A stretch of DNA of 64,000 nt, from the NCBI GenBank assembly GCA_963664015.2, contig CAXXLF010000001.1, forward strand, positions 992,001 to 1,056,000, read 5' to 3'. The stretch comes from Candidatus Binatia bacterium. GTDB lineage: Bacteria; Desulfobacterota; Binatia; UBA9968; CAXXLF01. Under the pieces are notes generated by a model, which saw only the letters and a program-made list of their open reading frames with translations, did no database searches and had not been told where the DNA came from. This document shows, piece after piece, positions 1-64,000 of this stretch (position 1 is the stretch's first letter; every line of letters starts with the position of its first letter). The translations under genes and the position numbers were made by a program.

Positions 1-690
1 ACTATCCGATGACGAGAGAAACAGCACCGTTCCGGCAAGATCCGACTCGACTTGTGTACGCTTGAAGCACCGCTGCTCATTGGTCTTTTGCACCTGTTGG
101 GCGCCTACGTGGCGCCCTTCCGTCACCACAAACCCGGGGGCAACCGTATTGACACAGATCCCGTAGTCTCCCAACTCCCGCGCCATGGCCCGAGTCATGG
201 CAATAACCGCCCCTTTAGAAGAAACGTAATGAATGTAATTGGGATTACCATTGAGAGCTACTCCTGAAGCGATGTTAATTATTTTGCCTTTGGGTTGCTG
301 CTTCATGTAAGGGAAGACGGACTTCGCACACAGCCAGACTCCTCGCACATTGACTGCCATGGCCTTGTCGAATTCATCCACCGCCATCTCCCAAAAGGGA
401 CTCTTCTTGACGTTCATGAAATAGGCCGCGTTGTTCACCAGGATATCCACTCTACCGAATCGTTTAATGGTGGCTTCCACCATCGCCTTGACACTCGATT
501 CATCGGAAACATCGCACTCCACACTCATGGCCTCCCCACCCGCAGCCTGGACGGCCTCTACAGCGGCAGTTGCATTCACGACGTCGGGCAGGCACACTTT
601 CGCCCCCTCTTTAGCCAGAGTCAGCGCATAGACCTTCCCTATCTTGCCTCCCCCACCGGTAATAATGGCGACCTTGTCTTGCAAACGCAT
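1..690 (-). CDS. SDR family oxidoreductase (3' end beyond window start; absent from ORF track)
   Basis: Manual translation from ATG 690: MRLQDKVAIITGGGGKIG..., LVNNAA, YVSSK (YxxxK), VNTVAPG; GGAG RBS upstream; frame open to base 1. Confidence 0.9.
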   Translation of the reverse strand, partial: MRLQDKVAIITGGGGKIGKVYALTLAKEGAKVCLPDVVNATAAVEAVQAAGGEAMSVECDVSDESSVKAMVEATIKRFGRVDILVNNAAYFMNVKKSPFWEMAVDEFDKAMAVNVRGVWLCAKSVFPYMKQQPKGKIINIASGVALNGNPNYIHYVSSKGAVIAMTRAMARELGDYGICVNTVAPGFVVTEGRHVGAQQVQKTNEQRCFKRTQVESDLAGTVLFLSSSDS

Positions 691-755
691 TGTACACTCC
701 TTTCCTTGGAACCTATCGAATGTTTCGACTCCGGTATTTACGCTGGGACACCCAC

Positions 756-2024
756 TTAGTCCAACTTTCTAAGGGCTGGTACTCTTAGGGCAATGGCTGT
801 AGTCATCGCAATGATAACCACCCCAACGATTGACAGGGTGGCTGACATGCCGATTATCACGGCCATGATACCCACCGCCGGGCCATTGAAGATCTGTAAA
901 CCAAAGACCGACATGCTGTAAAGTCCCATCATGCGCCCTCGGACCGATTCGGGGGCTACGATGAGCAATAGCGTATTGATGGACGCCTGATGGATCACAA
1001 AGGCGGCACCGTACGCGACCAGAATAAGGGACGCGATTTCCACGGGAACGTACCAGGAGACACTGGCAAAAACGATAATAAAGAACGCATAAGCTAATGT
1101 AAAGCCGAGAACCACTCCCCCCTTGTGTGTCACCTGCCGCATGAATGAAAAGCCCAGTGCACCTAAAATCGCCCCAACTCCACCGGCGGCCAACAAAAAA
1201 CTATAACCCTGAGCCCCCAAGCCAAACGCCCTTTCCGCAAAAAAGGGAAGCATGGATTGGAAGCTGCTCCCGATGAGAATCGTGGGCGTAGCAGCTAAAC
1301 TGAGCAGACCCAAAGAGACGGGATTGGACCTTACATAACGAAACCCCTCCTTGAGGCTACGCCATGCCGACGGGGACTCTCCCTTAATCTCACGGGGATT
1401 TTCAACAATGCGCATCGTGGTCAGGGTCACGATAAGCGGCAAGAAGAGGACTCCAATAAGGAGGTAGGCCCACCCAACACCGCTACTGACAAGAGCCCAC
1501 CCGGCCAGGGGGGGGCCGATGACCATCAGGGAGTGGCGCGCTGAGGAGCTCAAACTGATGGCATTGAGCAACGCCTCCTTACCCACCATATTATGGACCA
1601 GCACCATGCGGCTTGGCTGACTCATACCCCCGCCGATGCCATGCAACACCAGCAAGCCCAAGACCATCCACAGCTGGATGGTTCCCGCAAGAACAAGCAA
1701 CCCCATAATGACGGCGGATGAAAGATAAAAAAACTCCGACGCGCGGACGAGCTTCCGATTGTTGACTCGATCGGCCCACACCCCGGCATGCAGACACAGA
1801 ATACTGAAGGGAAGCCAGTGACAGAAGTTGGCGATACCAAGCCAAAGGGGCGATTTGGTCATTTCCCAAACCAGCCAGTTTCGAACAACGGCTTCGGAAA
1901 TATCACCTAGCGCGGAGCTGACCGTCGCCAGCCAATAGAGACGGAAGGTCCGATTGTGAAGCGCCGCAAACCTTAGCATGGGTTCCGATTTTACGGCGAC
2001 CGTATGAGATACCGTTGTTGCCAT
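756..2024 (-). CDS. MFS transporter (MFS_3/DUF894-like)
   Basis: 422 aa, about 12 hydrophobic segments, GVWADRVNNRK motif A, PESVRGR near C-terminus. Confidence 0.88.
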   Translation of the reverse strand: MATTVSHTVAVKSEPMLRFAALHNRTFRLYWLATVSSALGDISEAVVRNWLVWEMTKSPLWLGIANFCHWLPFSILCLHAGVWADRVNNRKLVRASEFFYLSSAVIMGLLVLAGTIQLWMVLGLLVLHGIGGGMSQPSRMVLVHNMVGKEALLNAISLSSSARHSLMVIGPPLAGWALVSSGVGWAYLLIGVLFLPLIVTLTTMRIVENPREIKGESPSAWRSLKEGFRYVRSNPVSLGLLSLAATPTILIGSSFQSMLPFFAERAFGLGAQGYSFLLAAGGVGAILGALGFSFMRQVTHKGGVVLGFTLAYAFFIIVFASVSWYVPVEIASLILVAYGAAFVIHQASINTLLLIVAPESVRGRMMGLYSMSVFGLQIFNGPAVGIMAVIIGMSATLSIVGVVIIAMTTAIALRVPALRKLD

Positions 2025-2249
2025 TTAAATTCTCTTAACTTGACTGAAGAAAGGCAATGAACGAAGCACCCGCTGAACTTATATCCCTCGAAGAGCCAAA
2101 GTCAAACATGGAGTCCGTTAAGGGGGTTATAGGTCGAAACAGAAGCTAGGCACTTCGTTCTACCGAGACTGAAACACAATTTACCAAAGATCGCGGAGGC
2201 TATTCTTTTGACACCGCGTATCCTTTTTATATATCCTCTGAGTTCCTCC

Positions 2250-3545
2250 ATGGAAACACAACTTCGAGACTCTAATCCGGATTCTCCCGCCGAACCGCGC
2301 ACCTGGTTCTATGGCTGGATCGTCATTGCTGTTTGCACGGCGGTCATATTTGTTGTCACGGGGACCAGAAGCTCCTTCGGAGCCTTCTTTAAAGCGATGC
2401 AATCGGACCTGGACTGGGACCGGGGAACCACCGCTGGGGCCGCCGCCATCAGCACTGCCGCTTGGGCCTTATCCCTACCCGTCATAGGACGGCTGGTCGA
2501 CCGCTACGGTGCCAAGTTGGTTATGACCACGAGCCTCGTGCTTATGATCGGTTCTGTCGTTCCCATGTTCTGGGTTGATTCCCTTTGGGCACTCTACCTA
2601 TTTTATGGTGTGTTGCCGGGGATCGCCTCATCGGGAGCGAGCATGATACCGGCGGCGCATCTAATTGGCCGATGGTTTCACAAGCGCGCAGGAATCGCTT
2701 CGGGCATTGCTTCCTCTGCGGTCCCCCTCGGATGGGCTATTTTCGCCCCCCTTGCGGCAATGCTGGTCCCACTCTTGGGATGGCGACTGTCCTATATCGC
2801 ACTTAGTGTCTGTCTACTGGTTGTATTACCATGTGTAATCTTCTTCCTACGGAATGCGCCCCGTCCCGGCGAAGTTCCGGGTTCGGAAGGTTTGCCCACT
2901 TCGCGGAATGCGCCGCCCCAAGCAGGCTCGCCGTCTAATCGTCCAGCGACTTTGACGCTTCGGGCCGCTCTACGCACGCCTCTCTATCGTCTTTTACTCT
3001 TGAGCCAGATCAGCTGCGGCCTACTGGATCACTCCGTCGGGGTCCACTTCATTGCCTTTGTATCTGACAATGGCCAGACCGAGATCTTCGCCGCGCTGCT
3101 GATGGGAGCGACCAACCTAATCGCCGTTGGCGGCAGCCTGCTGGGCGGATGGTTGTGCGATCGCTTTAGCCGCAAGTCCGCCCTCTGTGTCATGCATGGA
3201 TTCAGGGTGATGGGATTTCCCATGCTGATCCTCTTTGGATTGACGGGCAGCGTCGTCTGGCTGTACCTGTTCACCACTCTTTATGGTGTAACGGTCATCA
3301 TGGGCTTTCCGCCCACCAGCCTGCTTATCGTGAAGATGTACGGACACCGTTCCGTGGGATCCTTGTACGGGAGCCTCCAGGTCATGCATCATCTAGGTAT
3401 GGCGGCAGGAGCCTATTTTGCCGGTGCCGTATTTGATCGGTTTGGGAGTTACTATCCCGTCTTCGCCGTGGCCACGGTCATTGCGGCCGTTGCTACGTTG
3501 GGGATGTTTCAAATCGACGAGGAACGCCGACCTTACACCGAGTAG
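2250..3545 (+). CDS. MFS transporter (OFA/monocarboxylate-like)
   Basis: FYGWIVI N-terminus, GRLVDRYGAK and GWLCDRFSRK motifs; ATG 2250 preferred over TTG 2208. Confidence 0.88.
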   Translation: METQLRDSNPDSPAEPRTWFYGWIVIAVCTAVIFVVTGTRSSFGAFFKAMQSDLDWDRGTTAGAAAISTAAWALSLPVIGRLVDRYGAKLVMTTSLVLMIGSVVPMFWVDSLWALYLFYGVLPGIASSGASMIPAAHLIGRWFHKRAGIASGIASSAVPLGWAIFAPLAAMLVPLLGWRLSYIALSVCLLVVLPCVIFFLRNAPRPGEVPGSEGLPTSRNAPPQAGSPSNRPATLTLRAALRTPLYRLLLLSQISCGLLDHSVGVHFIAFVSDNGQTEIFAALLMGATNLIAVGGSLLGGWLCDRFSRKSALCVMHGFRVMGFPMLILFGLTGSVVWLYLFTTLYGVTVIMGFPPTSLLIVKMYGHRSVGSLYGSLQVMHHLGMAAGAYFAGAVFDRFGSYYPVFAVATVIAAVATLGMFQIDEERRPYTE

Positions 3546-3608
3546 CCGATCTTGGGCACCCTCGAAGCGAGCCGGCGTATTTTATGGACTGGGTGTAAAA
3601 CGAACCCG

Positions 3609-4448
3609 CTATTTCCCTGGCCCAAGGACTCTGTTCAGGAGCTGCTGGGCAAGGGCAAGCCCAGGCATAGAGGTTCCCAACTCGTGGCCTAGTTCGATGG
3701 CTGGCACGACCCCCTTATAGAAGAGTTCCATCTGATGGGGACCCGCGGCCTTTTGTTCTTTCACAAAACGCAACCAGTTGTCGGCGATGGCGCTCTGACC
3801 GGTGCTCACCCGCACCAGTTCCTGGAACGTCTCCAGGCGGATGCCCCCCTTCTCCGCCAATTGCATCCCTTCACAGGCCGACATCATATTGATCAGCACC
3901 ATGGTTTGCTGTGCCAATTTCGTAATCGAGCCAGTTCCAAGATCGCCCATGTGAAGGATGTGGCGGCCCGAGGCCGCAAGGACAGGTTGGCATTTGTCAA
4001 AAGACGACTTATCCCCGCCGACCATAAAGCAGAGACTCTGGGCGCGGGCCCCACGATTGCCGCCACTCATCTGAGCATCCACCACATCCACCCCCTTGGC
4101 CCTTGCTAGCGGGGCTATTTTTTTGGGTGTATTGGGGTGAATGGTACTGTGAATGGCGATCACACTTCCCCGATTGGCCCCGGCCAGTACGCCGTTATCT
4201 TCCCCGAGGACGACTTCTTCGACCTGAGCATCATCGACGACTGCGATCTCAACCACCTCCGCATACTGACCGATCTCGCGGGGAGAACGGGCAATGGCCG
4301 CGCCCAACTCCGCCATCTCTTTTAAAGGTCCCTCCCTCACGTCGTAAACCATCAAATCAAATCCGGCCTTGATCACATTGGTAGCCATCGCCTTACCCAT
4401 GTTACCCAGACCGATAAAGCCAACTTTTTTTACCAACGTTTTCTCCAC
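3609..4448 (-). CDS. NAD(P)-dependent beta-hydroxyacid dehydrogenase family (HIBADH/GarR-like), copy B
   Basis: GFIGLGNMG, DAQMSGG, FMVGG, catalytic Lys in GSITKLAQQ. Confidence 0.88.
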   Translation of the reverse strand: MEKTLVKKVGFIGLGNMGKAMATNVIKAGFDLMVYDVREGPLKEMAELGAAIARSPREIGQYAEVVEIAVVDDAQVEEVVLGEDNGVLAGANRGSVIAIHSTIHPNTPKKIAPLARAKGVDVVDAQMSGGNRGARAQSLCFMVGGDKSSFDKCQPVLAASGRHILHMGDLGTGSITKLAQQTMVLINMMSACEGMQLAEKGGIRLETFQELVRVSTGQSAIADNWLRFVKEQKAAGPHQMELFYKGVVPAIELGHELGTSMPGLALAQQLLNRVLGPGK

Positions 4449-4484
4449 CGCCTCCCATTCATAGGGTTCATTACTGTATTCATA

Positions 4485-5672
4485 CTAGGAGGCCTTGGGG
4501 GCTGCTAGCTTACTCATCTCCGCTAGCCTCGCTGAAGTTCTCCATTGTTTCAGTGGCCGACCATCGGCGAGCGCCTTGAGTTCCCGTTGCCAGATTTTTC
4601 TTAACAAAAATACCCCGACATCCATGCGGCCCAAGTGCTCATCAGGACGCTCCTGCTTTTGTCCCTGCCCCACTTGAACGACATAGTCCTCAATCCAAAA
4701 GAGCTTATAAGTGGACAGGTTTTTATCAACATCCGCCAGAGTCATTTTGCCTGCAAGGATATCCTCAGCAACCTGGTTGAGCGGTGCTGTGGGTGCCTCC
4801 TCAGCCGTTCGCCGCCGCTTTCGGTAAGCCTCCCCCGCTTCGCCTGTGAGTGGCACCCTATCAACTACAAAACTCATACAGTTGCCATCATCGACGGGCA
4901 CGCGCCAGAAGAGACGATCCACCCATAGCTTGGCTGCGTCTTCCAAGGTCCCCTCAACCCTGGCCTGGGACCGGCTCTGGTTGGTGATGGGCATGTGAAA
5001 GTGAAGGTAAAAAGGATCTCGCCCCGCCACGCGATTGGCGGTGCGGACACCGTAGTCGGTCTCTTCCGAGGTTAGGGAGCGGACCGCTAGCTGCCGTTCC
5101 ATACCCTGCACACGCCGAATCGACTCGCGATGAGTAAATGCCACATGACCGGCATCGCACGCGTTATCGATTCGGTTGAAATAGTTACACGGCCAATACT
5201 CGGGAGCGCCCGCATCCAGGATCCCCGGCTCTTCGAAATCGGGATGCCTTCGCAGGGGGGGCGCATTCCCCTCGCCGATATAAACGAAAATCAGGCCCAG
5301 ATATTCACAGGTCGGGTAGGTTCGGACCTTGACCTGGCCAGCAGTGGAGTCATCCCCCCCGGGTTGCTCGACACACTGCCCCGATTCGTCATATCTCCAA
5401 CCGTGGTAGCGGCAACGGATGGAATTTCCTTCCACCCACCCTGCTGAAAGTTGGGTACCTCGATGGGGACAGTTGAAATCCACCAGATGGAGCTCCCCAG
5501 TCTCGCCACGGTAGAGTGTAAACTTTTCACTCATGATCTGGACCGGGACCGCCCGCTTGACCGTCAGATCTTTGGCCCGGTATATGGGATGCCAGAACGT
5601 TCTAAGATACCGACCGGCCAGTGTTCCAGGGCCCGTATGAATAAAATCCTCATAGTCCGGTAATGCTGCCAT
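4485..5672 (-). CDS. Rieske non-heme iron oxygenase (LigXa/phthalate 4,5-dioxygenase-like), copy B
   Basis: GPGTLAGRYLRTFWHP, CPHRG...CRYHGW Rieske motif, DNACDAGHVAFTH mononuclear site, WIEDY. Confidence 0.9.
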   Translation of the reverse strand: MAALPDYEDFIHTGPGTLAGRYLRTFWHPIYRAKDLTVKRAVPVQIMSEKFTLYRGETGELHLVDFNCPHRGTQLSAGWVEGNSIRCRYHGWRYDESGQCVEQPGGDDSTAGQVKVRTYPTCEYLGLIFVYIGEGNAPPLRRHPDFEEPGILDAGAPEYWPCNYFNRIDNACDAGHVAFTHRESIRRVQGMERQLAVRSLTSEETDYGVRTANRVAGRDPFYLHFHMPITNQSRSQARVEGTLEDAAKLWVDRLFWRVPVDDGNCMSFVVDRVPLTGEAGEAYRKRRRTAEEAPTAPLNQVAEDILAGKMTLADVDKNLSTYKLFWIEDYVVQVGQGQKQERPDEHLGRMDVGVFLLRKIWQRELKALADGRPLKQWRTSARLAEMSKLAAPKAS

Positions 5673-5769
5673 GGTTATGCCTCCTCGTTTCTTTTGCCAG
5701 CAACAATTTGCCGGTGCCTTCAGTGGCGTGCAAACACCCTTTGCCCATTCACGACAAGGGCTGCCAAGC

Positions 5770-6606
5770 TTACTTCTGCGGCACGCCGAGAATCTGGGTT
5801 AGCAGCTGCTGGGTTAAAGCCAGACCCGGGAGCGAGATGCCCAATTCATGACCCAATTCAATTGCGGGCTTGAGCCCTTTATAAAAAGCCATTAAACGAT
5901 CCTGCGCGTCTACAGGGTCCAAGGTGCCGATATGTCTATAGACGTCCCAGTTACTGGCCACATGGCTCCGACCGCTGCTGGCGTGAACAACTGCTTGCAG
6001 GACCTTGGGATCGAGACCTGCTTTCTCCCCCAGTGTCATCCCCTCATAGGTTGCAAGGCGGTTCATCATGACGATGGTCTGCTGAGCCGCTTTCGCCACG
6101 ACCCCCATCCCTAAAGAACCAACGTAGATGATCTCCTGCCCCGACGTGGCAAACACCGGCCTACAAAGTTCGAAATGTTCCTTTTCTCCTCCCACCATGT
6201 AGCAGAGGGTCTTGGCCCGTGCTCCCCGCTCGCCGCCACTGACCGCAGCATCCACTACATGCACGCCCTTTTTCCCGGCCAGCTCGGCGACTTTTTTAAC
6301 TGTTTTGGGATGAATGGTGCTGTGAATAGCGATGATGGTCCCGGGACTCGCCCCCTCGAGGATCCCCGCCTTTCCTGCAACCACCGTTTCCACTTGGGCA
6401 TCGTCAACTACGGACAACTCAATCAGTTGGGCATGCTTCCCGACCTCCATGGGGGACCCGGCCCGTTTGGCTCCCAATGCGGCGAGTTCCTTCATTGGAT
6501 CTTCCCTGAGGTCGAAAATCATGAGATCCAAACCCGCCTTAAGAACGTTGGCCGCAATGGGCTTGCCCATGTTACCGATACCGATATAACCGGTTTTAGT
6601 GATCAT
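5770..6606 (-). CDS. NAD(P)-dependent beta-hydroxyacid dehydrogenase family, copy A
   Basis: GYIGIGNMG, DAAVSGG, YMVGG, GVVAKAAQQ; clear paralog of 3609-4448. Confidence 0.88.
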   Translation of the reverse strand: MITKTGYIGIGNMGKPIAANVLKAGLDLMIFDLREDPMKELAALGAKRAGSPMEVGKHAQLIELSVVDDAQVETVVAGKAGILEGASPGTIIAIHSTIHPKTVKKVAELAGKKGVHVVDAAVSGGERGARAKTLCYMVGGEKEHFELCRPVFATSGQEIIYVGSLGMGVVAKAAQQTIVMMNRLATYEGMTLGEKAGLDPKVLQAVVHASSGRSHVASNWDVYRHIGTLDPVDAQDRLMAFYKGLKPAIELGHELGISLPGLALTQQLLTQILGVPQK

Positions 6607-6664
6607 CCTTTGTTTCCCTATCTCTAGCTAAATGAAAAAGCTTTCCCGAATTGCGCGAGCCCTG

Positions 6665-7822
6665 TCAAACCTGACCCGAATCCCCCAGCTTCTCCGGAAC
6701 CTTCCACTGTTTGAGCGGTTTTCCTTCCGCGAGGGCCTGTAACTCCCTTCCCCAGAGTTTTCTCAGCAAGAACACGCCAACGTCCATACGGCCGATCTTG
6801 TCTTGATTACGGTCGGGGATTTCGCCCTGCCCTACCTGTACGATATAGTCCTCCAAGCTGGTCAGGTTTTTGAGATTGGCCTGCTCTCTGACTTCGCTCA
6901 TACGTATCTTACCGGCCAGGATCTCCTCGCCCAGATCGGTGTGCGAATCCGTCGTCGCCATGTTGGCCCGGCGGCGGCGTTCCTGGTACTTGACGGCCAC
7001 CTCCCCGCTCAAATGGGCAAAATCGATGGGAAAGCTTACGCAGTGTTCGTCATCGACTGGTACTCGGATGAGCAGACGGTCCAGGTAGTCGTTGGAGAAT
7101 CCACTCTCCGGGTCTCTAATCGCCAAATAGGTCCTGAAGTGATTGGTGTTGGGCATATGGAAGTGAAGCGTGGCAACGGGTTTCCCTCCCTGAAAAACAT
7201 TGGTTCTGATCCCGTATTGGGTTTCTTCAGCAGATAACACAGGAGTCTCCAGGGATTGTCCGACCGCTTCCCTTGACTCACGGTGAGCAAATCTCACATG
7301 GCCGACGTCACAAGCGTTGTCTATGCGGTTGAAGTAGTTGCAGGGCCAATATTCCGGGGTATAGACTTCGAGGATGCCATCCCCTTCGAGCTCAGGATAG
7401 CGCCGAAGCGGAGGGGGATCGCCCTCACCGAAATAAGCGAATATCAGTCCTAAATATTCCTGTACCGGCCAGCTTTTAATTTTGACCTTGGCCGCGGAGC
7501 CTTCCTCCTCACCGGGTTGTTCCACGCACTGTCCCGATCCCTCGTATCTCCACCCATGGTAGCGACAGCGAATACTTTCCCCCTCGACCCAACCGGTCGA
7601 AAGCTGGGTTCCCCGATGGGCGCACCGGAAAGCCACCAGATGGGGCACGCCGTTCTCCCCTCTGTAGAGAGTAAATCTTTCGCTCATGAGTTGTATCGGC
7701 ACCATCTTTCCAGACGACAAATCCTCTGCGCGATAGACGGGCTGCCAGAACATCCTCAGGTAGCGTCCACCCAGTGTACCCGGCCCCGTATGGACGAAAT
7801 CGATCCCGTTGTAAGTCATCAT
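6665..7822 (-). CDS. Rieske non-heme iron oxygenase (LigXa-like), copy A
   Basis: GPGTLGGRYLRMFWQP, CAHRG...CRYHGW, DNACDVGHVRFAH; paralog of 4485-5672. Confidence 0.9.
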   Translation of the reverse strand: MMTYNGIDFVHTGPGTLGGRYLRMFWQPVYRAEDLSSGKMVPIQLMSERFTLYRGENGVPHLVAFRCAHRGTQLSTGWVEGESIRCRYHGWRYEGSGQCVEQPGEEEGSAAKVKIKSWPVQEYLGLIFAYFGEGDPPPLRRYPELEGDGILEVYTPEYWPCNYFNRIDNACDVGHVRFAHRESREAVGQSLETPVLSAEETQYGIRTNVFQGGKPVATLHFHMPNTNHFRTYLAIRDPESGFSNDYLDRLLIRVPVDDEHCVSFPIDFAHLSGEVAVKYQERRRRANMATTDSHTDLGEEILAGKIRMSEVREQANLKNLTSLEDYIVQVGQGEIPDRNQDKIGRMDVGVFLLRKLWGRELQALAEGKPLKQWKVPEKLGDSGQV

Positions 7823-7839
7823 TTATCTGAAGTTCCCTT

Positions 7840-8388
7840 TCAGCCTCCCAATCCCAACGTCGCCGAAACCTTATTTCTGTCTTCCCAGTCGCTGGAGTCC
7901 TCCACATGATCGAACATATTTCCCAAGACGTTGGAAAAAGGGGCGTAGCGAAAGGCCATCCAACGGCATGGCGCGCCCTGGTTCTTACTGTAATGCTGGT
8001 GTTCGCAGCCGTTGGGCTTGACCGGCAAGACAATCAGATCCCATTTTTTCCAGTCTACCTTCGTTCCATCCACCACCGTGGAGCCCTCGCCTTCCAGGAT
8101 AAATAACTGGATTCCACCCTGATGGCGGTGCTTCCCAGAGTGCACCCGGAGGTCTTTAATGAAAACTGTCCAGTCCGTTGCCGCCGTATCCCCTCTTCCG
8201 TGCCAGGAAAGGAACTGCTTCGAGCACCCCATCCTTGTTTGCTGCATGGGACGCTCCTTGGCCTTGATCACGATCTTGCCTGTCTTGGCGCGTTCCCGTG
8301 CCTCCGCGTTGAGCCTCAAGGTGTCTTCGTAATGTTCCCCCTGGTCTTTCTGTACGGGTTCTTTTTCTCTAACCCTTTCTCTCTCCAT
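7840..8388 (-). CDS. cupin domain protein
   Basis: SGKHRHQGG..FILEGEGSTVVDG...WKKWDLIVLP...EHQH cupin motifs 1 and 2. Confidence 0.8.
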   Translation of the reverse strand: MERERVREKEPVQKDQGEHYEDTLRLNAEARERAKTGKIVIKAKERPMQQTRMGCSKQFLSWHGRGDTAATDWTVFIKDLRVHSGKHRHQGGIQLFILEGEGSTVVDGTKVDWKKWDLIVLPVKPNGCEHQHYSKNQGAPCRWMAFRYAPFSNVLGNMFDHVEDSSDWEDRNKVSATLGLGG

Positions 8389-8612
8389 AGCTCTTTCTCC
8401 TCTAGCCGCTTGTTATCGCTTGGCATCAGTTAAACAGGACCCCGTGCCCGAGTACAAAGGGCAACGTGTTCCGGATAACACGCGCGGCCTGACCGAGTCA
8501 AGGTAACCCGTGGACTTGGTAGCCGACATCAGGGGATTCTTGACATAGCATGCCAAGTCTGCTGTATTCAGGTTTCTTTCCCATACCGACTTCGAGAAAG
8601 GATTACGATTCC

Positions 8613-9407
8613 ATGGAAGATTTTGTCGCCCTCAGAAAACGGGCAAGTGAGATGTACGAGAAAAACACGTCACCCAGGCACTCCCCGTACTTTCCGCCTG
8701 CTCCGACCACGTTTCTCTCCCCGGAAGAGTTTCTGGCCCAGTTGGCTGAAGCGGTCTTTGTCAATTCTCCCAAAGTCCAGCACCCCTTTGTGGTCAAGCT
8801 GGTCAAAGGGGAGTGGAGCCTCAAACAGATTCAGGAATGGGCCAAGGAAGGGTACCACGACAAGGTCCAGACCATCCGCAACGATGCCATGATTGTCGCC
8901 ACGGCCCCGACCCTGGAAGAAATGAAGAAACAGGCAAGCGTCCTAGCCTGTGAGGTCGGAATCGAGAGCGGCGGCGAGCCCAGTCACCCGGAACTCTGGC
9001 TCCAATTCGGTGAGGCCATGGGGCTCACGAAACAAGAAATCATGAATTCCAAGCCCACGGCAATCACCGAGATCGTACTAACAGCGGAGCATGCCCGTTC
9101 CATGATGCAAAAGATCGGCGGTCTGCCGGCCAACCTGCGCTTGGGTGAACGGGTCACCTCCATCGTCTACTCAATCTGGGCGGAGGCCCTGAGGAAGAAT
9201 TACAACGTGTCCAAGGAAGGGGTCTCTTTCTTTACCTCCCATGAAGAGGCCGACGAAGACCACAGCGACATCGGCAAGCAGATCGTGCTCTCCCGTGCAA
9301 CGACTCGGGAGGCGCAATTGGAGATGTGGCACCATCAGGAGCGCTCCGGTGCCCGGCAATGGGTCAGCTACGACGGCTACTACCAAGCCGCCACGCGGGT
9401 CCAGTAG
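8613..9407 (+). CDS. heme-oxygenase-like diiron protein (CADD/PqqC/TenA superfamily)
   Basis: HPFV, E..(x)..HPELWLQFGEAMGL, GE, FFTSHEEADEDH match CADD-type ligand spacing; ATG 8613 has AAAGGA RBS (track start 8550). Confidence 0.8.
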   Translation: MEDFVALRKRASEMYEKNTSPRHSPYFPPAPTTFLSPEEFLAQLAEAVFVNSPKVQHPFVVKLVKGEWSLKQIQEWAKEGYHDKVQTIRNDAMIVATAPTLEEMKKQASVLACEVGIESGGEPSHPELWLQFGEAMGLTKQEIMNSKPTAITEIVLTAEHARSMMQKIGGLPANLRLGERVTSIVYSIWAEALRKNYNVSKEGVSFFTSHEEADEDHSDIGKQIVLSRATTREAQLEMWHHQERSGARQWVSYDGYYQAATRVQ

Positions 9408-9430
9408 AATTCTGAACCCTACAAACCGCC

Positions 9431-10273
9431 CTAGGAAGCAGTTCGCCAAGAATAACACGGTTGCCAATGGAGCATTCGTTTTGCCTTCTCGTTGGATACG
9501 CCGGACCGGGTCCCCGTTAAGTCTTTTGCCATAGGGCCCAGATCGGGCATTAAGCGCGGCAAGAGATCACACAAGGGCTCACTGCTAACGCTATCGTCTG
9601 CAACGATGTAAAAGACCTCATGGTTCAACCCAGGCACCTCCACCGCCTGTCGGTATGCGGTGGCGAGATCCCGGACATCGATATAGGCGAAGACATCAAA
9701 CCTCTGGGGTTTCCGCCCCCCTTGGGTCCGTAGCCGATCGCTTTCCTCCGGGATCATGACCCACGCAGGGCGCAGGGCAATTGTCTCCATGCCGCATTTT
9801 AAAGTATAACCGCGGGCCACCGCCTCCCCACAGAGCTTGGAGAGTCCATAGGGATCCTGCGGTGAGACCGGGTGTTCTTCATCAATGGGTAGATACTCAG
9901 GCCGCAACTCTCGCGTTCGGTAGGTCCAACCGACTATGGCGCCACTGCTCGTCGAGACTACACGTCTGATGCCCAGGCAGGCCGCCGCCTCATGGACATT
10001 ATAGGTACCCACCGTATTAGTACGGAATAGAACGTGATTAGGTGCCTCCCGGTAAGGCATGGCGAAGGCCGCCAAATGCACGACCGCGTCGGCGCCGAGC
10101 AAAACACTCATGACGTCGCCGAAGTCTTCGATATCGCCTCTCACCCATTGACAACCCTCGGCGGGTGGCGGCGGGACCCGATCAAAGACAGTAACTTGGT
10201 GCGAAGCCCCTAACAGTTCCCGGACAACGTATTGCCCTATCTTCCCCGATCCTCCAGTAACAACAACCTTCAA
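9431..10273 (-). CDS. NAD-dependent epimerase/dehydratase (extended SDR)
   Basis: VTGGSGKIG, VVHLAA, YGLSK. Confidence 0.88.
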   Translation of the reverse strand: MKVVVTGGSGKIGQYVVRELLGASHQVTVFDRVPPPPAEGCQWVRGDIEDFGDVMSVLLGADAVVHLAAFAMPYREAPNHVLFRTNTVGTYNVHEAAACLGIRRVVSTSSGAIVGWTYRTRELRPEYLPIDEEHPVSPQDPYGLSKLCGEAVARGYTLKCGMETIALRPAWVMIPEESDRLRTQGGRKPQRFDVFAYIDVRDLATAYRQAVEVPGLNHEVFYIVADDSVSSEPLCDLLPRLMPDLGPMAKDLTGTRSGVSNEKAKRMLHWQPCYSWRTAS

Positions 10274-10486
10274 AGTGTTCCCTCCCTGAACTCATGCAAC
10301 GGGCGAAGCCGGCGGTTGCCGTAGCCCGACGGCACATAAAATGTACAAACGCTATATCCCTATTGTCCATTACAGTCAAACTAACCTAGTCCGCGCCTTA
10401 TCCGAGGATATCGATACACCAACCGGAGGTTGACACCACATAGTTTTATTGCCATGTATTCAAGGAATCTTCGGGAGCGATATATT

Positions 10487-11356
10487 ATGTTAAAGCCATT
10501 TCGGCTTCTCGAACCCGACACGGTCGCCGAGGCAGCGGCCGAGCTGGTTGGGGAAGAAACAAAAATATATGCGGGGGGAGCCGAGCTTCTCTTGCTGCTC
10601 CGCCACGGGCTCTTGGACGCAGCAACTCTGGTCAACATCAAACGGATCGCCAGTCTCAACGAGGTCAGTTGGGACGGTAGCAACCTCCGCATCGGGTCCA
10701 CGGTGACGCATCACAGGCTGGAGACGCATCCCCTGGTCCGAGAGCACCTCCCGATGCTGGCCCAGGCCGAGTCCCACATTGGAAACATTCGCGTCAGAAC
10801 CCAGGGAACTCTGGGGGGCAACCTCTGTTTCGCCGACCCCCACGCCGATCCGGCGACGGCGCTGCTGGTTCATGAAGCTACGGTAACCGTCGCGGGGAAA
10901 GAGACAAACCGCCAATTGGGCATGAAAGAGTTCCTAGTTGGTATGTACGAGACGGCCCTTCAACCGGACGAGCTACTCACCCAGGTCCAGGTCCCTCCCT
11001 TACCGGCGGGCTGGGGGCACGCCTATTTGAGAATCGAGCGCTTCTACCGGCCAACGGTCAATGTCGCCGCAGCGGTCCGATTGAGTGATGGAAAACTCGA
11101 TGGTGTTCGACTGGCCGTAGGATGTGTCGGTCCTAAGGCTCAACGGTTACAGGAATTGGAAGCCAAGATCTCCGGATTGCCGTTAGAAGAAGCCGAACGG
11201 GTGGTTACCGAATCCAAGCCCTATATCACCGACGAACTCCATCCGGTGGATGATCTCCTCGGATCGGCCGACTACAAGATTCACGTCACCAGCGTGCTGC
11301 TGAAAAAGGCCTTGGGCCAATCGCTCCGCAACGGAGGGGAAGCCAAACATGGATGA
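10487..11356 (+). CDS. Mo-hydroxylase FAD-binding medium subunit (CoxM/CutM/XdhB-like)
   Basis: AGGAELL, IGNIRVRTQGTLGGNL..ADP..D, SADYK; ATG 10487 with GGGAG RBS. Confidence 0.9.
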   Translation: MLKPFRLLEPDTVAEAAAELVGEETKIYAGGAELLLLLRHGLLDAATLVNIKRIASLNEVSWDGSNLRIGSTVTHHRLETHPLVREHLPMLAQAESHIGNIRVRTQGTLGGNLCFADPHADPATALLVHEATVTVAGKETNRQLGMKEFLVGMYETALQPDELLTQVQVPPLPAGWGHAYLRIERFYRPTVNVAAAVRLSDGKLDGVRLAVGCVGPKAQRLQELEAKISGLPLEEAERVVTESKPYITDELHPVDDLLGSADYKIHVTSVLLKKALGQSLRNGGEAKHG

Positions 11357-11855
11357 AAAGCCTGAAGAGCTGAAGACTCTGCAATCGATCGAGATTTCCC
11401 TGACGGTTAATGAGAAGACGTGGAGTGGAGAGGTCCCCGTAGAAGAAGTCCTGTTAGACTTTTTAAGATACCGAGTAGGGCTGACCGGCACCAAGCGTTC
11501 GTGTGAATCCCAGGTGTGCGGCGCCTGCACCGTTCTCGTTGGCAATCAACCAATCAGCTCCTGTAGTTACCTAGCCTTTGAGGCCAATAACCGATTGGTG
11601 ACAACGGTAGAGGGGTTAGCAGTAGGAGAACAGTTGGATCCTCTTCAGTCAGCCTTTATTCGCAATGTGGGGACCCAGTGCGGGTACTGCACCCCTGGAC
11701 AATTGATGGCCGCCAAGGGCCTCTTGCTGCACAACCCGACTCCCACCTACGAACAGATCGCCGAATGGATGAAGGGAAACATTTGTCGCTGCGGCTGCTA
11801 CCCGGCCATCGCTCAATCCATCCTCGAAGCTGTCGAGGAGCGCCAGAAGCCCTAG
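11349..11855 (+). CDS. Mo-hydroxylase [2Fe-2S] small subunit (CoxS-like)
   Basis: GTKRSC..QVCGACTV, QCGYCTPG, GNICRCGCY. Confidence 0.92.
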   Translation: MDEKPEELKTLQSIEISLTVNEKTWSGEVPVEEVLLDFLRYRVGLTGTKRSCESQVCGACTVLVGNQPISSCSYLAFEANNRLVTTVEGLAVGEQLDPLQSAFIRNVGTQCGYCTPGQLMAAKGLLLHNPTPTYEQIAEWMKGNICRCGCYPAIAQSILEAVEERQKP

Positions 11856-11857
11856 AC

Positions 11858-13300
11858 CTAAGGCTTGTCGGCTGCTCCCAATATATGGAACAGGTGCCGG
11901 GCAAAGTCCGTGTTGTCCTGGTAGCCGCGGAAGCGATGAGCCCCCACTCCTAGAGCTCCGACAAAGACAGGCTGATGGGTATGCCCTCTTCCCACCCAGA
12001 ATGCCTGCGTGTTGTGTCCCACCATCGCCCCCAGTGCAGCAGCGCGCCAGTTGGAATAGAAAGTTGGTCCCAACGGCTTGTTTTGGATCAGCATCTGTTT
12101 GAGCTCCGGTGGCAAATGGAAGCCAGGATAATAGTCTGCCATAAGCCTGTCCACATCGTTGGCGGTTGGATGTTGGCCCAGGATCTTTAACGCCTTGCTG
12201 ATCGAGATTCGAATAGACCGGATTCTTTCCAGACTCCATGTAGATGGGAAGATCCGGTTTTCCCGGCCCCGTAATCCCAGCGCCTTGGCAGCACCCGTAA
12301 AAGCAAATCCTCCGGTCTCGTGGTCCGACGTAACTAGAACGAGGGTTTCCGTCGGATGCCTTTGATAGAAATCGTAAGCCAGCGCAACCGAATGATCGAA
12401 GACACGGAACTCATGGATCACGGATGCTACATCCGACAGGTGAGCGGCGCTATCGATATTTTCGTTCTCGACAAACATAACAAACCCGTCCTTCTTCTGC
12501 TGCAGAAGGCGGAGCGCCTCGCGGGTCATGTCCAGGACCGACGGTTCCCGATCCTTCGGCCGGTCCAGCTCGAAGCTCATATCCTTCATGCCGAACAGGC
12601 CCAACACCTTGGGCCCCTGAACCCCTTCGACTCCCCTCCGATCGGATACGTAGGCGTAACCTTTATCCTTGAATTCGGCGATGACATCCCTGTTGTCTTT
12701 CCTCTCACTCCCCTCGCGTGAGGAAGGCAAAAAGCCACTTCTCCCCCCACCCATCAAGAGATCCGGTTCCAGCCGTAGATAGGCGTCGATGATTTCTGCG
12801 GTGAGCGCCCTCTTGGGCACATGGGCACTAAATGCCGCGGGGCTGGCATCATAGACGGTTGAGTTCGTTATCAGCGCCAGCCTCATACCCTTCTTTTTGG
12901 CAAGCTCCATGACCGACAGGGGATGACTACCATCAGCGCAGATTCCGACAACCCCAATGTTTGCCTTACAGCCATTGGCCAAGGCCGTCGCAGAAGCCCC
13001 TGAGTCCGTGGTGAGAGATTCTACCGAGTGGGTTGTCATCAAACCGAGGGTTCCCTGGCTGAAGATGCGGTCCACGATACTGAAATCCTCTTGATGCATC
13101 CGCCGGTTGTACAGTCTCGCGGCTTCTAGGTGGTTTACCCCGGCACCGTCAGCTAAAAAGATAAAAATGTATTTAGGTTTCTGGGACAAGGGAGCTTCCA
13201 TGGCCTCCCCCCGGATCGGTATAACGAGCAAGACCGCAGCAACTAGAATGATCACTTCTAGCGCCCGCAGTCGTCCTTTCGAAGTGTCTTTTCTCATCAT
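11858..13300 (-). CDS. alkaline phosphatase (PhoA family), secreted
   Basis: Signal peptide, IFLADG, TDSGASATA (active Ser), ENIDSAAH, TSDHETGG, GHT. Confidence 0.88.
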   Translation of the reverse strand: MMRKDTSKGRLRALEVIILVAAVLLVIPIRGEAMEAPLSQKPKYIFIFLADGAGVNHLEAARLYNRRMHQEDFSIVDRIFSQGTLGLMTTHSVESLTTDSGASATALANGCKANIGVVGICADGSHPLSVMELAKKKGMRLALITNSTVYDASPAAFSAHVPKRALTAEIIDAYLRLEPDLLMGGGRSGFLPSSREGSERKDNRDVIAEFKDKGYAYVSDRRGVEGVQGPKVLGLFGMKDMSFELDRPKDREPSVLDMTREALRLLQQKKDGFVMFVENENIDSAAHLSDVASVIHEFRVFDHSVALAYDFYQRHPTETLVLVTSDHETGGFAFTGAAKALGLRGRENRIFPSTWSLERIRSIRISISKALKILGQHPTANDVDRLMADYYPGFHLPPELKQMLIQNKPLGPTFYSNWRAAALGAMVGHNTQAFWVGRGHTHQPVFVGALGVGAHRFRGYQDNTDFARHLFHILGAADKP

Positions 13301-13377
13301 CCCCTCAAAGGCTCAAGCACGAAATGTAAGGGTTGGACTGAATCCCAGCGAAGGCGGCGCAAAATCGGTGGTGTCAT

Positions 13378-14073
13378 TTAGAAGAGGTACCCGTGCCGCC
13401 TGGCTTCCAACCAGAACGATAGCAGCAAATAGTAGACGGGGAAGACCAACGAGACAAGATTAAGCGACATAAACGTTTCCGGCAGGCTATAGATGATGAC
13501 TAAGATGCTGATCCCCCAAAGCCCCCCCAAGCCCAGGGTCAGTCCACGAAGGGAAAGGTTACGGCTGGGATAGAGGTACCGGATCGGGATAAAGACCAAC
13601 AGGGAAAAAATGATAATCACGGTAGTGTTGAACCAGACCGGGCTCCCGAGAACGTATAGATAGAACACTACAACATTCCAATACGAAGGGAACCCCAGGA
13701 AAAAATGATCTGCGGTCTTGGCATCCGTTTGGCAGAATCCATAGGCACTGGCAACTAGAGGGAGAGCGACCAAACCCATAGCGGCCTCCTGCGGCAGCAG
13801 TTGGGCCCAGAACATGAAAACACACGGAACCAACACATAGTTCAAATAATCAACGATGTCATCCAGCCGGGCCCCATCGAAACACGGGAGCAACTCTTTC
13901 ACACGGAACTTACGAGCCAAGGTTCCATCGGTAGCATCGATCAGAACCGCAACCGACATGAGGGAGAGGGATTCCTTAAATTGGGCGTGAACGATAAAGA
14001 AGATTGCGGCAAAGGCAAGGATGGCCCCGATGGCACTATAGAGATGCACCAACCAGGCCAGTAATAACTTCAA
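13378..14073 (-). CDS. pcs: phosphatidylcholine synthase (CDP-alcohol phosphatidyltransferase)
   Basis: AWLVHLYSA, IDATDGTLARK..V, FDGARLDDIVDYLNYV, HFFLGFPSYWNVV, YLYPSR typical of Pcs. Confidence 0.78.
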   Translation of the reverse strand: MKLLLAWLVHLYSAIGAILAFAAIFFIVHAQFKESLSLMSVAVLIDATDGTLARKFRVKELLPCFDGARLDDIVDYLNYVLVPCVFMFWAQLLPQEAAMGLVALPLVASAYGFCQTDAKTADHFFLGFPSYWNVVVFYLYVLGSPVWFNTTVIIIFSLLVFIPIRYLYPSRNLSLRGLTLGLGGLWGISILVIIYSLPETFMSLNLVSLVFPVYYLLLSFWLEARRHGYLF

Positions 14074-14088
14074 AACAAGCTCGCAGCT

Positions 14089-14697
14089 TTAAGTCGCTGA
14101 CTCCGCAAAGCTCGGCCTGGCTCTAAGCCGCGCCAACCAAGCGATCATATTTTTGAATTTGGCGTCGATAGAGATCTCCAAACGCCCGATGAGGTCCGCG
14201 TTCGGCATAAAGGCGATGTCCGCCAGGCTGAAGCTACCGGCCAAATATTCCCGACCTTCCAGCTCTTTTTCAATACAATCAAAACAGACGACAATTTTTT
14301 TCTTGGCGTTATCGATGAGGGCCGTATCTCTTTCGCCCTCGACCTTGAATACAATTTGGTGAATAATCTCCATAAAGGGAGGATGGAAGTGGCTATCCCT
14401 ATAATCCTCCATCATGCGCGCCCGCGCCCGGCCTTCCGAATCTTCAGGCATAAGGGGAGGATGAGGATACTCGTCCTCTAGGTACTCGTTTATGATGGTC
14501 GAATCGTAGATAATGAACCCATCGTCATCCAATGCGGGCACCTGACCAAAGGGGTTAAGACTTAAAAAATCTGCATTTTTCTGTTCGTTTTTCATGAGAT
14601 CGACGTTAACCCGCTCGAACTCCAAGCCTTTTTCAATCAGGACAATCCTTACCTTTCGGGAGTTGGTGGAAGTGGGAAAGGTATAAAGCTTCATCAA
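14089..14697 (-). CDS. glutathione S-transferase
   Basis: SRKVRIVLIEKG, LNPFGQVPAL, DSTIINEYL, YLAGSFSLADIA. Confidence 0.92.
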   Translation of the reverse strand: MMKLYTFPTSTNSRKVRIVLIEKGLEFERVNVDLMKNEQKNADFLSLNPFGQVPALDDDGFIIYDSTIINEYLEDEYPHPPLMPEDSEGRARARMMEDYRDSHFHPPFMEIIHQIVFKVEGERDTALIDNAKKKIVVCFDCIEKELEGREYLAGSFSLADIAFMPNADLIGRLEISIDAKFKNMIAWLARLRARPSFAESAT

Positions 14698-14809
14698 TGC
14701 TCTCCTCCGCGGCCGTCACTTAGAACGCTATACCGTCTTGTCTATAAAAACAGAATACCACAAAATGACCGCCCCCTGCATCATGATTTTTCATTTATTT
14801 CAGGCTTAA

Positions 14810-14838
14810 TTGTCCGCCTTTCAGCAATTTGCTACATT
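14810..14838 (+). promoter_or_regulatory. putative sigma70 promoter for the glutaredoxin
   Basis: TTGTCC-N17-TACATT with extended -10 TG at 14830-14831. Confidence 0.4.
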
Positions 14839-14884
14839 ATCCAGAGTACGGAATTTTAGGGATAATTGACGAAGGGAGTCTAAA

Positions 14885-15118
14885 ATGGCCCAGCCAGTGG
14901 TGGTATTTACCCAACCCGGTTGAGGTCCCTGCCAGAGAGAGAAGGAGTTTCTTTCTCAAAAGGGTATCCCCTTCGTGGATAAGAACGTACGGGACGACCA
15001 ACAGGCCCTGAAAGAGCTTTTGAACCTGGGTTATTGCAGTACTCCTGTAACCCTGATCGATGGGGAAGCCCTAGTCGGGTTCGATCCGGTCAAGCTGGAA
15101 GGGATGTTGGGCGAATGA
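14885..15118 (+). CDS. glutaredoxin/NrdH-like selenoprotein, 77 aa, UxxC motif (in-frame TGA at 14921-14923)
   Basis: Manual translation MAQPVVVFTQPG-U-GPCQREKEFLSQKGIPFVDKNVRDDQQALKELLNLGYCSTPVTLIDGEALVGFDPVKLEGMLGE*; TGA sits at the first Cys position of CxxC; GGAG RBS at 14875-14878; missed by the ORF track. Confidence 0.88.
14924..14964 (+). promoter_or_regulatory. bacterial SECIS-like hairpin
   Basis: 11 nt after UGA: stem GAGAGAGAA (14935-14943) / TTCTTTCTC (14949-14957) with one G-U, G-first loop GGAGT, lower stem CCCT/AGGG. Confidence 0.75.
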
Positions 15119-15133
15119 AGTCCCGCCCCTGAT

Positions 15134-15835
15134 TCACTTGATCTGGGACTTCCATCCTGAGGAGCTAAGCATCTTCCCCGTCACCCCCTTGGATTCATCG
15201 CCGGCCAGGAATACGAAGGCATCAGTGACGGAGTCGGGAGGACTTCCCGTAAAGCCGGTGAGTTTTGTCGCCACGTAGCCCGGATCCACCGAATTGACGC
15301 GAATCTTGTGGGACCGGACCTCCGCAGCCAAGGTCTGGGTCAAGCCTTCGATCCCCCATTTGGACACCGCATAGGCAGAGAAATTGGCATAGGCCCCTCG
15401 TCCAATGGTTGAAGATACATTAACGATGGAACCGTTCCGCTGACGCATCATAATAGGGAGAATCGCCCGGGTCACAAGAAAGGCTCCCCGTAGATTCACA
15501 GCTAGAGTATAGTCCCATTTCTTCACTTCCATCTCAGCAAGAGGAACAGGACGGGTCATAACCCCGGCATTGTTGACGAGGACATCGATCCGGCCGAAGC
15601 GCTCTTCGATCTTAGCAACCAAGCGGGCGACAGATTCCTCCACAGAGACGTCACAGACAATTCCGAGACAATCCCGTTCCAGATTATAGATCTCACTGGC
15701 CGTCTGTTCGACCTCGGAACCGGTTCGAGCGCATACGGCAAGCCTCATACCCTGCCGCGCATACGCCATAGCCACAGCCTTACCGATACCCCTCCCGGCA
15801 CCTGTTATCAGCGCTACCTTTCCCTCAAGTTTCAT
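15134..15835 (-). CDS. SDR family oxidoreductase
   Basis: ITGAGRGIG, LVNNAG, YAVSK; ATG 15835 with GGAG RBS. Confidence 0.9.
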   Translation of the reverse strand: MKLEGKVALITGAGRGIGKAVAMAYARQGMRLAVCARTGSEVEQTASEIYNLERDCLGIVCDVSVEESVARLVAKIEERFGRIDVLVNNAGVMTRPVPLAEMEVKKWDYTLAVNLRGAFLVTRAILPIMMRQRNGSIVNVSSTIGRGAYANFSAYAVSKWGIEGLTQTLAAEVRSHKIRVNSVDPGYVATKLTGFTGSPPDSVTDAFVFLAGDESKGVTGKMLSSSGWKSQIK

Positions 15836-15917
15836 ACAGGACTCCACCTAATCAAATCTAATTTTCTCAAATATACAGCGTGACGGTCAGGCTGCCAACT
15901 AGTTTGGATAGGAAGCC

Positions 15918-15939
15918 TCCACGGGCTAACGCCCGTGGA
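15918..15939. repeat. perfect 9-bp hairpin resembling an IS200/IS605-type end or REP-like repeat
   Basis: TCCACGGGC-TAAC-GCCCGTGGA, preceded by GGAAGCC. Confidence 0.5.
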
Positions 15940-16101
15940 CTCCTTCCATTCTTCAGCGGAATCCGCGGTCGCACCCTTCTTGCTACTCCGCCGAAGCGGC
16001 TGCTTCAGCTGCAAAGGCGGAAAAAGCACTTAACAACAACTCCCGCGTAAGCGAACATCAGGCGAATATTCATCATGATAATCGAAAAAAGTTGACGCCC
16101 C

Positions 16102-17153
16102 GTGAACAAGACTCCGCTTCGTAACCGTGGCGCCAGCAAAAATCCGCCCAATCGGTTCGAGAGACTGTGGGTCGATCAATGTCCGGATGGGAACGAGCTA
16201 GTAAACCCCCTTACGCAATACCTCAAAGACCCCTCCCGTACGATCATCAGTACCAACGACAGCCCCGACGTCGGCTTCACCACCAGTATTATCCCTAACG
16301 GGGCTGCGAGCATGGTTGCGCCTATTGCTACGCCTGGCCCAGTCACGAATATTTGAATTTTTCTGCTGGTCTAGATTTTGAATCCAAAATTCTTATCAGG
16401 GAGAAGGCCCCCGAACTTCTGCGGCAGGTCCTGATTTCACCCCGGTGGACCCCACAGGTCCTCGCCATGTGCGGCGTCACAGACCCCTATCAACCCGTGG
16501 AGCGAAGCCTTGGCCTCACGCGGAGATGCCTGGAGGTTCTGGCCGAGTTTAATAACCCGGTAGCAATCGTCACCAAGAGCGTTCTGGTTACAAGGGACGT
16601 GGACATTTTAAGCGAGCTCGCCAGCCACAATGCCGCGGCCGTCTTCCTATCGATTACCACCCTGGATACTAACCTGGCCCGCCGATTGGAACCCCGGGCC
16701 TCCCAGCCTTTGCTCCATCTCAGGGCCATCGAGTCTTTGCGCCGTACCGGGGTACCTTCCGGTGTCATGGTTGCCCCAGTGATTCCCGGCCTGACTGACC
16801 ACGAGATCCCCGCGATCATCAGCGCTGCGGCACATGCTGGGGCTGAATCCGCGGGCACCGTGGTCTTGCGGTTACCTCATGGAGTCAAAGATTTGTTTGA
16901 GCAATGGCTGACACAGCACTTTCCCGATAAGAAGGCTAAAGTGATGAACCGGATCTGGGCAATTCGAAACGGTAAACTGAACGATTCGAGGTTCCGTAGC
17001 CGTATGAAGGGTGAAGGGATCTTTGCCAATCAGATAGCCTCTCTCTTTTCCAGTGCTTGCCGAAAAGCAGGGATTCACCACCGCCTCCCTGAACTCTCAA
17101 TAGCCTCATTCCGGCGCCCCACCGAGGGTCAGCTCACCCTGCTCGACGATTGA
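16102..17153 (+). pseudogene. PA0069-family (SplB-like) radical SAM protein, disrupted
   Basis: RGA..NPPNRFE, SPDVGF in ORF1; CEHGCAYC is in the ORF2 frame directly after TAA 16296-16298; 1-bp loss near 16291 relative to the SINPYRGC consensus. Confidence 0.85.
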
Positions 17154-17381
17154 GAATTTGGGACTCGGTACAGCAGCCCCCCACTCCTTTAAACTAATTC
17201 CCCTCCATTCCCTAATAGCCAGGATTCTACACTGAATCCATTTTTCCTCGATATTATGTTCCCCTTATTTGGACCTTGATTTTCCTTTTTTTCCATCACG
17301 TTTGCTCATAAGAAGCCGCACGGGAGGTTTCTGTTAGCTAGAAACACCCTATTTTATAGTGGGTTAGCGGCCTGCCCGGAG

Positions 17382-17398
17382 TTGGCATATTCCTAGCT
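17382..17398 (+). promoter_or_regulatory. putative sigma54 (-24/-12) promoter of the MlaC-like gene
   Basis: TTGGCAT-ATTCC-TAGCT; GG-N10-GC. Confidence 0.5.
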
Positions 17399-17459
17399 TG
17401 ATTAAAGATCCGGGATCAATTCTCGCAGATTATTCTACCGGAAACCAAGACAAGAAGGG

Positions 17460-18119
17460 ATGATGAGGTCAAAGTTTAGAACTCTGATCACTTACACGCT
17501 TTGCGTCAGTTTCCTCCTATTTCAGGTGCCCGGCGCTCGCAGTGAGAGCGAGGGTCCCCTGACTGGACAAATACGTACCACCGTCGAGAAGGTGCTCGGA
17601 ATTCTCGAAAATTCGACACCAAACAATCCTTCCACCAGTGCAAAAAGCGATCTTGAAAAAAAGCAGATGCAGCAGGCCGAGATGGCCTACCGTAGCCAAC
17701 TCCGTAAAGCGATCTTTCCCCAGTTCGACTTTCCTGAAATGGCAAAGCGATCCTTGGGTCTCAACTGGCGTCCACGGACTCCTGGGGAACAGGAAGAGTT
17801 TGTCGAGATATTTACCGGTCTTCTAGAAGACTTTTTTAGCGATAACCTCAAGTCCTTTAAAGACGAAAAGTTTGTTTACATGGACGAGAGTCAAAAGGGC
17901 AAATACGCCAAAGTCGATACCATGATTGTGACCAAAGAAGGAGAAGAGATCAGCCTCAAGTACATGCTTCACCAAGTGGACGAAGACTGGAAGGTGTACG
18001 ATATGGTGATCGAGAATGTCAGTCTAGTAAAAACTTACCGCTCTCAGTTTAACAGAATTATTGCCAATGCATACTACCAAGAGCTCGCACGAAGAATTAA
18101 TAAAGTAGGTGAAAAGTAA
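17460..18119 (+). CDS. MlaC/Ttg2D family phospholipid-binding periplasmic protein
   Basis: Signal peptide, FDFPEMAKRSLG..W, WKVYDMVIENVSLVKTYRSQF. Confidence 0.88.
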   Translation: MMRSKFRTLITYTLCVSFLLFQVPGARSESEGPLTGQIRTTVEKVLGILENSTPNNPSTSAKSDLEKKQMQQAEMAYRSQLRKAIFPQFDFPEMAKRSLGLNWRPRTPGEQEEFVEIFTGLLEDFFSDNLKSFKDEKFVYMDESQKGKYAKVDTMIVTKEGEEISLKYMLHQVDEDWKVYDMVIENVSLVKTYRSQFNRIIANAYYQELARRINKVGEK

Positions 18120-18154
18120 CCGCCGGGCCGGCTCTCTGGCGACCAGCAGCACTC

Positions 18155-18529
18155 TTAACGACTCATTAACTTTAAAAGTATCAATGTCTTCTGAACGGCC
18201 TCCTTGGCCTCCTCTGCAGCCTTTTTAGCTTCCGCCGCCGCCACGGCAGCCTCTTCTGCAGCGGCCTGGGCCCTCATGGCAGCGGAGTCAGGATCACTCG
18301 ACGTAGCACCTACCTTTTCAGCGGCCTTATTGGCCCTCGCTGCAGCAGCTTGCATCCGTGCCAGCGTTTTTTCCATTCGTTTTACTGCTTTTTCTGCCCT
18401 TGCCGCCGCACGTTTAGCTTTACTGGCCTCTTTTTGAACGGCAACAGTAGTCGGAGGAACCGTTGTTAAAGGTGCACAGCCCCCTGCATATAGGGATACC
18501 AATATCGCACCAAAGGCTAATTGAAACAA
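18155..18529 (-). CDS. alanine-rich coiled-coil (alanine-zipper-like) lipoprotein
   Basis: Hydrophobic signal with AGGC lipobox, then AARAEKA/AAARANKAA/AAEEAA repeats; start codon uncertain. Confidence 0.6.
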   Translation of the reverse strand: MFQLAFGAILVSLYAGGCAPLTTVPPTTVAVQKEASKAKRAAARAEKAVKRMEKTLARMQAAAARANKAAEKVGATSSDPDSAAMRAQAAAEEAAVAAAEAKKAAEEAKEAVQKTLILLKLMSR

Positions 18530-18651
18530 CGTCCCCTTTGGTTCTAGCCCATGGGGTTTCCTCCTTCATGACAGTTGAAAACCTGCTCCCTGAAATACCT
18601 AAATGCTCGTTATCGATCCGCAGAGAACTCGTGCATTCACGAAAAACTAAA

Positions 18652-18668
18652 CGCAATAATCCTGCCAA
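18652..18668 (-). promoter_or_regulatory. putative sigma54 promoter of the lipoprotein gene
   Basis: Minus strand TTGGCAG-GATTA-TTGCG, close to consensus TGGCAC-N5-TTGC. Confidence 0.6.
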
Positions 18669-18748
18669 GGACTGGTGCCCCCCCCCCCGACGTCGATGGA
18701 CAAGGGGCCAGTGGCACGAAACTCCCAGAACCGGGGCCTGGACGGCTA

Positions 18749-19540
18749 TCACTCTGGAGCGAAACGATTGAGTGTCATTGAAGCGGATGGGGCTTGAGCA
18801 ACGGTCTGCTCATACTTGACTTCAACGAGGAATAAGCCCTGCGGGGGTGCTGTGGGACCGGCGAGGGTTCGGTCTCCCAACTTTAGAAGTGCAGCAAATT
18901 CGGACGGCGTCCGTTCGCCCCAACCGACCTCCATGAGCGTCCCAACGATGTTGCGCACCATATGTCTCAGGTAGGCATTGGCCTCAATCCGGTAAACAAG
19001 TAGATCGCCATCACGAGTTAAGGTGCTGGAATGGACTCGACGGATAGGATGTGCCGCATCACAGCCGGAAGCCTGGAAGGAGGAAAAGTCATGCTCACCC
19101 TCGAGGGCGGCCATGGCCTCTTCCATGGCAGTGAGATCCAACGGGCGATGGACATGGCAGGTGAACCGACGGAGCAGCGCGGAAGCCCATCGCCCATTCC
19201 AAATACGGTACTCATACAATCGGCTTCGCGCGTCCCTGCGCGCATCAAATGAGTCCGCGGCCGATTCGAGTTCCTTGACAGCTATATCAGGGGGCGTCAA
19301 AGCGTTAAGCCCTCGCTGGAGTTTCCTAAGATCCACTGGGCGAGGACAGTGAAGGTGTGCCACCTGACCTGCCGCGTGGACCCCTGCATCGGTTCGACCG
19401 GAGGCATGAAGCCGAACCTTTTCACGCAGGATCTCACAGAGAGCCCCCTCCAATACTTCCTGGACAGTCCGCCCATTGGGCTGAATTTGCCAACCATGAT
19501 AGTCAGTCCCGTCGTACTCAATGATAAGCTTGAGGTTCAT
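18749..19540 (-). CDS. truA: tRNA pseudouridine(38-40) synthase
   Basis: YDGTDYHGWQ, SGRTDAGVHA, YLRHMVRNIVG, TAPPQGL. Confidence 0.97.
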   Translation of the reverse strand: MNLKLIIEYDGTDYHGWQIQPNGRTVQEVLEGALCEILREKVRLHASGRTDAGVHAAGQVAHLHCPRPVDLRKLQRGLNALTPPDIAVKELESAADSFDARRDARSRLYEYRIWNGRWASALLRRFTCHVHRPLDLTAMEEAMAALEGEHDFSSFQASGCDAAHPIRRVHSSTLTRDGDLLVYRIEANAYLRHMVRNIVGTLMEVGWGERTPSEFAALLKLGDRTLAGPTAPPQGLFLVEVKYEQTVAQAPSASMTLNRFAPE

Positions 19541-19554
19541 TGGAAAGCCCGAAT

Positions 19555-19617
19555 TTCAGAAGTCAGGAATCAGCAAAGCCGGACCGGACTCCGGCTACTG
19601 GCAACTGAACTACTGAA
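19555..19617. repeat. heptamer-periodic inverted repeat (TCAGnnn / nnnCTGA arms)
   Basis: TTCAGAAG TCAGGAA TCAGCAA AGCCGGA ... TCCGGCT ACTGGCA ACTGAAC TACTGAA. Confidence 0.55.
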
Positions 19618-19623
19618 TGCTCC

Positions 19624-20646
19624 TTAGAGGTAATCCCGTATCAGGATTTCGGCAATTTGAACGGCGTTAAGAGCAGCGCCTTTGCGCAGATTGTCGGCGA
19701 CGACCCAGAGATTCAGCCCATTGGATACAGAATCATCCTCCCGAATTCTCCCGACGAGAGTTGCATCAGTGCCCACGCAATTAATGGCCATGGGGTAGAC
19801 GTTCGCCTCCGGATCGTCACACAGAAGGATACCGGGAGCGGTGCGGAGGATAGTTTTGACGTCCTGAACCGTCAGTTTTTTTTCAGTCTCGATATTAACC
19901 GATTCCGAATGACCACAGAAGACCGGAACGCGAACCGTCGTGGCGGTCATGCCCATGGAAGGCTCTCCCAGGATTTTGCGCGTCTCGTTGATCATTTTAT
20001 CCTCTTCTTTCGTGTAGCCGCTTTCAAGAAAGGTATCGATATGAGGAATGCAGTTAAAGGCGATCTGGTATGGAAATTTTACCGGCTTGACGTCTGTACC
20101 ATTGAAAAGTGAGATCGACTGTTGGCTCAATTCCTCCATGGCCTGCCTCCCTGCGCCGGAAACCGCCTGATAAGTAGAAACCACCACTCGTTTAATCCGT
20201 GCAGCGTCATGGATAGGCTTGAGCACCACCACCATTTGAATGGTAGAGCAGTTGGGGTTGGCAATAATTCCCCGTTCAGGATACTGACCAATATCTCCCG
20301 CATTGACCTCAGGGACCACTAGAGGAACTTCCGGTTCCATCCGAAAATGGGAGGTGTTGTCGACAGCCACGGCACCGCTTTCTACGGCGATAGGCGCAAA
20401 CCGGGCACTGACCGTTCCGCCAGCGGAAAAGAGCGCGATATCCACGTCCTGGAACGAATCCTCCTTGAGCTCCTCAACTCGGATCCTCTTGCCGGCGAAT
20501 TCCAACACTTGACCGGCCGACCTTGAGGACGCCAGAAGACGCAGCTCCTTGACAGGGAAGAGCCTTTCTTGCAAGATCTCGCGCATCTGCTCGCCCACCG
20601 CCCCCGTGGCTCCAACCACAGCAACTCTGTATTTATCTCTCTTCAT
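19624..20646 (-). CDS. asd: aspartate-semialdehyde dehydrogenase
   Basis: GATGAVG, IIANPNCSTIQM, DNLRKGAALNAVQIAE. Confidence 0.97.
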   Translation of the reverse strand: MKRDKYRVAVVGATGAVGEQMREILQERLFPVKELRLLASSRSAGQVLEFAGKRIRVEELKEDSFQDVDIALFSAGGTVSARFAPIAVESGAVAVDNTSHFRMEPEVPLVVPEVNAGDIGQYPERGIIANPNCSTIQMVVVLKPIHDAARIKRVVVSTYQAVSGAGRQAMEELSQQSISLFNGTDVKPVKFPYQIAFNCIPHIDTFLESGYTKEEDKMINETRKILGEPSMGMTATTVRVPVFCGHSESVNIETEKKLTVQDVKTILRTAPGILLCDDPEANVYPMAINCVGTDATLVGRIREDDSVSNGLNLWVVADNLRKGAALNAVQIAEILIRDYL

Positions 20647-20687
20647 GCCTTATCACCCCGGCTCGCAATCAGTTTGGTCTTCTCAGT

Positions 20688-21770
20688 TTAGCTTTTTATT
20701 TTCTCCCTCACCCTCTCGCCCATTTCCACACAGCCGATCAAGCGTCCTCCTTCTTGTTGGATATCCGCCGTCCGAAACCCTTCATCCAGGACCTCTTCCA
20801 CAGCCTTTTCGATCCGGTCTGCCGCCTTTTCTTGACCGAACGAGTGGCGAAGCATAAGGGCAACGGTCAAAATGGTAGCGAGGGGATTGGCCATGTCCCG
20901 GCCTGCGATATCCGGGGCACTGCCGTGAACGGGCTCGTACATGCCCACTTTACCCCCAAGACTCGCCGATGGAAGCATTCCGATAGAACCTGTCAACATC
21001 GCCGCCTCATCGCTGAGAATGTCACCGAACAAATTGGTGGTCACAATGACATCGAATTGCTTCGGACTCCGAATCAGCTGCATCGCACAGTTGTCGACCA
21101 GCAAATGGTCGAGCTGAATGTCCCGAAAGCTCTCTTCCCCGTGGACTCGAGTCACGACCTTGCGCCAAAGCTCAGTCACCTCGAGTACATTGGCCTTATC
21201 CACCGAGGTTACCTGTTTCCTCCGCCTCTGTGCCGCCTCAAAGGCAACCCGCGCGATGCGCTCTATCTCGGGGGTCGTATAAACCATCGTATTGACACCA
21301 CGCTCCGACCCATCGGACACTGTGGTCACCCCCTTGGGCTCGCCGAAATAAATACCACCGGTCAATTCTCGCACCACGACGAGATCCGTACCCTCTACGA
21401 CCTCACGTTTAAGCGTCGATGCGGAACTCAATGCAGCAAACAGCTTGACCGGACGCAGGTTGGCAAAGAGTCCCAACTCACGGCGCAAGGCCAGCAGGGC
21501 TCGCTCGGGGCGGACTGAATACTCCAATCCCTCCCATTTGGGTCCACCCATCGCCCCCAAAAGGACCGCTTGGCTCTGCTGGGTCAACTGTAGCACCGAA
21601 TCCGTCAGCGGCTGTCCAGTAGCATCGATGGACGCCCCACCGACCAATCCCTCTTCATATTCCACGTAAAATCCGTAAAGGGACGCCACCTGACTCAGGA
21701 CTTCGGTGCCCTGCTTGACCACCTCCGGGCCGATTCCATCACCGGGAAGAACCGCAATCTTATAGTTCAT
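20688..21770 (-). CDS. leuB: 3-isopropylmalate dehydrogenase
   Basis: LPGDGIGPEV, VRELTGGIYFG, NLFGDILSDEA, YEPVHGSAPDIAG. Confidence 0.97.
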   Translation of the reverse strand: MNYKIAVLPGDGIGPEVVKQGTEVLSQVASLYGFYVEYEEGLVGGASIDATGQPLTDSVLQLTQQSQAVLLGAMGGPKWEGLEYSVRPERALLALRRELGLFANLRPVKLFAALSSASTLKREVVEGTDLVVVRELTGGIYFGEPKGVTTVSDGSERGVNTMVYTTPEIERIARVAFEAAQRRRKQVTSVDKANVLEVTELWRKVVTRVHGEESFRDIQLDHLLVDNCAMQLIRSPKQFDVIVTTNLFGDILSDEAAMLTGSIGMLPSASLGGKVGMYEPVHGSAPDIAGRDMANPLATILTVALMLRHSFGQEKAADRIEKAVEEVLDEGFRTADIQQEGGRLIGCVEMGERVREKIKS

Positions 21771-23335
21771 GGACCCTGCCTTTCAACCAACTGGCGGTAG
21801 TGTTTTCGATACTCCAAACGATTCAGCGCGTTGATGTAGGCCAAGGCGCTGGCCATAATAATGTCGGTGTGCGACCCGGTTCCCGTAATACGTAGGGTTC
21901 CGTCCTCAATCAGGCAGGAGACCTCCCCTTGAGCGTCGGTGCCTCCTGTAATGGCCTTGACCGAATAACGCACCAACCTTGCCTGGGAACCGGTGATCTT
22001 CGCAATAGTTTTGTAGCAAGCATCCACGACCCCGTCGCCGGTCCCATGATCGGAGGATTCTTGATCATCAACTCGTATCTTGACCGTTGCCGACGGTATG
22101 GCATTAGAGCTGGAATTGACATTGAGATAGAGCAGCTCAAAGCGATCCGGCTGACCGGGCAGCCGGAGGATCTCCTCCGCGACAATGGCTTCAATATCTT
22201 CGTCAAAAACTTCCTTCTTTTTATCCGCTAGCTCCTTAAATCGAAGGAAGGCCCGGTTCATATCCTCGTCGTTGAGGTTGAAACCCAAGTCCTTCAGGCG
22301 TTCGCTAAAGGCGTGCCGTCCCGAATGCTTCCCCATAACCAGACGGTTACCGCCGAGCCCAACGCTCTCAGGTGTCATAATTTCGTAGGTCTGCTTTTGT
22401 TTGAGCATCCCATCCTGATGGATTCCGGCTTCGTGGGCGAAGGCATTCTCCCCTACGATGGGTTTATTGATGGGAATGGTAATTCCCGTGACCTGGGACA
22501 ATAGGCGCGAAGTCGGATAGATCTGCTCGGTGACCACATGGGTATCGACACCGAACAACGTTTTCCTTGTTTTGAGCGCCATGACAACCTCTTCCAGTGA
22601 AGTATTACCGGCGCGTTCACCAATCCCGTTGATTGTGCATTCAACCTGCCTAGCGCCATTTGCCACGGCCGCCAAAGAGTTAGCCACGGCAAGTCCCAGA
22701 TCGTTGTGGCAATGGGCACTCCAGGTGACTTGCCCCCCCCCCTCAGTGTGCTCTACCAGGTACCCCACCAGAGAACCGAATTCGGAAGGAATAGCATACC
22801 CGGTGGTGTCAGGTATATTGAGTGTCCTGGCACCGGCTTTGATCACCTCTCGGAAGATCTGGACCAGAAACTCGCGCTCGCTCCGGGAGGCATCTTCGGC
22901 AGAAAACTCGATATAGTCGATATGCTTCTTGGCATAAGCAACGGACCAGGCCGCAGCCTCCAAAACCTCATTACGAGACATCCTGAGTTTATGCTTTAGG
23001 TGAATGTCGGAAGTCGCAATAAAGATGTGAATTCCGGGATTTTTAGCCTTCTCCACGGCCTTGAGCGCCCTGTCGATGTCACGCTCTTGCGCCCGTGCCA
23101 AGCTAAGCACAATCGGACGTTCGATCTCCTTGCATATTCGATCGACGGAATTGAAATCACCCTCCGATGAGGCGGCAAACCCCGCCTCGATAACATCGAC
23201 TCCTAGCTTGTCCAATTGGCGAGCCAGCATGAGTTTTTCCTCGGGGTTCATACTCGCCCCGGGAGACTGTTCCCCATCCCTAAGTGTCGTATCGAAGATT
23301 CTTACAATATTGTCCTGATCTACGCTGTCAGTCAT
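21767..23335 (-). CDS. leuA: 2-isopropylmalate synthase
   Basis: DTTLRDGEQSPG, HCHNDLGLA, NGIGERAGN, AHEAGIHQDG, regulatory domain. Confidence 0.97.
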   Translation of the reverse strand: MTDSVDQDNIVRIFDTTLRDGEQSPGASMNPEEKLMLARQLDKLGVDVIEAGFAASSEGDFNSVDRICKEIERPIVLSLARAQERDIDRALKAVEKAKNPGIHIFIATSDIHLKHKLRMSRNEVLEAAAWSVAYAKKHIDYIEFSAEDASRSEREFLVQIFREVIKAGARTLNIPDTTGYAIPSEFGSLVGYLVEHTEGGGQVTWSAHCHNDLGLAVANSLAAVANGARQVECTINGIGERAGNTSLEEVVMALKTRKTLFGVDTHVVTEQIYPTSRLLSQVTGITIPINKPIVGENAFAHEAGIHQDGMLKQKQTYEIMTPESVGLGGNRLVMGKHSGRHAFSERLKDLGFNLNDEDMNRAFLRFKELADKKKEVFDEDIEAIVAEEILRLPGQPDRFELLYLNVNSSSNAIPSATVKIRVDDQESSDHGTGDGVVDACYKTIAKITGSQARLVRYSVKAITGGTDAQGEVSCLIEDGTLRITGTGSHTDIIMASALAYINALNRLEYRKHYRQLVERQGP

Positions 23336-23347
23336 GTCCTGTCCTCC

Positions 23348-23384
23348 AAAAACAAAAACTCCCGCGGCGGGGCCGGCGGGAGTT
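23348..23384 (-). terminator. intrinsic terminator between pssA and leuA
   Basis: Minus strand AACTCCCGC-CGGCCCCGCC-GCGGGAGTT followed by TTTGTTTTT, ending directly at the leuA GGAGG RBS. Confidence 0.7.
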
Positions 23385-23410
23385 ACGAAATGCGGTTGCA
23401 GAGAGGGAAG

Positions 23411-24262
23411 TTACAACGAATCTGCGAAATCCCCTCTGTTCTCCCTCCGCCGATGGTAAATCGTGAAGAGCCATAAGAGCGGTCCAGACAGGGTATACAA
23501 TAAGAATGTGCTAAATAGCATGATCTGCGGCTCCGCAATAACCAATTTAATGAGTAATATTACAGAAAGCAATATCCAGATGGGATGCCGCTTTTTAAGA
23601 TCGAGCTGCTTCAGGCTGATATACTGAAAATTGCTAACCATCAACCCGGCAAGGCCGTATATGGCCAAGAGCAGAATAAACCTCTTGCTCGGATCCCCCG
23701 CACCACCGAAAAAGTGATACATCAACACAATGGACACAATCATTTCTGCCGCTGCAGGGATGGGTAACCCAACGAAGTGGGTTTTCTCTGCGGTACGGGC
23801 TTGGACATTGAAGCGGGCGAGCCGGAGTGCACCACAAATCACGTATAGCCCTGAGGCCAGCCAGCCCCAGGTACCCCAGGGCAAGAGCGCCCAGTAATAG
23901 ACCAAGATGCCTGGCGCCACGCCAAAAGAGACAGTGTCAGCCAGGGAGTCAAATTCGATGCCGAACTGGCTGGTAGTATGTGTCAAACGGGCCACGGCAC
24001 CATCCAAACCGTCCAAGATATTGGCCAGAATGATAAAGACAGCGGCCTGTACGTATTCTCCATTAAAGGTGGAGATAATCGAGAAGTAGCCACAAAAGGC
24101 ATTGCCCGACGTAAACAGGCTTGGGATCAGGTAGATGCCTTTTTTGAGCTGAGCGGTCCGCTCTCGCCGCTTCAAGGGATTACGACTTACCGCCTTTCGG
24201 GGTAGAATACGGACCCTTCTTCCCGACGAACTATTGTCGTGGGATTCACTGCTTGCGCTCAT
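23411..24262 (-). CDS. pssA: CDP-diacylglycerol--serine O-phosphatidyltransferase
   Basis: PSLFTSGN, DGLDGAVAR..FGIEFDSLAD, RLARFN, GLPIPAAA; follows psd. Confidence 0.95.
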   Translation of the reverse strand: MSASSESHDNSSSGRRVRILPRKAVSRNPLKRRERTAQLKKGIYLIPSLFTSGNAFCGYFSIISTFNGEYVQAAVFIILANILDGLDGAVARLTHTTSQFGIEFDSLADTVSFGVAPGILVYYWALLPWGTWGWLASGLYVICGALRLARFNVQARTAEKTHFVGLPIPAAAEMIVSIVLMYHFFGGAGDPSKRFILLLAIYGLAGLMVSNFQYISLKQLDLKKRHPIWILLSVILLIKLVIAEPQIMLFSTFLLYTLSGPLLWLFTIYHRRRENRGDFADSL

Positions 24263-24891
24263 GATAGCTTTCCTATGACCGTAAGGCCTCCCTTGACCTT
24301 CTGCCCCTCGGTAACAGCCACGCTAGAGCCCCCGGGCAAGAAGAGATCGACTCGGGACCCAAACATTATTATCCCTAATCTCTGCCCTTTTGCCAACTCC
24401 TGACCTTCCTTCACATAGCAGATAATGCGCCGGGCCAAAAGGCCTGCGATCTGTACGACTTCCACATCCCCACCCCCACGATTCGTCATACGCACAGCAT
24501 TTTGCTCATTTACCTGAGAAGCCTCTTGCCTGAAAGCCGCGAGGAATTTGCCCCGCTGATAGCGTATGGTCCCAACGCGCCCTTGGATCGGCGCCCGGTT
24601 CACATGGACATTAAAAACAGACAAAAAGATGCTAATTCGAATTTGGTCCGGTTCCGTGCTCCCTTCGGGGCTCGACTCCTTCTTGATTCCAACCACTTTT
24701 CCATCGGCCGGGGCCAGAATCACCCCCTCCTCGGTTGGTCCATTTCGCTCCGGATCCCGGAAGAAATATATAAAGGCCAAGGCAAAGAATACGCAGATCG
24801 TCGGAACCCATACCCATCCCACACCGAAAGTAATAAGGGCGCCAAGCGAGGCAGCGAGTATCCAGGGGTAACCTTCTCGGGCAATCTTCAA
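24259..24891 (-). CDS. psd: phosphatidylserine decarboxylase proenzyme
   Basis: FFRDPER, APADGKV, NVHVNRAP, FGSRVD self-cleavage motif. Confidence 0.95.
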   Translation of the reverse strand: MKIAREGYPWILAASLGALITFGVGWVWVPTICVFFALAFIYFFRDPERNGPTEEGVILAPADGKVVGIKKESSPEGSTEPDQIRISIFLSVFNVHVNRAPIQGRVGTIRYQRGKFLAAFRQEASQVNEQNAVRMTNRGGGDVEVVQIAGLLARRIICYVKEGQELAKGQRLGIIMFGSRVDLFLPGGSSVAVTEGQKVKGGLTVIGKLS

Positions 24892-24902
24892 TCTAAGTTC
24901 TG

Positions 24903-24984
24903 AGCTTTTAGCCGTCAGATATCAGCCAGCAGAAGTGACACCGAGTCTATTCCTTCTAGTTGACCGTTGATCTCACTAAAAGCT
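24903..24984. repeat. heptamer-periodic inverted repeat between ilvC and psd
   Basis: AGCTTTTAG...CTAAAAGCT outer arms with internal TCAG/TTGA units at 7-nt spacing. Confidence 0.5.
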
Positions 24985-24995
24985 TTACGCTCCCT

Positions 24996-26012
24996 TCAAT
25001 TTTTGCTCTTGTCCACCAGCCGATTTTGACCAAGCCAGGGCATCATGGCCCTAAGCCGCTCTCCCACCTTTTCAACGGGGTGGGCTGCCCCCTGCTTCCT
25101 CAGCTCGGTAAAACGTGGCATGCCGGAGCGATATTCGGCAACCCATTCCTCTGCAAACTTTCCCGATTGAATGTCCTTGAGTATAACCTGCATCACCTGC
25201 CGGACTTCGGGGCCTATCACCTTGGTGCCACGGGTAAGATCTCCGTATTCAGCCGTGTTGCTGATGGAATAGCGCATATTGGTCAAACCACCTTCGTAAA
25301 TCAGGTCGACAATCAATTTGACCTCATGAAGGCATTCAAAATAGGCCATCTCCGGTGGATAGCCCGCATCGACCAGAGTCTCATATCCGGCCAGAATCAA
25401 TGCGGAAAGACCGCCGCATAATACGGATTGTTCACCGAAGAGGTCGGTTTCGGTTTCATCCTTAAACGTGGTCTCCAAAATAGCTGCACGACCGGCTCCG
25501 ATGGCACTCCCGTAAGCCATACCCACTTGCCTGGTATCTCCAGAGGGGTCCTGAAAAATGGCAAGCAACGAAGGGACTCCTCTTCCCTTTTCGAATTCAC
25601 TCCGTACCAGGTGCCCCGGCCCCTTGGGAGCCACCATGAATACGTTGACCCCTTCGGGGGGAACGATTTTTTTGAAGTGAATATTAAACCCATGGGCAAA
25701 GGCCAAATAATTTCCTTTTTGCAAGCCCGGTTTGATTTCTGTTTCATAAACCATTCCCTGGACCTCATCGGGTAAAAGGACCATTACCACATCTCCGGCC
25801 TTAACGGCATCCAGTGGCTCCATGACCTTGAAACCCGACGTCTTGGCCTTGGGGACAGAAGAACTATCGGCGCGCAACCCCACAATGACTTTCATCCCCG
25901 AGTCCCGAAGGTTATTCGCGTGGGCATGCCCTTGGCTGCCGTAGCCCAGAATAGAAATCTGCTTGTCTTTTAAAAAACTAAAGTCAGCATCCGGATCGTA
26001 ATAGACCTGCAT
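24996..26012 (-). CDS. ilvC: ketol-acid reductoisomerase
   Basis: [41 protein letters not shown]. Confidence 0.98.
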
Positions 26013-26043
26013 TTCCGGTCCTCCCTCTCGACAATTATTTGTA

Positions 26044-26073
26044 AGGATATCTGCCCACTACCTTGCCTGTCAA
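26044..26073 (-). promoter_or_regulatory. putative sigma70 promoter for ilvC
   Basis: TTGACA-N18-TATCCT on minus strand. Confidence 0.4.
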
Positions 26074-26328
26074 CCATGTCTCATTCATTCGTGTTTCTAA
26101 ACGATGTCTTTCTCCATGAAGCGCCCCACCGAACCCATGGGTTCTATTCAATCAATGACCGTTGGCCCCAATTCTCCCGTACCGGATTCCGGCTTCGGGG
26201 GCCTGGGTTGAGTGTACTCTAGCAATGGCTATTAGCTATTAGATGATGCGCGGTGACGGGTCTCATGCCGGGAAACCACACGGTGGGTACCCTTTTAACC
26301 AGCCGTTTAAGACACGCTCGCTGACAGA

Positions 26329-26865
26329 TCAAAGGCCGTTTTCGGAGCGTGCCTTGGCTGCCTGAAGCTCCTGATGAGATACGACACGTGCAGCTTCCCG
26401 GGAAATAGCGATTCGTCCTGTGCGCACGAGTTCCTTAATCCCCAAAGGCTTGAGCAAATTGATCATGGCCTTGATCTTACTCGTATCGCCCGTGATTTCG
26501 ATCGTATAGGTACTGGGAGTGGAGTCTACAATTTTGGCTCTGAATATCTCACAGACTCGAATGGCTTCATCCCGATGTTCGAGTTTCGCGTTAATTTTGA
26601 TTAGAGTCGTCTCTCTCTCTACATAATCGGTTTCGGTCAAATCCACCACCTTCAAGACCTCAATGACCTTGTTCAGCTGTTTGATGATCTGCTCGATAAT
26701 CTGATCATCCCCAGCAGTTACGATAGTGATCATTGAGGTCGCCGGATCTAAAGTCGGCGCCACCGAGAGACTCTCAATGTTATACCCCCTGGCGCTGAAA
26801 AGTCCCGCAACACGTGCCAGCACACCAAATTTGTTCTCCACAAGTGTTGAAATGATATGTTCCAT
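26329..26865 (-). CDS. ilvN: acetolactate synthase small subunit
   Basis: VENKFGVLARVAGLFSARGYNIESL, ELVRTG. Confidence 0.96.
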   Translation of the reverse strand: MEHIISTLVENKFGVLARVAGLFSARGYNIESLSVAPTLDPATSMITIVTAGDDQIIEQIIKQLNKVIEVLKVVDLTETDYVERETTLIKINAKLEHRDEAIRVCEIFRAKIVDSTPSTYTIEITGDTSKIKAMINLLKPLGIKELVRTGRIAISREAARVVSHQELQAAKARSENGL

Positions 26866-26877
26866 GAGCGACTAGAG

Positions 26878-28668
26878 CTAAGCCGGAAGGATGCCCTCTT
26901 CATCTTCATCGGGCTTTTCGACCTTCTTCTTATGACCGGTTCCGCCCCGGGCTTTTTTCATCTCAGGCGGATCCTCCAACAACATTTCATCGTGCGCGTG
27001 ACCGGAAGGAATCATGGGGTAGCAACCCTCGGAAGGGTCTACGGTAAAATCCATCAGGACGGGCCCTTTGTGTTTCACCCCTTCACGAATGACCGCTTCA
27101 ACTTGTGAAGGCTTCTCAGCACGCAGGCCAAGGATACCGTAGGCTTCGGCCAACTTGGTAAAATCCGGGACGTTGCCCAGTTGACTTGAGGCGTACCGAC
27201 CTTCATAAAACAGGTCCTGCCATTGCCTGACCATCCCGTGACACTGATTGTTGAGCAGCACTATTTTGACCGGAAGCTTGTAAATGACCGCGGTGGCCAG
27301 TTCTTGCAGATTCATTTGGAAGCTTCCCTCACTGGTAATGCAAACGACCAGTTTTTCAGGAAAGGCCTTCTGAGCGCCAAGGGCAGCGGGGAAACCGAAT
27401 CCCATGGTACCGAGCCCCCCCGATGTCAAAAACCTCCGTGGCTTCGCCCCTCGAAAATACTGAGCAGCCCACATCTGGTGCTGGCCCACGTCCGTTGCAA
27501 TAATGCCTTCATTTTTGGTTAGCTCATAAAGCTTTTCGATAACGAACTGGGGTTTGGTGAGATTGTCGTCTTGGTTATACTTGAAAGGATATGCTTGTTT
27601 CCACTCATCAATTTGTTTGAGCCAACCCCCTCTGAGCTGCTTGATTGCCTTTGGATTGCCATCCATCGAACGGAGCATGACGTTCAACTGACGAAGCACC
27701 GCTTTGACGTCTCCAACAATGGGGATATGAGCATGGATGGTCTTCTGGATGGAAGTCGGATCGATATCGATATGAACGATACGGGCTCTGGGAGAAAATC
27801 CGGAAACATTGCCGGTCACTCGATCATCAAAGCGCGCCCCTACGGCGATGATCAAATCCGCGTCATGCATTGCCTTGTTGGCCCAAAATCCCCCGTGCAT
27901 TCCCAGCATTCCCATGGAAAGAGGATGGGTGCCCGGGAACACGCCGAGCCCCATTAACGTCAGGTTAACCGGGATCTGAGTCAGTTCAGCCAACTCCAGC
28001 AGCTCGGAGGAGGCATCGGATAAAACAGCCCCCCCTCCAACGTAGAGTACCGGCTGCTTCGCCTTTAAAATGGCTTCGGCGGCCTGCTTGATCTGGTACT
28101 TGTTCCCTTCGAAGGCGGGGCTGTAACCCGGCAGGTTAACCTTATCCGGATTCTTGAATTCGGTCGTATTCGTGCTCACATCCTTGGGAATATCGACCAG
28201 CACCGGTCCTGGCCTTCCCGTTGTCGCGATATGGAAAGCCTCCTTGATAATCGAAGCCAGATCAGCCACATCCTTAACCAGGATGTTGTGCTTGGTACAG
28301 GGTCGACTGATTCCTGCGTTGTCCGCTTCTTGAAAGGCATCGTTACCAATCATGCTGGTGGAGACCTGACCGGTAAAAGCCACCAGAGGAACCGAGTCCA
28401 TATAGGCATCGGCCAGGCCCGTCACGATATTGGTCATCCCGGGCCCGGAAGTCACCAATGCCACACCCGGTTTGCCCGTCGCCTTGGCATACCCCTCAGC
28501 CATATGGGCAGCGCCTTGCTCATGTCGCGTCAATACGACTTCAACGTCCTTTTGCTGATGCAAGACGTCAAAGATATGAAGCACCACACCACCGGGGATT
28601 CCAAACACAACACGAACCCCCTCACGTTTGAGCATCTCGACAAATATCTCGGAACCGTTTTTCTTCAT
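26878..28668 (-). CDS. ilvB: acetolactate synthase large subunit
   Basis: RHEQGAAHMAEGYA, TSGPG, GNDAFQE, DVGQHQMW, SGGLGTMGFG, GMVRQWQ. Confidence 0.97.
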   Translation of the reverse strand: MKKNGSEIFVEMLKREGVRVVFGIPGGVVLHIFDVLHQQKDVEVVLTRHEQGAAHMAEGYAKATGKPGVALVTSGPGMTNIVTGLADAYMDSVPLVAFTGQVSTSMIGNDAFQEADNAGISRPCTKHNILVKDVADLASIIKEAFHIATTGRPGPVLVDIPKDVSTNTTEFKNPDKVNLPGYSPAFEGNKYQIKQAAEAILKAKQPVLYVGGGAVLSDASSELLELAELTQIPVNLTLMGLGVFPGTHPLSMGMLGMHGGFWANKAMHDADLIIAVGARFDDRVTGNVSGFSPRARIVHIDIDPTSIQKTIHAHIPIVGDVKAVLRQLNVMLRSMDGNPKAIKQLRGGWLKQIDEWKQAYPFKYNQDDNLTKPQFVIEKLYELTKNEGIIATDVGQHQMWAAQYFRGAKPRRFLTSGGLGTMGFGFPAALGAQKAFPEKLVVCITSEGSFQMNLQELATAVIYKLPVKIVLLNNQCHGMVRQWQDLFYEGRYASSQLGNVPDFTKLAEAYGILGLRAEKPSQVEAVIREGVKHKGPVLMDFTVDPSEGCYPMIPSGHAHDEMLLEDPPEMKKARGGTGHKKKVEKPDEDEEGILPA

Positions 28669-28690
28669 TGGCTACCCCGGCTGATCAATG

Positions 28691-28906
28691 CTACTGGTAT
28701 TTCTTCAAGAGTTCCATGATCTTATCTTTTCCTGTGAGCTTGAGTTTTTGGATCTTTTTCTTCTCAACCTCTTCCTCAGCGGTCAAATACCGATTCTGAA
28801 ATAAGAGCAACTTATCTTCCAGATCTAGGTGTTCTTCATAATACCGTTTGAGTTCGGGGTCCTTATCCAAAAGAGAAACAAGAATTTTTTGATCAACCTG
28901 CTCCAT
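28691..28906 (-). CDS. small DUF465/YdcH-like coiled-coil protein
   Basis: EEH..LE..L...YLT.EEEVEKKKIQKLKL.GKDKI; AGGAGG RBS. Confidence 0.75.
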   Translation of the reverse strand: MEQVDQKILVSLLDKDPELKRYYEEHLDLEDKLLLFQNRYLTAEEEVEKKKIQKLKLTGKDKIMELLKKYQ

Positions 28907-28944
28907 GGAAGACCTCCTTTTTGTATTATTACCTAGAACCAGAA

Positions 28945-28973
28945 AATTTATCTCACGCTATCGGTTTTGTCAA
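28945..28973 (-). promoter_or_regulatory. putative sigma70 promoter of the DUF465-ilvBN unit
   Basis: TTGACA-N17-TAAATT on minus strand. Confidence 0.55.
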
Positions 28974-29124
28974 CGGAACCTTCCTTCCTCTAAAAAGCCG
29001 GGAAATCGTAGAATTACTCCTATTGTTCAACGCCTTACCGCATGTACCTGGGGCGCGATTCAACCGCACTACTATTGGAAATAAGGCGGGGTACGTCTAA
29101 TAGGGTCGACACCCCTCCTTATCC

Positions 29125-29865
29125 CTATCTGGGTCTCTTCATGAATTCTGCTTCCGAGGGTCTCAAGTAAACCGGGGCCAAGAGGTCGGGAGAGTCGAAT
29201 TCCCCTTTTTCGACTCGCTCCACTGCCAGCCATGCTACTGCGAAGGCGATCGATGGATAGTCTTCTCCGTAGGTCAGCACCCCTTGATCCCCCCAGTGAT
29301 CTCGGATCAGGGATTCATATACCGCGCTGCCGTCACCGATGAAAAGACAATTGCCAGAACCCGATTGTCTGCTTCGTTCAAGAATCGAATTCGGCGAGCA
29401 AACAAGGTCCTCGACGAGGCGAACAAACCCCTCGTCCTCACTTCTCCGAAACAGTGCGGTATAAACCTCTTTTTTACGAGCATCCAGCATGGGGCAAATT
29501 AAGCCATTCCAGTTGCTCACCCGGGACGCAATAGCCAACAACGTGGGGATACCAACAAGCGGGACGTTCCACCCATATGCGAGCCCCTTGACCGTGCTTA
29601 GGCCTATGCGAAGTCCCGTAAATGAGCCCGGCCCGATGGAAACGGCTAAGGCCCCGATCTGCTGCCAGGAGCAATGGGTATTTTTGAAAAGGGACTCTAC
29701 CAAAGGCAGGAGGGTCTCTGCATGATTGGTTCTACGAGCAGGAAAAGACAACCCTGAGGCCGGCTTATCGCCAGCGCCGCGGACTTCCTCTTGAATCAAC
29801 CTTCCATTTTCGATGAGTGCACCGCTGGCCGTACCAGTCGATGTATCAAGCCCAAGGATAATCAT
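29125..29865 (-). CDS. tsaB: tRNA threonylcarbamoyladenosine biosynthesis protein TsaB
   Basis: ILGLDTS, GPGSFTGLRIG, DARKKEVY, PVYLRPSEAE. Confidence 0.95.
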   Translation of the reverse strand: MIILGLDTSTGTASGALIENGRLIQEEVRGAGDKPASGLSFPARRTNHAETLLPLVESLFKNTHCSWQQIGALAVSIGPGSFTGLRIGLSTVKGLAYGWNVPLVGIPTLLAIASRVSNWNGLICPMLDARKKEVYTALFRRSEDEGFVRLVEDLVCSPNSILERSRQSGSGNCLFIGDGSAVYESLIRDHWGDQGVLTYGEDYPSIAFAVAWLAVERVEKGEFDSPDLLAPVYLRPSEAEFMKRPR

Positions 29866-29871
29866 GAAAAA

Positions 29872-29982
29872 GCCATCAGCAATTAGCGGTCAGCAATCAG
29901 GGAAGCTTGAATTAACAGCTGCAGGCTGTCACCCGTAAGCCGAATGAAACAATTAGCTGAACGCCAATGGTTGACAGCCGAG
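29872..29982. repeat. heptamer-periodic inverted repeat between rseP and tsaB
   Basis: TCAGCAA TTAGCGG TCAGCAA TCAG ... GCTGA ACGCCAA TGGTTGA CAGCCGA. Confidence 0.5.
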
Positions 29983-29984
29983 AA

Positions 29985-31055
29985 CTAGCCTTCAAAAAAC
30001 CTAGCGATGTCATTATAAAATGCGTAGATCATAACGAGGATCAGAACAAATACCCCGACCTGTTGGGCTCTTTCCCGGTATTTAAGTTCTACCGGCCGAC
30101 CACGCATCCACTCCAATACGAAGAAGAGAACATGTCCACCGTCCAGGATCGGGATAGGCAAGAGGTTCAACACCCCCAGGTTCACACTCAGAATGGCAAC
30201 GAAAAACAGAAAATTCCAGACACCTTGACGAGCCTGCTCTCCGGCCAGCTGGGCGATGAGGAGAGGCCCTCCCAGGTTTTTGGGTGAGATGTCTCCGCTA
30301 ACCATTTTATAAAGAGCTACCAGGGTCAGGACCGAGTACTCCCCTGTCCGATAAAAGGCCTGCCCGATAGCGGTCAAGGGATTACTCTTTTCCACTGAAA
30401 CGGTGCTACCGATCCCGATGACCCAATACGTTGTGTTCTCACCGAAAACGGTCTTGCCTTCCTTCTCGACGGGCTGAACCTTGACCTGCATCTCACGACC
30501 GTCCCTTTCGACACGGAGAACCAGAGGTTGACCCTGGCTATTCTTGATATTCGCTGAAAGCTCTTCCCAACTACCAATATGCTCAGATTCGATAACCAGA
30601 ATCCGATCGCCCTTTTGCAACCCCGCTTGAGCGGCGGGAGAGTTCGGTTCGACCGCACCGATCTGATTGATCAGCACAGGGGTCCCAAAAAACATGAAGA
30701 TTGAAGCGAAGACAACGATAGCCAGGATAAAATTAAATATCGGTCCCGCCGCGACGATGGCAATGCGCTTGCCCAAACTTTTATTCGAAAAGGATTTTTC
30801 CAGATCGCCCGACTGAACCTCCTGGTCGGGATCCTCCCCAACCATCTTGACGTACCCTCCCAGAGGAAAGGCGCTCACGACGTACTCGGTTTCGCCCACC
30901 TTTTTGGAAATGATCTTGGGTCCGAAACCAATGGAAAACGTCACCACCCCCACACCGGACTTCTTCGCGACTATGAAGTGACCAAATTCGTGGAAGGCGA
31001 TGAGTATCCCCAAAGCTACCAAAGCCGAAACCACTGCCCAGATGATCGTTACCAT
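29985..31055 (-). CDS. rseP: RIP metalloprotease RseP
   Basis: HEFGH, PLGGYVKM, AAGPIFN, PDZ domain, NLLPIPILDGGH. Confidence 0.96.
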   Translation of the reverse strand: MVTIIWAVVSALVALGILIAFHEFGHFIVAKKSGVGVVTFSIGFGPKIISKKVGETEYVVSAFPLGGYVKMVGEDPDQEVQSGDLEKSFSNKSLGKRIAIVAAGPIFNFILAIVVFASIFMFFGTPVLINQIGAVEPNSPAAQAGLQKGDRILVIESEHIGSWEELSANIKNSQGQPLVLRVERDGREMQVKVQPVEKEGKTVFGENTTYWVIGIGSTVSVEKSNPLTAIGQAFYRTGEYSVLTLVALYKMVSGDISPKNLGGPLLIAQLAGEQARQGVWNFLFFVAILSVNLGVLNLLPIPILDGGHVLFFVLEWMRGRPVELKYRERAQQVGVFVLILVMIYAFYNDIARFFEG

Positions 31056-32224
31056 ACTGCAATCTCCTTGGATCTGCTCGCTACATGGGACGCCGCATAC
31101 TCCCGGGCCCAGCGGTCTACCTCCAGGATTTCGGAAATGTCCTGAGGTTGGGTTGCAGCATGGGCCTCTGTAGTCCTTTGTATAATTTTATGTATATCAC
31201 GGAATCCGATACGATTTTGCAGGAAGGCCCCAACAGCGACTTCATTGGCCGCATTGAGGACCGCGGGCATAGTGCCTCCCACCGCCAGCGCGTCATAGGC
31301 CAGTCTTAAAGCGGGATAGCGCTCGGGCTCCACCGGCAAAAAGTTTAACCCGCCCATTTGCCTAAGATCCAGCGTAGGAAGGTTCATCTTAAGGCGATAA
31401 GGACAGGAAAGGGCATAGGCAATGGGAATCTGCATATCGGGTATCCCCAATTGAGCAATTATTGTGCCATCCTGGTAACGAACCATGGAATGGACAATGC
31501 TTTCCGGATGGACCACAACTTCGACTTTCTCTAGCTCCATATCGAACAGCCAGCGCGCCTCAATGACCTCAAGACCTTTATTCATCATCGTTGCCGAATC
31601 GATCGTAATCTTAGGACCCATTTTCCAGTTGGGATGCTTGAGCGCCTGCTCCACGGTGACCTGGTCCAACTTTTTCAAATCTGTACGCAGGAAGGGTCCA
31701 CCGGAAGCCGTCAGGATGATTTGATCCGCTTCTTCCTTACGATTGCCCTGGAGGCACTGAAAAACGGCACTGTGCTCGCTATCCACAGGTACAAGTCGGG
31801 AGCCATTTTTCTTGGCCTCACGAAGGAACAGTTCCCCGGCCATGACCAGGGCCTCCTTATTGGCCAGGGCAACCTCCTTACCGGCCTGGACCGCAGCCAG
31901 CGTAGGGCCTAGTCCAGCTCCACCAACGATGGCAGCTACCACGACATCGACTCCGGACCCCGTCGCGACAGACCTGGCACCCGCCTCACCCCACAGAACC
32001 TGAGTTTTGGATCCCTTCAAGAGACCCTCCAGTTGTAGAGCCTGCTCTTTGTCAGCGATACTCACCCATTCGGGTGCGAACTCCAGGGCCTGTTGAGCCA
32101 AGACCTCCAGTTTTCGGCCGGCGGCCAGTCCACTTACCTTGAATAGGTCGGGAAAGCTCCGCACTAACTTGAGTGTGCTGACTCCGATGGAACCGGTAGA
32201 ACCTAGAATTGAGATTGATTTCAT
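31049..32224 (-). CDS. dxr: 1-deoxy-D-xylulose-5-phosphate reductoisomerase
   Basis: LGSTGSIG, LANKE, PVDSEH, HPNWKMG, NKGLEVIEA. Confidence 0.98.
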   Translation of the reverse strand: MKSISILGSTGSIGVSTLKLVRSFPDLFKVSGLAAGRKLEVLAQQALEFAPEWVSIADKEQALQLEGLLKGSKTQVLWGEAGARSVATGSGVDVVVAAIVGGAGLGPTLAAVQAGKEVALANKEALVMAGELFLREAKKNGSRLVPVDSEHSAVFQCLQGNRKEEADQIILTASGGPFLRTDLKKLDQVTVEQALKHPNWKMGPKITIDSATMMNKGLEVIEARWLFDMELEKVEVVVHPESIVHSMVRYQDGTIIAQLGIPDMQIPIAYALSCPYRLKMNLPTLDLRQMGGLNFLPVEPERYPALRLAYDALAVGGTMPAVLNAANEVAVGAFLQNRIGFRDIHKIIQRTTEAHAATQPQDISEILEVDRWAREYAASHVASRSKEIAVW

Positions 32225-33018
32225 GGATGGAGCACCTTTACGTAATAAGCTATAAACGCAGCTGGGAAAATGATGCTATCGATACGGTCCAACAATCCTC
32301 CGTGGCCGGGCAATAATCTACCCGAATCCTTCACACCGAAAACCCGCTTGATCCACGACTCAAATAGGTCTCCAATTTGAGCCAAGAAACCCACTACACC
32401 CGCAAGAAGGACCACCTCCAACCAGCTTAAAGCCGGAAGTAAAAACATTGCACCGAAAAACCCGGCGATCATGCTGGCCACCCCACCGCCTATCGCCCCC
32501 TCCACGGTTTTTCCCGGACTGACCTCAGGATACAATTTTCTTTTGCCTAGCGCCATCCCTGTGAAATAAGCTGCCGTATCTCCCGATGCCGCAACCAGCA
32601 GAATAAAAAAGACCCATTCGGTACCCTGAGAAGTTCCATATGTCACAACAATGTGCGGGAAAAGATATCCCAGATAAAAAACCCCCAATAGTGTCCAACC
32701 CAAATGGCAATATCGTTGCTCCAACTCCCCGGCGGAGAAAAGGTAGCCGCAGAAACCGACAAGGACCACCGGTACCACGAATAACCCGGGTTCAGCCAAT
32801 CCCGGCACGAGGATTGACATGGAAAGAACAACGCCCATAAAGATCCCCAACAACCGTTCCTTACGGTTTTTGGGAAAGGCCATACGAAAATACTCAGCTA
32901 GAGCAACCGCAGTGGTTAAAAAAACGAGGACGGAGAAGAGATACCAGACGTGCCCAAAGGTGATGATGGCGACGAGGAGGGGAATCGCAACGAGAGCCGT
33001 GGCCACCCTAGCCCGCAT
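32221..33018 (-). CDS. cdsA: phosphatidate cytidylyltransferase
   Basis: DTAAYFTG, SPGKTVEG, GDLFESWIKR..GVKDSG..PGHGGLLDRIDS. Confidence 0.95.
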   Translation of the reverse strand: MRARVATALVAIPLLVAIITFGHVWYLFSVLVFLTTAVALAEYFRMAFPKNRKERLLGIFMGVVLSMSILVPGLAEPGLFVVPVVLVGFCGYLFSAGELEQRYCHLGWTLLGVFYLGYLFPHIVVTYGTSQGTEWVFFILLVAASGDTAAYFTGMALGKRKLYPEVSPGKTVEGAIGGGVASMIAGFFGAMFLLPALSWLEVVLLAGVVGFLAQIGDLFESWIKRVFGVKDSGRLLPGHGGLLDRIDSIIFPAAFIAYYVKVLHP

Positions 33019-33053
33019 GCAGTTTCCTCGCAGTGTAGGTGAGAGAGGGTCCC

Positions 33054-33791
33054 TCAGATTTCCTGCTCATCGGTCCTCCCAAATCTCCTCTTACGCCGTT
33101 GGAACTCGACCAATGCCTGGACATACTGGGCTTCTCGAAAGTCAGGCCAAAGAACTGGTGTCACATAAAGCTCTGTGTATGGGATCTGCCAGAGAAAAAA
33201 ATTACTGATCCGCATTTCTCCGCTGGTGCGAATAAGGAGATCGGGATTCGGAATAGATGCAGTCTCCGTATACGATGTGATCATGGCTTCGTCAATCTCC
33301 TCCGGATCGCAGTTCCCGTCTTTAACATTTCTAGCGATCTGGCGAACCATTTTGACAATATCGTGACGGCCACTATAGCTTAAGGCCAAATTCACCGTAA
33401 TTCGCTTATTGTCCTTGGTAACGTCAATGATGGTTTCCAAAACCGATCGAACGGATGACGGCAGTCGGTCTCTCTCCCCGATAGCCATAAGCCGTACCCC
33501 TTTACGCATCATCCTGGCCTTTTCGTCCCACAGGTAACGTTCCAACAACCCCATTAGTGCTCCCACTTCCTCTTTGGGGCGGTGCCAATTATCAGTTGAA
33601 AATGCGTACAAGGAAAGATAGGGGATACCGAGCTTACGGCTCATTTCAACGACGGATTTTACTGACGATCGGCCTCTCCGGTGACCTTCAATACGGCTTT
33701 TTCCCCTTAACCTAGCCCACCGCCCGTTGCCATCCATGATGATCGCGACGTGTTTGGGCAATCTACTTTTGTCTAGGCCCTGAAGATTCAT
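33054..33791 (-). CDS. uppS: undecaprenyl diphosphate synthase
   Basis: HVAIIMDGNGRWA, YAFSTDNW, DLLIRTSGEMRISNF; start 33791 or 33833. Confidence 0.96.
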   Translation of the reverse strand: MNLQGLDKSRLPKHVAIIMDGNGRWARLRGKSRIEGHRRGRSSVKSVVEMSRKLGIPYLSLYAFSTDNWHRPKEEVGALMGLLERYLWDEKARMMRKGVRLMAIGERDRLPSSVRSVLETIIDVTKDNKRITVNLALSYSGRHDIVKMVRQIARNVKDGNCDPEEIDEAMITSYTETASIPNPDLLIRTSGEMRISNFFLWQIPYTELYVTPVLWPDFREAQYVQALVEFQRRKRRFGRTDEQEI

Positions 33792-33829
33792 GCTATGCAG
33801 GAATTGATGGAGAGGATTATGGAGAGAGA

Positions 33830-34387
33830 TCAAACCTCCATGATCTCGTCTGCTTTAGTCTTAAGCACTTTCTCGACCTGCCCGATAAACTCATCGGTCA
33901 ACTTTTGGATTCGATCTTGAGACTGCTTGACCTCATCTTCAGTAATTTCCTTGTTCTTTTGCAATTCTTTCAGCTTTTCAATGGCCACACGCCTGTGATT
34001 GCGCCCGGAGACGCGGAACTCTTCGGCCAGCTTCTTTACATGTTTGGCTAGCTCCCTGCGTCGTTCTTCGCTCAACTCGGGGATGGGTATCCGGATTACT
34101 TTACCATCATTGGAAGGTGTCAGGCCCAGGTCCGCTTTAAGGATGGCCTTTTCGATCTGGGCCATGGCTCCCTGATCGTACACTTGGATGACCAGCAAGC
34201 GCGCTTCGGGCACCGAAAGACTCCCCAGTTGATTCAGGGGGGTTTGGCTCCCGTAATAATCGACCATGATACCTTCCAAGAGACCTGTCGAAGCCCGGCT
34301 GGTTCGCACCGTAGCCAGGTCCTTTCGGAAAGCTAACAACGTCCGATCCATTTCGCTTTTTAATTCCGAGAAAAAGGACTCGTTCAT
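33830..34387 (-). CDS. frr: ribosome recycling factor
   Basis: [26 protein letters not shown]; ATG 34387 overlaps pyrH stop (ATGA). Confidence 0.95.
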
Positions 34388-35115
34388 TTGTCCCCCATAG
34401 TAACAAGGGTGCCAATTTTTTCTCCGCAAATCACCTTTCGGATATTGCCCTTTTCCAGAATATTAAACACGACGATGGGAAGACGGTTGTCCATACAGAG
34501 GGAAACCGCTGTCGAATCCATTATCTTGAGTTCTTTGCTCAGCAGCTCCATATGAGACAGCTGACCGTACATTTTGGCTTCGCTGCTTTTCAGGGGATCG
34601 GCGTCATAGACGCCGTGAACCTTTGTGGCCTTGAGAATAACCTCCGCTCCCAATTCCATAGCACGAAGACTTGCGGTGGTATCGGTAGTGAAATAAGGAT
34701 TGCCCGTACCAGCCGCAAGGATCACTACCCGTCGTTTCTCCAAGTGGCGAACTGCTCTGCGGCGAATATAGGGTTCAGCAACTTGACGCATCTCGATGGC
34801 CGTCATAACGCGGGTGGATACGTCAGCTTTTTCTAAAGCATCCTGCAATGCAAGACTGTTGATTACGGTTGCCAGCATACCCATGTAGTCGGCGCTGGCA
34901 CGATCCATACCGCCCTCGCTGGCCTTGGATCCGCGCAGGATATTGCCCCCGCCCATAACCAGGGCCACCTCACAACCCAGTTCATGGACTTCCTTAACCT
35001 CTTCGCCGAAATCCTTGACCGTTTTACCGTCTATGCCGTGCTTCTGTGCCCCAGAGAGAACCTCACCCGTAACCTTTAAGATCACTCGCTTATACTTCAG
35101 GTTCCCACTGGCCAT
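34384..35115 (-). CDS. pyrH: UMP kinase
   Basis: [35 protein letters not shown]. Confidence 0.97.
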
Positions 35116-35132
35116 CCGAACTCCATTCGTCT

Positions 35133-35744
35133 CTAAGATTGCTTTGAGGCCCCTTCCCCAACATGGAATCGCACGAAGCGGCGCACCTGTATATTCTCGC
35201 CAATACGGCTGACGGCTTCTTTAATGAGGCCTCCCACATTGACATCCGAGTCTTTGATGAACTCCTGCTCCAAGAGGCAGACCTCTGAGTAAAAACGCTC
35301 CATCTTCCCGTCAACGATTTTCGCGAGCACTTTTTCCGGTTTTCCCGACTCGAGAGCCTGCTGGTGATAGATCTCTCGTTCTCTAGTCAACTCATCCTCA
35401 GGGACATCTTCTTTCCGGATATAACGCGGATTAGCCGCAGCGATTTGCATGGCAATATCCTTCAACAGGGCTTGGAATTCAGGAGTGCGTGCCACAAAAT
35501 CAGTCTCGCAATTGAGCTCTACCAGAACTCCGATCTTCCCTCCGCCATGGAGATAGGAACCCACCAGCCCTTCAGCCGCATCTCTCCCCTCTTTTTTGGC
35601 GGCCGAGGCCAACCCCTTTTGACGAAGATAATCAACGGCTTTCTCAAGGTCTCCTGCAGACTCCTGCAACGCCCTTTTGCAATCCATGATACCGGCGCCG
35701 GTCTTTACCCGTAGATCTCTCACATTTTCCGCTGTGATTTCCAT
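35133..35744 (-). CDS. tsf: elongation factor Ts (short form)
   Basis: [29 protein letters not shown]. Confidence 0.97.
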
Positions 35745-35827
35745 CCCACTTAACCCCGTTGGAAAAATTTATTCGCTTCTACGCCTGTCCCACTAAGTCC
35801 TGAAAATAATTTTTCGAATCTATTCGA

Positions 35828-35853
35828 AGCCAACCTGAAGGCCCAGGTTGGTT
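35828..35853. other. rpsB-tsf intergenic hairpin
   Basis: AGCCAACCTG-AAGGCC-CAGGTTGGTT. Confidence 0.45.
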
Positions 35854-35876
35854 CTCCATCTCTTGCTGAAGAGGGT

Positions 35877-36674
35877 TTAATTTTCCCCGGGAGCAGCGTT
35901 TTCCGCAGCTACGAGCTCCATCGGGGGTTCCACGGTCGCTTCCGCAGCCTCGGCCTTTTCCTGAGCCTGTGCGGCCAATGTCTGTTCGTAAACGGCCTTC
36001 CCTTCAATTACCGCGTTCGCCACGGCCGAGCAGAAGAGTCGAATGGCCCGTATCGCATCGTCGTTACCAGGTACCTTATAATCAACAAGATCCGGATCGC
36101 AGTCTGTGTCAATAACGGCAACGACTGGGATTCCCAGTTTTCTAGCCTCACGAACGGCAATAGCTTCCTGTTTGGGATCGATGACAAATATTGCATCGGG
36201 CAATTTTTTGATATTTTTGATCCCGCCCAAGAAGCGTTCCAGTTTTTCCCTTTCCCGGCTCAAACCCAGCAACTCCTTCTTGGTAAGGGCCTCGGCAATC
36301 TTGGGGTCGGTTCCCATTTCGGTGATCTTTTTAAGGCGCTCGATACTTTTGCGCACCGTCTGAAAATTCGTCAGGGTGCCGCCCAACCATCGATGATAGA
36401 CGTAGTACATTCCACAGCGCCCAGCTTCTTCTTTGATGGTGTCCTGAGCTTGTTTTTTGGTTCCGACGAATAGGATTTGCCCTCCAGCGGCAACCAGATC
36501 CCGGACAAAGTCAACAACATCGGTGATCATCCTTACGGTCTGCTGAAGGTCCACGATATGGATGCCATTGCGGGCGCCGAAGATATAGGGTTTCATTTTC
36601 GGGTTCCAACGACTGGTCTGATGCCCGAAATGCACCCCTGCCTCAAGAAGCTGTTTCATAGAAATTTCTGTCAT
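35877..36674 (-). CDS. rpsB: 30S ribosomal protein S2
   Basis: [35 protein letters not shown]; ATG 36674 preferred. Confidence 0.98.
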
Positions 36675-36920
36675 AATAGTCCCTTTTATATACTCTTCAT
36701 CATCGAACTGGATGTTCTTTCCCTTCCCCACCGACGTCCCACTGGGCGGGATGGACAGTATTCAACACCCTATGCAAACAAAACACCTTTCCAAATCTAT
36801 CATTGGCCTACCGGATTCCGGCCAGAGCCGAAAAACCCTAGAGATGTTGCGCTTTTAGCAAATATTCAATGCTGCTGCAAGAGGCAAGGAGAGCTGAAAG
36901 GCTTGGGTGGTCGGAAATCG

Positions 36921-38246
36921 TCACTGACTCATAGAATCGAGGAACTCCTTGTTATCCTTGGTCCCACGCATCTTATCCAACAAAAACTCCATGGCCTCTA
37001 CCACGCTTAACTGAGACAACACCTTACGAAGTATCCAGATCCGATTGAGATCCTCCTGAGGAATGAGCAACTCTTCCTTCCTTGTGCCTGACTTATTAAT
37101 ATCGACGGCCGGGAACACGCGCTTGTCCATAAGGCGCCGATCCAAGAGGATCTCCATATTTCCCGTCCCTTTGAACTCTTCAAAGATAACCTCATCCATT
37201 CGGCTACCAGTGTCGATTAGAGCTGTGGCAATGATCGTGAGGCTTCCGCCATCTTCGATATTGCGTGCGGCACCGAAAAACTTCTTTGGTTTGTGCAGCG
37301 CATTGGAATCCACGCCGCCGGACAGTATCTTTCCGCTTGGCGGGACTACTGTGTTGTATGCCCGTGCCAGACGCGTAATACTGTCGAGCAAAATCACCAC
37401 ATCCTTTCCATGCTCCACCAACCGTTTGGCTTTCTCGATAACCATTTCTGCTACTTGGACATGTCGCGTTGCCGGCTCATCGAACGTGGAGCTGACGACC
37501 TCGCCTTCCACGGAGCGCTGCATATCGGTCACTTCCTCCGGCCGCTCATCAATCAGCAGCACGATCAAGACCACCTCTTCGTGATTGTGGGCGATAGCCT
37601 TGGCCACATTCTGCAGCATCATGGTTTTACCAGTCCGTGGGGCAGCTACGATCAGCCCTCTCTGCCCTTTCCCGATTGGGGTAAAGAGGTCAACAATTCG
37701 GGTAGTGAATCCATCCGGTTCGCATTCGAGTTTGAGGCGATCGTCAGGATAGAGGGGAAGCAGGTTGTCGAAGAGGATCTTATCCCGGGCCTTGTCAGGG
37801 TCCTCATAATTGATGGTTTCGACCTTGAGAAGGGCAAAGTACCGTTCGCCTTCCTTGGGGGGACGAATCTGTCCGGCAATAATGTCCCCCGTTCCCAGGC
37901 CAAAGCGTCTAATCTGGCTCGGTGAAACGTAGATGTCATCGGGACCAGGCAGGTAATTATAATCGGGAGCCCGGAGAAATCCGAAACCGTCCGGCAGGGT
38001 TTCCAGCACCCCTTCGCCACAGATAAATCCGTTCTTCTCGGTCTGGGCCTGAAGGATTGCAAAGATAAGCTCCTGGCGCCGCATACTGCCGGCCCCTTCT
38101 ACATTCAGGTTCTTGCCAAGCAGGGCCAGCTCACCGATCTTTTTCCCCTTCATTGTGGACAGATTCAGACCGTTCTGATCGGGCGTCTCCAGCTCAGATT
38201 GATTCTTTGCAGTTGCGATAGAAGCACCTCTCTTTGCAGTGCTCAA
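36921..38246 (-). CDS. rho: transcription termination factor Rho
   Basis: [48 protein letters not shown]. Confidence 0.98.
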
Positions 38247-38538
38247 GGTAGACCTCCTAATTCGTTCGACTCAATTTTAGTATTGTTGATCTTATAAACC
38301 ACGGAATGCCGCGAACCCAACGAGGCACCCTTACAATCAAACTAGATATTGATTTACCTGACACCCTTATTCATCGAGCAGGAAGACACTGGCATGATCA
38401 GTCGACTTCAGTCGACTCAGGAATAGACTCCAGACGTGAGTTCTTGTTGTGAATTCCGAATCAAGTTTTTTACCGGGGTCTACGATGATTACTTCAGGTG
38501 AATGAGGGATTGTTTCCAGGGAATGATTAACAAATTTC

Positions 38539-38567
38539 ATTTTAAGAAATATCCAACTCTTTGTCAA
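38539..38567 (-). promoter_or_regulatory. sigma70 promoter of rho
   Basis: TTGACA-N17-TAAAAT on minus strand. Confidence 0.65.
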
Positions 38568-38585
38568 CCCCTCCCCCATTTAACA

Positions 38586-39686
38586 TCACCGATTAAGATC
38601 GCAGCGGTTTCCATTCATGGCATGCTGTCGTAATCCTTCTAGGAGCCGAACCATGTCCGGGAACCATGGGGCTTTCACGTCGAGCGGCTCTCCCGATCTC
38701 GGATGGGTGAATCGAAGCCTATCCGCATGGAGCGCTTGGCGGGAAAAATCAACGAGCCCTGAGACCCCCAACAGCCCTTTCCGTTCGGGGCCCACGCTTT
38801 TTCCGCCATATACCTTATCCTGAAGCACCGGGTAACCCTCATCCGCTAGATGAACTCTGATCTGATGGGTTCGCCCCGTGTGGGGCCTGACGCGCAACAA
38901 ACTGACCCAACCCTGCGGACCCAGCAGAGGGTCCAAGCAAAAAACTTGCTCCATTTCCCATTTGGTAATTGCGGGTCTTTTTCGTGCAAGGGAATAGAGG
39001 CTGGACATTTTCTTGCGGTCCGTCCGATGGCGCCCTATGGGGCGGTCAATAGTCCCCTTTTTCGGTTGCACCTTGCCCCACACAAACGCCACGTATTCTT
39101 TGGCAACGGACCGGTCCTTGAACTGGCCGGCGATCCGTTGAAAGGCCGTTTCGTTTTTTGCCACAACCATCACCCCCGACGTCTCTTTATCCAAACGATG
39201 CACAATCCCGGGCCTTCGCTCTCCCCCGATACCTTGTAGGTCCGGGCAATGATGGAGCAGCGCATTGACCAGCGTCCCGCGAGGGTTCCCCGCAGCTGGA
39301 TGAACCACCATACCGGGGGGTTTATTGACCAACAGCAGGTCCTCATCTTCAAAAAGGATGGGTAGAAAAAGGGGCTCGGCTACCAATCGTGTCTCTTGAG
39401 GAGAGACCCATTGGACCTCGATACAATCGCTCGATTTCAGCTTTACGCTCGATTTTACTAGCTGTCCATTGACCTTCACACATCCCCGGGTGATCAACTT
39501 TTGAACGGCCGATCGGCTCAGATCTACGGAGCCCGATTTCACATCTGCTTCCAACGGTGCCGCCGAGGATTCCTTGGATCTGTGAGTCGAAACCCCTTCC
39601 CCAAGGGAATCGAATAAGCGATGGGCTAAGAAAGCATCCAGACGCATGCCAGTGTGCTCATCTCCGACTGTGACACGATGGATCAT
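38586..39686 (-). CDS. rluD: RluA-family pseudouridine synthase with S4 domain (RluD-like)
   Basis: RLDAFL, NKPPGMVVHP, GIVHRLDKETSG, TGRTHQIRVH, RQALHA. Confidence 0.9.
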   Translation of the reverse strand: MIHRVTVGDEHTGMRLDAFLAHRLFDSLGEGVSTHRSKESSAAPLEADVKSGSVDLSRSAVQKLITRGCVKVNGQLVKSSVKLKSSDCIEVQWVSPQETRLVAEPLFLPILFEDEDLLLVNKPPGMVVHPAAGNPRGTLVNALLHHCPDLQGIGGERRPGIVHRLDKETSGVMVVAKNETAFQRIAGQFKDRSVAKEYVAFVWGKVQPKKGTIDRPIGRHRTDRKKMSSLYSLARKRPAITKWEMEQVFCLDPLLGPQGWVSLLRVRPHTGRTHQIRVHLADEGYPVLQDKVYGGKSVGPERKGLLGVSGLVDFSRQALHADRLRFTHPRSGEPLDVKAPWFPDMVRLLEGLRQHAMNGNRCDLNR

Positions 39687-40642
39687 CAGTTGTTGAATTC
39701 GACGGTCTCGGCGACGGGGAGGTTCCGTAACACCGTTTGCGCCTCTTGGACATCATGATGCATCTGGTCGACCAGCAGATCGGTCGACGAAAACTTCTTT
39801 TGTTCCCGGATTCGCTTCACGAACGATAACCGCACAGGTTGATCGTACAAGTCTCCGTCGAAATCAAACAGAAAAGTCTCCAGGGTCCGCGGGCCCTCGC
39901 CAAAGGTCGGATTGTTCCCAAGGCTGGTTACGCTCGACCACCACTGCCCCTGGACCCGGAGAAAGGTTGCATAAATTCCGTCTGAGGGCACAACCTCGGC
40001 ACGTGTGGAAATATTGGCCGTCGGAAATCCGAGGGTTCTTCCCCGCTGATGGCCACCGACGACGCGACCGGAAACAAAATGATAACGTCCCAGGTAACGT
40101 TTCACCGAATGAACCTCCCCCTGCTCGATGAGCGCCCGAATGCGGGTGCTGCTGATACGTTGGCCCTGATCTAGGACAGGCTCCATAATCTTGACGTCAA
40201 ATCCACTCTGCGGCCCCCATCGGATCAGACTTTCCACATTCCCTCTTCGCCCACCCCCAAAACGGAACTCCTTCCCCACCCATATCCTGTGAATCTTAAG
40301 CCCTTCAACCAAGTACCGCTGGACAAAATCCTGAGCCTCGACTGCCGCAAACACCCTATTGAACTCCTGAATAACCACCGCATCCACGCCCATCGACTGA
40401 AGTAGCAGCATCTTGTCTTTGTGCCTCAAGATCAACTTGGGTGCCCGCTGGGGAGCCAACAGCTTGAGTGGATGCGGTTCAAAGGTCAGCACCACGGCAT
40501 CCCCGCCAACCTCTTTGGCGTCTCGGACCAGCCGCTTTAGCAGCGCTTGATGCCCCAAATGGATACCATCAAAGTTGCCCATAGTCAGGACCGGCTTTGA
40601 GACTGAGAGTCGTCGATCCAAAATATGACGAAAAATCTCCAT
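39686..40642 (-). CDS. ribF: bifunctional riboflavin kinase/FAD synthetase
   Basis: GNFDGIHLGH, TFEPHP, ISSTRIR, GRTLGFPTAN. Confidence 0.96.
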   Translation of the reverse strand: MEIFRHILDRRLSVSKPVLTMGNFDGIHLGHQALLKRLVRDAKEVGGDAVVLTFEPHPLKLLAPQRAPKLILRHKDKMLLLQSMGVDAVVIQEFNRVFAAVEAQDFVQRYLVEGLKIHRIWVGKEFRFGGGRRGNVESLIRWGPQSGFDVKIMEPVLDQGQRISSTRIRALIEQGEVHSVKRYLGRYHFVSGRVVGGHQRGRTLGFPTANISTRAEVVPSDGIYATFLRVQGQWWSSVTSLGNNPTFGEGPRTLETFLFDFDGDLYDQPVRLSFVKRIREQKKFSSTDLLVDQMHHDVQEAQTVLRNLPVAETVEFNN

Positions 40643-40764
40643 GACAAATCACAGGAACTTGCAGCCATCAAGCAACAACCATTTTCCTCTGTTTCAATAC
40701 TGGCAGCTGTTGGCGAGAGGCTAAACAGGGAACGGACGGATAGGCCCCGACAATGTGAGAGGGG

Positions 40765-41625
40765 CTAGGACTCCAGGGTTTTGACTTTTTGCTGCGCGAG
40801 CACCGCCTCTTGGGATTGCGGGTAAAGGGCAATGAGTTCCTGGAGAATCAGACGGGCATCACCCTTGTCTCCCAGTTCTGCAAAGGCAAAGCCCTGCTTA
40901 AGCAAAGCTGCCGGGACTTTGTCTCCGCTAGAATACTTTCGCCGCACTGCATCAAATTCCAGAATCGCCTGGTCAAATTGCTTCAAGGCGTAATGACTTT
41001 CCCCGATCCAATATTGGGCATTGTCGGCGTAATCGCTCTTTGGATGCTTCACAATAAACTCTTTGAACCGGATAATCGCATTCCGGTAATCTTTGTTATC
41101 AAGCGTCTTTCTGGCTTGTTCATAATCCACACGCGCCGGATCCGCCCGTTCCGGGGTCGGCATCGAACGTGACTCGGTCGGGTTACGGCGCGTCAACGTG
41201 GCCAACTCAGATCCCACTCCCGTGGCTCTTAGGACAGCCTTCCTGAGGACCTGCAATTCCTGTTCCCGTGCCTTGAGCAGAGTCCCTTGGGCTCTGAGCT
41301 CATCATCAATTCGTACGATCCGGTCTTCCAGATCCACTACCTTTTGCTCTCGCTGTTGGGAGGATTCGCCCAATTGACGGTCTATTTGGTGGCGCATCTC
41401 ATCGGACCATCCCCTCAAGGCATTCAATTGGCTTTGCATCTCCTGGATGGAAGCGCGGGAATCGGCCAGTTGAGCCCGAACCCCATCAAGGTCCTTACGG
41501 AGTTGTGAGTTCTCAGTTCTGAGACTGCGTTGTTCCCTTTCAACTAGTGTCATTTCTTGAGGCCCAACACAGGCGCTCAAAAGGAGGCTTACCGTCAAAG
41601 CGGGAATAGAAGTCATCCACTTCAT
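40765..41625 (-). CDS. cpoB: tol-pal system protein YbgF/CpoB (lipoprotein signal)
   Basis: LLLSAC lipobox, coiled coil, TPR region ADNAQYWIGE..KVPAALLK; follows pal. Confidence 0.88.
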   Translation of the reverse strand: MKWMTSIPALTVSLLLSACVGPQEMTLVEREQRSLRTENSQLRKDLDGVRAQLADSRASIQEMQSQLNALRGWSDEMRHQIDRQLGESSQQREQKVVDLEDRIVRIDDELRAQGTLLKAREQELQVLRKAVLRATGVGSELATLTRRNPTESRSMPTPERADPARVDYEQARKTLDNKDYRNAIIRFKEFIVKHPKSDYADNAQYWIGESHYALKQFDQAILEFDAVRRKYSSGDKVPAALLKQGFAFAELGDKGDARLILQELIALYPQSQEAVLAQQKVKTLES

Positions 41626-41672
41626 AGCAGTACCCCCGTATGATTCAGAAGATGGAGATTCACTTAATGAGA

Positions 41673-42260
41673 TTAGGAAGCAGGCCCGAAACCGATAATC
41701 ACAAAATGGATTCGCCGGTTTTTCTGCCAGCATGTTTCACTCTTCGTCTTGCAAACCGGCAATTCTTCACCATAACTGATAGTCGATAATCGATTGGAAC
41801 CAATCCCCAATGTTACCAGGTAGTCCTTCACGGCCTGAGCCCTTCTGGCACCGAGGGCGAGATTGTATTCGTTGCCCCCCTTCTCATCCGCATGCCCCTC
41901 AATTTCAATCCGCCCGCGGGGATTGTTCTGAAGCCAGCGGGCATTAGCATTAAGGGTTTCCCGCGCTTCCGGACGAAGAGTAAAACGATTGAATTCAAAA
42001 TAGATGTCCTGAAGTGAGCTGGACTTGCTAGAGGAAGAGGTGGAGGGAATTTCCGAACCCCGTTGAAAAGCCTCCAAACTTCGGGCCTGGGCCGATGGCG
42101 GGACCTCACTGGAACTGATCCCCCGCTCCCCACCACCCGTCGCTCCTGATTGATCAGAGGAAGAGGAAGAACTGCCCATCATCCCTGGGACACAGCCCAC
42201 GAGAGAAACCGAACTCGCCAGGACAAAAACACTCAGTGGAAAATTCCACCGATAAATCAT
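41673..42260 (-). CDS. pal: peptidoglycan-associated lipoprotein Pal
   Basis: LVGC lipobox, IEGHADEKG..EYNLALGARRA, ISYGEE, KNRR; AGGAGG RBS at ATG 42260. Confidence 0.95.
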   Translation of the reverse strand: MIYRWNFPLSVFVLASSVSLVGCVPGMMGSSSSSSDQSGATGGGERGISSSEVPPSAQARSLEAFQRGSEIPSTSSSSKSSSLQDIYFEFNRFTLRPEARETLNANARWLQNNPRGRIEIEGHADEKGGNEYNLALGARRAQAVKDYLVTLGIGSNRLSTISYGEELPVCKTKSETCWQKNRRIHFVIIGFGPAS

Positions 42261-42286
42261 GGGAACCTCCTTCTCCACAGGACCTC

Positions 42287-43597
42287 CTACTGCAAACGAG
42301 GAGACCACGATGGGTTTGTATCATCTCCGGAGGAGCCTGTCAATATTCGTTGGTTATCACCGTTGGCACGCATAACGTAAACTTGGTACCGGCCAGTGCG
42401 GTTGGAGCTAAAAACGATATACCTTCCATCGGGAGACCAAGATGGATCCTCGTTATCGCCTGCATTGGCGGTAAGTTGTCGAGGATCACCGCCCTGTGAG
42501 GGGATGGAGAATATGTTAAACCGACCATCGGACATACCCGCATAGGTAATCTTATCCACTTTCGCTGACCATTCCGGCGATGTGTTGTACTTTCCTGAAT
42601 AGGTCAGTCGCCTGGTTTTCAACGTCGAAATGTCAATGATATAAATTTGCGGCCGGCCGCTTCGATTAGAGACAAATGCCACCTGGTCCCCCTTCAGCGA
42701 CCAGGTGGGAGAGACATCGATTCCGGTACTACGGGTCAATCGTTTGACGATCTTTCCTTTGGAATCGAGCAGATAAATATCCACGTTGCCCTTGTTTTCC
42801 AAAGACAAGGCGATTCGCTTGCCATCGGCAGACCAACTCCCGCTTAGGTTAAGCCCCTTTCGCCCGGAAAACTCGATATCACTACCTGAAGTAAAATCAT
42901 AACGATAGACCTTAGGCTTGCCGTCCTTATAGGAAGTATAGAGAACGCTGCGCCCGTTGGGAGACCAGGAAGGCGACAGATTAATGGAGCGGTTGTTGGT
43001 TACCTGTTCCCTATCGGTACCATCCAGGTGTGCTACGTAAATTTCCTTGAAACGTCCAGCTCCCGTGGACACGTAGGTGATGCGTGTATCGAAGGCGCCT
43101 CTGACACCGGTGAATTGAAATATAATCTCATCGACAAACTTATGCGCCATACGCCGATAGTCTTGGATCTGCCCCGTGTATCTCTTTCCGCCCCTCTGTC
43201 TTCTCTGAAATACGTCGAATAGTCGGAACTCGGTGATGAGCACACCATCTTTGAGCTCAAATCCTCCCTTCACGAGCGCCTCTGCTCCGAGGGTAGACCA
43301 GTCACGAAAATCGAAGCGCCCCAATCTGATCCCGCTGGTCTTGGGATCTTCAAGATACGTTGCCCGATCGATAATACGAAACCAACCGGAGAGATCCAGG
43401 TCGCGGGCGATGATATCCGCAATCCCCTCGGAAAACTTTGGATCGTCCATTGCGGGACCTAGATTTTTGAGCAGTGACACGGCAATGGGGTATCGCTGGG
43501 CGCCCGGACCCACGATCAAACCCTTGACCTGAGCCTCGACCCGCATGGCAGCGGACACTACCAAAAGCATTACAAGTGCAAAAATAATCCTTCGCAT
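42287..43597 (-). CDS. tolB: Tol-Pal beta-propeller protein TolB
   Basis: TolB N-domain plus PD40 repeats (SPSWSPNG, PSWSPDG); operon context. Confidence 0.95.
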   Translation of the reverse strand: MRRIIFALVMLLVVSAAMRVEAQVKGLIVGPGAQRYPIAVSLLKNLGPAMDDPKFSEGIADIIARDLDLSGWFRIIDRATYLEDPKTSGIRLGRFDFRDWSTLGAEALVKGGFELKDGVLITEFRLFDVFQRRQRGGKRYTGQIQDYRRMAHKFVDEIIFQFTGVRGAFDTRITYVSTGAGRFKEIYVAHLDGTDREQVTNNRSINLSPSWSPNGRSVLYTSYKDGKPKVYRYDFTSGSDIEFSGRKGLNLSGSWSADGKRIALSLENKGNVDIYLLDSKGKIVKRLTRSTGIDVSPTWSLKGDQVAFVSNRSGRPQIYIIDISTLKTRRLTYSGKYNTSPEWSAKVDKITYAGMSDGRFNIFSIPSQGGDPRQLTANAGDNEDPSWSPDGRYIVFSSNRTGRYQVYVMRANGDNQRILTGSSGDDTNPSWSPRLQ

Positions 43598-43604
43598 TGC
43601 GGGA

Positions 43605-44591
43605 TTACCCCCTCAAGTCCTTAGGCCGAAAAGTCAGCTCCACATTCAGAAAATCACTGCGATAATTATTCGGCGGCGACGGTAAAGGTGCGGCCTTTCT
43701 CATGGCCCGCAGCACCGAATCATCGTAGGATGGGTCTCCAGACTTTTCAAGAATCTTGAGTCCGACGATGTCACCGGTTTCCAGTACACCAAAACGCACA
43801 GTCACCTGCAGCTCTGGGTTTTTCCCTGCCCACGCCCACCGTTCCTTGATCAAGTTGAGCATCTGGTTCCTATAAACGAGGAACTCGATACCTTTCAGAA
43901 CGCCCCCACCACGCCCCCCCTTGCCAGGGGTGGCCGCACCGTCGCCCTCATTGGCCCCAGCGTTTACCCCATTGTTACTGGATTCGCCTCGACTCTTTTG
44001 CGTCCGCTGTTTTACCCGATCCAGGGCCGCTTGAATCAGTTGTTCGCGCACCTGCCCAGGTTGGGGCTGTGCCTCTTTTGTTGCCTCTGCTTTCAAGCTC
44101 CCTTGAATGCTCCCATGCTGCTGGGGGGGGGCCTTATAAACCTTTTTCGACACCTTTTTTGACCGCCTCTCGACGGGCGCTGCCGGCTTCTTGGCCAGGG
44201 CCACCCGGGGTGGCCTGATCCGCTTGAGCCTCTTTACCCTCTGAATCTGGTTAGGTCGTAAAGGTCGCTTCTTTTCAATCTTTTTTGTAGCAGCGACCTT
44301 TTTCTGTCTTGCCTGAACCGGCTTTTTCTTCGATACGGGCGGTGACTTTACAGAGACCACCGTGCCAGATCCACCCAGTTTCTCCCCGCCTACCAACTCT
44401 ACCGAGTAAACCGGATAGGTGATGGTGCGCGAAAAAGGTGAATTGGGAACGAGCAAAAACACAATGAGGATGAAGCTATGAACAATACCGGAAATCCCAA
44501 CCCAGTGCCAAAGCCCGATCCTCCCCTCATTCGGCGGCGAATCGTCTCCGCTTCCCTCGCCATTCCCCTGAAGAAAGGAACGGAATTCCAC
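43605..44591 (-). CDS. tolA: TolA/TonB-type energy transducer
   Basis: TM segment with SxxxH, Lys/Pro-rich linker, KSGDPSYDDSVLRA..PLP C-domain; lies between tolR and tolB. Confidence 0.8.
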   Translation of the reverse strand: MEFRSFLQGNGEGSGDDSPPNEGRIGLWHWVGISGIVHSFILIVFLLVPNSPFSRTITYPVYSVELVGGEKLGGSGTVVSVKSPPVSKKKPVQARQKKVAATKKIEKKRPLRPNQIQRVKRLKRIRPPRVALAKKPAAPVERRSKKVSKKVYKAPPQQHGSIQGSLKAEATKEAQPQPGQVREQLIQAALDRVKQRTQKSRGESSNNGVNAGANEGDGAATPGKGGRGGGVLKGIEFLVYRNQMLNLIKERWAWAGKNPELQVTVRFGVLETGDIVGLKILEKSGDPSYDDSVLRAMRKAAPLPSPPNNYRSDFLNVELTFRPKDLRG

Positions 44592-44594
44592 AGG

Positions 44595-45017
44595 TTAGCC
44601 TCGATCCGTCGGGGGTTGGGTAATCATTCCCAACCGAACGATTCCCGCCTCTTTGATTGTAGCGATAGCACTCATGACCGCCCCGTAGTTAACATCCCGG
44701 TCCGCCCTGAGAAAAACCTCTTTACCCGATTGGATCTTCGTTATGGCTTGTAGTTTCTTCTTCAACTCGCTAAGCCTCATCCTATTATCATTTAGGTAAA
44801 CCCGACCATCTTTAGTAACGGAAACCACCAACGGTTCCTCGTTGCCTGTTACGGCCCCCGCCTTGGCCTCTGGCAGGTTCACCTGCACCCCTTGTTGAAG
44901 GATGGGAGCGGTCACCATGAATATCACCAGGAGCACGAGCATGACGTCCACGAAAGGAGTCACATTGATCTGTGAAATGGTCGTTCCATTTCGCTGGGAG
45001 GATAGATTGCCAGCCAT
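44595..45017 (-). CDS. tolR: TolR
   Basis: INVTPFVDVMLVLLVIFMVTAP, LRADR. Confidence 0.93.
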   Translation of the reverse strand: MAGNLSSQRNGTTISQINVTPFVDVMLVLLVIFMVTAPILQQGVQVNLPEAKAGAVTGNEEPLVVSVTKDGRVYLNDNRMRLSELKKKLQAITKIQSGKEVFLRADRDVNYGAVMSAIATIKEAGIVRLGMITQPPTDRG

Positions 45018-45060
45018 AGTTCAATCCCCCTTTAGCCTATTGCATTGGATCCCAACTATT

Positions 45061-45801
45061 TTACGTAAGGAAATGACGCTCTGCAATGTTTAGAAACTCG
45101 TCTGAAAAGTTGTCCATATCGGCGGCCAAGAGCTTAATCTTATTGGTAAAATGATTGTAGGCCATCAAGGCAGGAATTGCCGCTGCCAGACCCGCTGCCG
45201 TGGCAATCAATGCCTCCGCAATACCGGGGGCAACGGCTTGAATACTAGATGAGTGCGTCACGCTCAGTCCACGGAAGGCGTTCATGATGCCCCATACGGT
45301 ACCGAACAGTCCTATGAACGGCGTTGCACTGGACGTTGTGGCCAGAAACGTCAACGCCTTTTCCAGCTTGGTGATCTCGACGTTGGCCGCCCGCTTCATG
45401 GCCCGCGCCACGTTCTCAGCCCCGCCTAACTCGGTAGAGAGTTCGTCCCCCGTTTGATTTTCTTTTCTCGTCTGGGAAACCCGGATCATCTCTTCGTAAC
45501 TCGCACGGAAAACCTGTGCCACCGGACTGAGCATCAGCTCCTTACTCGTTTCGTGGATGGATTCTAGGTCCTGGCTATCCCAAAAGTTGTGAATGAACTG
45601 CTCCGACTGTATCCTAGCCAAGCGTACCTGGCGGAATTTTTGAAATATAATTCCCCAACTGACGATCGAGAATAACACCAGCAAATACAGGATAAACTGG
45701 ACGACCGGCCCCGCTCCACGGACCAAGTCCAGGATGTCTTGTTTTTGCGGAGTCAACAGCTCGGTTTGGGCAAGTAGTTCAATAAACCAAAGAAAAGGCA
45801 T
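45061..45801 (-). CDS. tolQ: TolQ
   Basis: PFIGLFGTVWGIM, VAPGIAEALIATAAGL; start probably ATG 45801 (track 45870). Confidence 0.93.
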   Translation of the reverse strand: MPFLWFIELLAQTELLTPQKQDILDLVRGAGPVVQFILYLLVLFSIVSWGIIFQKFRQVRLARIQSEQFIHNFWDSQDLESIHETSKELMLSPVAQVFRASYEEMIRVSQTRKENQTGDELSTELGGAENVARAMKRAANVEITKLEKALTFLATTSSATPFIGLFGTVWGIMNAFRGLSVTHSSSIQAVAPGIAEALIATAAGLAAAIPALMAYNHFTNKIKLLAADMDNFSDEFLNIAERHFLT

Positions 45802-45902
45802 GGAAAATTTCAACAATTCATTTGAAAAATTATTACAATCGCTGTACTTAGTCAAACAATTCCAAAACATTTCCGAAAAAAAGATTTAGCGAAGTTTTGC
45901 AA

Positions 45903-47084
45903 ATGATCCCTACACTAAAAGATTTAGACCTAAAAGGTAAAAGAATTTTCGTGCGTGTTGATTTCAATGTCCCGTTGAGCGACGGTAGGATAACCGAGAC
46001 GCACAGGATTGACGCCACCCTCCCGACACTGAGAACGCTGCAATCGCAAGCGGCAAAGATCGTCCTGGCGTCGCACCTTGGGCGCCCCGGGGGGAAGAGG
46101 GAAGCCAAATGGAGCCTTGCACCGGTGCGCGCATATCTGGAGCAAGCGCTCTCTATGCCTGTTGCCATGGCTCCCGATTGCACGGGTCCCGAGGTCGAGG
46201 CCCTGGTCAAAGACAACAGCCAACCGACCGTCATCCTCTTGGAGAACCTGCGTTTTAACCCAGGAGAAGAGGCCAATGACACCGATTTTTCCCACGCCCT
46301 TGCCGCACTGGCGGAAGTTTACGTGAACGACGCCTTCGGAACCGCGCACAGGGCCCATGCCTCAACCGCAGGGATGGTCCCCTACGTCCCACGCAAAGGG
46401 ATGGGCCTTCTCTTTCAAAAGGAGATGGAATGCCTAGGTCGGGCTCTCTCATCGCCTGAACGACCCTTTGTCGCGATACTCGGAGGAGCAAAGGTTTCCG
46501 ACAAGATGGGAGTTATCCGAAACCTCATGGACAAGGTCAACACCCTAATAATTGGGGGCGGCATGGCCTATACCTTTCTCAAGGCCCGCGGCCGAACCGT
46601 TGGAAAGTCCCTTTTGGAGGAGGATCGATTGCACCTGGCAATGGAACTTATCAACCTTGCCAACGATCACAATGTCCGACTGCACCTCCCTACGGACCAC
46701 GTGGCAGCACAGACCGCTGAGAGTATGAGCGGGACAGTCATCTCGGATGAAAACATACCCTCCCAGTTGATGGGACTGGACATCGGCCCCAGGTCCACGG
46801 ATACCTTCGCCCAAGAGATCCGCAACGCTGGGACAGTTATCTGGAATGGCCCCGTGGGATTGTTCGAGAAAGAGCCCTTCAGCCACGGGACCTGCGCTTT
46901 GGCCAAAGCCCTAGCTGAGAGCAACGCCATCAGCATCATCGGCGGCGGCGACACCGTCGCCGCCGTTGGACAAGCCGGTGTCGCCGAGAAGATGACCCAT
47001 CTATCCACAGGCGGTGGAGCCACTCTGGAATTTCTCGAGGGCAAGAAGCTACCCGGAGTTGTCGCACTGGAGAACAATCAATGA
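45903..47084 (+). CDS. pgk: phosphoglycerate kinase
   Basis: RVDFNVP, SHLGRP, NDAFGTAHRAHAS, GGAKVSDK, STGGGA. Confidence 0.98.
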   Translation: MIPTLKDLDLKGKRIFVRVDFNVPLSDGRITETHRIDATLPTLRTLQSQAAKIVLASHLGRPGGKREAKWSLAPVRAYLEQALSMPVAMAPDCTGPEVEALVKDNSQPTVILLENLRFNPGEEANDTDFSHALAALAEVYVNDAFGTAHRAHASTAGMVPYVPRKGMGLLFQKEMECLGRALSSPERPFVAILGGAKVSDKMGVIRNLMDKVNTLIIGGGMAYTFLKARGRTVGKSLLEEDRLHLAMELINLANDHNVRLHLPTDHVAAQTAESMSGTVISDENIPSQLMGLDIGPRSTDTFAQEIRNAGTVIWNGPVGLFEKEPFSHGTCALAKALAESNAISIIGGGDTVAAVGQAGVAEKMTHLSTGGGATLEFLEGKKLPGVVALENNQ

Positions 47085-47866
47085 AACGCCCTCTGATTGT
47101 AGGCAATTGGAAGATGAATGGGACAAGCGCTGAAGCCGTAAAGCTCACCCGTCATGTCCGCGATGGGGTGAAGGCACTCAGGTCCGTAGAAATCGCCCTG
47201 GCTCCCCCCTTCACTGCCCTGAATGCGGTGGCGTCGATAACCGGTGGCCGTCGCATTCACTTGGTTGCACAGAACGTCCATTGGGAAGACAAGGGGGCTT
47301 TCACCGGGGAGATCAGTGCCCGGATGCTCAAAGAGATCGGTTGCCAACTTGTCATTGTCGGCCATTCGGAACGACGGCACCTGTTCCATGAAACCGATCG
47401 GTGGGTGGCTTGGAAGATACGCGCCACGCTCAATTCGGGCCTCCTTCCCATCTTGTGCGTGGGCGAAACCCTTGCGGAGCGCCAGCGCGGCCGCGCCCGG
47501 CAAGTGATCACACGCCAGCTACGCGCCGCGTTGAAGGGGATACGGGAAAGTGCTATAGACAAACTCACGGTCGCTTACGAACCGGTCTGGGCCATTGGCA
47601 CGGGCCAACATGCCACGCCAGTACAGGTCGCACAGGCCCACCGATGGATTCGCGACGCCCTAAAAGAGCTATTGGGCAGGTTCAAAACTGGAGAGATTCG
47701 AATTCTTTACGGAGGAAGCGTTCGGCCGGATAATTCCTCGGAGATCGCCGGCGTAGCGGAAGTAGATGGGTTGTTAATAGGGGGAGCCAGTCTCAAGGCC
47801 GACGACTTTTTAAGGATCATCGGCGATTTCGAACAGTCTAAATCAAGGCAACGGCGGAGAAAATAA
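47081..47866 (+). CDS. tpiA: triosephosphate isomerase
   Basis: GNWKMN, GHSERR, AYEPVWAIGTG, YGGSV, GGASL. Confidence 0.98.
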   Translation: MKRPLIVGNWKMNGTSAEAVKLTRHVRDGVKALRSVEIALAPPFTALNAVASITGGRRIHLVAQNVHWEDKGAFTGEISARMLKEIGCQLVIVGHSERRHLFHETDRWVAWKIRATLNSGLLPILCVGETLAERQRGRARQVITRQLRAALKGIRESAIDKLTVAYEPVWAIGTGQHATPVQVAQAHRWIRDALKELLGRFKTGEIRILYGGSVRPDNSSEIAGVAEVDGLLIGGASLKADDFLRIIGDFEQSKSRQRRRK

Positions 47867-47869
47867 CGC

Positions 47870-48196
47870 GTGATTACTTTTGTTGTCATCCTCCATATTA
47901 TCGTGAGTCTGGGACTCATTCTGGTCGTTCTGCTACAAACCGGAAAAGGAGCCGAGATGGGAGCCGTATTCGGAGGTTCCAGCTCGACCATTTTTGGGAG
48001 TGGTGGAGCGGGAAATTTTCTGACTCGGCTAACCACCGGCATGGCCATCGTATTTATGGTGACCTCGCTCACGCTGGGGTATTTTTCCGGGAAGCAGGGA
48101 TCCTCCACCGTCTTCGATTCGGTAACTCCTCCAGCGGCTCGCTCGACTCCCCCTGCCGCCGAATCAGACCAACCGTCAAGACCTCCCGGATCCTAG
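47870..48196 (+). CDS. secG: preprotein translocase subunit SecG
   Basis: VLLQTGKGAEMGAVFGG..FGS.GAGNFLTRLT; tpiA-secG-tRNA-Leu synteny. Confidence 0.95.
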   Translation: MITFVVILHIIVSLGLILVVLLQTGKGAEMGAVFGGSSSTIFGSGGAGNFLTRLTTGMAIVFMVTSLTLGYFSGKQGSSTVFDSVTPPAARSTPPAAESDQPSRPPGS

Positions 48197-48234
48197 AAAG
48201 AATAGGGTCAACACCGTTCCAGTGGCTCAGGCAT

Positions 48235-48321
48235 GCGAGGATGGCGGAACCGGCAGACGCGCTAGCTTGAGGGGCTAGTGCTCGAAAGGGCGTGGGGGTT
48301 CAAATCCCCCTCCTCGCACCA
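48235..48321 (+). tRNA. tRNA-Leu (anticodon GAG)
   Basis: Acceptor GCGAGGA/TCCTCGC + A + CCA, anticodon stem CTAGC/GCTAG with loop TTGAGGG, long variable arm, GGTTCAAATCC T-arm. Confidence 0.97.
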
Positions 48322-48781
48322 GACCAACCGCCTGTTTTCTCAAGGGTTCCCGATTTGAGACCTGGATAGGTTTCGGTAAAGGTTTCGGTTTAGCCCTATT
48401 TAGGGCCGCTTTTCCAAACGTATCTTGCCCTCCAAGCCATCTTCCATATCTGCTGAAAATCATCCCTGCTGACGTTCCGACTTACTCTGCTATCTGCTTC
48501 GGATTTTCCCCATACGATAGCTGCACAGATATGAAACTGTGCCGTGTGAGGTAGAAATCCCGGTGACGGATATTCAACACCGTGAGTGCCCCTTGGAAGT
48601 AGCGATCACCAAAGCTCAAGTGGTTAATGGGGTTCCCATCCCGTTGAGTAAATAGATGGGCCTCTGGCCGTACTCTCAGGGGCTTTATCTGCTTTAGGTA
48701 GGCGAGTACGTTCTCGTTTAAGGTAATTGTCCGATTGCTCCCCAGCGTCTTGGTTTCGCTTTCTGCATACTCGGTACGCGA
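48275..48781 (-). pseudogene. tyrosine integrase C-terminal remnant
   Basis: Manual translation SRTEYAESETKTLGSNRTITL...RHRDFYLTRHSFISVQLSYGENPKQIAE*VGTSAGMIFSRYGRW; in-frame TAA at 48482-48484; N-terminus missing. Confidence 0.8.
48368..48389. repeat. tandem direct repeat, candidate integrase arm-type sites
   Basis: AGGTTTCGGT at 48368-48377 and 48380-48389, about 50 bp inside the tRNA 3' end. Confidence 0.5.
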
Positions 48782-48989
48782 TCCGAAAGTGATCCAAAGA
48801 ATTTACAAGGAGATCTTTCCACTGGTGAAGAAGGGCGGATGCTTTCTCAATTTCGACCGGCTAGGTTCTCCATTAAAAGATCAAATGTCGTGGCTCGGAC
48901 AGGCCGGATTTATCGACGTAAAATGTTTTTGGCAAGACGAAAGACGCAGCCTCTTCGGCGGATTTAAAAGGGAGCAGCCACATTCCTGA
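48774..48989 (+). pseudogene. C-terminal fragment of a class I SAM-dependent methyltransferase
   Basis: VRDPKVIQRIYKEIFPLVKKGGCFLNFD...WLGQAGFIDVKCFWQ; no GxGxG N-terminal half. Confidence 0.6.
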
Positions 48990-49321
48990 ATGCCGACCAT
49001 GCACGCCCACAGTGTTGCATATTCTTCTTGACTGAAAACTGATTACTGGCGACGGTTTTGTCTGCTCCCTGCCTCTGCCTGCTTTTCTTACTCCTTCCGG
49101 GTAGTCCTGTTGTCCGTAGTCAGTGGTCTGCACCAGGCGCATTGGGTTATGCCCTTTGTAATCTTCTGCATTTAGCGATTCTCTAGCCTCAATCTTCCAT
49201 CCCCGTCTTACCTTTTTCCTTTCCCAGCCCTTTGCCCTACTCCCATTCCGAGACCGTCCTTGACAATATGGAAGAGGGTCGAGTATAGATGCAGGCATTC
49301 GGCCGGAAGGTAGCATGCCCC

Positions 49322-50626
49322 ATGGATACCAAGTCGTTAAATAATCTAATAAAACCAAAAGACGGGCTGGTGAGCTCGCGGATTTTTACCGATCCTGAGA
49401 TTTATCGTCTCGAGCGGGAACGCATCTTTACCAGGACCTGGTTGTATGTGGCGCATGAATCGGAAATCCGCCAGCCCGGTGATTTTGTAAGTCGCTCCAT
49501 GGGAGAGGATTCGGTTATCGTATCGAGGGGGAGGGATGGTAACACTCGGGTTTTTCTGAATGTGTGCCGGCACCGTGGGCGAAAGATTTGCAGCGAAGAT
49601 CTCGGTAACACCTCAAAGTTTATTTGTGGTTACCATGGCTGGACCTACAACGAATTAGGGGAACTCACTGCGGTCCCTTTCTTCGATGCCTATCAGGGCA
49701 GATTGGACAAGAACAAGAACGGGCTTCACCAAGCCCGCGTCGATATCTATCACGGATTAATATTCGCGACCTGGGACACCGGGTTGGAGTCGTTGAGCGA
49801 TTATCTGGGTCCCATGAAGTGGATTCTGGATTTAGCCTTCGGTCGGACCGAGGGTACGGAAGTGGTTGGACCACCGATTCGATGGGTTGCGGATACCAAT
49901 TGGAAACTAGGCGCGGCCAATTTCACGGGAGACGGAGTTCATGTTCTGACGACTCATGGGTTTTCAACCCAACTCGGTCTGCATCAGTTGAAGGCTAGCG
50001 GCGGTCGTCCCGGGGGGTACGCCGTCGATCCAGGAAACGGGCACGGGGCCTCTCTCGTGTCACCGGCCTCAAAGGGTGAATACTACCTGGGTCTCCCTAA
50101 AGAGCTTTGGCCCGAACTGGAGCGAACTCTTACCAAGGAGCAGATTGGGATCATCAAACCCCTGATCATTCTGGCTGGCAATGTTTTCCCTAACCTGAGC
50201 TTCCTGCAAACCGCCGGTCATTCCCCCAAGGAGTGGGGCGGACCGGAAGGGATGCCGATCTCATTTTTAACGCTTCGTCAGTGGCAGCCCCTGGGGCCGG
50301 AATCGATGGAAGGTTTAACGTGGCTTTTTATGGATAAGAATACTCCTTCACAGTGGCGGGAGTATTCCAGGCAGTGCTATCAGCGGGTCTTTGGGGTTGC
50401 CGGAACATTTGAGCAGGACGACCTGGAGAACTGGGGGCAGATTACTCAGGGGCTCCGCGGTCCCATGGCCGGGAGACTCTGGCTTCACTACGAGCTTGGC
50501 CTCGATTTAAAACCCTCTAAAGAATGGCCCGGTCCGGGGACGGCTTATAGTGGTCAGCCGCCTTGGTTCGACCAGCTCGAGAGCCTGTTTTATGGGCACT
50601 GCGTGAAGCTTCTGATGCAGGAGTAA
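49322..50626 (+). CDS. aromatic ring-hydroxylating dioxygenase alpha subunit
   Basis: NVCRHRG...CGYHGW, NWKLGAANFTGDGVHVLTTH, FPNLS, FEQDDLENW. Confidence 0.93.
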   Translation: MDTKSLNNLIKPKDGLVSSRIFTDPEIYRLERERIFTRTWLYVAHESEIRQPGDFVSRSMGEDSVIVSRGRDGNTRVFLNVCRHRGRKICSEDLGNTSKFICGYHGWTYNELGELTAVPFFDAYQGRLDKNKNGLHQARVDIYHGLIFATWDTGLESLSDYLGPMKWILDLAFGRTEGTEVVGPPIRWVADTNWKLGAANFTGDGVHVLTTHGFSTQLGLHQLKASGGRPGGYAVDPGNGHGASLVSPASKGEYYLGLPKELWPELERTLTKEQIGIIKPLIILAGNVFPNLSFLQTAGHSPKEWGGPEGMPISFLTLRQWQPLGPESMEGLTWLFMDKNTPSQWREYSRQCYQRVFGVAGTFEQDDLENWGQITQGLRGPMAGRLWLHYELGLDLKPSKEWPGPGTAYSGQPPWFDQLESLFYGHCVKLLMQE

Positions 50627-50633
50627 TTTGGTG

Positions 50634-51152
50634 ATGGAGACCTCCGACTTAATTTTCCCCAGTGACGAGCGGTATTCGGAGGTCCTCTACTTTCTTTACC
50701 GCGAGGCGGAGCTTCTGGATAACCGTTGTTTTACCGAGTGGTTGGACCTGCTAGCGGAAGATATTCATTACCGGATGCCTGTGCCTATTACCAGAGGGCG
50801 TAATTTAGAGTACTCAGACGAGATGGATATTTTCTCGGACAATTTGGCTTCCCTCAAAGTTCGGGTGGATAAGCTCAGGACGGATTTTGCCTGGGCGGAT
50901 ACGCCTCCGTCACGGACCCGTCATATGATCAGCAACCTCCGCCTGAAAGTTACGGACAAACCCGACGAGCTTCAATCGATTAGCTCCGTTCTCGTCTACA
51001 GCAACCGGTTTTCCCAGCCGGATGCGGATCTCTTCTCCGCAGAGCGATTTGACCTGCTTAGGAGAGTCAACGGACAATGGCTTCTCGCACAGCGGACGGT
51101 TCATCTGGACCAGTCTGTCGTAGGAGCCAGGCACATAACGGTCTTCTTTTGA
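50634..51152 (+). CDS. aromatic ring-hydroxylating dioxygenase beta subunit
   Basis: FLYREAELLD..F.EWLDLL.EDIHYRMP, WADTPPSRTRHMISN. Confidence 0.92.
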   Translation: METSDLIFPSDERYSEVLYFLYREAELLDNRCFTEWLDLLAEDIHYRMPVPITRGRNLEYSDEMDIFSDNLASLKVRVDKLRTDFAWADTPPSRTRHMISNLRLKVTDKPDELQSISSVLVYSNRFSQPDADLFSAERFDLLRRVNGQWLLAQRTVHLDQSVVGARHITVFF

Positions 51153-51218
51153 CATCAATAACTTTGGCTATCAACGGTTTTAACTGAGTGCATATGCAGA
51201 AAAATGGAGGAAACAGAA

Positions 51219-52376
51219 ATGAAAAACACACTTGGTGATCAGGCGAGTCAGTGGGGTAAGGTCTTGTGGCGGAGTGTCTTTGTCATAATGTTAGGCGGGC
51301 TCTTGGCCGGCTCCCCCGGGGTGGCCCAGTCAAATTCAAAAACCGAATGGGCCAAGACCCTGAAAGCGGCCCAAAAGGAAGGCCACTTTGCTCTTATCCA
51401 TGGCGGTGGCGCTTCGAGCTCCATGCAGCGTTTATTCAAAGAGGAATTTCCCAAGCAGTTCCCCAAGATCAAAATAGAGTTGATCGTCGCCGGCGGTAGG
51501 AGCGTCGCGCCGCGGGTCCTGGCGGAACGAAGGGCGGGCAGATTCGGTTGGGATGTGTATATCGGGGGCACGACGACAGCGCTTCGGTTGCTGATGCCGG
51601 CCGGGGCATTTGATCCTGTGCGAAATGGGCTCATCCTCCCGGAGGTCATAGACCCCAGCAAGTGGTTCGGGGGTAAAATTGATTTTGCCGACGATGCAGA
51701 AACCTACAACCTGGCCTTCGGCGGTTATGTCATTCCGCCGTTCGCCTATAATACGAATACAGTCAAGGGAGACGAAATCCGGTCCTTTTGGGATATCCTC
51801 GATCCCAGGTGGCGCGGCAAGATCATCATGTTCGATCCCCGCCAGCCCGGCGCGGGTCTGGCGTCGGCCACATTTTCCTATATCCAACCGGCCCTGGGCA
51901 AGGAATTCCTGCGCCGGTTGTTCACCGAGCAGAAAGTTACCCTGGTGAGAAACTACCGCCAGCTCATTGAGGAAGTAGCTCGGGGAAACTTCCAGCTTGG
52001 GATTGGTGTCCACCAGGCTATCTTCAACGAACTCAAGTCCAAGGGACTGCCGCTGGGGAGATTTGCCGCCGACGACCTCAAGGAGGGCAGTTATCTTACC
52101 ACGGCAACAGCAAGCTTGGGGTTGATGAACCGTGCACCGCATCCCAACGCGGCGAGGGTATTTATAAACTGGTTTTTGAGCAAAGATGCCCAGCACAAGT
52201 ATAGTATAGCCTCCGGGTATTGGAGCCGTCGTGTAGATGTTCCGCAGGATCATCTTGACAAGGGTATTATCCCAAAGGCGGAAAAGTACGATTCCTACCA
52301 GGCCAACTACAAGGAAAAATACGTCAAGCGGCGCGACGAGATCGTTAAGTTTTTGCGGACGTTGATCAAGAGGTAA
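51219..52376 (+). CDS. ABC transporter substrate-binding protein (AfuA/FbpA-like class)
   Basis: Signal peptide, AYNT, SFWDILDPRWRGKI, RAPHPNAARVFINWFLS; GGAGG RBS at ATG 51219. Confidence 0.88.
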   Translation: MKNTLGDQASQWGKVLWRSVFVIMLGGLLAGSPGVAQSNSKTEWAKTLKAAQKEGHFALIHGGGASSSMQRLFKEEFPKQFPKIKIELIVAGGRSVAPRVLAERRAGRFGWDVYIGGTTTALRLLMPAGAFDPVRNGLILPEVIDPSKWFGGKIDFADDAETYNLAFGGYVIPPFAYNTNTVKGDEIRSFWDILDPRWRGKIIMFDPRQPGAGLASATFSYIQPALGKEFLRRLFTEQKVTLVRNYRQLIEEVARGNFQLGIGVHQAIFNELKSKGLPLGRFAADDLKEGSYLTTATASLGLMNRAPHPNAARVFINWFLSKDAQHKYSIASGYWSRRVDVPQDHLDKGIIPKAEKYDSYQANYKEKYVKRRDEIVKFLRTLIKR

Positions 52377-52409
52377 GCGATGTCGTTCCTAAGATGATCG
52401 AGAAAACGC

Positions 52410-52442
52410 CCGAGGCACTGGGGCTTGTTCCCAGTGCCTCGG
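52410..52442. other. 13-bp stem hairpin between SBP and permease genes (likely mRNA-stabilising or attenuating)
   Basis: CCGAGGCACTGGG-GCTTGTT-CCCAGTGCCTCGG; no U-tract. Confidence 0.6.
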
Positions 52443-52537
52443 TTCCGTAACAACAATCATAAAAATGGCATTCAACCATCGAGAGGATCTCGTCGGGGCA
52501 GGTCCTTCCCTCCCATCCGGCGGGCAGAGCTATTTTC

Positions 52538-54277
52538 ATGCCGTTCTCTGATCTTTCGGTAGGAAAGGCTACCTACAGACCGCTGCACCTGAATATTCGA
52601 GTTCTGCTCCTGAGCCTGACTTTGGGGGTAGTCTGTTTTCTGGTGCTCGCGCCTCTGATTTGGACCATCGTGAGCAGTGTTATCGTTTCCAAACCCTGGG
52701 AGCCTATAGTCTACGGCCTTGAAGGATGGCAGACCGCGTTCACGAGTCCGGGGATCGTTAATTCCATCTACAACACCTTTACCCTAGCTATCACACGCCA
52801 GTTCATTGCCCTTATCCTGGGCATAGTCCTGGCATGGCTCCTGGCGCGAACCGACATTCCCTTGAAGGGCTCGATGGAGTTCATGTTCTGGTTGTCTTTT
52901 TTCATGCCGGCGTTGCCGATTACCATGGGCTGGATTCTGGCCTTCGATCCAAAAGTCGGCCTCGTGAACAACTGGCTGGCCAGGCTCCCCTTCATCGATG
53001 GCCCCGTGTTTAATATCTATTCGTTCTGGGGCATCATTTGGGCTCATTTGACCGCGTCAACTCTCGGTGTCAAGGTCATGCTACTGACGCCCGCGTTCCG
53101 AAACATGGATTCGGCACTGGAGGAGGCCTCTCGCACGGCGGGAGGAAGCACGTGGACCACCTTTAGGCGCATCATTATCCCCGTCATGACCCCCGCTATT
53201 CTGGTCACCTCCATCCTCGGTTTGATCCGGGCTCTGGAGGCCTTCGAGATCGAACTGATCCTGGGATTTCGAGTCGGTATAGACGTGTACTCGACGAGAA
53301 TTCACAGCATGCTTGAATACGATCCCATGGGAGGCGTTGCCCCCGCCTCTGCCCTTAGCACCTTCTTCCTTTGTATCTTGCTTTTAATGGTGATTTTTAA
53401 CCGTACCTACATCAAGAGGAGGCAGTACACAACGGTTACCGGGCGTTATTCCAACCATCCTACACAGCTGGGCCGATGGAGGTATCCGATCTTCGCAGTG
53501 GTGCTCTTGATTGTATCGCTGATCACCTTCGTCCCGATTTTATTTCTGATCTTGGGGACTTTTATGACGGTTTTTGGCTTTTTTAACATTCCCCAGGTAT
53601 GGACACTGAGCCATTGGACCATGGTTTTGCAGGACGCCAGTTTCTTAAACGCGCTCATGAACACTTTTTTTATCGGGCTGGGAGCGGCGCTGGTGGGCGT
53701 TATTTTTTATTCGTTGATCGCTTACGTTATCGTCAAGAGCGATTTCAAGGGGAAACCGGTGCTGGATTTCATTTCCTGGTTGCCCTGGTCGATCCCTGGA
53801 ATCTTGTTGGGTTTTGGCTTGTTGTGGACGTTTCTCAATACGCCGGTCCTCAAGACGCTCCACGGGACAACGTATCTCATGATTATTGCGATTGTCATCA
53901 AGAGCATGCCCTTCGGGGTCCAGTTTATAAAAACTGCGATGCTTCAACTGAGCAGCGAATTGGAAGAGGCATCCAGAGTATGTGGGGGGTCATGGTTTGC
54001 GACCTATCTCCGTATCCTGTTTCCCCTGATGCTGCCCATGATTCTCGTCGTCGGGTTGTTGGTCTTCAACTCGGCGGCGCGAGATATCAGCACTTTGGTC
54101 CTCTTGGGGACGTCCAATGCGAGAACCCTATCTCTTCTGATGCTGGACTGGATAACCGGCGAGGCCTCCCCTGAAAAAGCCATGGCGGTAGGCGTGGTGA
54201 TCGTGGTGGTTGTAGTGTTTACTTCCCTAATGGCGCTGTTGCTCGGTGGGCGATGGATGGTTAAAGGTGGAGAGTAG
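52538..54277 (+). CDS. ABC transporter fused double permease (FbpB/AfuB-like)
   Basis: Two EAA motifs (LEEASRTAGG, LEEASRVCGG), LARTD, many TM helices. Confidence 0.9.
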   Translation: MPFSDLSVGKATYRPLHLNIRVLLLSLTLGVVCFLVLAPLIWTIVSSVIVSKPWEPIVYGLEGWQTAFTSPGIVNSIYNTFTLAITRQFIALILGIVLAWLLARTDIPLKGSMEFMFWLSFFMPALPITMGWILAFDPKVGLVNNWLARLPFIDGPVFNIYSFWGIIWAHLTASTLGVKVMLLTPAFRNMDSALEEASRTAGGSTWTTFRRIIIPVMTPAILVTSILGLIRALEAFEIELILGFRVGIDVYSTRIHSMLEYDPMGGVAPASALSTFFLCILLLMVIFNRTYIKRRQYTTVTGRYSNHPTQLGRWRYPIFAVVLLIVSLITFVPILFLILGTFMTVFGFFNIPQVWTLSHWTMVLQDASFLNALMNTFFIGLGAALVGVIFYSLIAYVIVKSDFKGKPVLDFISWLPWSIPGILLGFGLLWTFLNTPVLKTLHGTTYLMIIAIVIKSMPFGVQFIKTAMLQLSSELEEASRVCGGSWFATYLRILFPLMLPMILVVGLLVFNSAARDISTLVLLGTSNARTLSLLMLDWITGEASPEKAMAVGVVIVVVVVFTSLMALLLGGRWMVKGGE

Positions 54278-54354
54278 GCGCTGATAACTGACAGCTCTTC
54301 AATTTTGCTGAATTTCCCGCAATAGGCTTTCCCTAGTTTGAGGGGCTAGTGCCA

Positions 54355-55380
54355 GAGAAGGGGTCAAGTCTTTTGTTAACAGTTAGTGGATTGGCTTATG
54401 CCGTGGAATTCAATGGCACGGCCATCACGCATCGAATATCCCGAGGCAGTGTATCATATAATGAACCGCGGATCAGGTCGCCAGAAGGTGTTCTTGAGCA
54501 GGAGCGACTATCGGGGATTTCTGAAAACAGTATCGGAGGCACACGATCTGTGGGGGATAGAGGTATTGCATATTGTTTAATGCCAAATCATTACCACCTG
54601 GGTGTTAGGACTCCGCGAGGCAATCTATCCCGAGTGATGAGGCATGTAGACGGACTGTATACTCAGCGATTTAAGCCGGAGCCATAAGCGCGATGGATCC
54701 TTATTTCGTGGTCGATATAAAGCGATAGTGGTGGATGCGAATGAGTATTTGATGGCGGTGGTTCGGCATATCCACTTAAACCCGGTGGATGGACAATTGG
54801 CGAGGCAACCAGAAGAGTACCTGTGGAGTAGCCACAAGGATTACCTGGGAGGTTCGAGAGGTGAGCGGTGGCTAAAGAGGAGTGAGGTGTTGGATCATTT
54901 TGAGGGCCCATCGGACTTTCATGGCTTTGTACAATCGGGCAATGAGGAGGAGATTGAGAAGTTTTATGGTGGGAAAAAACGGAGCCCAGTGCTTGGGGGC
55001 GAAGGATTCCGGGGAAGAGTGATGAGGCGAATGCAGCCCATAGGGGCAGAGCATCCCCGCTATGAGCGGGTTTCGGTAAGGCCGTCAGCAGAGCGGGTGC
55101 TCAAGGTGGTAGCTCAGCAATACGGGAAGGCTGTCCAAGACCTGAAGAGTAGCCGAAGGGGAAAGGAAAATGAGGGAGGAGAGTGGCGATGTACCGAATG
55201 AAGCGGCTGTGTGACTTGACGTTGGGAGAAGTAGCTAGAGAGTTTGGAGTGAAGAGCTACGGAGCTGTGGGGTGGGCCTGCAATGGGATAAGCTCGAAGC
55301 GTCAGGCCAGCAATCAATTTCGCCGGCAAATTGAGTATATGGAGGCTACTATTTGTCAACAAAAGACTTAACCCCTTCTC
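54355..55380 (+). mobile_element. inverted-repeat-flanked HUH (Y1/RAYT-like) transposase element, 1026 bp
   Basis: 27-bp terminal IRs GAGAAGGGGTCAAGTCTTTTGTTAACA (54355-54381) and TGTCAACAAAAGACTTAACCCCTTCTC (55354-55380), 25/27 match. Confidence 0.82.
54413..55371 (+). pseudogene. Y1 HUH transposase with C-terminal DnaA-like HTH, at least three frameshifts
   Basis: MARPSRIEYPEAVYHIMNRG / AYCLMPNHYHL / GSLFRGRYKAIVVD..RHIHLNPV..WSSH / LTLGEVAREFG in different frames; expected catalytic Tyr of YIHLNP reads His. Confidence 0.88.
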
Positions 55381-55422
55381 CTCTCTTCCCGACCTCTTCT
55401 TTCTCCTCCTGTCTCTGTCTCT

Positions 55423-55722
55423 TCACCCAATCGATCGAGCCAGGTCATAGAGCGACTGGACCAGGAAGCGCTCGAGAAAGGTGATAGCGACAAAGACAAC
55501 GATTGGGGAGATGTCGATCCCCCCGGGGTAAAAAGGAATGGCTCGGCGCACCCGCTCGAGCACTGGCTCCGTCGCGTTGTATAGGAAACGAACGATGGGA
55601 TTGTATGGATCGGCATTGACCCAGGAAATAACCGCCCGAGCGATAATCACCCACATATAGAGTGTGAGCAAGAGGTTCAATACTGCAGCCACAGCCTCTA
55701 ATAGATTGGCAAATAGAACCAT
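55423..55722 (-). CDS. yggT: YggT family membrane protein
   Basis: ISWVNADPYNPIVRFL...TEPVL..VRR..P..GGIDISPI. Confidence 0.93.
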   Translation of the reverse strand: MVLFANLLEAVAAVLNLLLTLYMWVIIARAVISWVNADPYNPIVRFLYNATEPVLERVRRAIPFYPGGIDISPIVVFVAITFLERFLVQSLYDLARSIG

Positions 55723-55730
55723 CTCCCTCC

Positions 55731-56483
55731 CTACCCTTTCCTTGCTTCGAATATGGCCGTACCGACTCGTACGATCGTTGCCCCCTCTTCCACGGCCACC
55801 AGGTAGTCGTGAGTCATCCCCATAGAAAGCTCTTTGAGTTCTACATTGGGGATCCCTAGTTCCCCGAGCGACGCCTGTAACTCGCGCAGGCGCCGGAAGT
55901 AAGGACGGACCTCCTCCGGGTCCTGCCGCATTGGTGGGATGATCATGAGTCCCTCCACCCGTAGGTGCGACAATTCACCGACCTGTTGCAGCAAAAGCGG
56001 AACGTCCTGTTCGTCCACACCGCCCTTGCTCTCCTCTTTGGCCAAATTGACCTCGACAAAGACACGGACCGGGGATCCCTGCTTTTCCCCCTCGCGATCG
56101 AGCTCTACCGCTAACTCCAGGCGATCCAGCGACTCGATCAAGGAAAAGAGACGCGCCGCCTGCCTGGCCTTGTTCTTTTGCAGGTGGCCAATCATATGCC
56201 ACTCGACCGGCTCCTCAACGGCCTCGATCTTGGCCTTGGCTTCCTGCACGTAGTTCTCACCGAACAGGTGGATGCCGGCCGCAATTGCGGCCCGGATTTT
56301 TTGCTCGTCCTGCAACTTGGAGGCCGCAAGGAGCCGAACTTTAGAGGGGTCCCGCCCTTTCCCTTCTGCGGCCCGGCGAATGTTATCCAGGACCGTCCGG
56401 TAATTGGAGGCGATGGAATTTCGGATCTCCTGTTGATCAGTGCTCACAACCGATTCCATAGCATATTTCTTCAACCAATTCAT
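55731..56483 (-). CDS. yggS: PLP homeostasis protein YggS
   Basis: AASK, FGENYVQE, WHMIGHLQKNK, LSMGMTHD, GATIVRVGTAIF; start may be 56459. Confidence 0.93.
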   Translation of the reverse strand: MNWLKKYAMESVVSTDQQEIRNSIASNYRTVLDNIRRAAEGKGRDPSKVRLLAASKLQDEQKIRAAIAAGIHLFGENYVQEAKAKIEAVEEPVEWHMIGHLQKNKARQAARLFSLIESLDRLELAVELDREGEKQGSPVRVFVEVNLAKEESKGGVDEQDVPLLLQQVGELSHLRVEGLMIIPPMRQDPEEVRPYFRRLRELQASLGELGIPNVELKELSMGMTHDYLVAVEEGATIVRVGTAIFEARKG

Positions 56484-56537
56484 TGCATCTGGTTGAATTC
56501 ATGGGGGACCTTCGCTAAAATCTCAACAAAGATTACG

Positions 56538-58574
56538 ATGAAACTTCTGGTTGCTCTAGCATTGAGCCTTTTCTGGCTCACAGACCCGGCCTCTCTCCAC
56601 TCGCAGGCAGCGCAGCCTCACGGGAACTACGCGAAAGCCTACGACCTCTTCACTCAGGGTAAACTGCAAGAGGCAGAGGAGCTGTTTCGCAATTTCCTGG
56701 ACAAGGATCCGGTTCTTCAAGACTACACACTCTATTTTCTCGGAGCCATCGCCGCCTCCCAAGAGGACCAGGACAAGGCGCAGGTCTATTTCGCCCAGTT
56801 AAAAAGAGACTTTCCCCGTAGCGTCTGGCTAAACAACACTAACCTGTACCTGGCCAAGGCAGCTCTGAAACAGGACGAAAGCGAGCAGGCAATCGAGTTA
56901 CTCACGGCCCTGGGTTCGAGAGGCGTCAAAGAAGAGATCTACAAGGAAGCCCACTATCTGCTCGGCCGGGCCCAGAGTCTGGACAGGGATTTCAAACTAG
57001 CGCACTCCACTTTTCAGAAGCTGAGGAACACCTTTCCGTTCTCCTCCTGGGCCGTCAAGGCAAAGGTGGAGGTCCTTCGGATCAGAAAACTGTTCACCGA
57101 GCCTCTAGGCTTAAACCAACCCAAGGCCCTGTTGGAAGAGGGGAATATCCTGTTAAAGGAGGGGGACTCCAGGGAAGCGGAGAAGGTCTTTCGCCAGTTG
57201 ATCCACTCCCGCAAGGGCAAGAGCCTTTATCTCCCCTCGCTCAAGGGTCTAGCGCAAGTCTATCGAAGCACACGCCGGCGAAACCAAGAAATCAAGACCT
57301 TACGTAAGCTCGTGGCAGAATTTCCCGATCAAGCGGAGGCGTCGGACGCCGCCTACCGCATTGCCGAACTGTGCTGGAACCAGGGAAACAACACCAAGGC
57401 CCTCGAGGAATTCAAACGCTTTGAAAAACGCTATCCGCAGAGCAAGCTCCAGGACAAGGCGGCTATCGCTATGGGGCGCATTTACGAATCCCTGGGTGTC
57501 CCCAAGGAAGCGATGCGAGTCTTCCGAATGGTCCCCCAACGCTTCCCGGAAAGCCAGCTGCGCTGGGAGGCAACCTGGCGATTGGCCTGGATGCACTATC
57601 TCCGTACCGACTTCAAAGAGTCCTTCACCACCTTCGAAAGCATCGCAACTAGGCAGGCCCCGGATCACTTTAGAGCCGGCTCCCTTTATTGGCAGGCCCG
57701 CTCCACCGAACAACTGGGCAACTCGGAAGACGCCAAAGGCTTATACCGTCAGGTTCGTTCCACTTTCTCCGAAAGCTATTACAGGGGACCATCCGCCGAT
57801 GCATTGAAGCGACTGGGCGAGCCCCTCGATCAAGAAAAACCCCAGGAGAATCAGGACCTACCCGATCCAGAGGTAACGACTAATCCGGACCTTGTCTTTC
57901 ACCTCTCCCGCGCCCAAAAACTCGCCGATCTGTCCCTGCACCGGCTCGCGGTTGTGGAACTGGATGAAGTCCGAGACCAGGTCGGCAGGGATCGCACCTG
58001 GCACTTGATGCTGATGAGACAGTATGCACAGAATCGGGGTTTCGACCGCAGCATCAGGCTGGCCCTGCAGCTCAGCCATTCGTCACAGGAGCTAAGGCGG
58101 TTCCGTTACCCCCTGGCCTATTGGGAAACCATCCGCAGGGAAGCAATCAAACGGGGTGTGGATCCCTATTTAATCTTGGCCATGATTCGACAGGAGAGCC
58201 TTTTCGACTCGGAGGCGATCTCTCCAGCATCCGCCTTGGGCCTCATGCAGCTCCTGCCTTCCACGGCGAAAAAGGAAGCAGACCGCATGGGGCTCTCGGT
58301 AACGGAAGTCGAAAAGCTATTCGACCCGGATCTGAACCTGACATTGGGCATCCAACATCTCAAGGTGCTTTTTGATACGTATCCCGAGAGCGTTTCCAAG
58401 GCACTAGCCGCCTACAACGCCGGCAGGCGACCGGTCAATCGCTGGGGGAAAAGATTCGCTTCAATGGACGAACAAGAGTTTATTGAAAGAATCCCCTACC
58501 GAGAGACCCGATTCTACGTGAAGCTGGTCTTGCGCAATTACCGCATATACAAAGAACTCTACAACGGTCACTGA
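56538..58574 (+). CDS. TPR-containing soluble lytic transglycosylase (Slt70-like)
   Basis: Signal peptide MKLLVALALSLF, TPR repeats, IRQES, GLMQL, AAYNAG, IPYRETRFYV. Confidence 0.9.
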   Translation: MKLLVALALSLFWLTDPASLHSQAAQPHGNYAKAYDLFTQGKLQEAEELFRNFLDKDPVLQDYTLYFLGAIAASQEDQDKAQVYFAQLKRDFPRSVWLNNTNLYLAKAALKQDESEQAIELLTALGSRGVKEEIYKEAHYLLGRAQSLDRDFKLAHSTFQKLRNTFPFSSWAVKAKVEVLRIRKLFTEPLGLNQPKALLEEGNILLKEGDSREAEKVFRQLIHSRKGKSLYLPSLKGLAQVYRSTRRRNQEIKTLRKLVAEFPDQAEASDAAYRIAELCWNQGNNTKALEEFKRFEKRYPQSKLQDKAAIAMGRIYESLGVPKEAMRVFRMVPQRFPESQLRWEATWRLAWMHYLRTDFKESFTTFESIATRQAPDHFRAGSLYWQARSTEQLGNSEDAKGLYRQVRSTFSESYYRGPSADALKRLGEPLDQEKPQENQDLPDPEVTTNPDLVFHLSRAQKLADLSLHRLAVVELDEVRDQVGRDRTWHLMLMRQYAQNRGFDRSIRLALQLSHSSQELRRFRYPLAYWETIRREAIKRGVDPYLILAMIRQESLFDSEAISPASALGLMQLLPSTAKKEADRMGLSVTEVEKLFDPDLNLTLGIQHLKVLFDTYPESVSKALAAYNAGRRPVNRWGKRFASMDEQEFIERIPYRETRFYVKLVLRNYRIYKELYNGH

Positions 58575-59332
58575 TGAAAAAAACGGCCAGCCGCCGCTCT
58601 CCGATCATCGGGATCACTCCCGACATTACATCGCCTGGGGAAACATCCAAGTTTACCGACTCAACCCTATTTGTATCTCAACGAATTAGCAGCGCGGTGT
58701 TAAATGCGGGCGGTATTCCCCTGATTCTACCGTTGATCTCCTCGCGTCGTGCCCTCAAGGAAGCACTAGCACAACTGGACGGCGTTCTGGTAACAGGTGG
58801 AAATTTTGATATTCACCCGCATTACTATGGGGAAACACCCCGGAAAGGACTGGGCAAGCCTAAAGAAACGCGCACCCGGTTCGAACTGGAGCTGATCTCG
58901 CTGGCCCTCGAACATACACTCCCCGTCCTTGGGATCTGCGGTGGAGAGCAGGCTATCAATGTGGCCTTTGACGGCTCTCTCTACCAGGATATCGCCACAC
59001 AGGTCCCCACAGCCATGGAACATGAGCAAAAGGGTCCCAAAGAACACTGTGCTCACCCGGTAAGAATTGTCCCTGGCACCAGGCTCCATCGGATCGTGGG
59101 GCAGGATGCCTTGGACGTCAATACCACCCATCATCAGGCCGTCAACCGGTTCGGTAAGGGCTTAACAAGCAACGCCACCGCGGACGACGGCATTATCGAG
59201 GGCATCGAGAGCCTCGAGCACCCGTTTGTTTTGGGGGTTCAATGGCACCCGGAGTATCTGACCGGGGGAAATGCCCCGCAGAGGAAGATCTTCGCCTCTC
59301 TAATCGTCGCCTGCAAAGAAGCTCGGCCCTAG
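58574..59332 (+). CDS. gamma-glutamyl-gamma-aminobutyrate hydrolase family (peptidase C26, PuuD-like)
   Basis: IIGIT, DIHPHYYGE, LGICGG, HHQAV, GVQWHPE. Confidence 0.9.
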   Translation: MKKTASRRSPIIGITPDITSPGETSKFTDSTLFVSQRISSAVLNAGGIPLILPLISSRRALKEALAQLDGVLVTGGNFDIHPHYYGETPRKGLGKPKETRTRFELELISLALEHTLPVLGICGGEQAINVAFDGSLYQDIATQVPTAMEHEQKGPKEHCAHPVRIVPGTRLHRIVGQDALDVNTTHHQAVNRFGKGLTSNATADDGIIEGIESLEHPFVLGVQWHPEYLTGGNAPQRKIFASLIVACKEARP

Positions 59333-59344
59333 AATCACCACCTG

Positions 59345-59740
59345 ACGGAGCAAGCCCGACACCTGGCACATCCTCACCACCCTAAACTCTACCCTGTGAG
59401 CTCCTTGGCAAAGTACGCTGCGGCCTTTTTTAATATATCTCGCCCCTCCGTTACCCGATCTAACTCCCGCTTTAACCGCCCCACCTCATCGTTGCCTCTT
59501 CCCCGGCCTATTCCTGGAAACACTGCCGATCCGTTTTTTCTCACCTGCTCCTGCCACTTTTACAATCGATTACACGGCACTCCGAGTTCCCGGGCAATCT
59601 CCACTGCCGGCCGCCCGCCTCCAGCAGTCGAATAGCTTCTAACTTAAACTCCTTAGTAAATCGCCTTCGCTTACCCATCGAGCACCTCCTGCGGGGATCT
59701 TGTCCCCTTTTTGGGTGTCCGTCAAACCCGGGCCACCTCA
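59345..59740 (-). mobile_element. IS3-family remnant (left IR, broken orfA, start of orfB)
   Basis: IRL TGAGGTGGCCCGGGTTTGACGGACACC at 59740; AGGAGG RBS; MGKRRRFTKEFKLEAIRL / VEIARELGV..NRL*KW..ELDRVTEGRDILKKAAAYFAKE; stop at 59560-59562 plus a frameshift. Confidence 0.85.
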
Positions 59741-59825
59741 GGGTGGCCTTATTGCTATTTGCGCCGTAGGGCACCCATGAACTGTGAGATCACCGATCAA
59801 TCGCCGACACATTATAACCCTTCAG

Positions 59826-59870
59826 AAAAAATAGACACCGGAGGCACGATGCCTAGACCCGGTGTCTATT
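59826..59870 (-). terminator. strong hairpin with U-tract on the minus strand
   Basis: AATAGACACCGG (59830-59841) / CCGGTGTCTATT (59859-59870) with inner AGGCA/TGCCT stem; A-run at 59826-59831. Confidence 0.5.
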
Positions 59871-60012
59871 CTCGTAGAAGTCACCTGCAAATAATTAAAA
59901 ATAGTTAGTAAGGTTGCGTTATCAATAACTGCGGAGGCACATGACGGCTTGACTTCAAAGGGCCGTAAGCGCTATGCCACTATCGTAAGACTAGACCGCG
60001 CAAGGAGACACC

Positions 60013-61152
60013 ATGGCAAACGAGCCCGATTTCAAACAGATGCAAAAGGACCGGGTCAAACAGCTTCAGGCGGTCATGAAGGACCAGGGATTCGGGGGGC
60101 TGTTCCTGGCGGAAGGTGCCAACGTACGCTACCTGACCAACGTCAAATTACCAGGCGGATCCGTATTTGTCCCCCGTGAAGGCGAGCCGATTCTATACTC
60201 CAGGTCCCGCGACATGGGCTACGTGAAGCGTGACTACGCCAATGTCCGCCCTGCCCTTCGTGCCAGCAACGCTACGGGCCCCGAACTGGCCGGGAAGGCA
60301 GCACGGTGGGCCAGGGATATCAAAGAAACGATAAAAGAATTCGGTATCGAGGGGGAAAGCCTGGGGGTGGATCCGCTGGACGTCGTCTCAATCGACGCCC
60401 TTGCGGAACTTGGGATGAACGTTGTCGATGGCCGCCATGCCATATCCACAGCCAAGCGGGTCAAAACCAACGACGAAGTGAAATGCTTCCGTATCATGGG
60501 GCACTGGTATCAGGACATCATGAACGGGTTTCGAAAAGCGATCAAACCGGGCGTTCGCGAGACCGAGCTGACCGCCGTGGTCCACTACGAAGCGGTTCGC
60601 AAGGGGGCTGAGGAAATCTTCCAGCTCAACGTCTGCTCGGGGGAGAATATGAACCCATGGCGCCGCTGGCCAACCGAACGGGAGGTCAAGCCGGAGGAGT
60701 TCGTCGGTATCGACCTGCACCTGGTCGGGCCAGGCGGCTGCTGGACCGACGTCTCACGGACCTATTACTGCGGCAATAATCCGACCAAGGAACAAAAGGA
60801 ACTCTATCGCATCGCCCACGACTACCTGCAGGGAATGATCGCGCTGCTTAAACCGGGGGAGAGAATCGACCACGTCATCGCCAATGCGCCCAAGATTCCG
60901 GAGAAATACCGCGAGCTTTTAGACAACTACTCCATCGCCCACTCGGACGCCATGCGCCCCCATGAATACCCGCGCATCGAGAGGGACAAACCGGTCACGG
61001 ATGTCCTGGAACCCAACATGGTCTTTTCCGTGGAAACCTATTTTAGTGAGCCGGGGCAAAAGGACACGGTCAAGCTAGAAGAACTCGTAGCGGTTACCGA
61101 GAAAGATCCCGAGGTCCTATCCAATGCGCCTTTCGATGAGCTGTTTGTCTAA
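60013..61152 (+). CDS. M24 family (Xaa-Pro aminopeptidase/creatinase fold) hydrolase
   Basis: NVRYLT, KT.DEV, IDLH, TDVSRT, H..(x)..HEYP, LEPNMVFSVETY, VKLEE. Confidence 0.85.
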   Translation: MANEPDFKQMQKDRVKQLQAVMKDQGFGGLFLAEGANVRYLTNVKLPGGSVFVPREGEPILYSRSRDMGYVKRDYANVRPALRASNATGPELAGKAARWARDIKETIKEFGIEGESLGVDPLDVVSIDALAELGMNVVDGRHAISTAKRVKTNDEVKCFRIMGHWYQDIMNGFRKAIKPGVRETELTAVVHYEAVRKGAEEIFQLNVCSGENMNPWRRWPTEREVKPEEFVGIDLHLVGPGGCWTDVSRTYYCGNNPTKEQKELYRIAHDYLQGMIALLKPGERIDHVIANAPKIPEKYRELLDNYSIAHSDAMRPHEYPRIERDKPVTDVLEPNMVFSVETYFSEPGQKDTVKLEELVAVTEKDPEVLSNAPFDELFV

Positions 61153-61161
61153 GGATTTATC

Positions 61162-62193
61162 TTAATCACAGTAGGCTTCGCCTTGCTGCGTGACAACATG
61201 CCCCAGGTTCTCCATCGCCGGTCGCGACGTGTGAACCAAGAACCTGGCCGGTTCATCCCCTGTATTGAAGTGCTGGTGCCACCCAAACATGGGGATTGAA
61301 AATGCATCACCGGCCTTCCAATCGTAGCGCCGGTCTTCAATGATGCTGTAGCCTTTCCCGGACAGAACGAACTCGATTTCCTCATACAGGTGACGATGGG
61401 CCCCTGATTTTTCCCCGGGGAGGATCTCGGCCATCAGGGTAGACATCTGCTTGACATGAAATCCAAGGCGCGGATCCACGATATGCGAGACATGCCCCAT
61501 GCGTGTTTCGTTAAACTGGACATCCTTCGCTTTGACCATCACCTTGCCTTCACGGCGTTTCATTTCCTCATTGGCGGCAAAATAGAGCTGCTCTTCATAG
61601 AGCCGGGAATCCAATCCATCGCTGGTTTGTGTCCGCGGAGGAGGAGTCACGGGTGGCGGGACCTCGGAGCCCCCCGGGACCAGTCCCTTCATGGCCTCTT
61701 CGCTCTTCTGGGCAAAGACCCAGTACTCGGGATACTTCTCATCCTCATACACGGCCACACCAAGGGCACGAGACAAGTGTTGCGTGGTGCAGGCCATGTA
61801 GTGCATCTCCTGGTCGCTCTCGTTAACATGGCGGTGCCAGGCAAAATAGGGCACGCAGATAAAATCCCCGGGCGCCCAATCGTAGCGTTTGCCGTCAACG
61901 ATGCTGTACCCATGCCCTTGCTTGATATAGATAACCGCCTCGACGGTGTGGCGATGCCCCAGCGTCTTCCAACCCATCCCCTCCTGCTCTTCCGCGTTGA
62001 TCTTGTTGATCCACATGCGGATGATCCGATTGTTGAACCCCAGCTTGGGGTCCACGATGAGAGTGGCACGCCACTGTTCGGTGAATCGGGAAGCGATATC
62101 CTCGGCCGTCGTTTGTACGGGAGCGTTTTTTCTCTTCTCCAGTTCGTCTTTAGCGAAAAAAACATACTCCCTCTCGGGTTTACTTTCAGCCAT
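61162..62193 (-). CDS. bicupin, gentisate 1,2-dioxygenase-like fold
   Basis: Two cupin modules: GHRHTVEAVIYIKQGHG..WHRH and GAHRHLYEEIEFVLSGKG..WHQH. Confidence 0.8.
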   Translation of the reverse strand: MAESKPEREYVFFAKDELEKRKNAPVQTTAEDIASRFTEQWRATLIVDPKLGFNNRIIRMWINKINAEEQEGMGWKTLGHRHTVEAVIYIKQGHGYSIVDGKRYDWAPGDFICVPYFAWHRHVNESDQEMHYMACTTQHLSRALGVAVYEDEKYPEYWVFAQKSEEAMKGLVPGGSEVPPPVTPPPRTQTSDGLDSRLYEEQLYFAANEEMKRREGKVMVKAKDVQFNETRMGHVSHIVDPRLGFHVKQMSTLMAEILPGEKSGAHRHLYEEIEFVLSGKGYSIIEDRRYDWKAGDAFSIPMFGWHQHFNTGDEPARFLVHTSRPAMENLGHVVTQQGEAYCD

Positions 62194-62214
62194 ACTTATC
62201 TCCAATTCGGTTGA

Positions 62215-62919
62215 TTATTGCCTAACTCCGGCCCTTTTGACGGGTTGTCCGCCCTTGATGCTACCCATGGAAGTGCTTTTGCCCGATGAGACCGGTTTCA
62301 TCTCGCCCAGGTAAGACCGAACCTGTGCGGTCGGTCTTACGTCGGCGTATTTCTGAGCCAATACGGCAAGCGTCACATCGTGCCACAGGGGTTCCCGGTC
62401 GAAAACACACTCTTCCGGAATGACTACGTGATAGTTATGGGACGAAGCATCCGCCGCACTTGTACGAACGCACCCGCTGGTCGATGTTCCCGCGAGGATT
62501 AAAGTGTCAATCCGGTGAAAGACGAGAAAGCTCACCAGAGGGGTGCCGAAAAAGGCGCTGGCACGGTACTTATCGATGACAAGGTCGCCATCTTCGGGTG
62601 AAAGCTCCTCCACCACGGTACTCATCCGGGATGCATCCCCCGTCGCTTGCAGATCGGTATGTTTCCTTCCCAGCCCCTTCAACTCGTTTTTAATTCGTTT
62701 CAATGGCGCCGACCGTGTATAAATTACCGGGACACCGGCCTGCCGTGCTTCCGGTAGAAGATCCTTCAACTTGGACACGGCTTTCCATCCCGCTTCGGCC
62801 CCATACCCCAGGTGCGAAGAAGGGTCGAAATAGGCATAGGTCATGTCGATCACGAGGATGGCAGGGCTCACTCCAAAACCCATTTCGTTGTTCTTACTTT
62901 CGCCGTTGACCTTTGCCAT
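62215..62919 (-). CDS. isochorismatase-family amidohydrolase (maleamate amidohydrolase NicF/CSHase-like)
   Basis: MGFG..PAILVIDM, K..ASAFFGT, GTSTSGCVR (D-K-C triad), KYADV. Confidence 0.85.
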   Translation of the reverse strand: MAKVNGESKNNEMGFGVSPAILVIDMTYAYFDPSSHLGYGAEAGWKAVSKLKDLLPEARQAGVPVIYTRSAPLKRIKNELKGLGRKHTDLQATGDASRMSTVVEELSPEDGDLVIDKYRASAFFGTPLVSFLVFHRIDTLILAGTSTSGCVRTSAADASSHNYHVVIPEECVFDREPLWHDVTLAVLAQKYADVRPTAQVRSYLGEMKPVSSGKSTSMGSIKGGQPVKRAGVRQ

Positions 62920-62954
62920 AGACTACTCCCCTTTCAACCGATCCGAGCACTCCA

Positions 62955-64000
62955 TCAAGCAACCCGTTGAGACTGCATCGCCAAGCCGTTTAGTATTTTT
63001 TCCGCAGTAACGGGGAGTTCCGTGATTCGGACACCCGTTGCATCGTAGACCGCATTCGCAATGGCGGGAGCCACCAGACCGATTCCGCATTCCGCGACGG
63101 CCTTGGCTCCGAAAGGACCCGGCCCTTCATTAGCGGGCACACGAGAGGTCGTCATAACGGGTATGTCGCGAACCGTGGGAATCTTATAATCGCCAAAACT
63201 CGTCGTCATTACCCGACCCTCCTCAACGGCCAGGTGCTCTGACATAGTAAAGCCGAACCCCTGCATCACCGCGCCTTCGATCTGGCCCTGATAGATAACC
63301 GGGTTGATGATCTTGGTCACATCGTGAGCCAGGTTGAGCCGGCGAACCGTTACCTGGCCGGTTTCACTATCCACCTCCACCTCGGCCACCATAGCCTGGA
63401 AGGCATAGACATGAGGCTCCTCCGCCTTGCAATGACCGTAACTGTTGGGGAGATCACCTGCTGACTGGTGGGCGATTTCAGACAAACTCAGAGACTTTTT
63501 CTTGCCTCCGGTGAGTACCGCCTTTCCACGCTCCCACCCTACCCGGTTTTTTTCCACACCCCAGTGGCTAGCTGCCTTATCACGCAAAATATCGATGAGC
63601 GCCTCGGTGGTTCGCTGAACGGCTTGCCCTTCCACGTGGGTACCTCTCTGGCCTCTCACTCCTTCATCGTAGGGCCCTGTGTCCGTTCCGCCAACTGCCA
63701 CTTGCACCAAATCCGGATCTACTCCAAGAACCTCCGCAACCACCTGTCTGTGCATCGTGTAGGCACCAACCCCAACGTCCCGAACCGCAGTGGCCAACCG
63801 GAGGGACCCATCGGGCTCCAAGAACAACTTGGCACTGGACTCACCAGTCCCGATATGACGGTCCCCGAGACTGATCCCACGGCCCACAAGAACCCTGGGC
63901 CGCTCCATACCCAACTTGGCTTTGGGTTTTTTCCATCGGGAAACCTCGCCCGCCCGTTGCAATACTTGCAGGGCACAAGGATCGCGAAGAGGCTTCCCAT
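62955..64000 (-). CDS. xanthine dehydrogenase-family molybdopterin-binding large subunit (5' part beyond window)
   Basis: DTD..PYD, AEVEVD.ETGQV, IINP..GQIEGAVMQG, DYKIPT, GPFGAKAVAE; frame open to base 64000. Confidence 0.9.
   Translation of the reverse strand, partial: GKPLRDPCALQVLQRAGEVSRWKKPKAKLGMERPRVLVGRGISLGDRHIGTGESSAKLFLEPDGSLRLATAVRDVGVGAYTMHRQVVAEVLGVDPDLVQVAVGGTDTGPYDEGVRGQRGTHVEGQAVQRTTEALIDILRDKAASHWGVEKNRVGWERGKAVLTGGKKKSLSLSEIAHQSAGDLPNSYGHCKAEEPHVYAFQAMVAEVEVDSETGQVTVRRLNLAHDVTKIINPVIYQGQIEGAVMQGFGFTMSEHLAVEEGRVMTTSFGDYKIPTVRDIPVMTTSRVPANEGPGPFGAKAVAECGIGLVAPAIANAVYDATGVRITELPVTAEKILNGLAMQSQRVA

Follow-up and report, generated by a model that had tools for sequence, protein, structure and literature searches.

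The question posed by this locus is whether a short frame with the features of a small glutaredoxin, interrupted by TGA at its 13th codon, is a gene damaged at its active site or an intact gene in which UGA specifies selenocysteine (Sec). The frame is located in a 64,000-nucleotide stretch of the genome of a Candidatus Binatia bacterium (hereinafter, the window, that is, the whole stretch of DNA that was analyzed), and the TGA falls on the residue that corresponds to the attacking cysteine of glutaredoxins. We consider it very probable that this is the gene for a glutaredoxin of 77 residues with the thioredoxin fold, of the YruB/cGrx1 type, in which Sec, presumably inserted at the in-frame UGA, would serve as the nucleophile. 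The features of the locus are as follows (positions within the window, with the basis of each call in parentheses):

14089..14697, minus strand: divergent glutathione S-transferase (GST) gene, included merely as context (Pfam GST_N + GST_C)
14872..14878, plus strand: Shine-Dalgarno-like motif AAGGGAG, 6 nt 5' of the ATG (direct sequence reading)
14885..15118, stop included, plus strand: coding sequence of a predicted 77-residue selenoprotein glutaredoxin, YruB/cGrx1-like (translation, PF00462, PDB 7c10 match, AlphaFold model)
14921..14923, plus strand: UGA codon 13, predicted to be read as Sec, the attacking residue of U-G-P-C (locus comparison)
14930..14932, plus strand: codon 16 (TGC), encoding the resolving Cys in UxxC (Cys16 invariant in a 34-sequence alignment)
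14935..14957, plus strand: putative SECIS hairpin within the coding sequence; conserved register with stem 14939-14946/14950-14957 and loop GUU at 14947-14949 (single-sequence fold and comparison)
15041..15046, plus strand: T53-P54 codons, at the position of the cis-proline loop in the thioredoxin fold (alignment, model)
15116..15118, plus strand: terminating TGA, without a hairpin behind it (sequence)

The original prediction had described a ribosome-binding site followed by a frame that starts at 14885 and places TGA, as codon 13, at the position of the attacking Cys; both the AAGGGAG motif and the translation agree with this description. The ATG start codon occupies 14885-14887, and purine-rich motifs of the GGAG type precede the start in the loci of 19 relatives as well. 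Read through with TGA as U, the product begins MAQPVVVFTQPGUGPCQREKEFLSQKGIPF and continues as STPVTLIDGEALVGFD; written around the Sec residue, it is MAQPVVVFTQPG-U-GPC-QREKEFLSQKG, followed by STPVTLIDGEALVGFD. The stop codon found at the same place in the orthologues is TAA, TAG or TGA. It had also been claimed that the gene is missed by the list of open reading frames (ORFs, translation table 11), and this depends on the length threshold: at 60 aa or longer, the list contains solely an out-of-frame ORF (14829-15011, 60 aa), in line with the claim, but at 40 aa or longer it adds an in-frame C-terminal remnant of 47 aa that starts at GTG (14975-15118), so that part of the gene is listed after all. 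Neither a sigma-70-like promoter nor a terminator was found in a scan of the plus strand.

Intact glutaredoxin features had been reported downstream of the TGA, and this portion of the prediction is borne out by the match to the Pfam family Glutaredoxin (PF00462; 45.6 bits, with the cut-off at 22.9; E 8e-12), which covers positions 1-58 of the 60 in the profile. By sequence, the nearest solved structure is PDB 7c10, with residues 1-76 aligned to residues 1-76 at approximately 44-45% identity (E 1.9e-15); the chain in that entry has Cys at positions 13 and 16. An AlphaFold model built with the 34-sequence alignment (A2) has a pLDDT of 88.5 and shows the order strand 5-9, helix 14-26, strand 30-34, helix 39-47, strands 55-58 and 61-64, and helix 68-75. 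In the model, residue 13 directly precedes helix 14-26 and thus would lie at the N-terminus of helix 1. Position 13 (C or U), Cys16 and P54 are invariant in A2, and T53 is conserved in at least 90% of the sequences. The cis-Pro loop that had been recognized in the sequence corresponds to T53-P54, just ahead of strand 55-58 in the model, with the cis state of the invariant P54 expected from the fold family. In having C/UxxC where helix 1 starts, and a conserved proline loop ahead of strand 3, the model shows the thioredoxin fold. The top Foldseek match of the model is 7c10_A, 'Dithiol cGrx1' (TM 0.93/0.96, rmsd 0.9, 44% identity), followed by BC3987 of Bacillus cereus and then by NrdH redoxins; glutaredoxin, NrdH and thioredoxin folds are all among the top matches.

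The position of the protein among the curated families is less sharply defined. YruB (TIGR02196) is the top NCBIfam model for all 34 aligned members, but the window protein scores below every curated NCBIfam cut-off, with 67.2 bits against 88.55 for YruB itself, which in any case is not a selenoprotein model; the scores for NrdH (TIGR02194) and Uxx-star (NF041212) are 52.2 bits (cut-off 85.75) and 45.1 bits (cut-off 66), respectively. The hallmark motifs of NrdH redoxins are CVQC and WSGFRP, and both are missing from the sequence of the window protein. The NrdH redoxins (PDB 4FIW, 1H75, 4HS1) nevertheless share with it the same minimal fold and size, with TM of 0.83-0.85; no ribonucleotide-reductase genes are present among the neighbours examined.

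One alternative to recoding is that a gene for a Cys-containing glutaredoxin has acquired the TGA by nonsense mutation or decay into a pseudogene, or that the TGA results from faulty sequencing or assembly. TGA is one base away from TGC and TGT, and gene callers do not read the frame as intact: fragments of 43-68 aa make up 66 of the 72 relatives found in databases. When 40 genomes from three families of the same order were searched with the read-through protein, the best match in each of the 40 contained exactly one in-frame TGA; among these matches, 38 cover nearly the full length with 57-82% identity, another runs into the end of its contig and the last is a paralogue at 44%. In the 20 loci that were read (the window and 19 relatives), TGA invariably is codon 13, within U-[G/E/P]-P-C. 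A scan with one genome per species yielded 49 loci, or 48 after L071, in which the match begins at residue 23, was left out; these come from metagenome-assembled genomes (MAGs) labelled as Ca. Binatia, Deltaproteobacteria, Methylomirabilota/NC10, Acidobacteria, Armatimonadetes, Chloroflexota and others. Codon 13 is TGA in 43 of the 48 and Cys in five (L081 and L086-L089), a ratio that is no population estimate, given that the scan used peptide patterns derived from the query (one being PCQREKEF) and the set is biased to look-alikes. A separate Sec/Cys pair is provided by P0007, which carries PSCGPC at 62% identity. In a phylum-wide sample, the gene was detected in merely 2 of 201 genomes at E <=1e-15, and within this sample it appears to be a trait of the order rather than of the phylum. 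The original prediction had named, as an outcome that would speak against it, relatives that all have TGC or TGT and no conserved hairpin; what was found is TGA throughout the 40 and the 20, together with a hairpin that is conserved.

The codons around the TGA bear on the same alternative. Upstream, over codons 2-12, the amino acids are kept and the synonymous positions vary: residue 10 is Q in all 43 sequences, encoded by CAA in 12 and CAG in 31, whereas P11 is encoded by three codons and G12 by four (L083, with a one-codon insertion, was dropped from these counts). Both flanks of the TGA are under purifying selection at the level of the protein, which counts against a lesion. Nor is the TGA an assembly slip, because contigs from the runs of two studies, either of which may be the source of the window, match the whole 1601-base stretch with 0 differences, and a 170-nt contig from an RNA library spans 14895-15061, again with 0 differences. 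The latter contig is at most a weak hint of transcription, as it extends only 26 nt 5' of the TGA, where the rule applied requires 31 letters, and DNA can be present in libraries of this kind. Taken together, the comparative data effectively refute a mutational or technical origin of the TGA, and we give this explanation next to no credence.

The conservation of codons 2-12 also bears on the possibility that the real product is a short downstream protein, with the first 12 codons and the hairpin functioning as a leader or regulatory element. The in-frame GTG ORF of 47 aa could encode such a product, and many of the stored relatives are 47-67 aa long. Judging by the model, however, strand 1, helix 1 and the active site would all be missing from the 47-aa product; the ribosome-binding motif precedes 14885; the full-length protein aligns to cGrx1 from residue 1; and the upstream codons drift synonymously while preserving the peptide. 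A short product is therefore extremely unlikely, and the full-length, read-through glutaredoxin is the reading that we pursue.

If the protein is translated through codon 13, the next issue is which residue is inserted there. Decoding of UGA as Trp, Gly or Cys, through a changed code or near-cognate read-through, would equally yield a full-length protein. In bacteria, UGA is known to be decoded at a low level by near-cognate reading, and four of the database relatives are stored at full length with W at position 13, because the callers used a code in which TGA is Trp. In the window, TGA terminates 18 of the 47 open frames of at least 250 codons and ends 4 of the 14 annotated ORFs, plus the Sec-glutaredoxin gene itself; apart from codon 13, TGA is an ordinary stop and the code is unchanged.

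The genome, moreover, encodes the machinery for Sec insertion. The profile scores for selA, selB and selD are 606, 409 and 373 bits, respectively, all above the curated cut-offs; the three genes are side by side on contig 2, and a tRNA-Sec (74 bits, over the threshold), to which ARAGORN assigns the anticodon TCA, lies approximately 10 kb further. All four components, selA, selB, selC and selD, thus are in place, and the lack of Sec machinery that the original prediction had considered as potentially fatal does not obtain. The selD gene carries an in-frame TGA of its own, apparently for Sec, within KAAGUAAK; the TGA is followed by a hairpin whose loop is GUU, and selD would be another gene of this genome that independently uses Sec. 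Among the 40 relatives, selB scores above the cut-off in 37; in the other three, which carry the TGA gene, no selB over the cut-off was found. Two of these are assemblies of 440 and 640 contigs with completeness of 92% and 81%, and the third (G005) consists of 240 contigs at 100% completeness, so that incompleteness is no explanation in this case. The sel genes, the Sec-containing SelD and the Sec-glutaredoxin jointly characterize the organism as a predicted selenocysteine user. Against this background, with the UGA placed exactly at the redox-active Cys site, followed by a hairpin that fits the bacterial SECIS (bSECIS) model, and with selD using the same device, insertion of Trp, Gly or Cys is very unlikely, and Sec is the residue that we assign to position 13. 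The broader claim that UGA is recoded as Sec in this organism accordingly gains support from the conserved TGA, the conserved hairpin and the sel genes. As a side observation, a loose scan of the window for other frames of the U..C or C..U type gave 110 candidates, mostly noise.

Bacterial SECIS elements, in the model as described in PMC13188914, have a loop of 3-9 nt, a stem of 4-16 bp, G within the first two loop bases, a distance of 16-37 nt from the UGA, and a minimum free energy of -7.5 or lower. Folding of the window sequence recovers the element that had been proposed, namely, a 9-bp stem with a G-first loop that begins 11 nt past the UGA (stem 14935-14943/14949-14957, loop GGAGU). This turns out to be a slipped register: the hairpin is real, but the conserved element is an 8-bp stem, shifted by 4 nt from the 9-bp stem, which corresponds to alignment columns 19-26 paired with 30-37 and has the loop GUU in the 44 Sec forms (the window and 43 loci). 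On its own, the window hairpin has an energy of -8.5 to -9.0 kcal/mol. The constraints of PMC13188914, as given there, hold for the window hairpin and, in geometry, for all 44 Sec forms; the energy limit is reached in 39. The window element likewise resembles the consensus used by bSECISearch, to the extent that this is described: the loop is of 3 nt (5 nt in the slipped register), starting with G followed by U, the stem is of 8-9 bp and the distance from the UGA to the loop is 20-23 nt.

Considered as a single sequence, the hairpin is statistically unremarkable: the 55-nt fold of the window alone has z = -1.24, with 20 of 200 shuffles folding at least as well, and of the 6912 synonymous ways to encode R-E-K-E-F-L-S-Q, the native one falls within the best 228. 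It is the comparative data that lift it above chance. On the conserved structure, 90.2% of the cells in the alignment are paired, a value reached by none of 500 shuffles, compared with 46-78% when the partner is slid; changes on both sides are seen for 3 pairs in 10 cells across the 44 Sec forms. Folded one by one, all 44 form a hairpin of 7-9 bp with a loop of 3-5 nt and G within the first two loop bases, and the distance from the UGA to the loop is 22-23 nt in every one; with respect to the energy of the 23-nt piece alone, 39 are at or below -7.5 kcal/mol and 5 are weaker.

The overlap of the hairpin with codons brings in another alternative, namely, that it is a by-product of the E-K-E-F-L-S peptide with no role in decoding, and that Sec, if inserted at all, depends on another signal. 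Indeed, 436 of the 6912 synonymous encodings reach -7.5 kcal/mol, and RNAalifold, applied to the 44 Sec-form segments, returned no consensus structure, because in six of them the register is offset by one; the pairs were instead counted on the conserved structure given above. Furthermore, the hairpin also occurs outside the Sec forms: it is absent from four of the five Cys forms, but L081, whose MAG also holds a closely paralogous Sec form, retains it. The absence from the four Cys forms nonetheless runs counter to a purely peptide-driven origin, and so does the use of codons. The synonymous sites in the stem are frozen, with GAG for E19 in 29 of 29 cases, GAG for E21 in 42 of 42 and CTT for L23 in 41 of 43, whereas the same amino acids vary freely elsewhere in the gene, where the other Leu codons show a codon entropy of 1.8-2.3 bits and the other Glu codons are freely GAA. 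Where an amino acid is replaced in one arm, a silent change in the opposite arm compensates: the two exceptions at L23, both CTA, pair with K20V (GTA) in the opposite arm, and E19V (GTG) occurs with TCA for S24; in the combination E21A/F22W (GCG TGG), a C-G pair is retained. These frozen sites are, in our assessment, the strongest evidence for a putative recoding signal, and they make a hairpin without a decoding role highly improbable. Two further candidates were rejected. A lower stem, with columns 7-10 pairing to 41-44, has 77.4% of its cells paired, with the column pair 9/42 broken in 24 of 42 sequences, and is not claimed; a sub-threshold match to Rfam PYLIS_3 (18.4 bits against 38, E 0.22) was read as chance.

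The reading of the locus as a recoded glutaredoxin gene finds a close counterpart in glutaredoxin-1 (cGrx1) of Clostridium oremlandii, a native selenoprotein with U13 and C16, as reflected in the U13C and C16S constructs (PMC4479559, PMC7642778). This protein is described in the same publications as a U(C)PXC oxidoreductase that was proposed to be the reductant of the selenoprotein MsrA and is recycled by GSH. The window protein belongs to the same length class, shares the predicted Sec13, Cys16 and the core PV...IDxE..VGFD with cGrx1 (PDB 7C10, 7C12, 7C13), and has it as its best structural match. The two differ in the active-site dipeptide, which is G-P here and P-H in the 7c10 chain, and in lineage. 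Moreover, the two MsrA genes of the genome have no TGA, so that the 'tandem Sec' pairing of glutaredoxin and MsrA is not reproduced, and no msrA gene was found in the examined flanks (window 8550-21770). The second structural neighbour, BC3987 (PDB 3ZIJ/3ZIT), matches with TM of 0.87-0.91. The UXX-star families (NF041212, NF041211, NF041114) resemble the window protein in the glutaredoxin-like fold and in Sec use, with weak matches that are all below the cut-offs, but differ in that, by the family names, their Sec is located three residues before the stop rather than at residue 13 of 77.

Sec-glutaredoxin as such is a catalogued family. In the list given in PMC13188914, it is defined as a bacterial selenoprotein family by PF00462 with UxxC, and the window gene, compared by description, matches this definition. 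The survey of Zhang et al. (2006), as reported in PMC1794560, recorded Sec-glutaredoxin in three genomes, which include Geobacter sulfurreducens, Alkaliphilus metalliredigenes and Moorella thermoacetica; in contrast, the relatives identified here are labelled Ca. Binatia, Methylomirabilota, Acidobacteria, Armatimonadetes and Chloroflexota. In the part of the literature that was covered, no paper was found that joins Binatia with selenocysteine or YruB with a selenoprotein; the supplements of the surveys may list the clade. The window gene is an addition to a known selenoprotein family that has been catalogued since 2006 and of which one member is characterized.

By extension from the established bacterial pathway and from cGrx1, a scheme for the synthesis and action of this protein can be proposed. 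The ribosome would arrive at UGA13, and the hairpin loop 22-23 nt downstream, within the E-K-E-F-L-S codons, would bind SelB carrying GTP and Sec-tRNA(Sec), so that Sec is inserted in place of termination; the TGA at 15116, which has no hairpin, would terminate translation. In the folded protein, Sec13, at the N-terminus of helix 1, would attack a substrate disulfide or sulfenic acid, and Cys16 would resolve the mixed bond to give an intramolecular selenenylsulfide, both steps by homology to cGrx1. The selenenylsulfide would then be reduced again, most likely by glutathione, or less probably by thioredoxin reductase, as in NrdH. For the next structural neighbours, BC3987 and the NrdH redoxins, the reductant is thioredoxin reductase rather than glutathione. 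Glutathione is a plausible reductant for the window protein because gshB is present in the genome (380.8 bits, above the cut-off) and a GST gene is next door; the genome also encodes a classical CPFC glutaredoxin. The GST gene and a neighbouring SDR gene are retained beside the glutaredoxin gene solely in the closest relatives, and a functional link of these neighbours with the glutaredoxin was not adopted, synteny at this range being too little to support it.

The representation of these proteins in public databases mirrors the decoding problem. Besides the 66 fragments and the four full-length entries with Trp, the 72 relatives comprise one mis-start of 92 aa and one true full-length Cys form. 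Truncation at the Sec codon is an annotation failure described in the review PMC13188914.

A more general proposal, which we advance only tentatively and regard as somewhat doubtful, is that these sequences form a coherent 'QPGU' clade of YruB/cGrx1-like Sec-glutaredoxins. By MAG labels, the clade would span at least five phyla (Binatia/Deltaproteobacteria-type, Methylomirabilota, Acidobacteria, Armatimonadetes and Chloroflexota); it would be covered by no curated model, with nearly all of its public entries truncated, and would be distinguished by a SECIS, GAGAARGAGUUUCUUUCUC, that hardly varies and keeps a constant distance to the UGA. If this is true, the identity of the SECIS across phyla would suggest that the gene and the SECIS were transferred horizontally together, more than once, and the SelB proteins of distant phyla would share one recognition rule, centered on the GUU loop that is also found in the selD of this genome. 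Conceptually, a Sec-glutaredoxin in yet another lineage is unsurprising, considering that, in the sources cited above, such proteins are on record since 2006 and one of them is characterized both biochemically and structurally. For the genome of this uncultured lineage, a correctly read selenoprotein is added. This gene and its relatives are mis-stored in public protein sets, and redox inventories of these lineages therefore miss what would be the most reactive thiol/selenol oxidoreductase.

The genome from which the window comes (G000) encodes selA, selB and selD in mutually adjacent positions, with tRNA-Sec located approximately 10 kb downstream of them. The selD gene itself contains an in-frame TGA codon (context KAAG-U-AAK), and 33 nt past this codon, there is a hairpin with an 8-bp stem whose loop, GUU, is identical to that in the SECIS of the window's selenoprotein glutaredoxin. 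Elsewhere in this genome, we identified a paralogous glutaredoxin that shows 30% identity to the Sec form and has no internal stop, and a second match to MsrA that includes one in-frame TAG within the matched stretch, which might reflect a disrupted gene, the presence of two genes or incorrect joining of the match:

G000:C2:1306534-1312057 and 1322535-1322625, selA, selB, selD and tRNA-Sec (loci L008, L001, L009 and L012)
G000:C1:236604-236825, classical dithiol glutaredoxin paralogue (L040) with CPFC, TVPQIF and GG motifs
G000:C2:1608665-1609078, second MsrA match (L093), 172 bits

In the window, the glutaredoxin gene and the GST gene (14089-14697, -) are found in the vicinity of the following genes:

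10430-11855, CoxM/CoxS-like genes for a FAD-binding molybdopterin dehydrogenase subunit and a [2Fe-2S] subunit
11858-13300, -, alkaline phosphatase, upstream of the GST gene
13378-14073, -, ORF with no match in Pfam, also upstream of the GST gene

The intergenic region contains a single sigma-70-like match (14853-14882, -), which is oriented towards the GST gene and overlaps the glutaredoxin RBS; given that 0.5 such sites are expected in this region, the one observed provides no evidence of a promoter.

The glutaredoxin of the window contains an additional Cys at codon 51 (15035-15037; context GYCSTP), two residues ahead of the T53-P54 loop. In most of the orthologues, this position is occupied by Q, R, S or M, whereas one (L044) contains a Cys at residue 50; in P0008, a 47-aa database entry that is nearly identical to the window's protein, the codon-51 Cys is replaced by R. 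Four full-length relatives (P0002-P0005) are stored in the database with Trp at position 13 (QPGWGPC), the respective contigs evidently having been called under the code in which TGA stands for Trp.

The genomes of relatives from the same order encompass additional glutaredoxin-like matches, each with one in-frame TGA (e.g. G037:C2:86177-86374, G035:C105:2806-3006 and G009:C10:5288-5491). These matches are embedded in long open frames, approximately 250-360 aa in size, and may represent fused Grx-domain selenoproteins; the window's own genome has no copy of this long-frame type.

A Chloroflexota-labelled MAG contains, on two contigs, a pair of paralogues with Cys (TGT) and Sec (TGA), respectively:

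L081:2995-3225 and L085:2995-3225, Cys/Sec glutaredoxin paralogue pair

The DNA downstream is nearly identical between the two paralogues, and the Cys copy retains the hairpin, which suggests that a switch between Sec and Cys, in one direction or the other, occurred recently in this pair.
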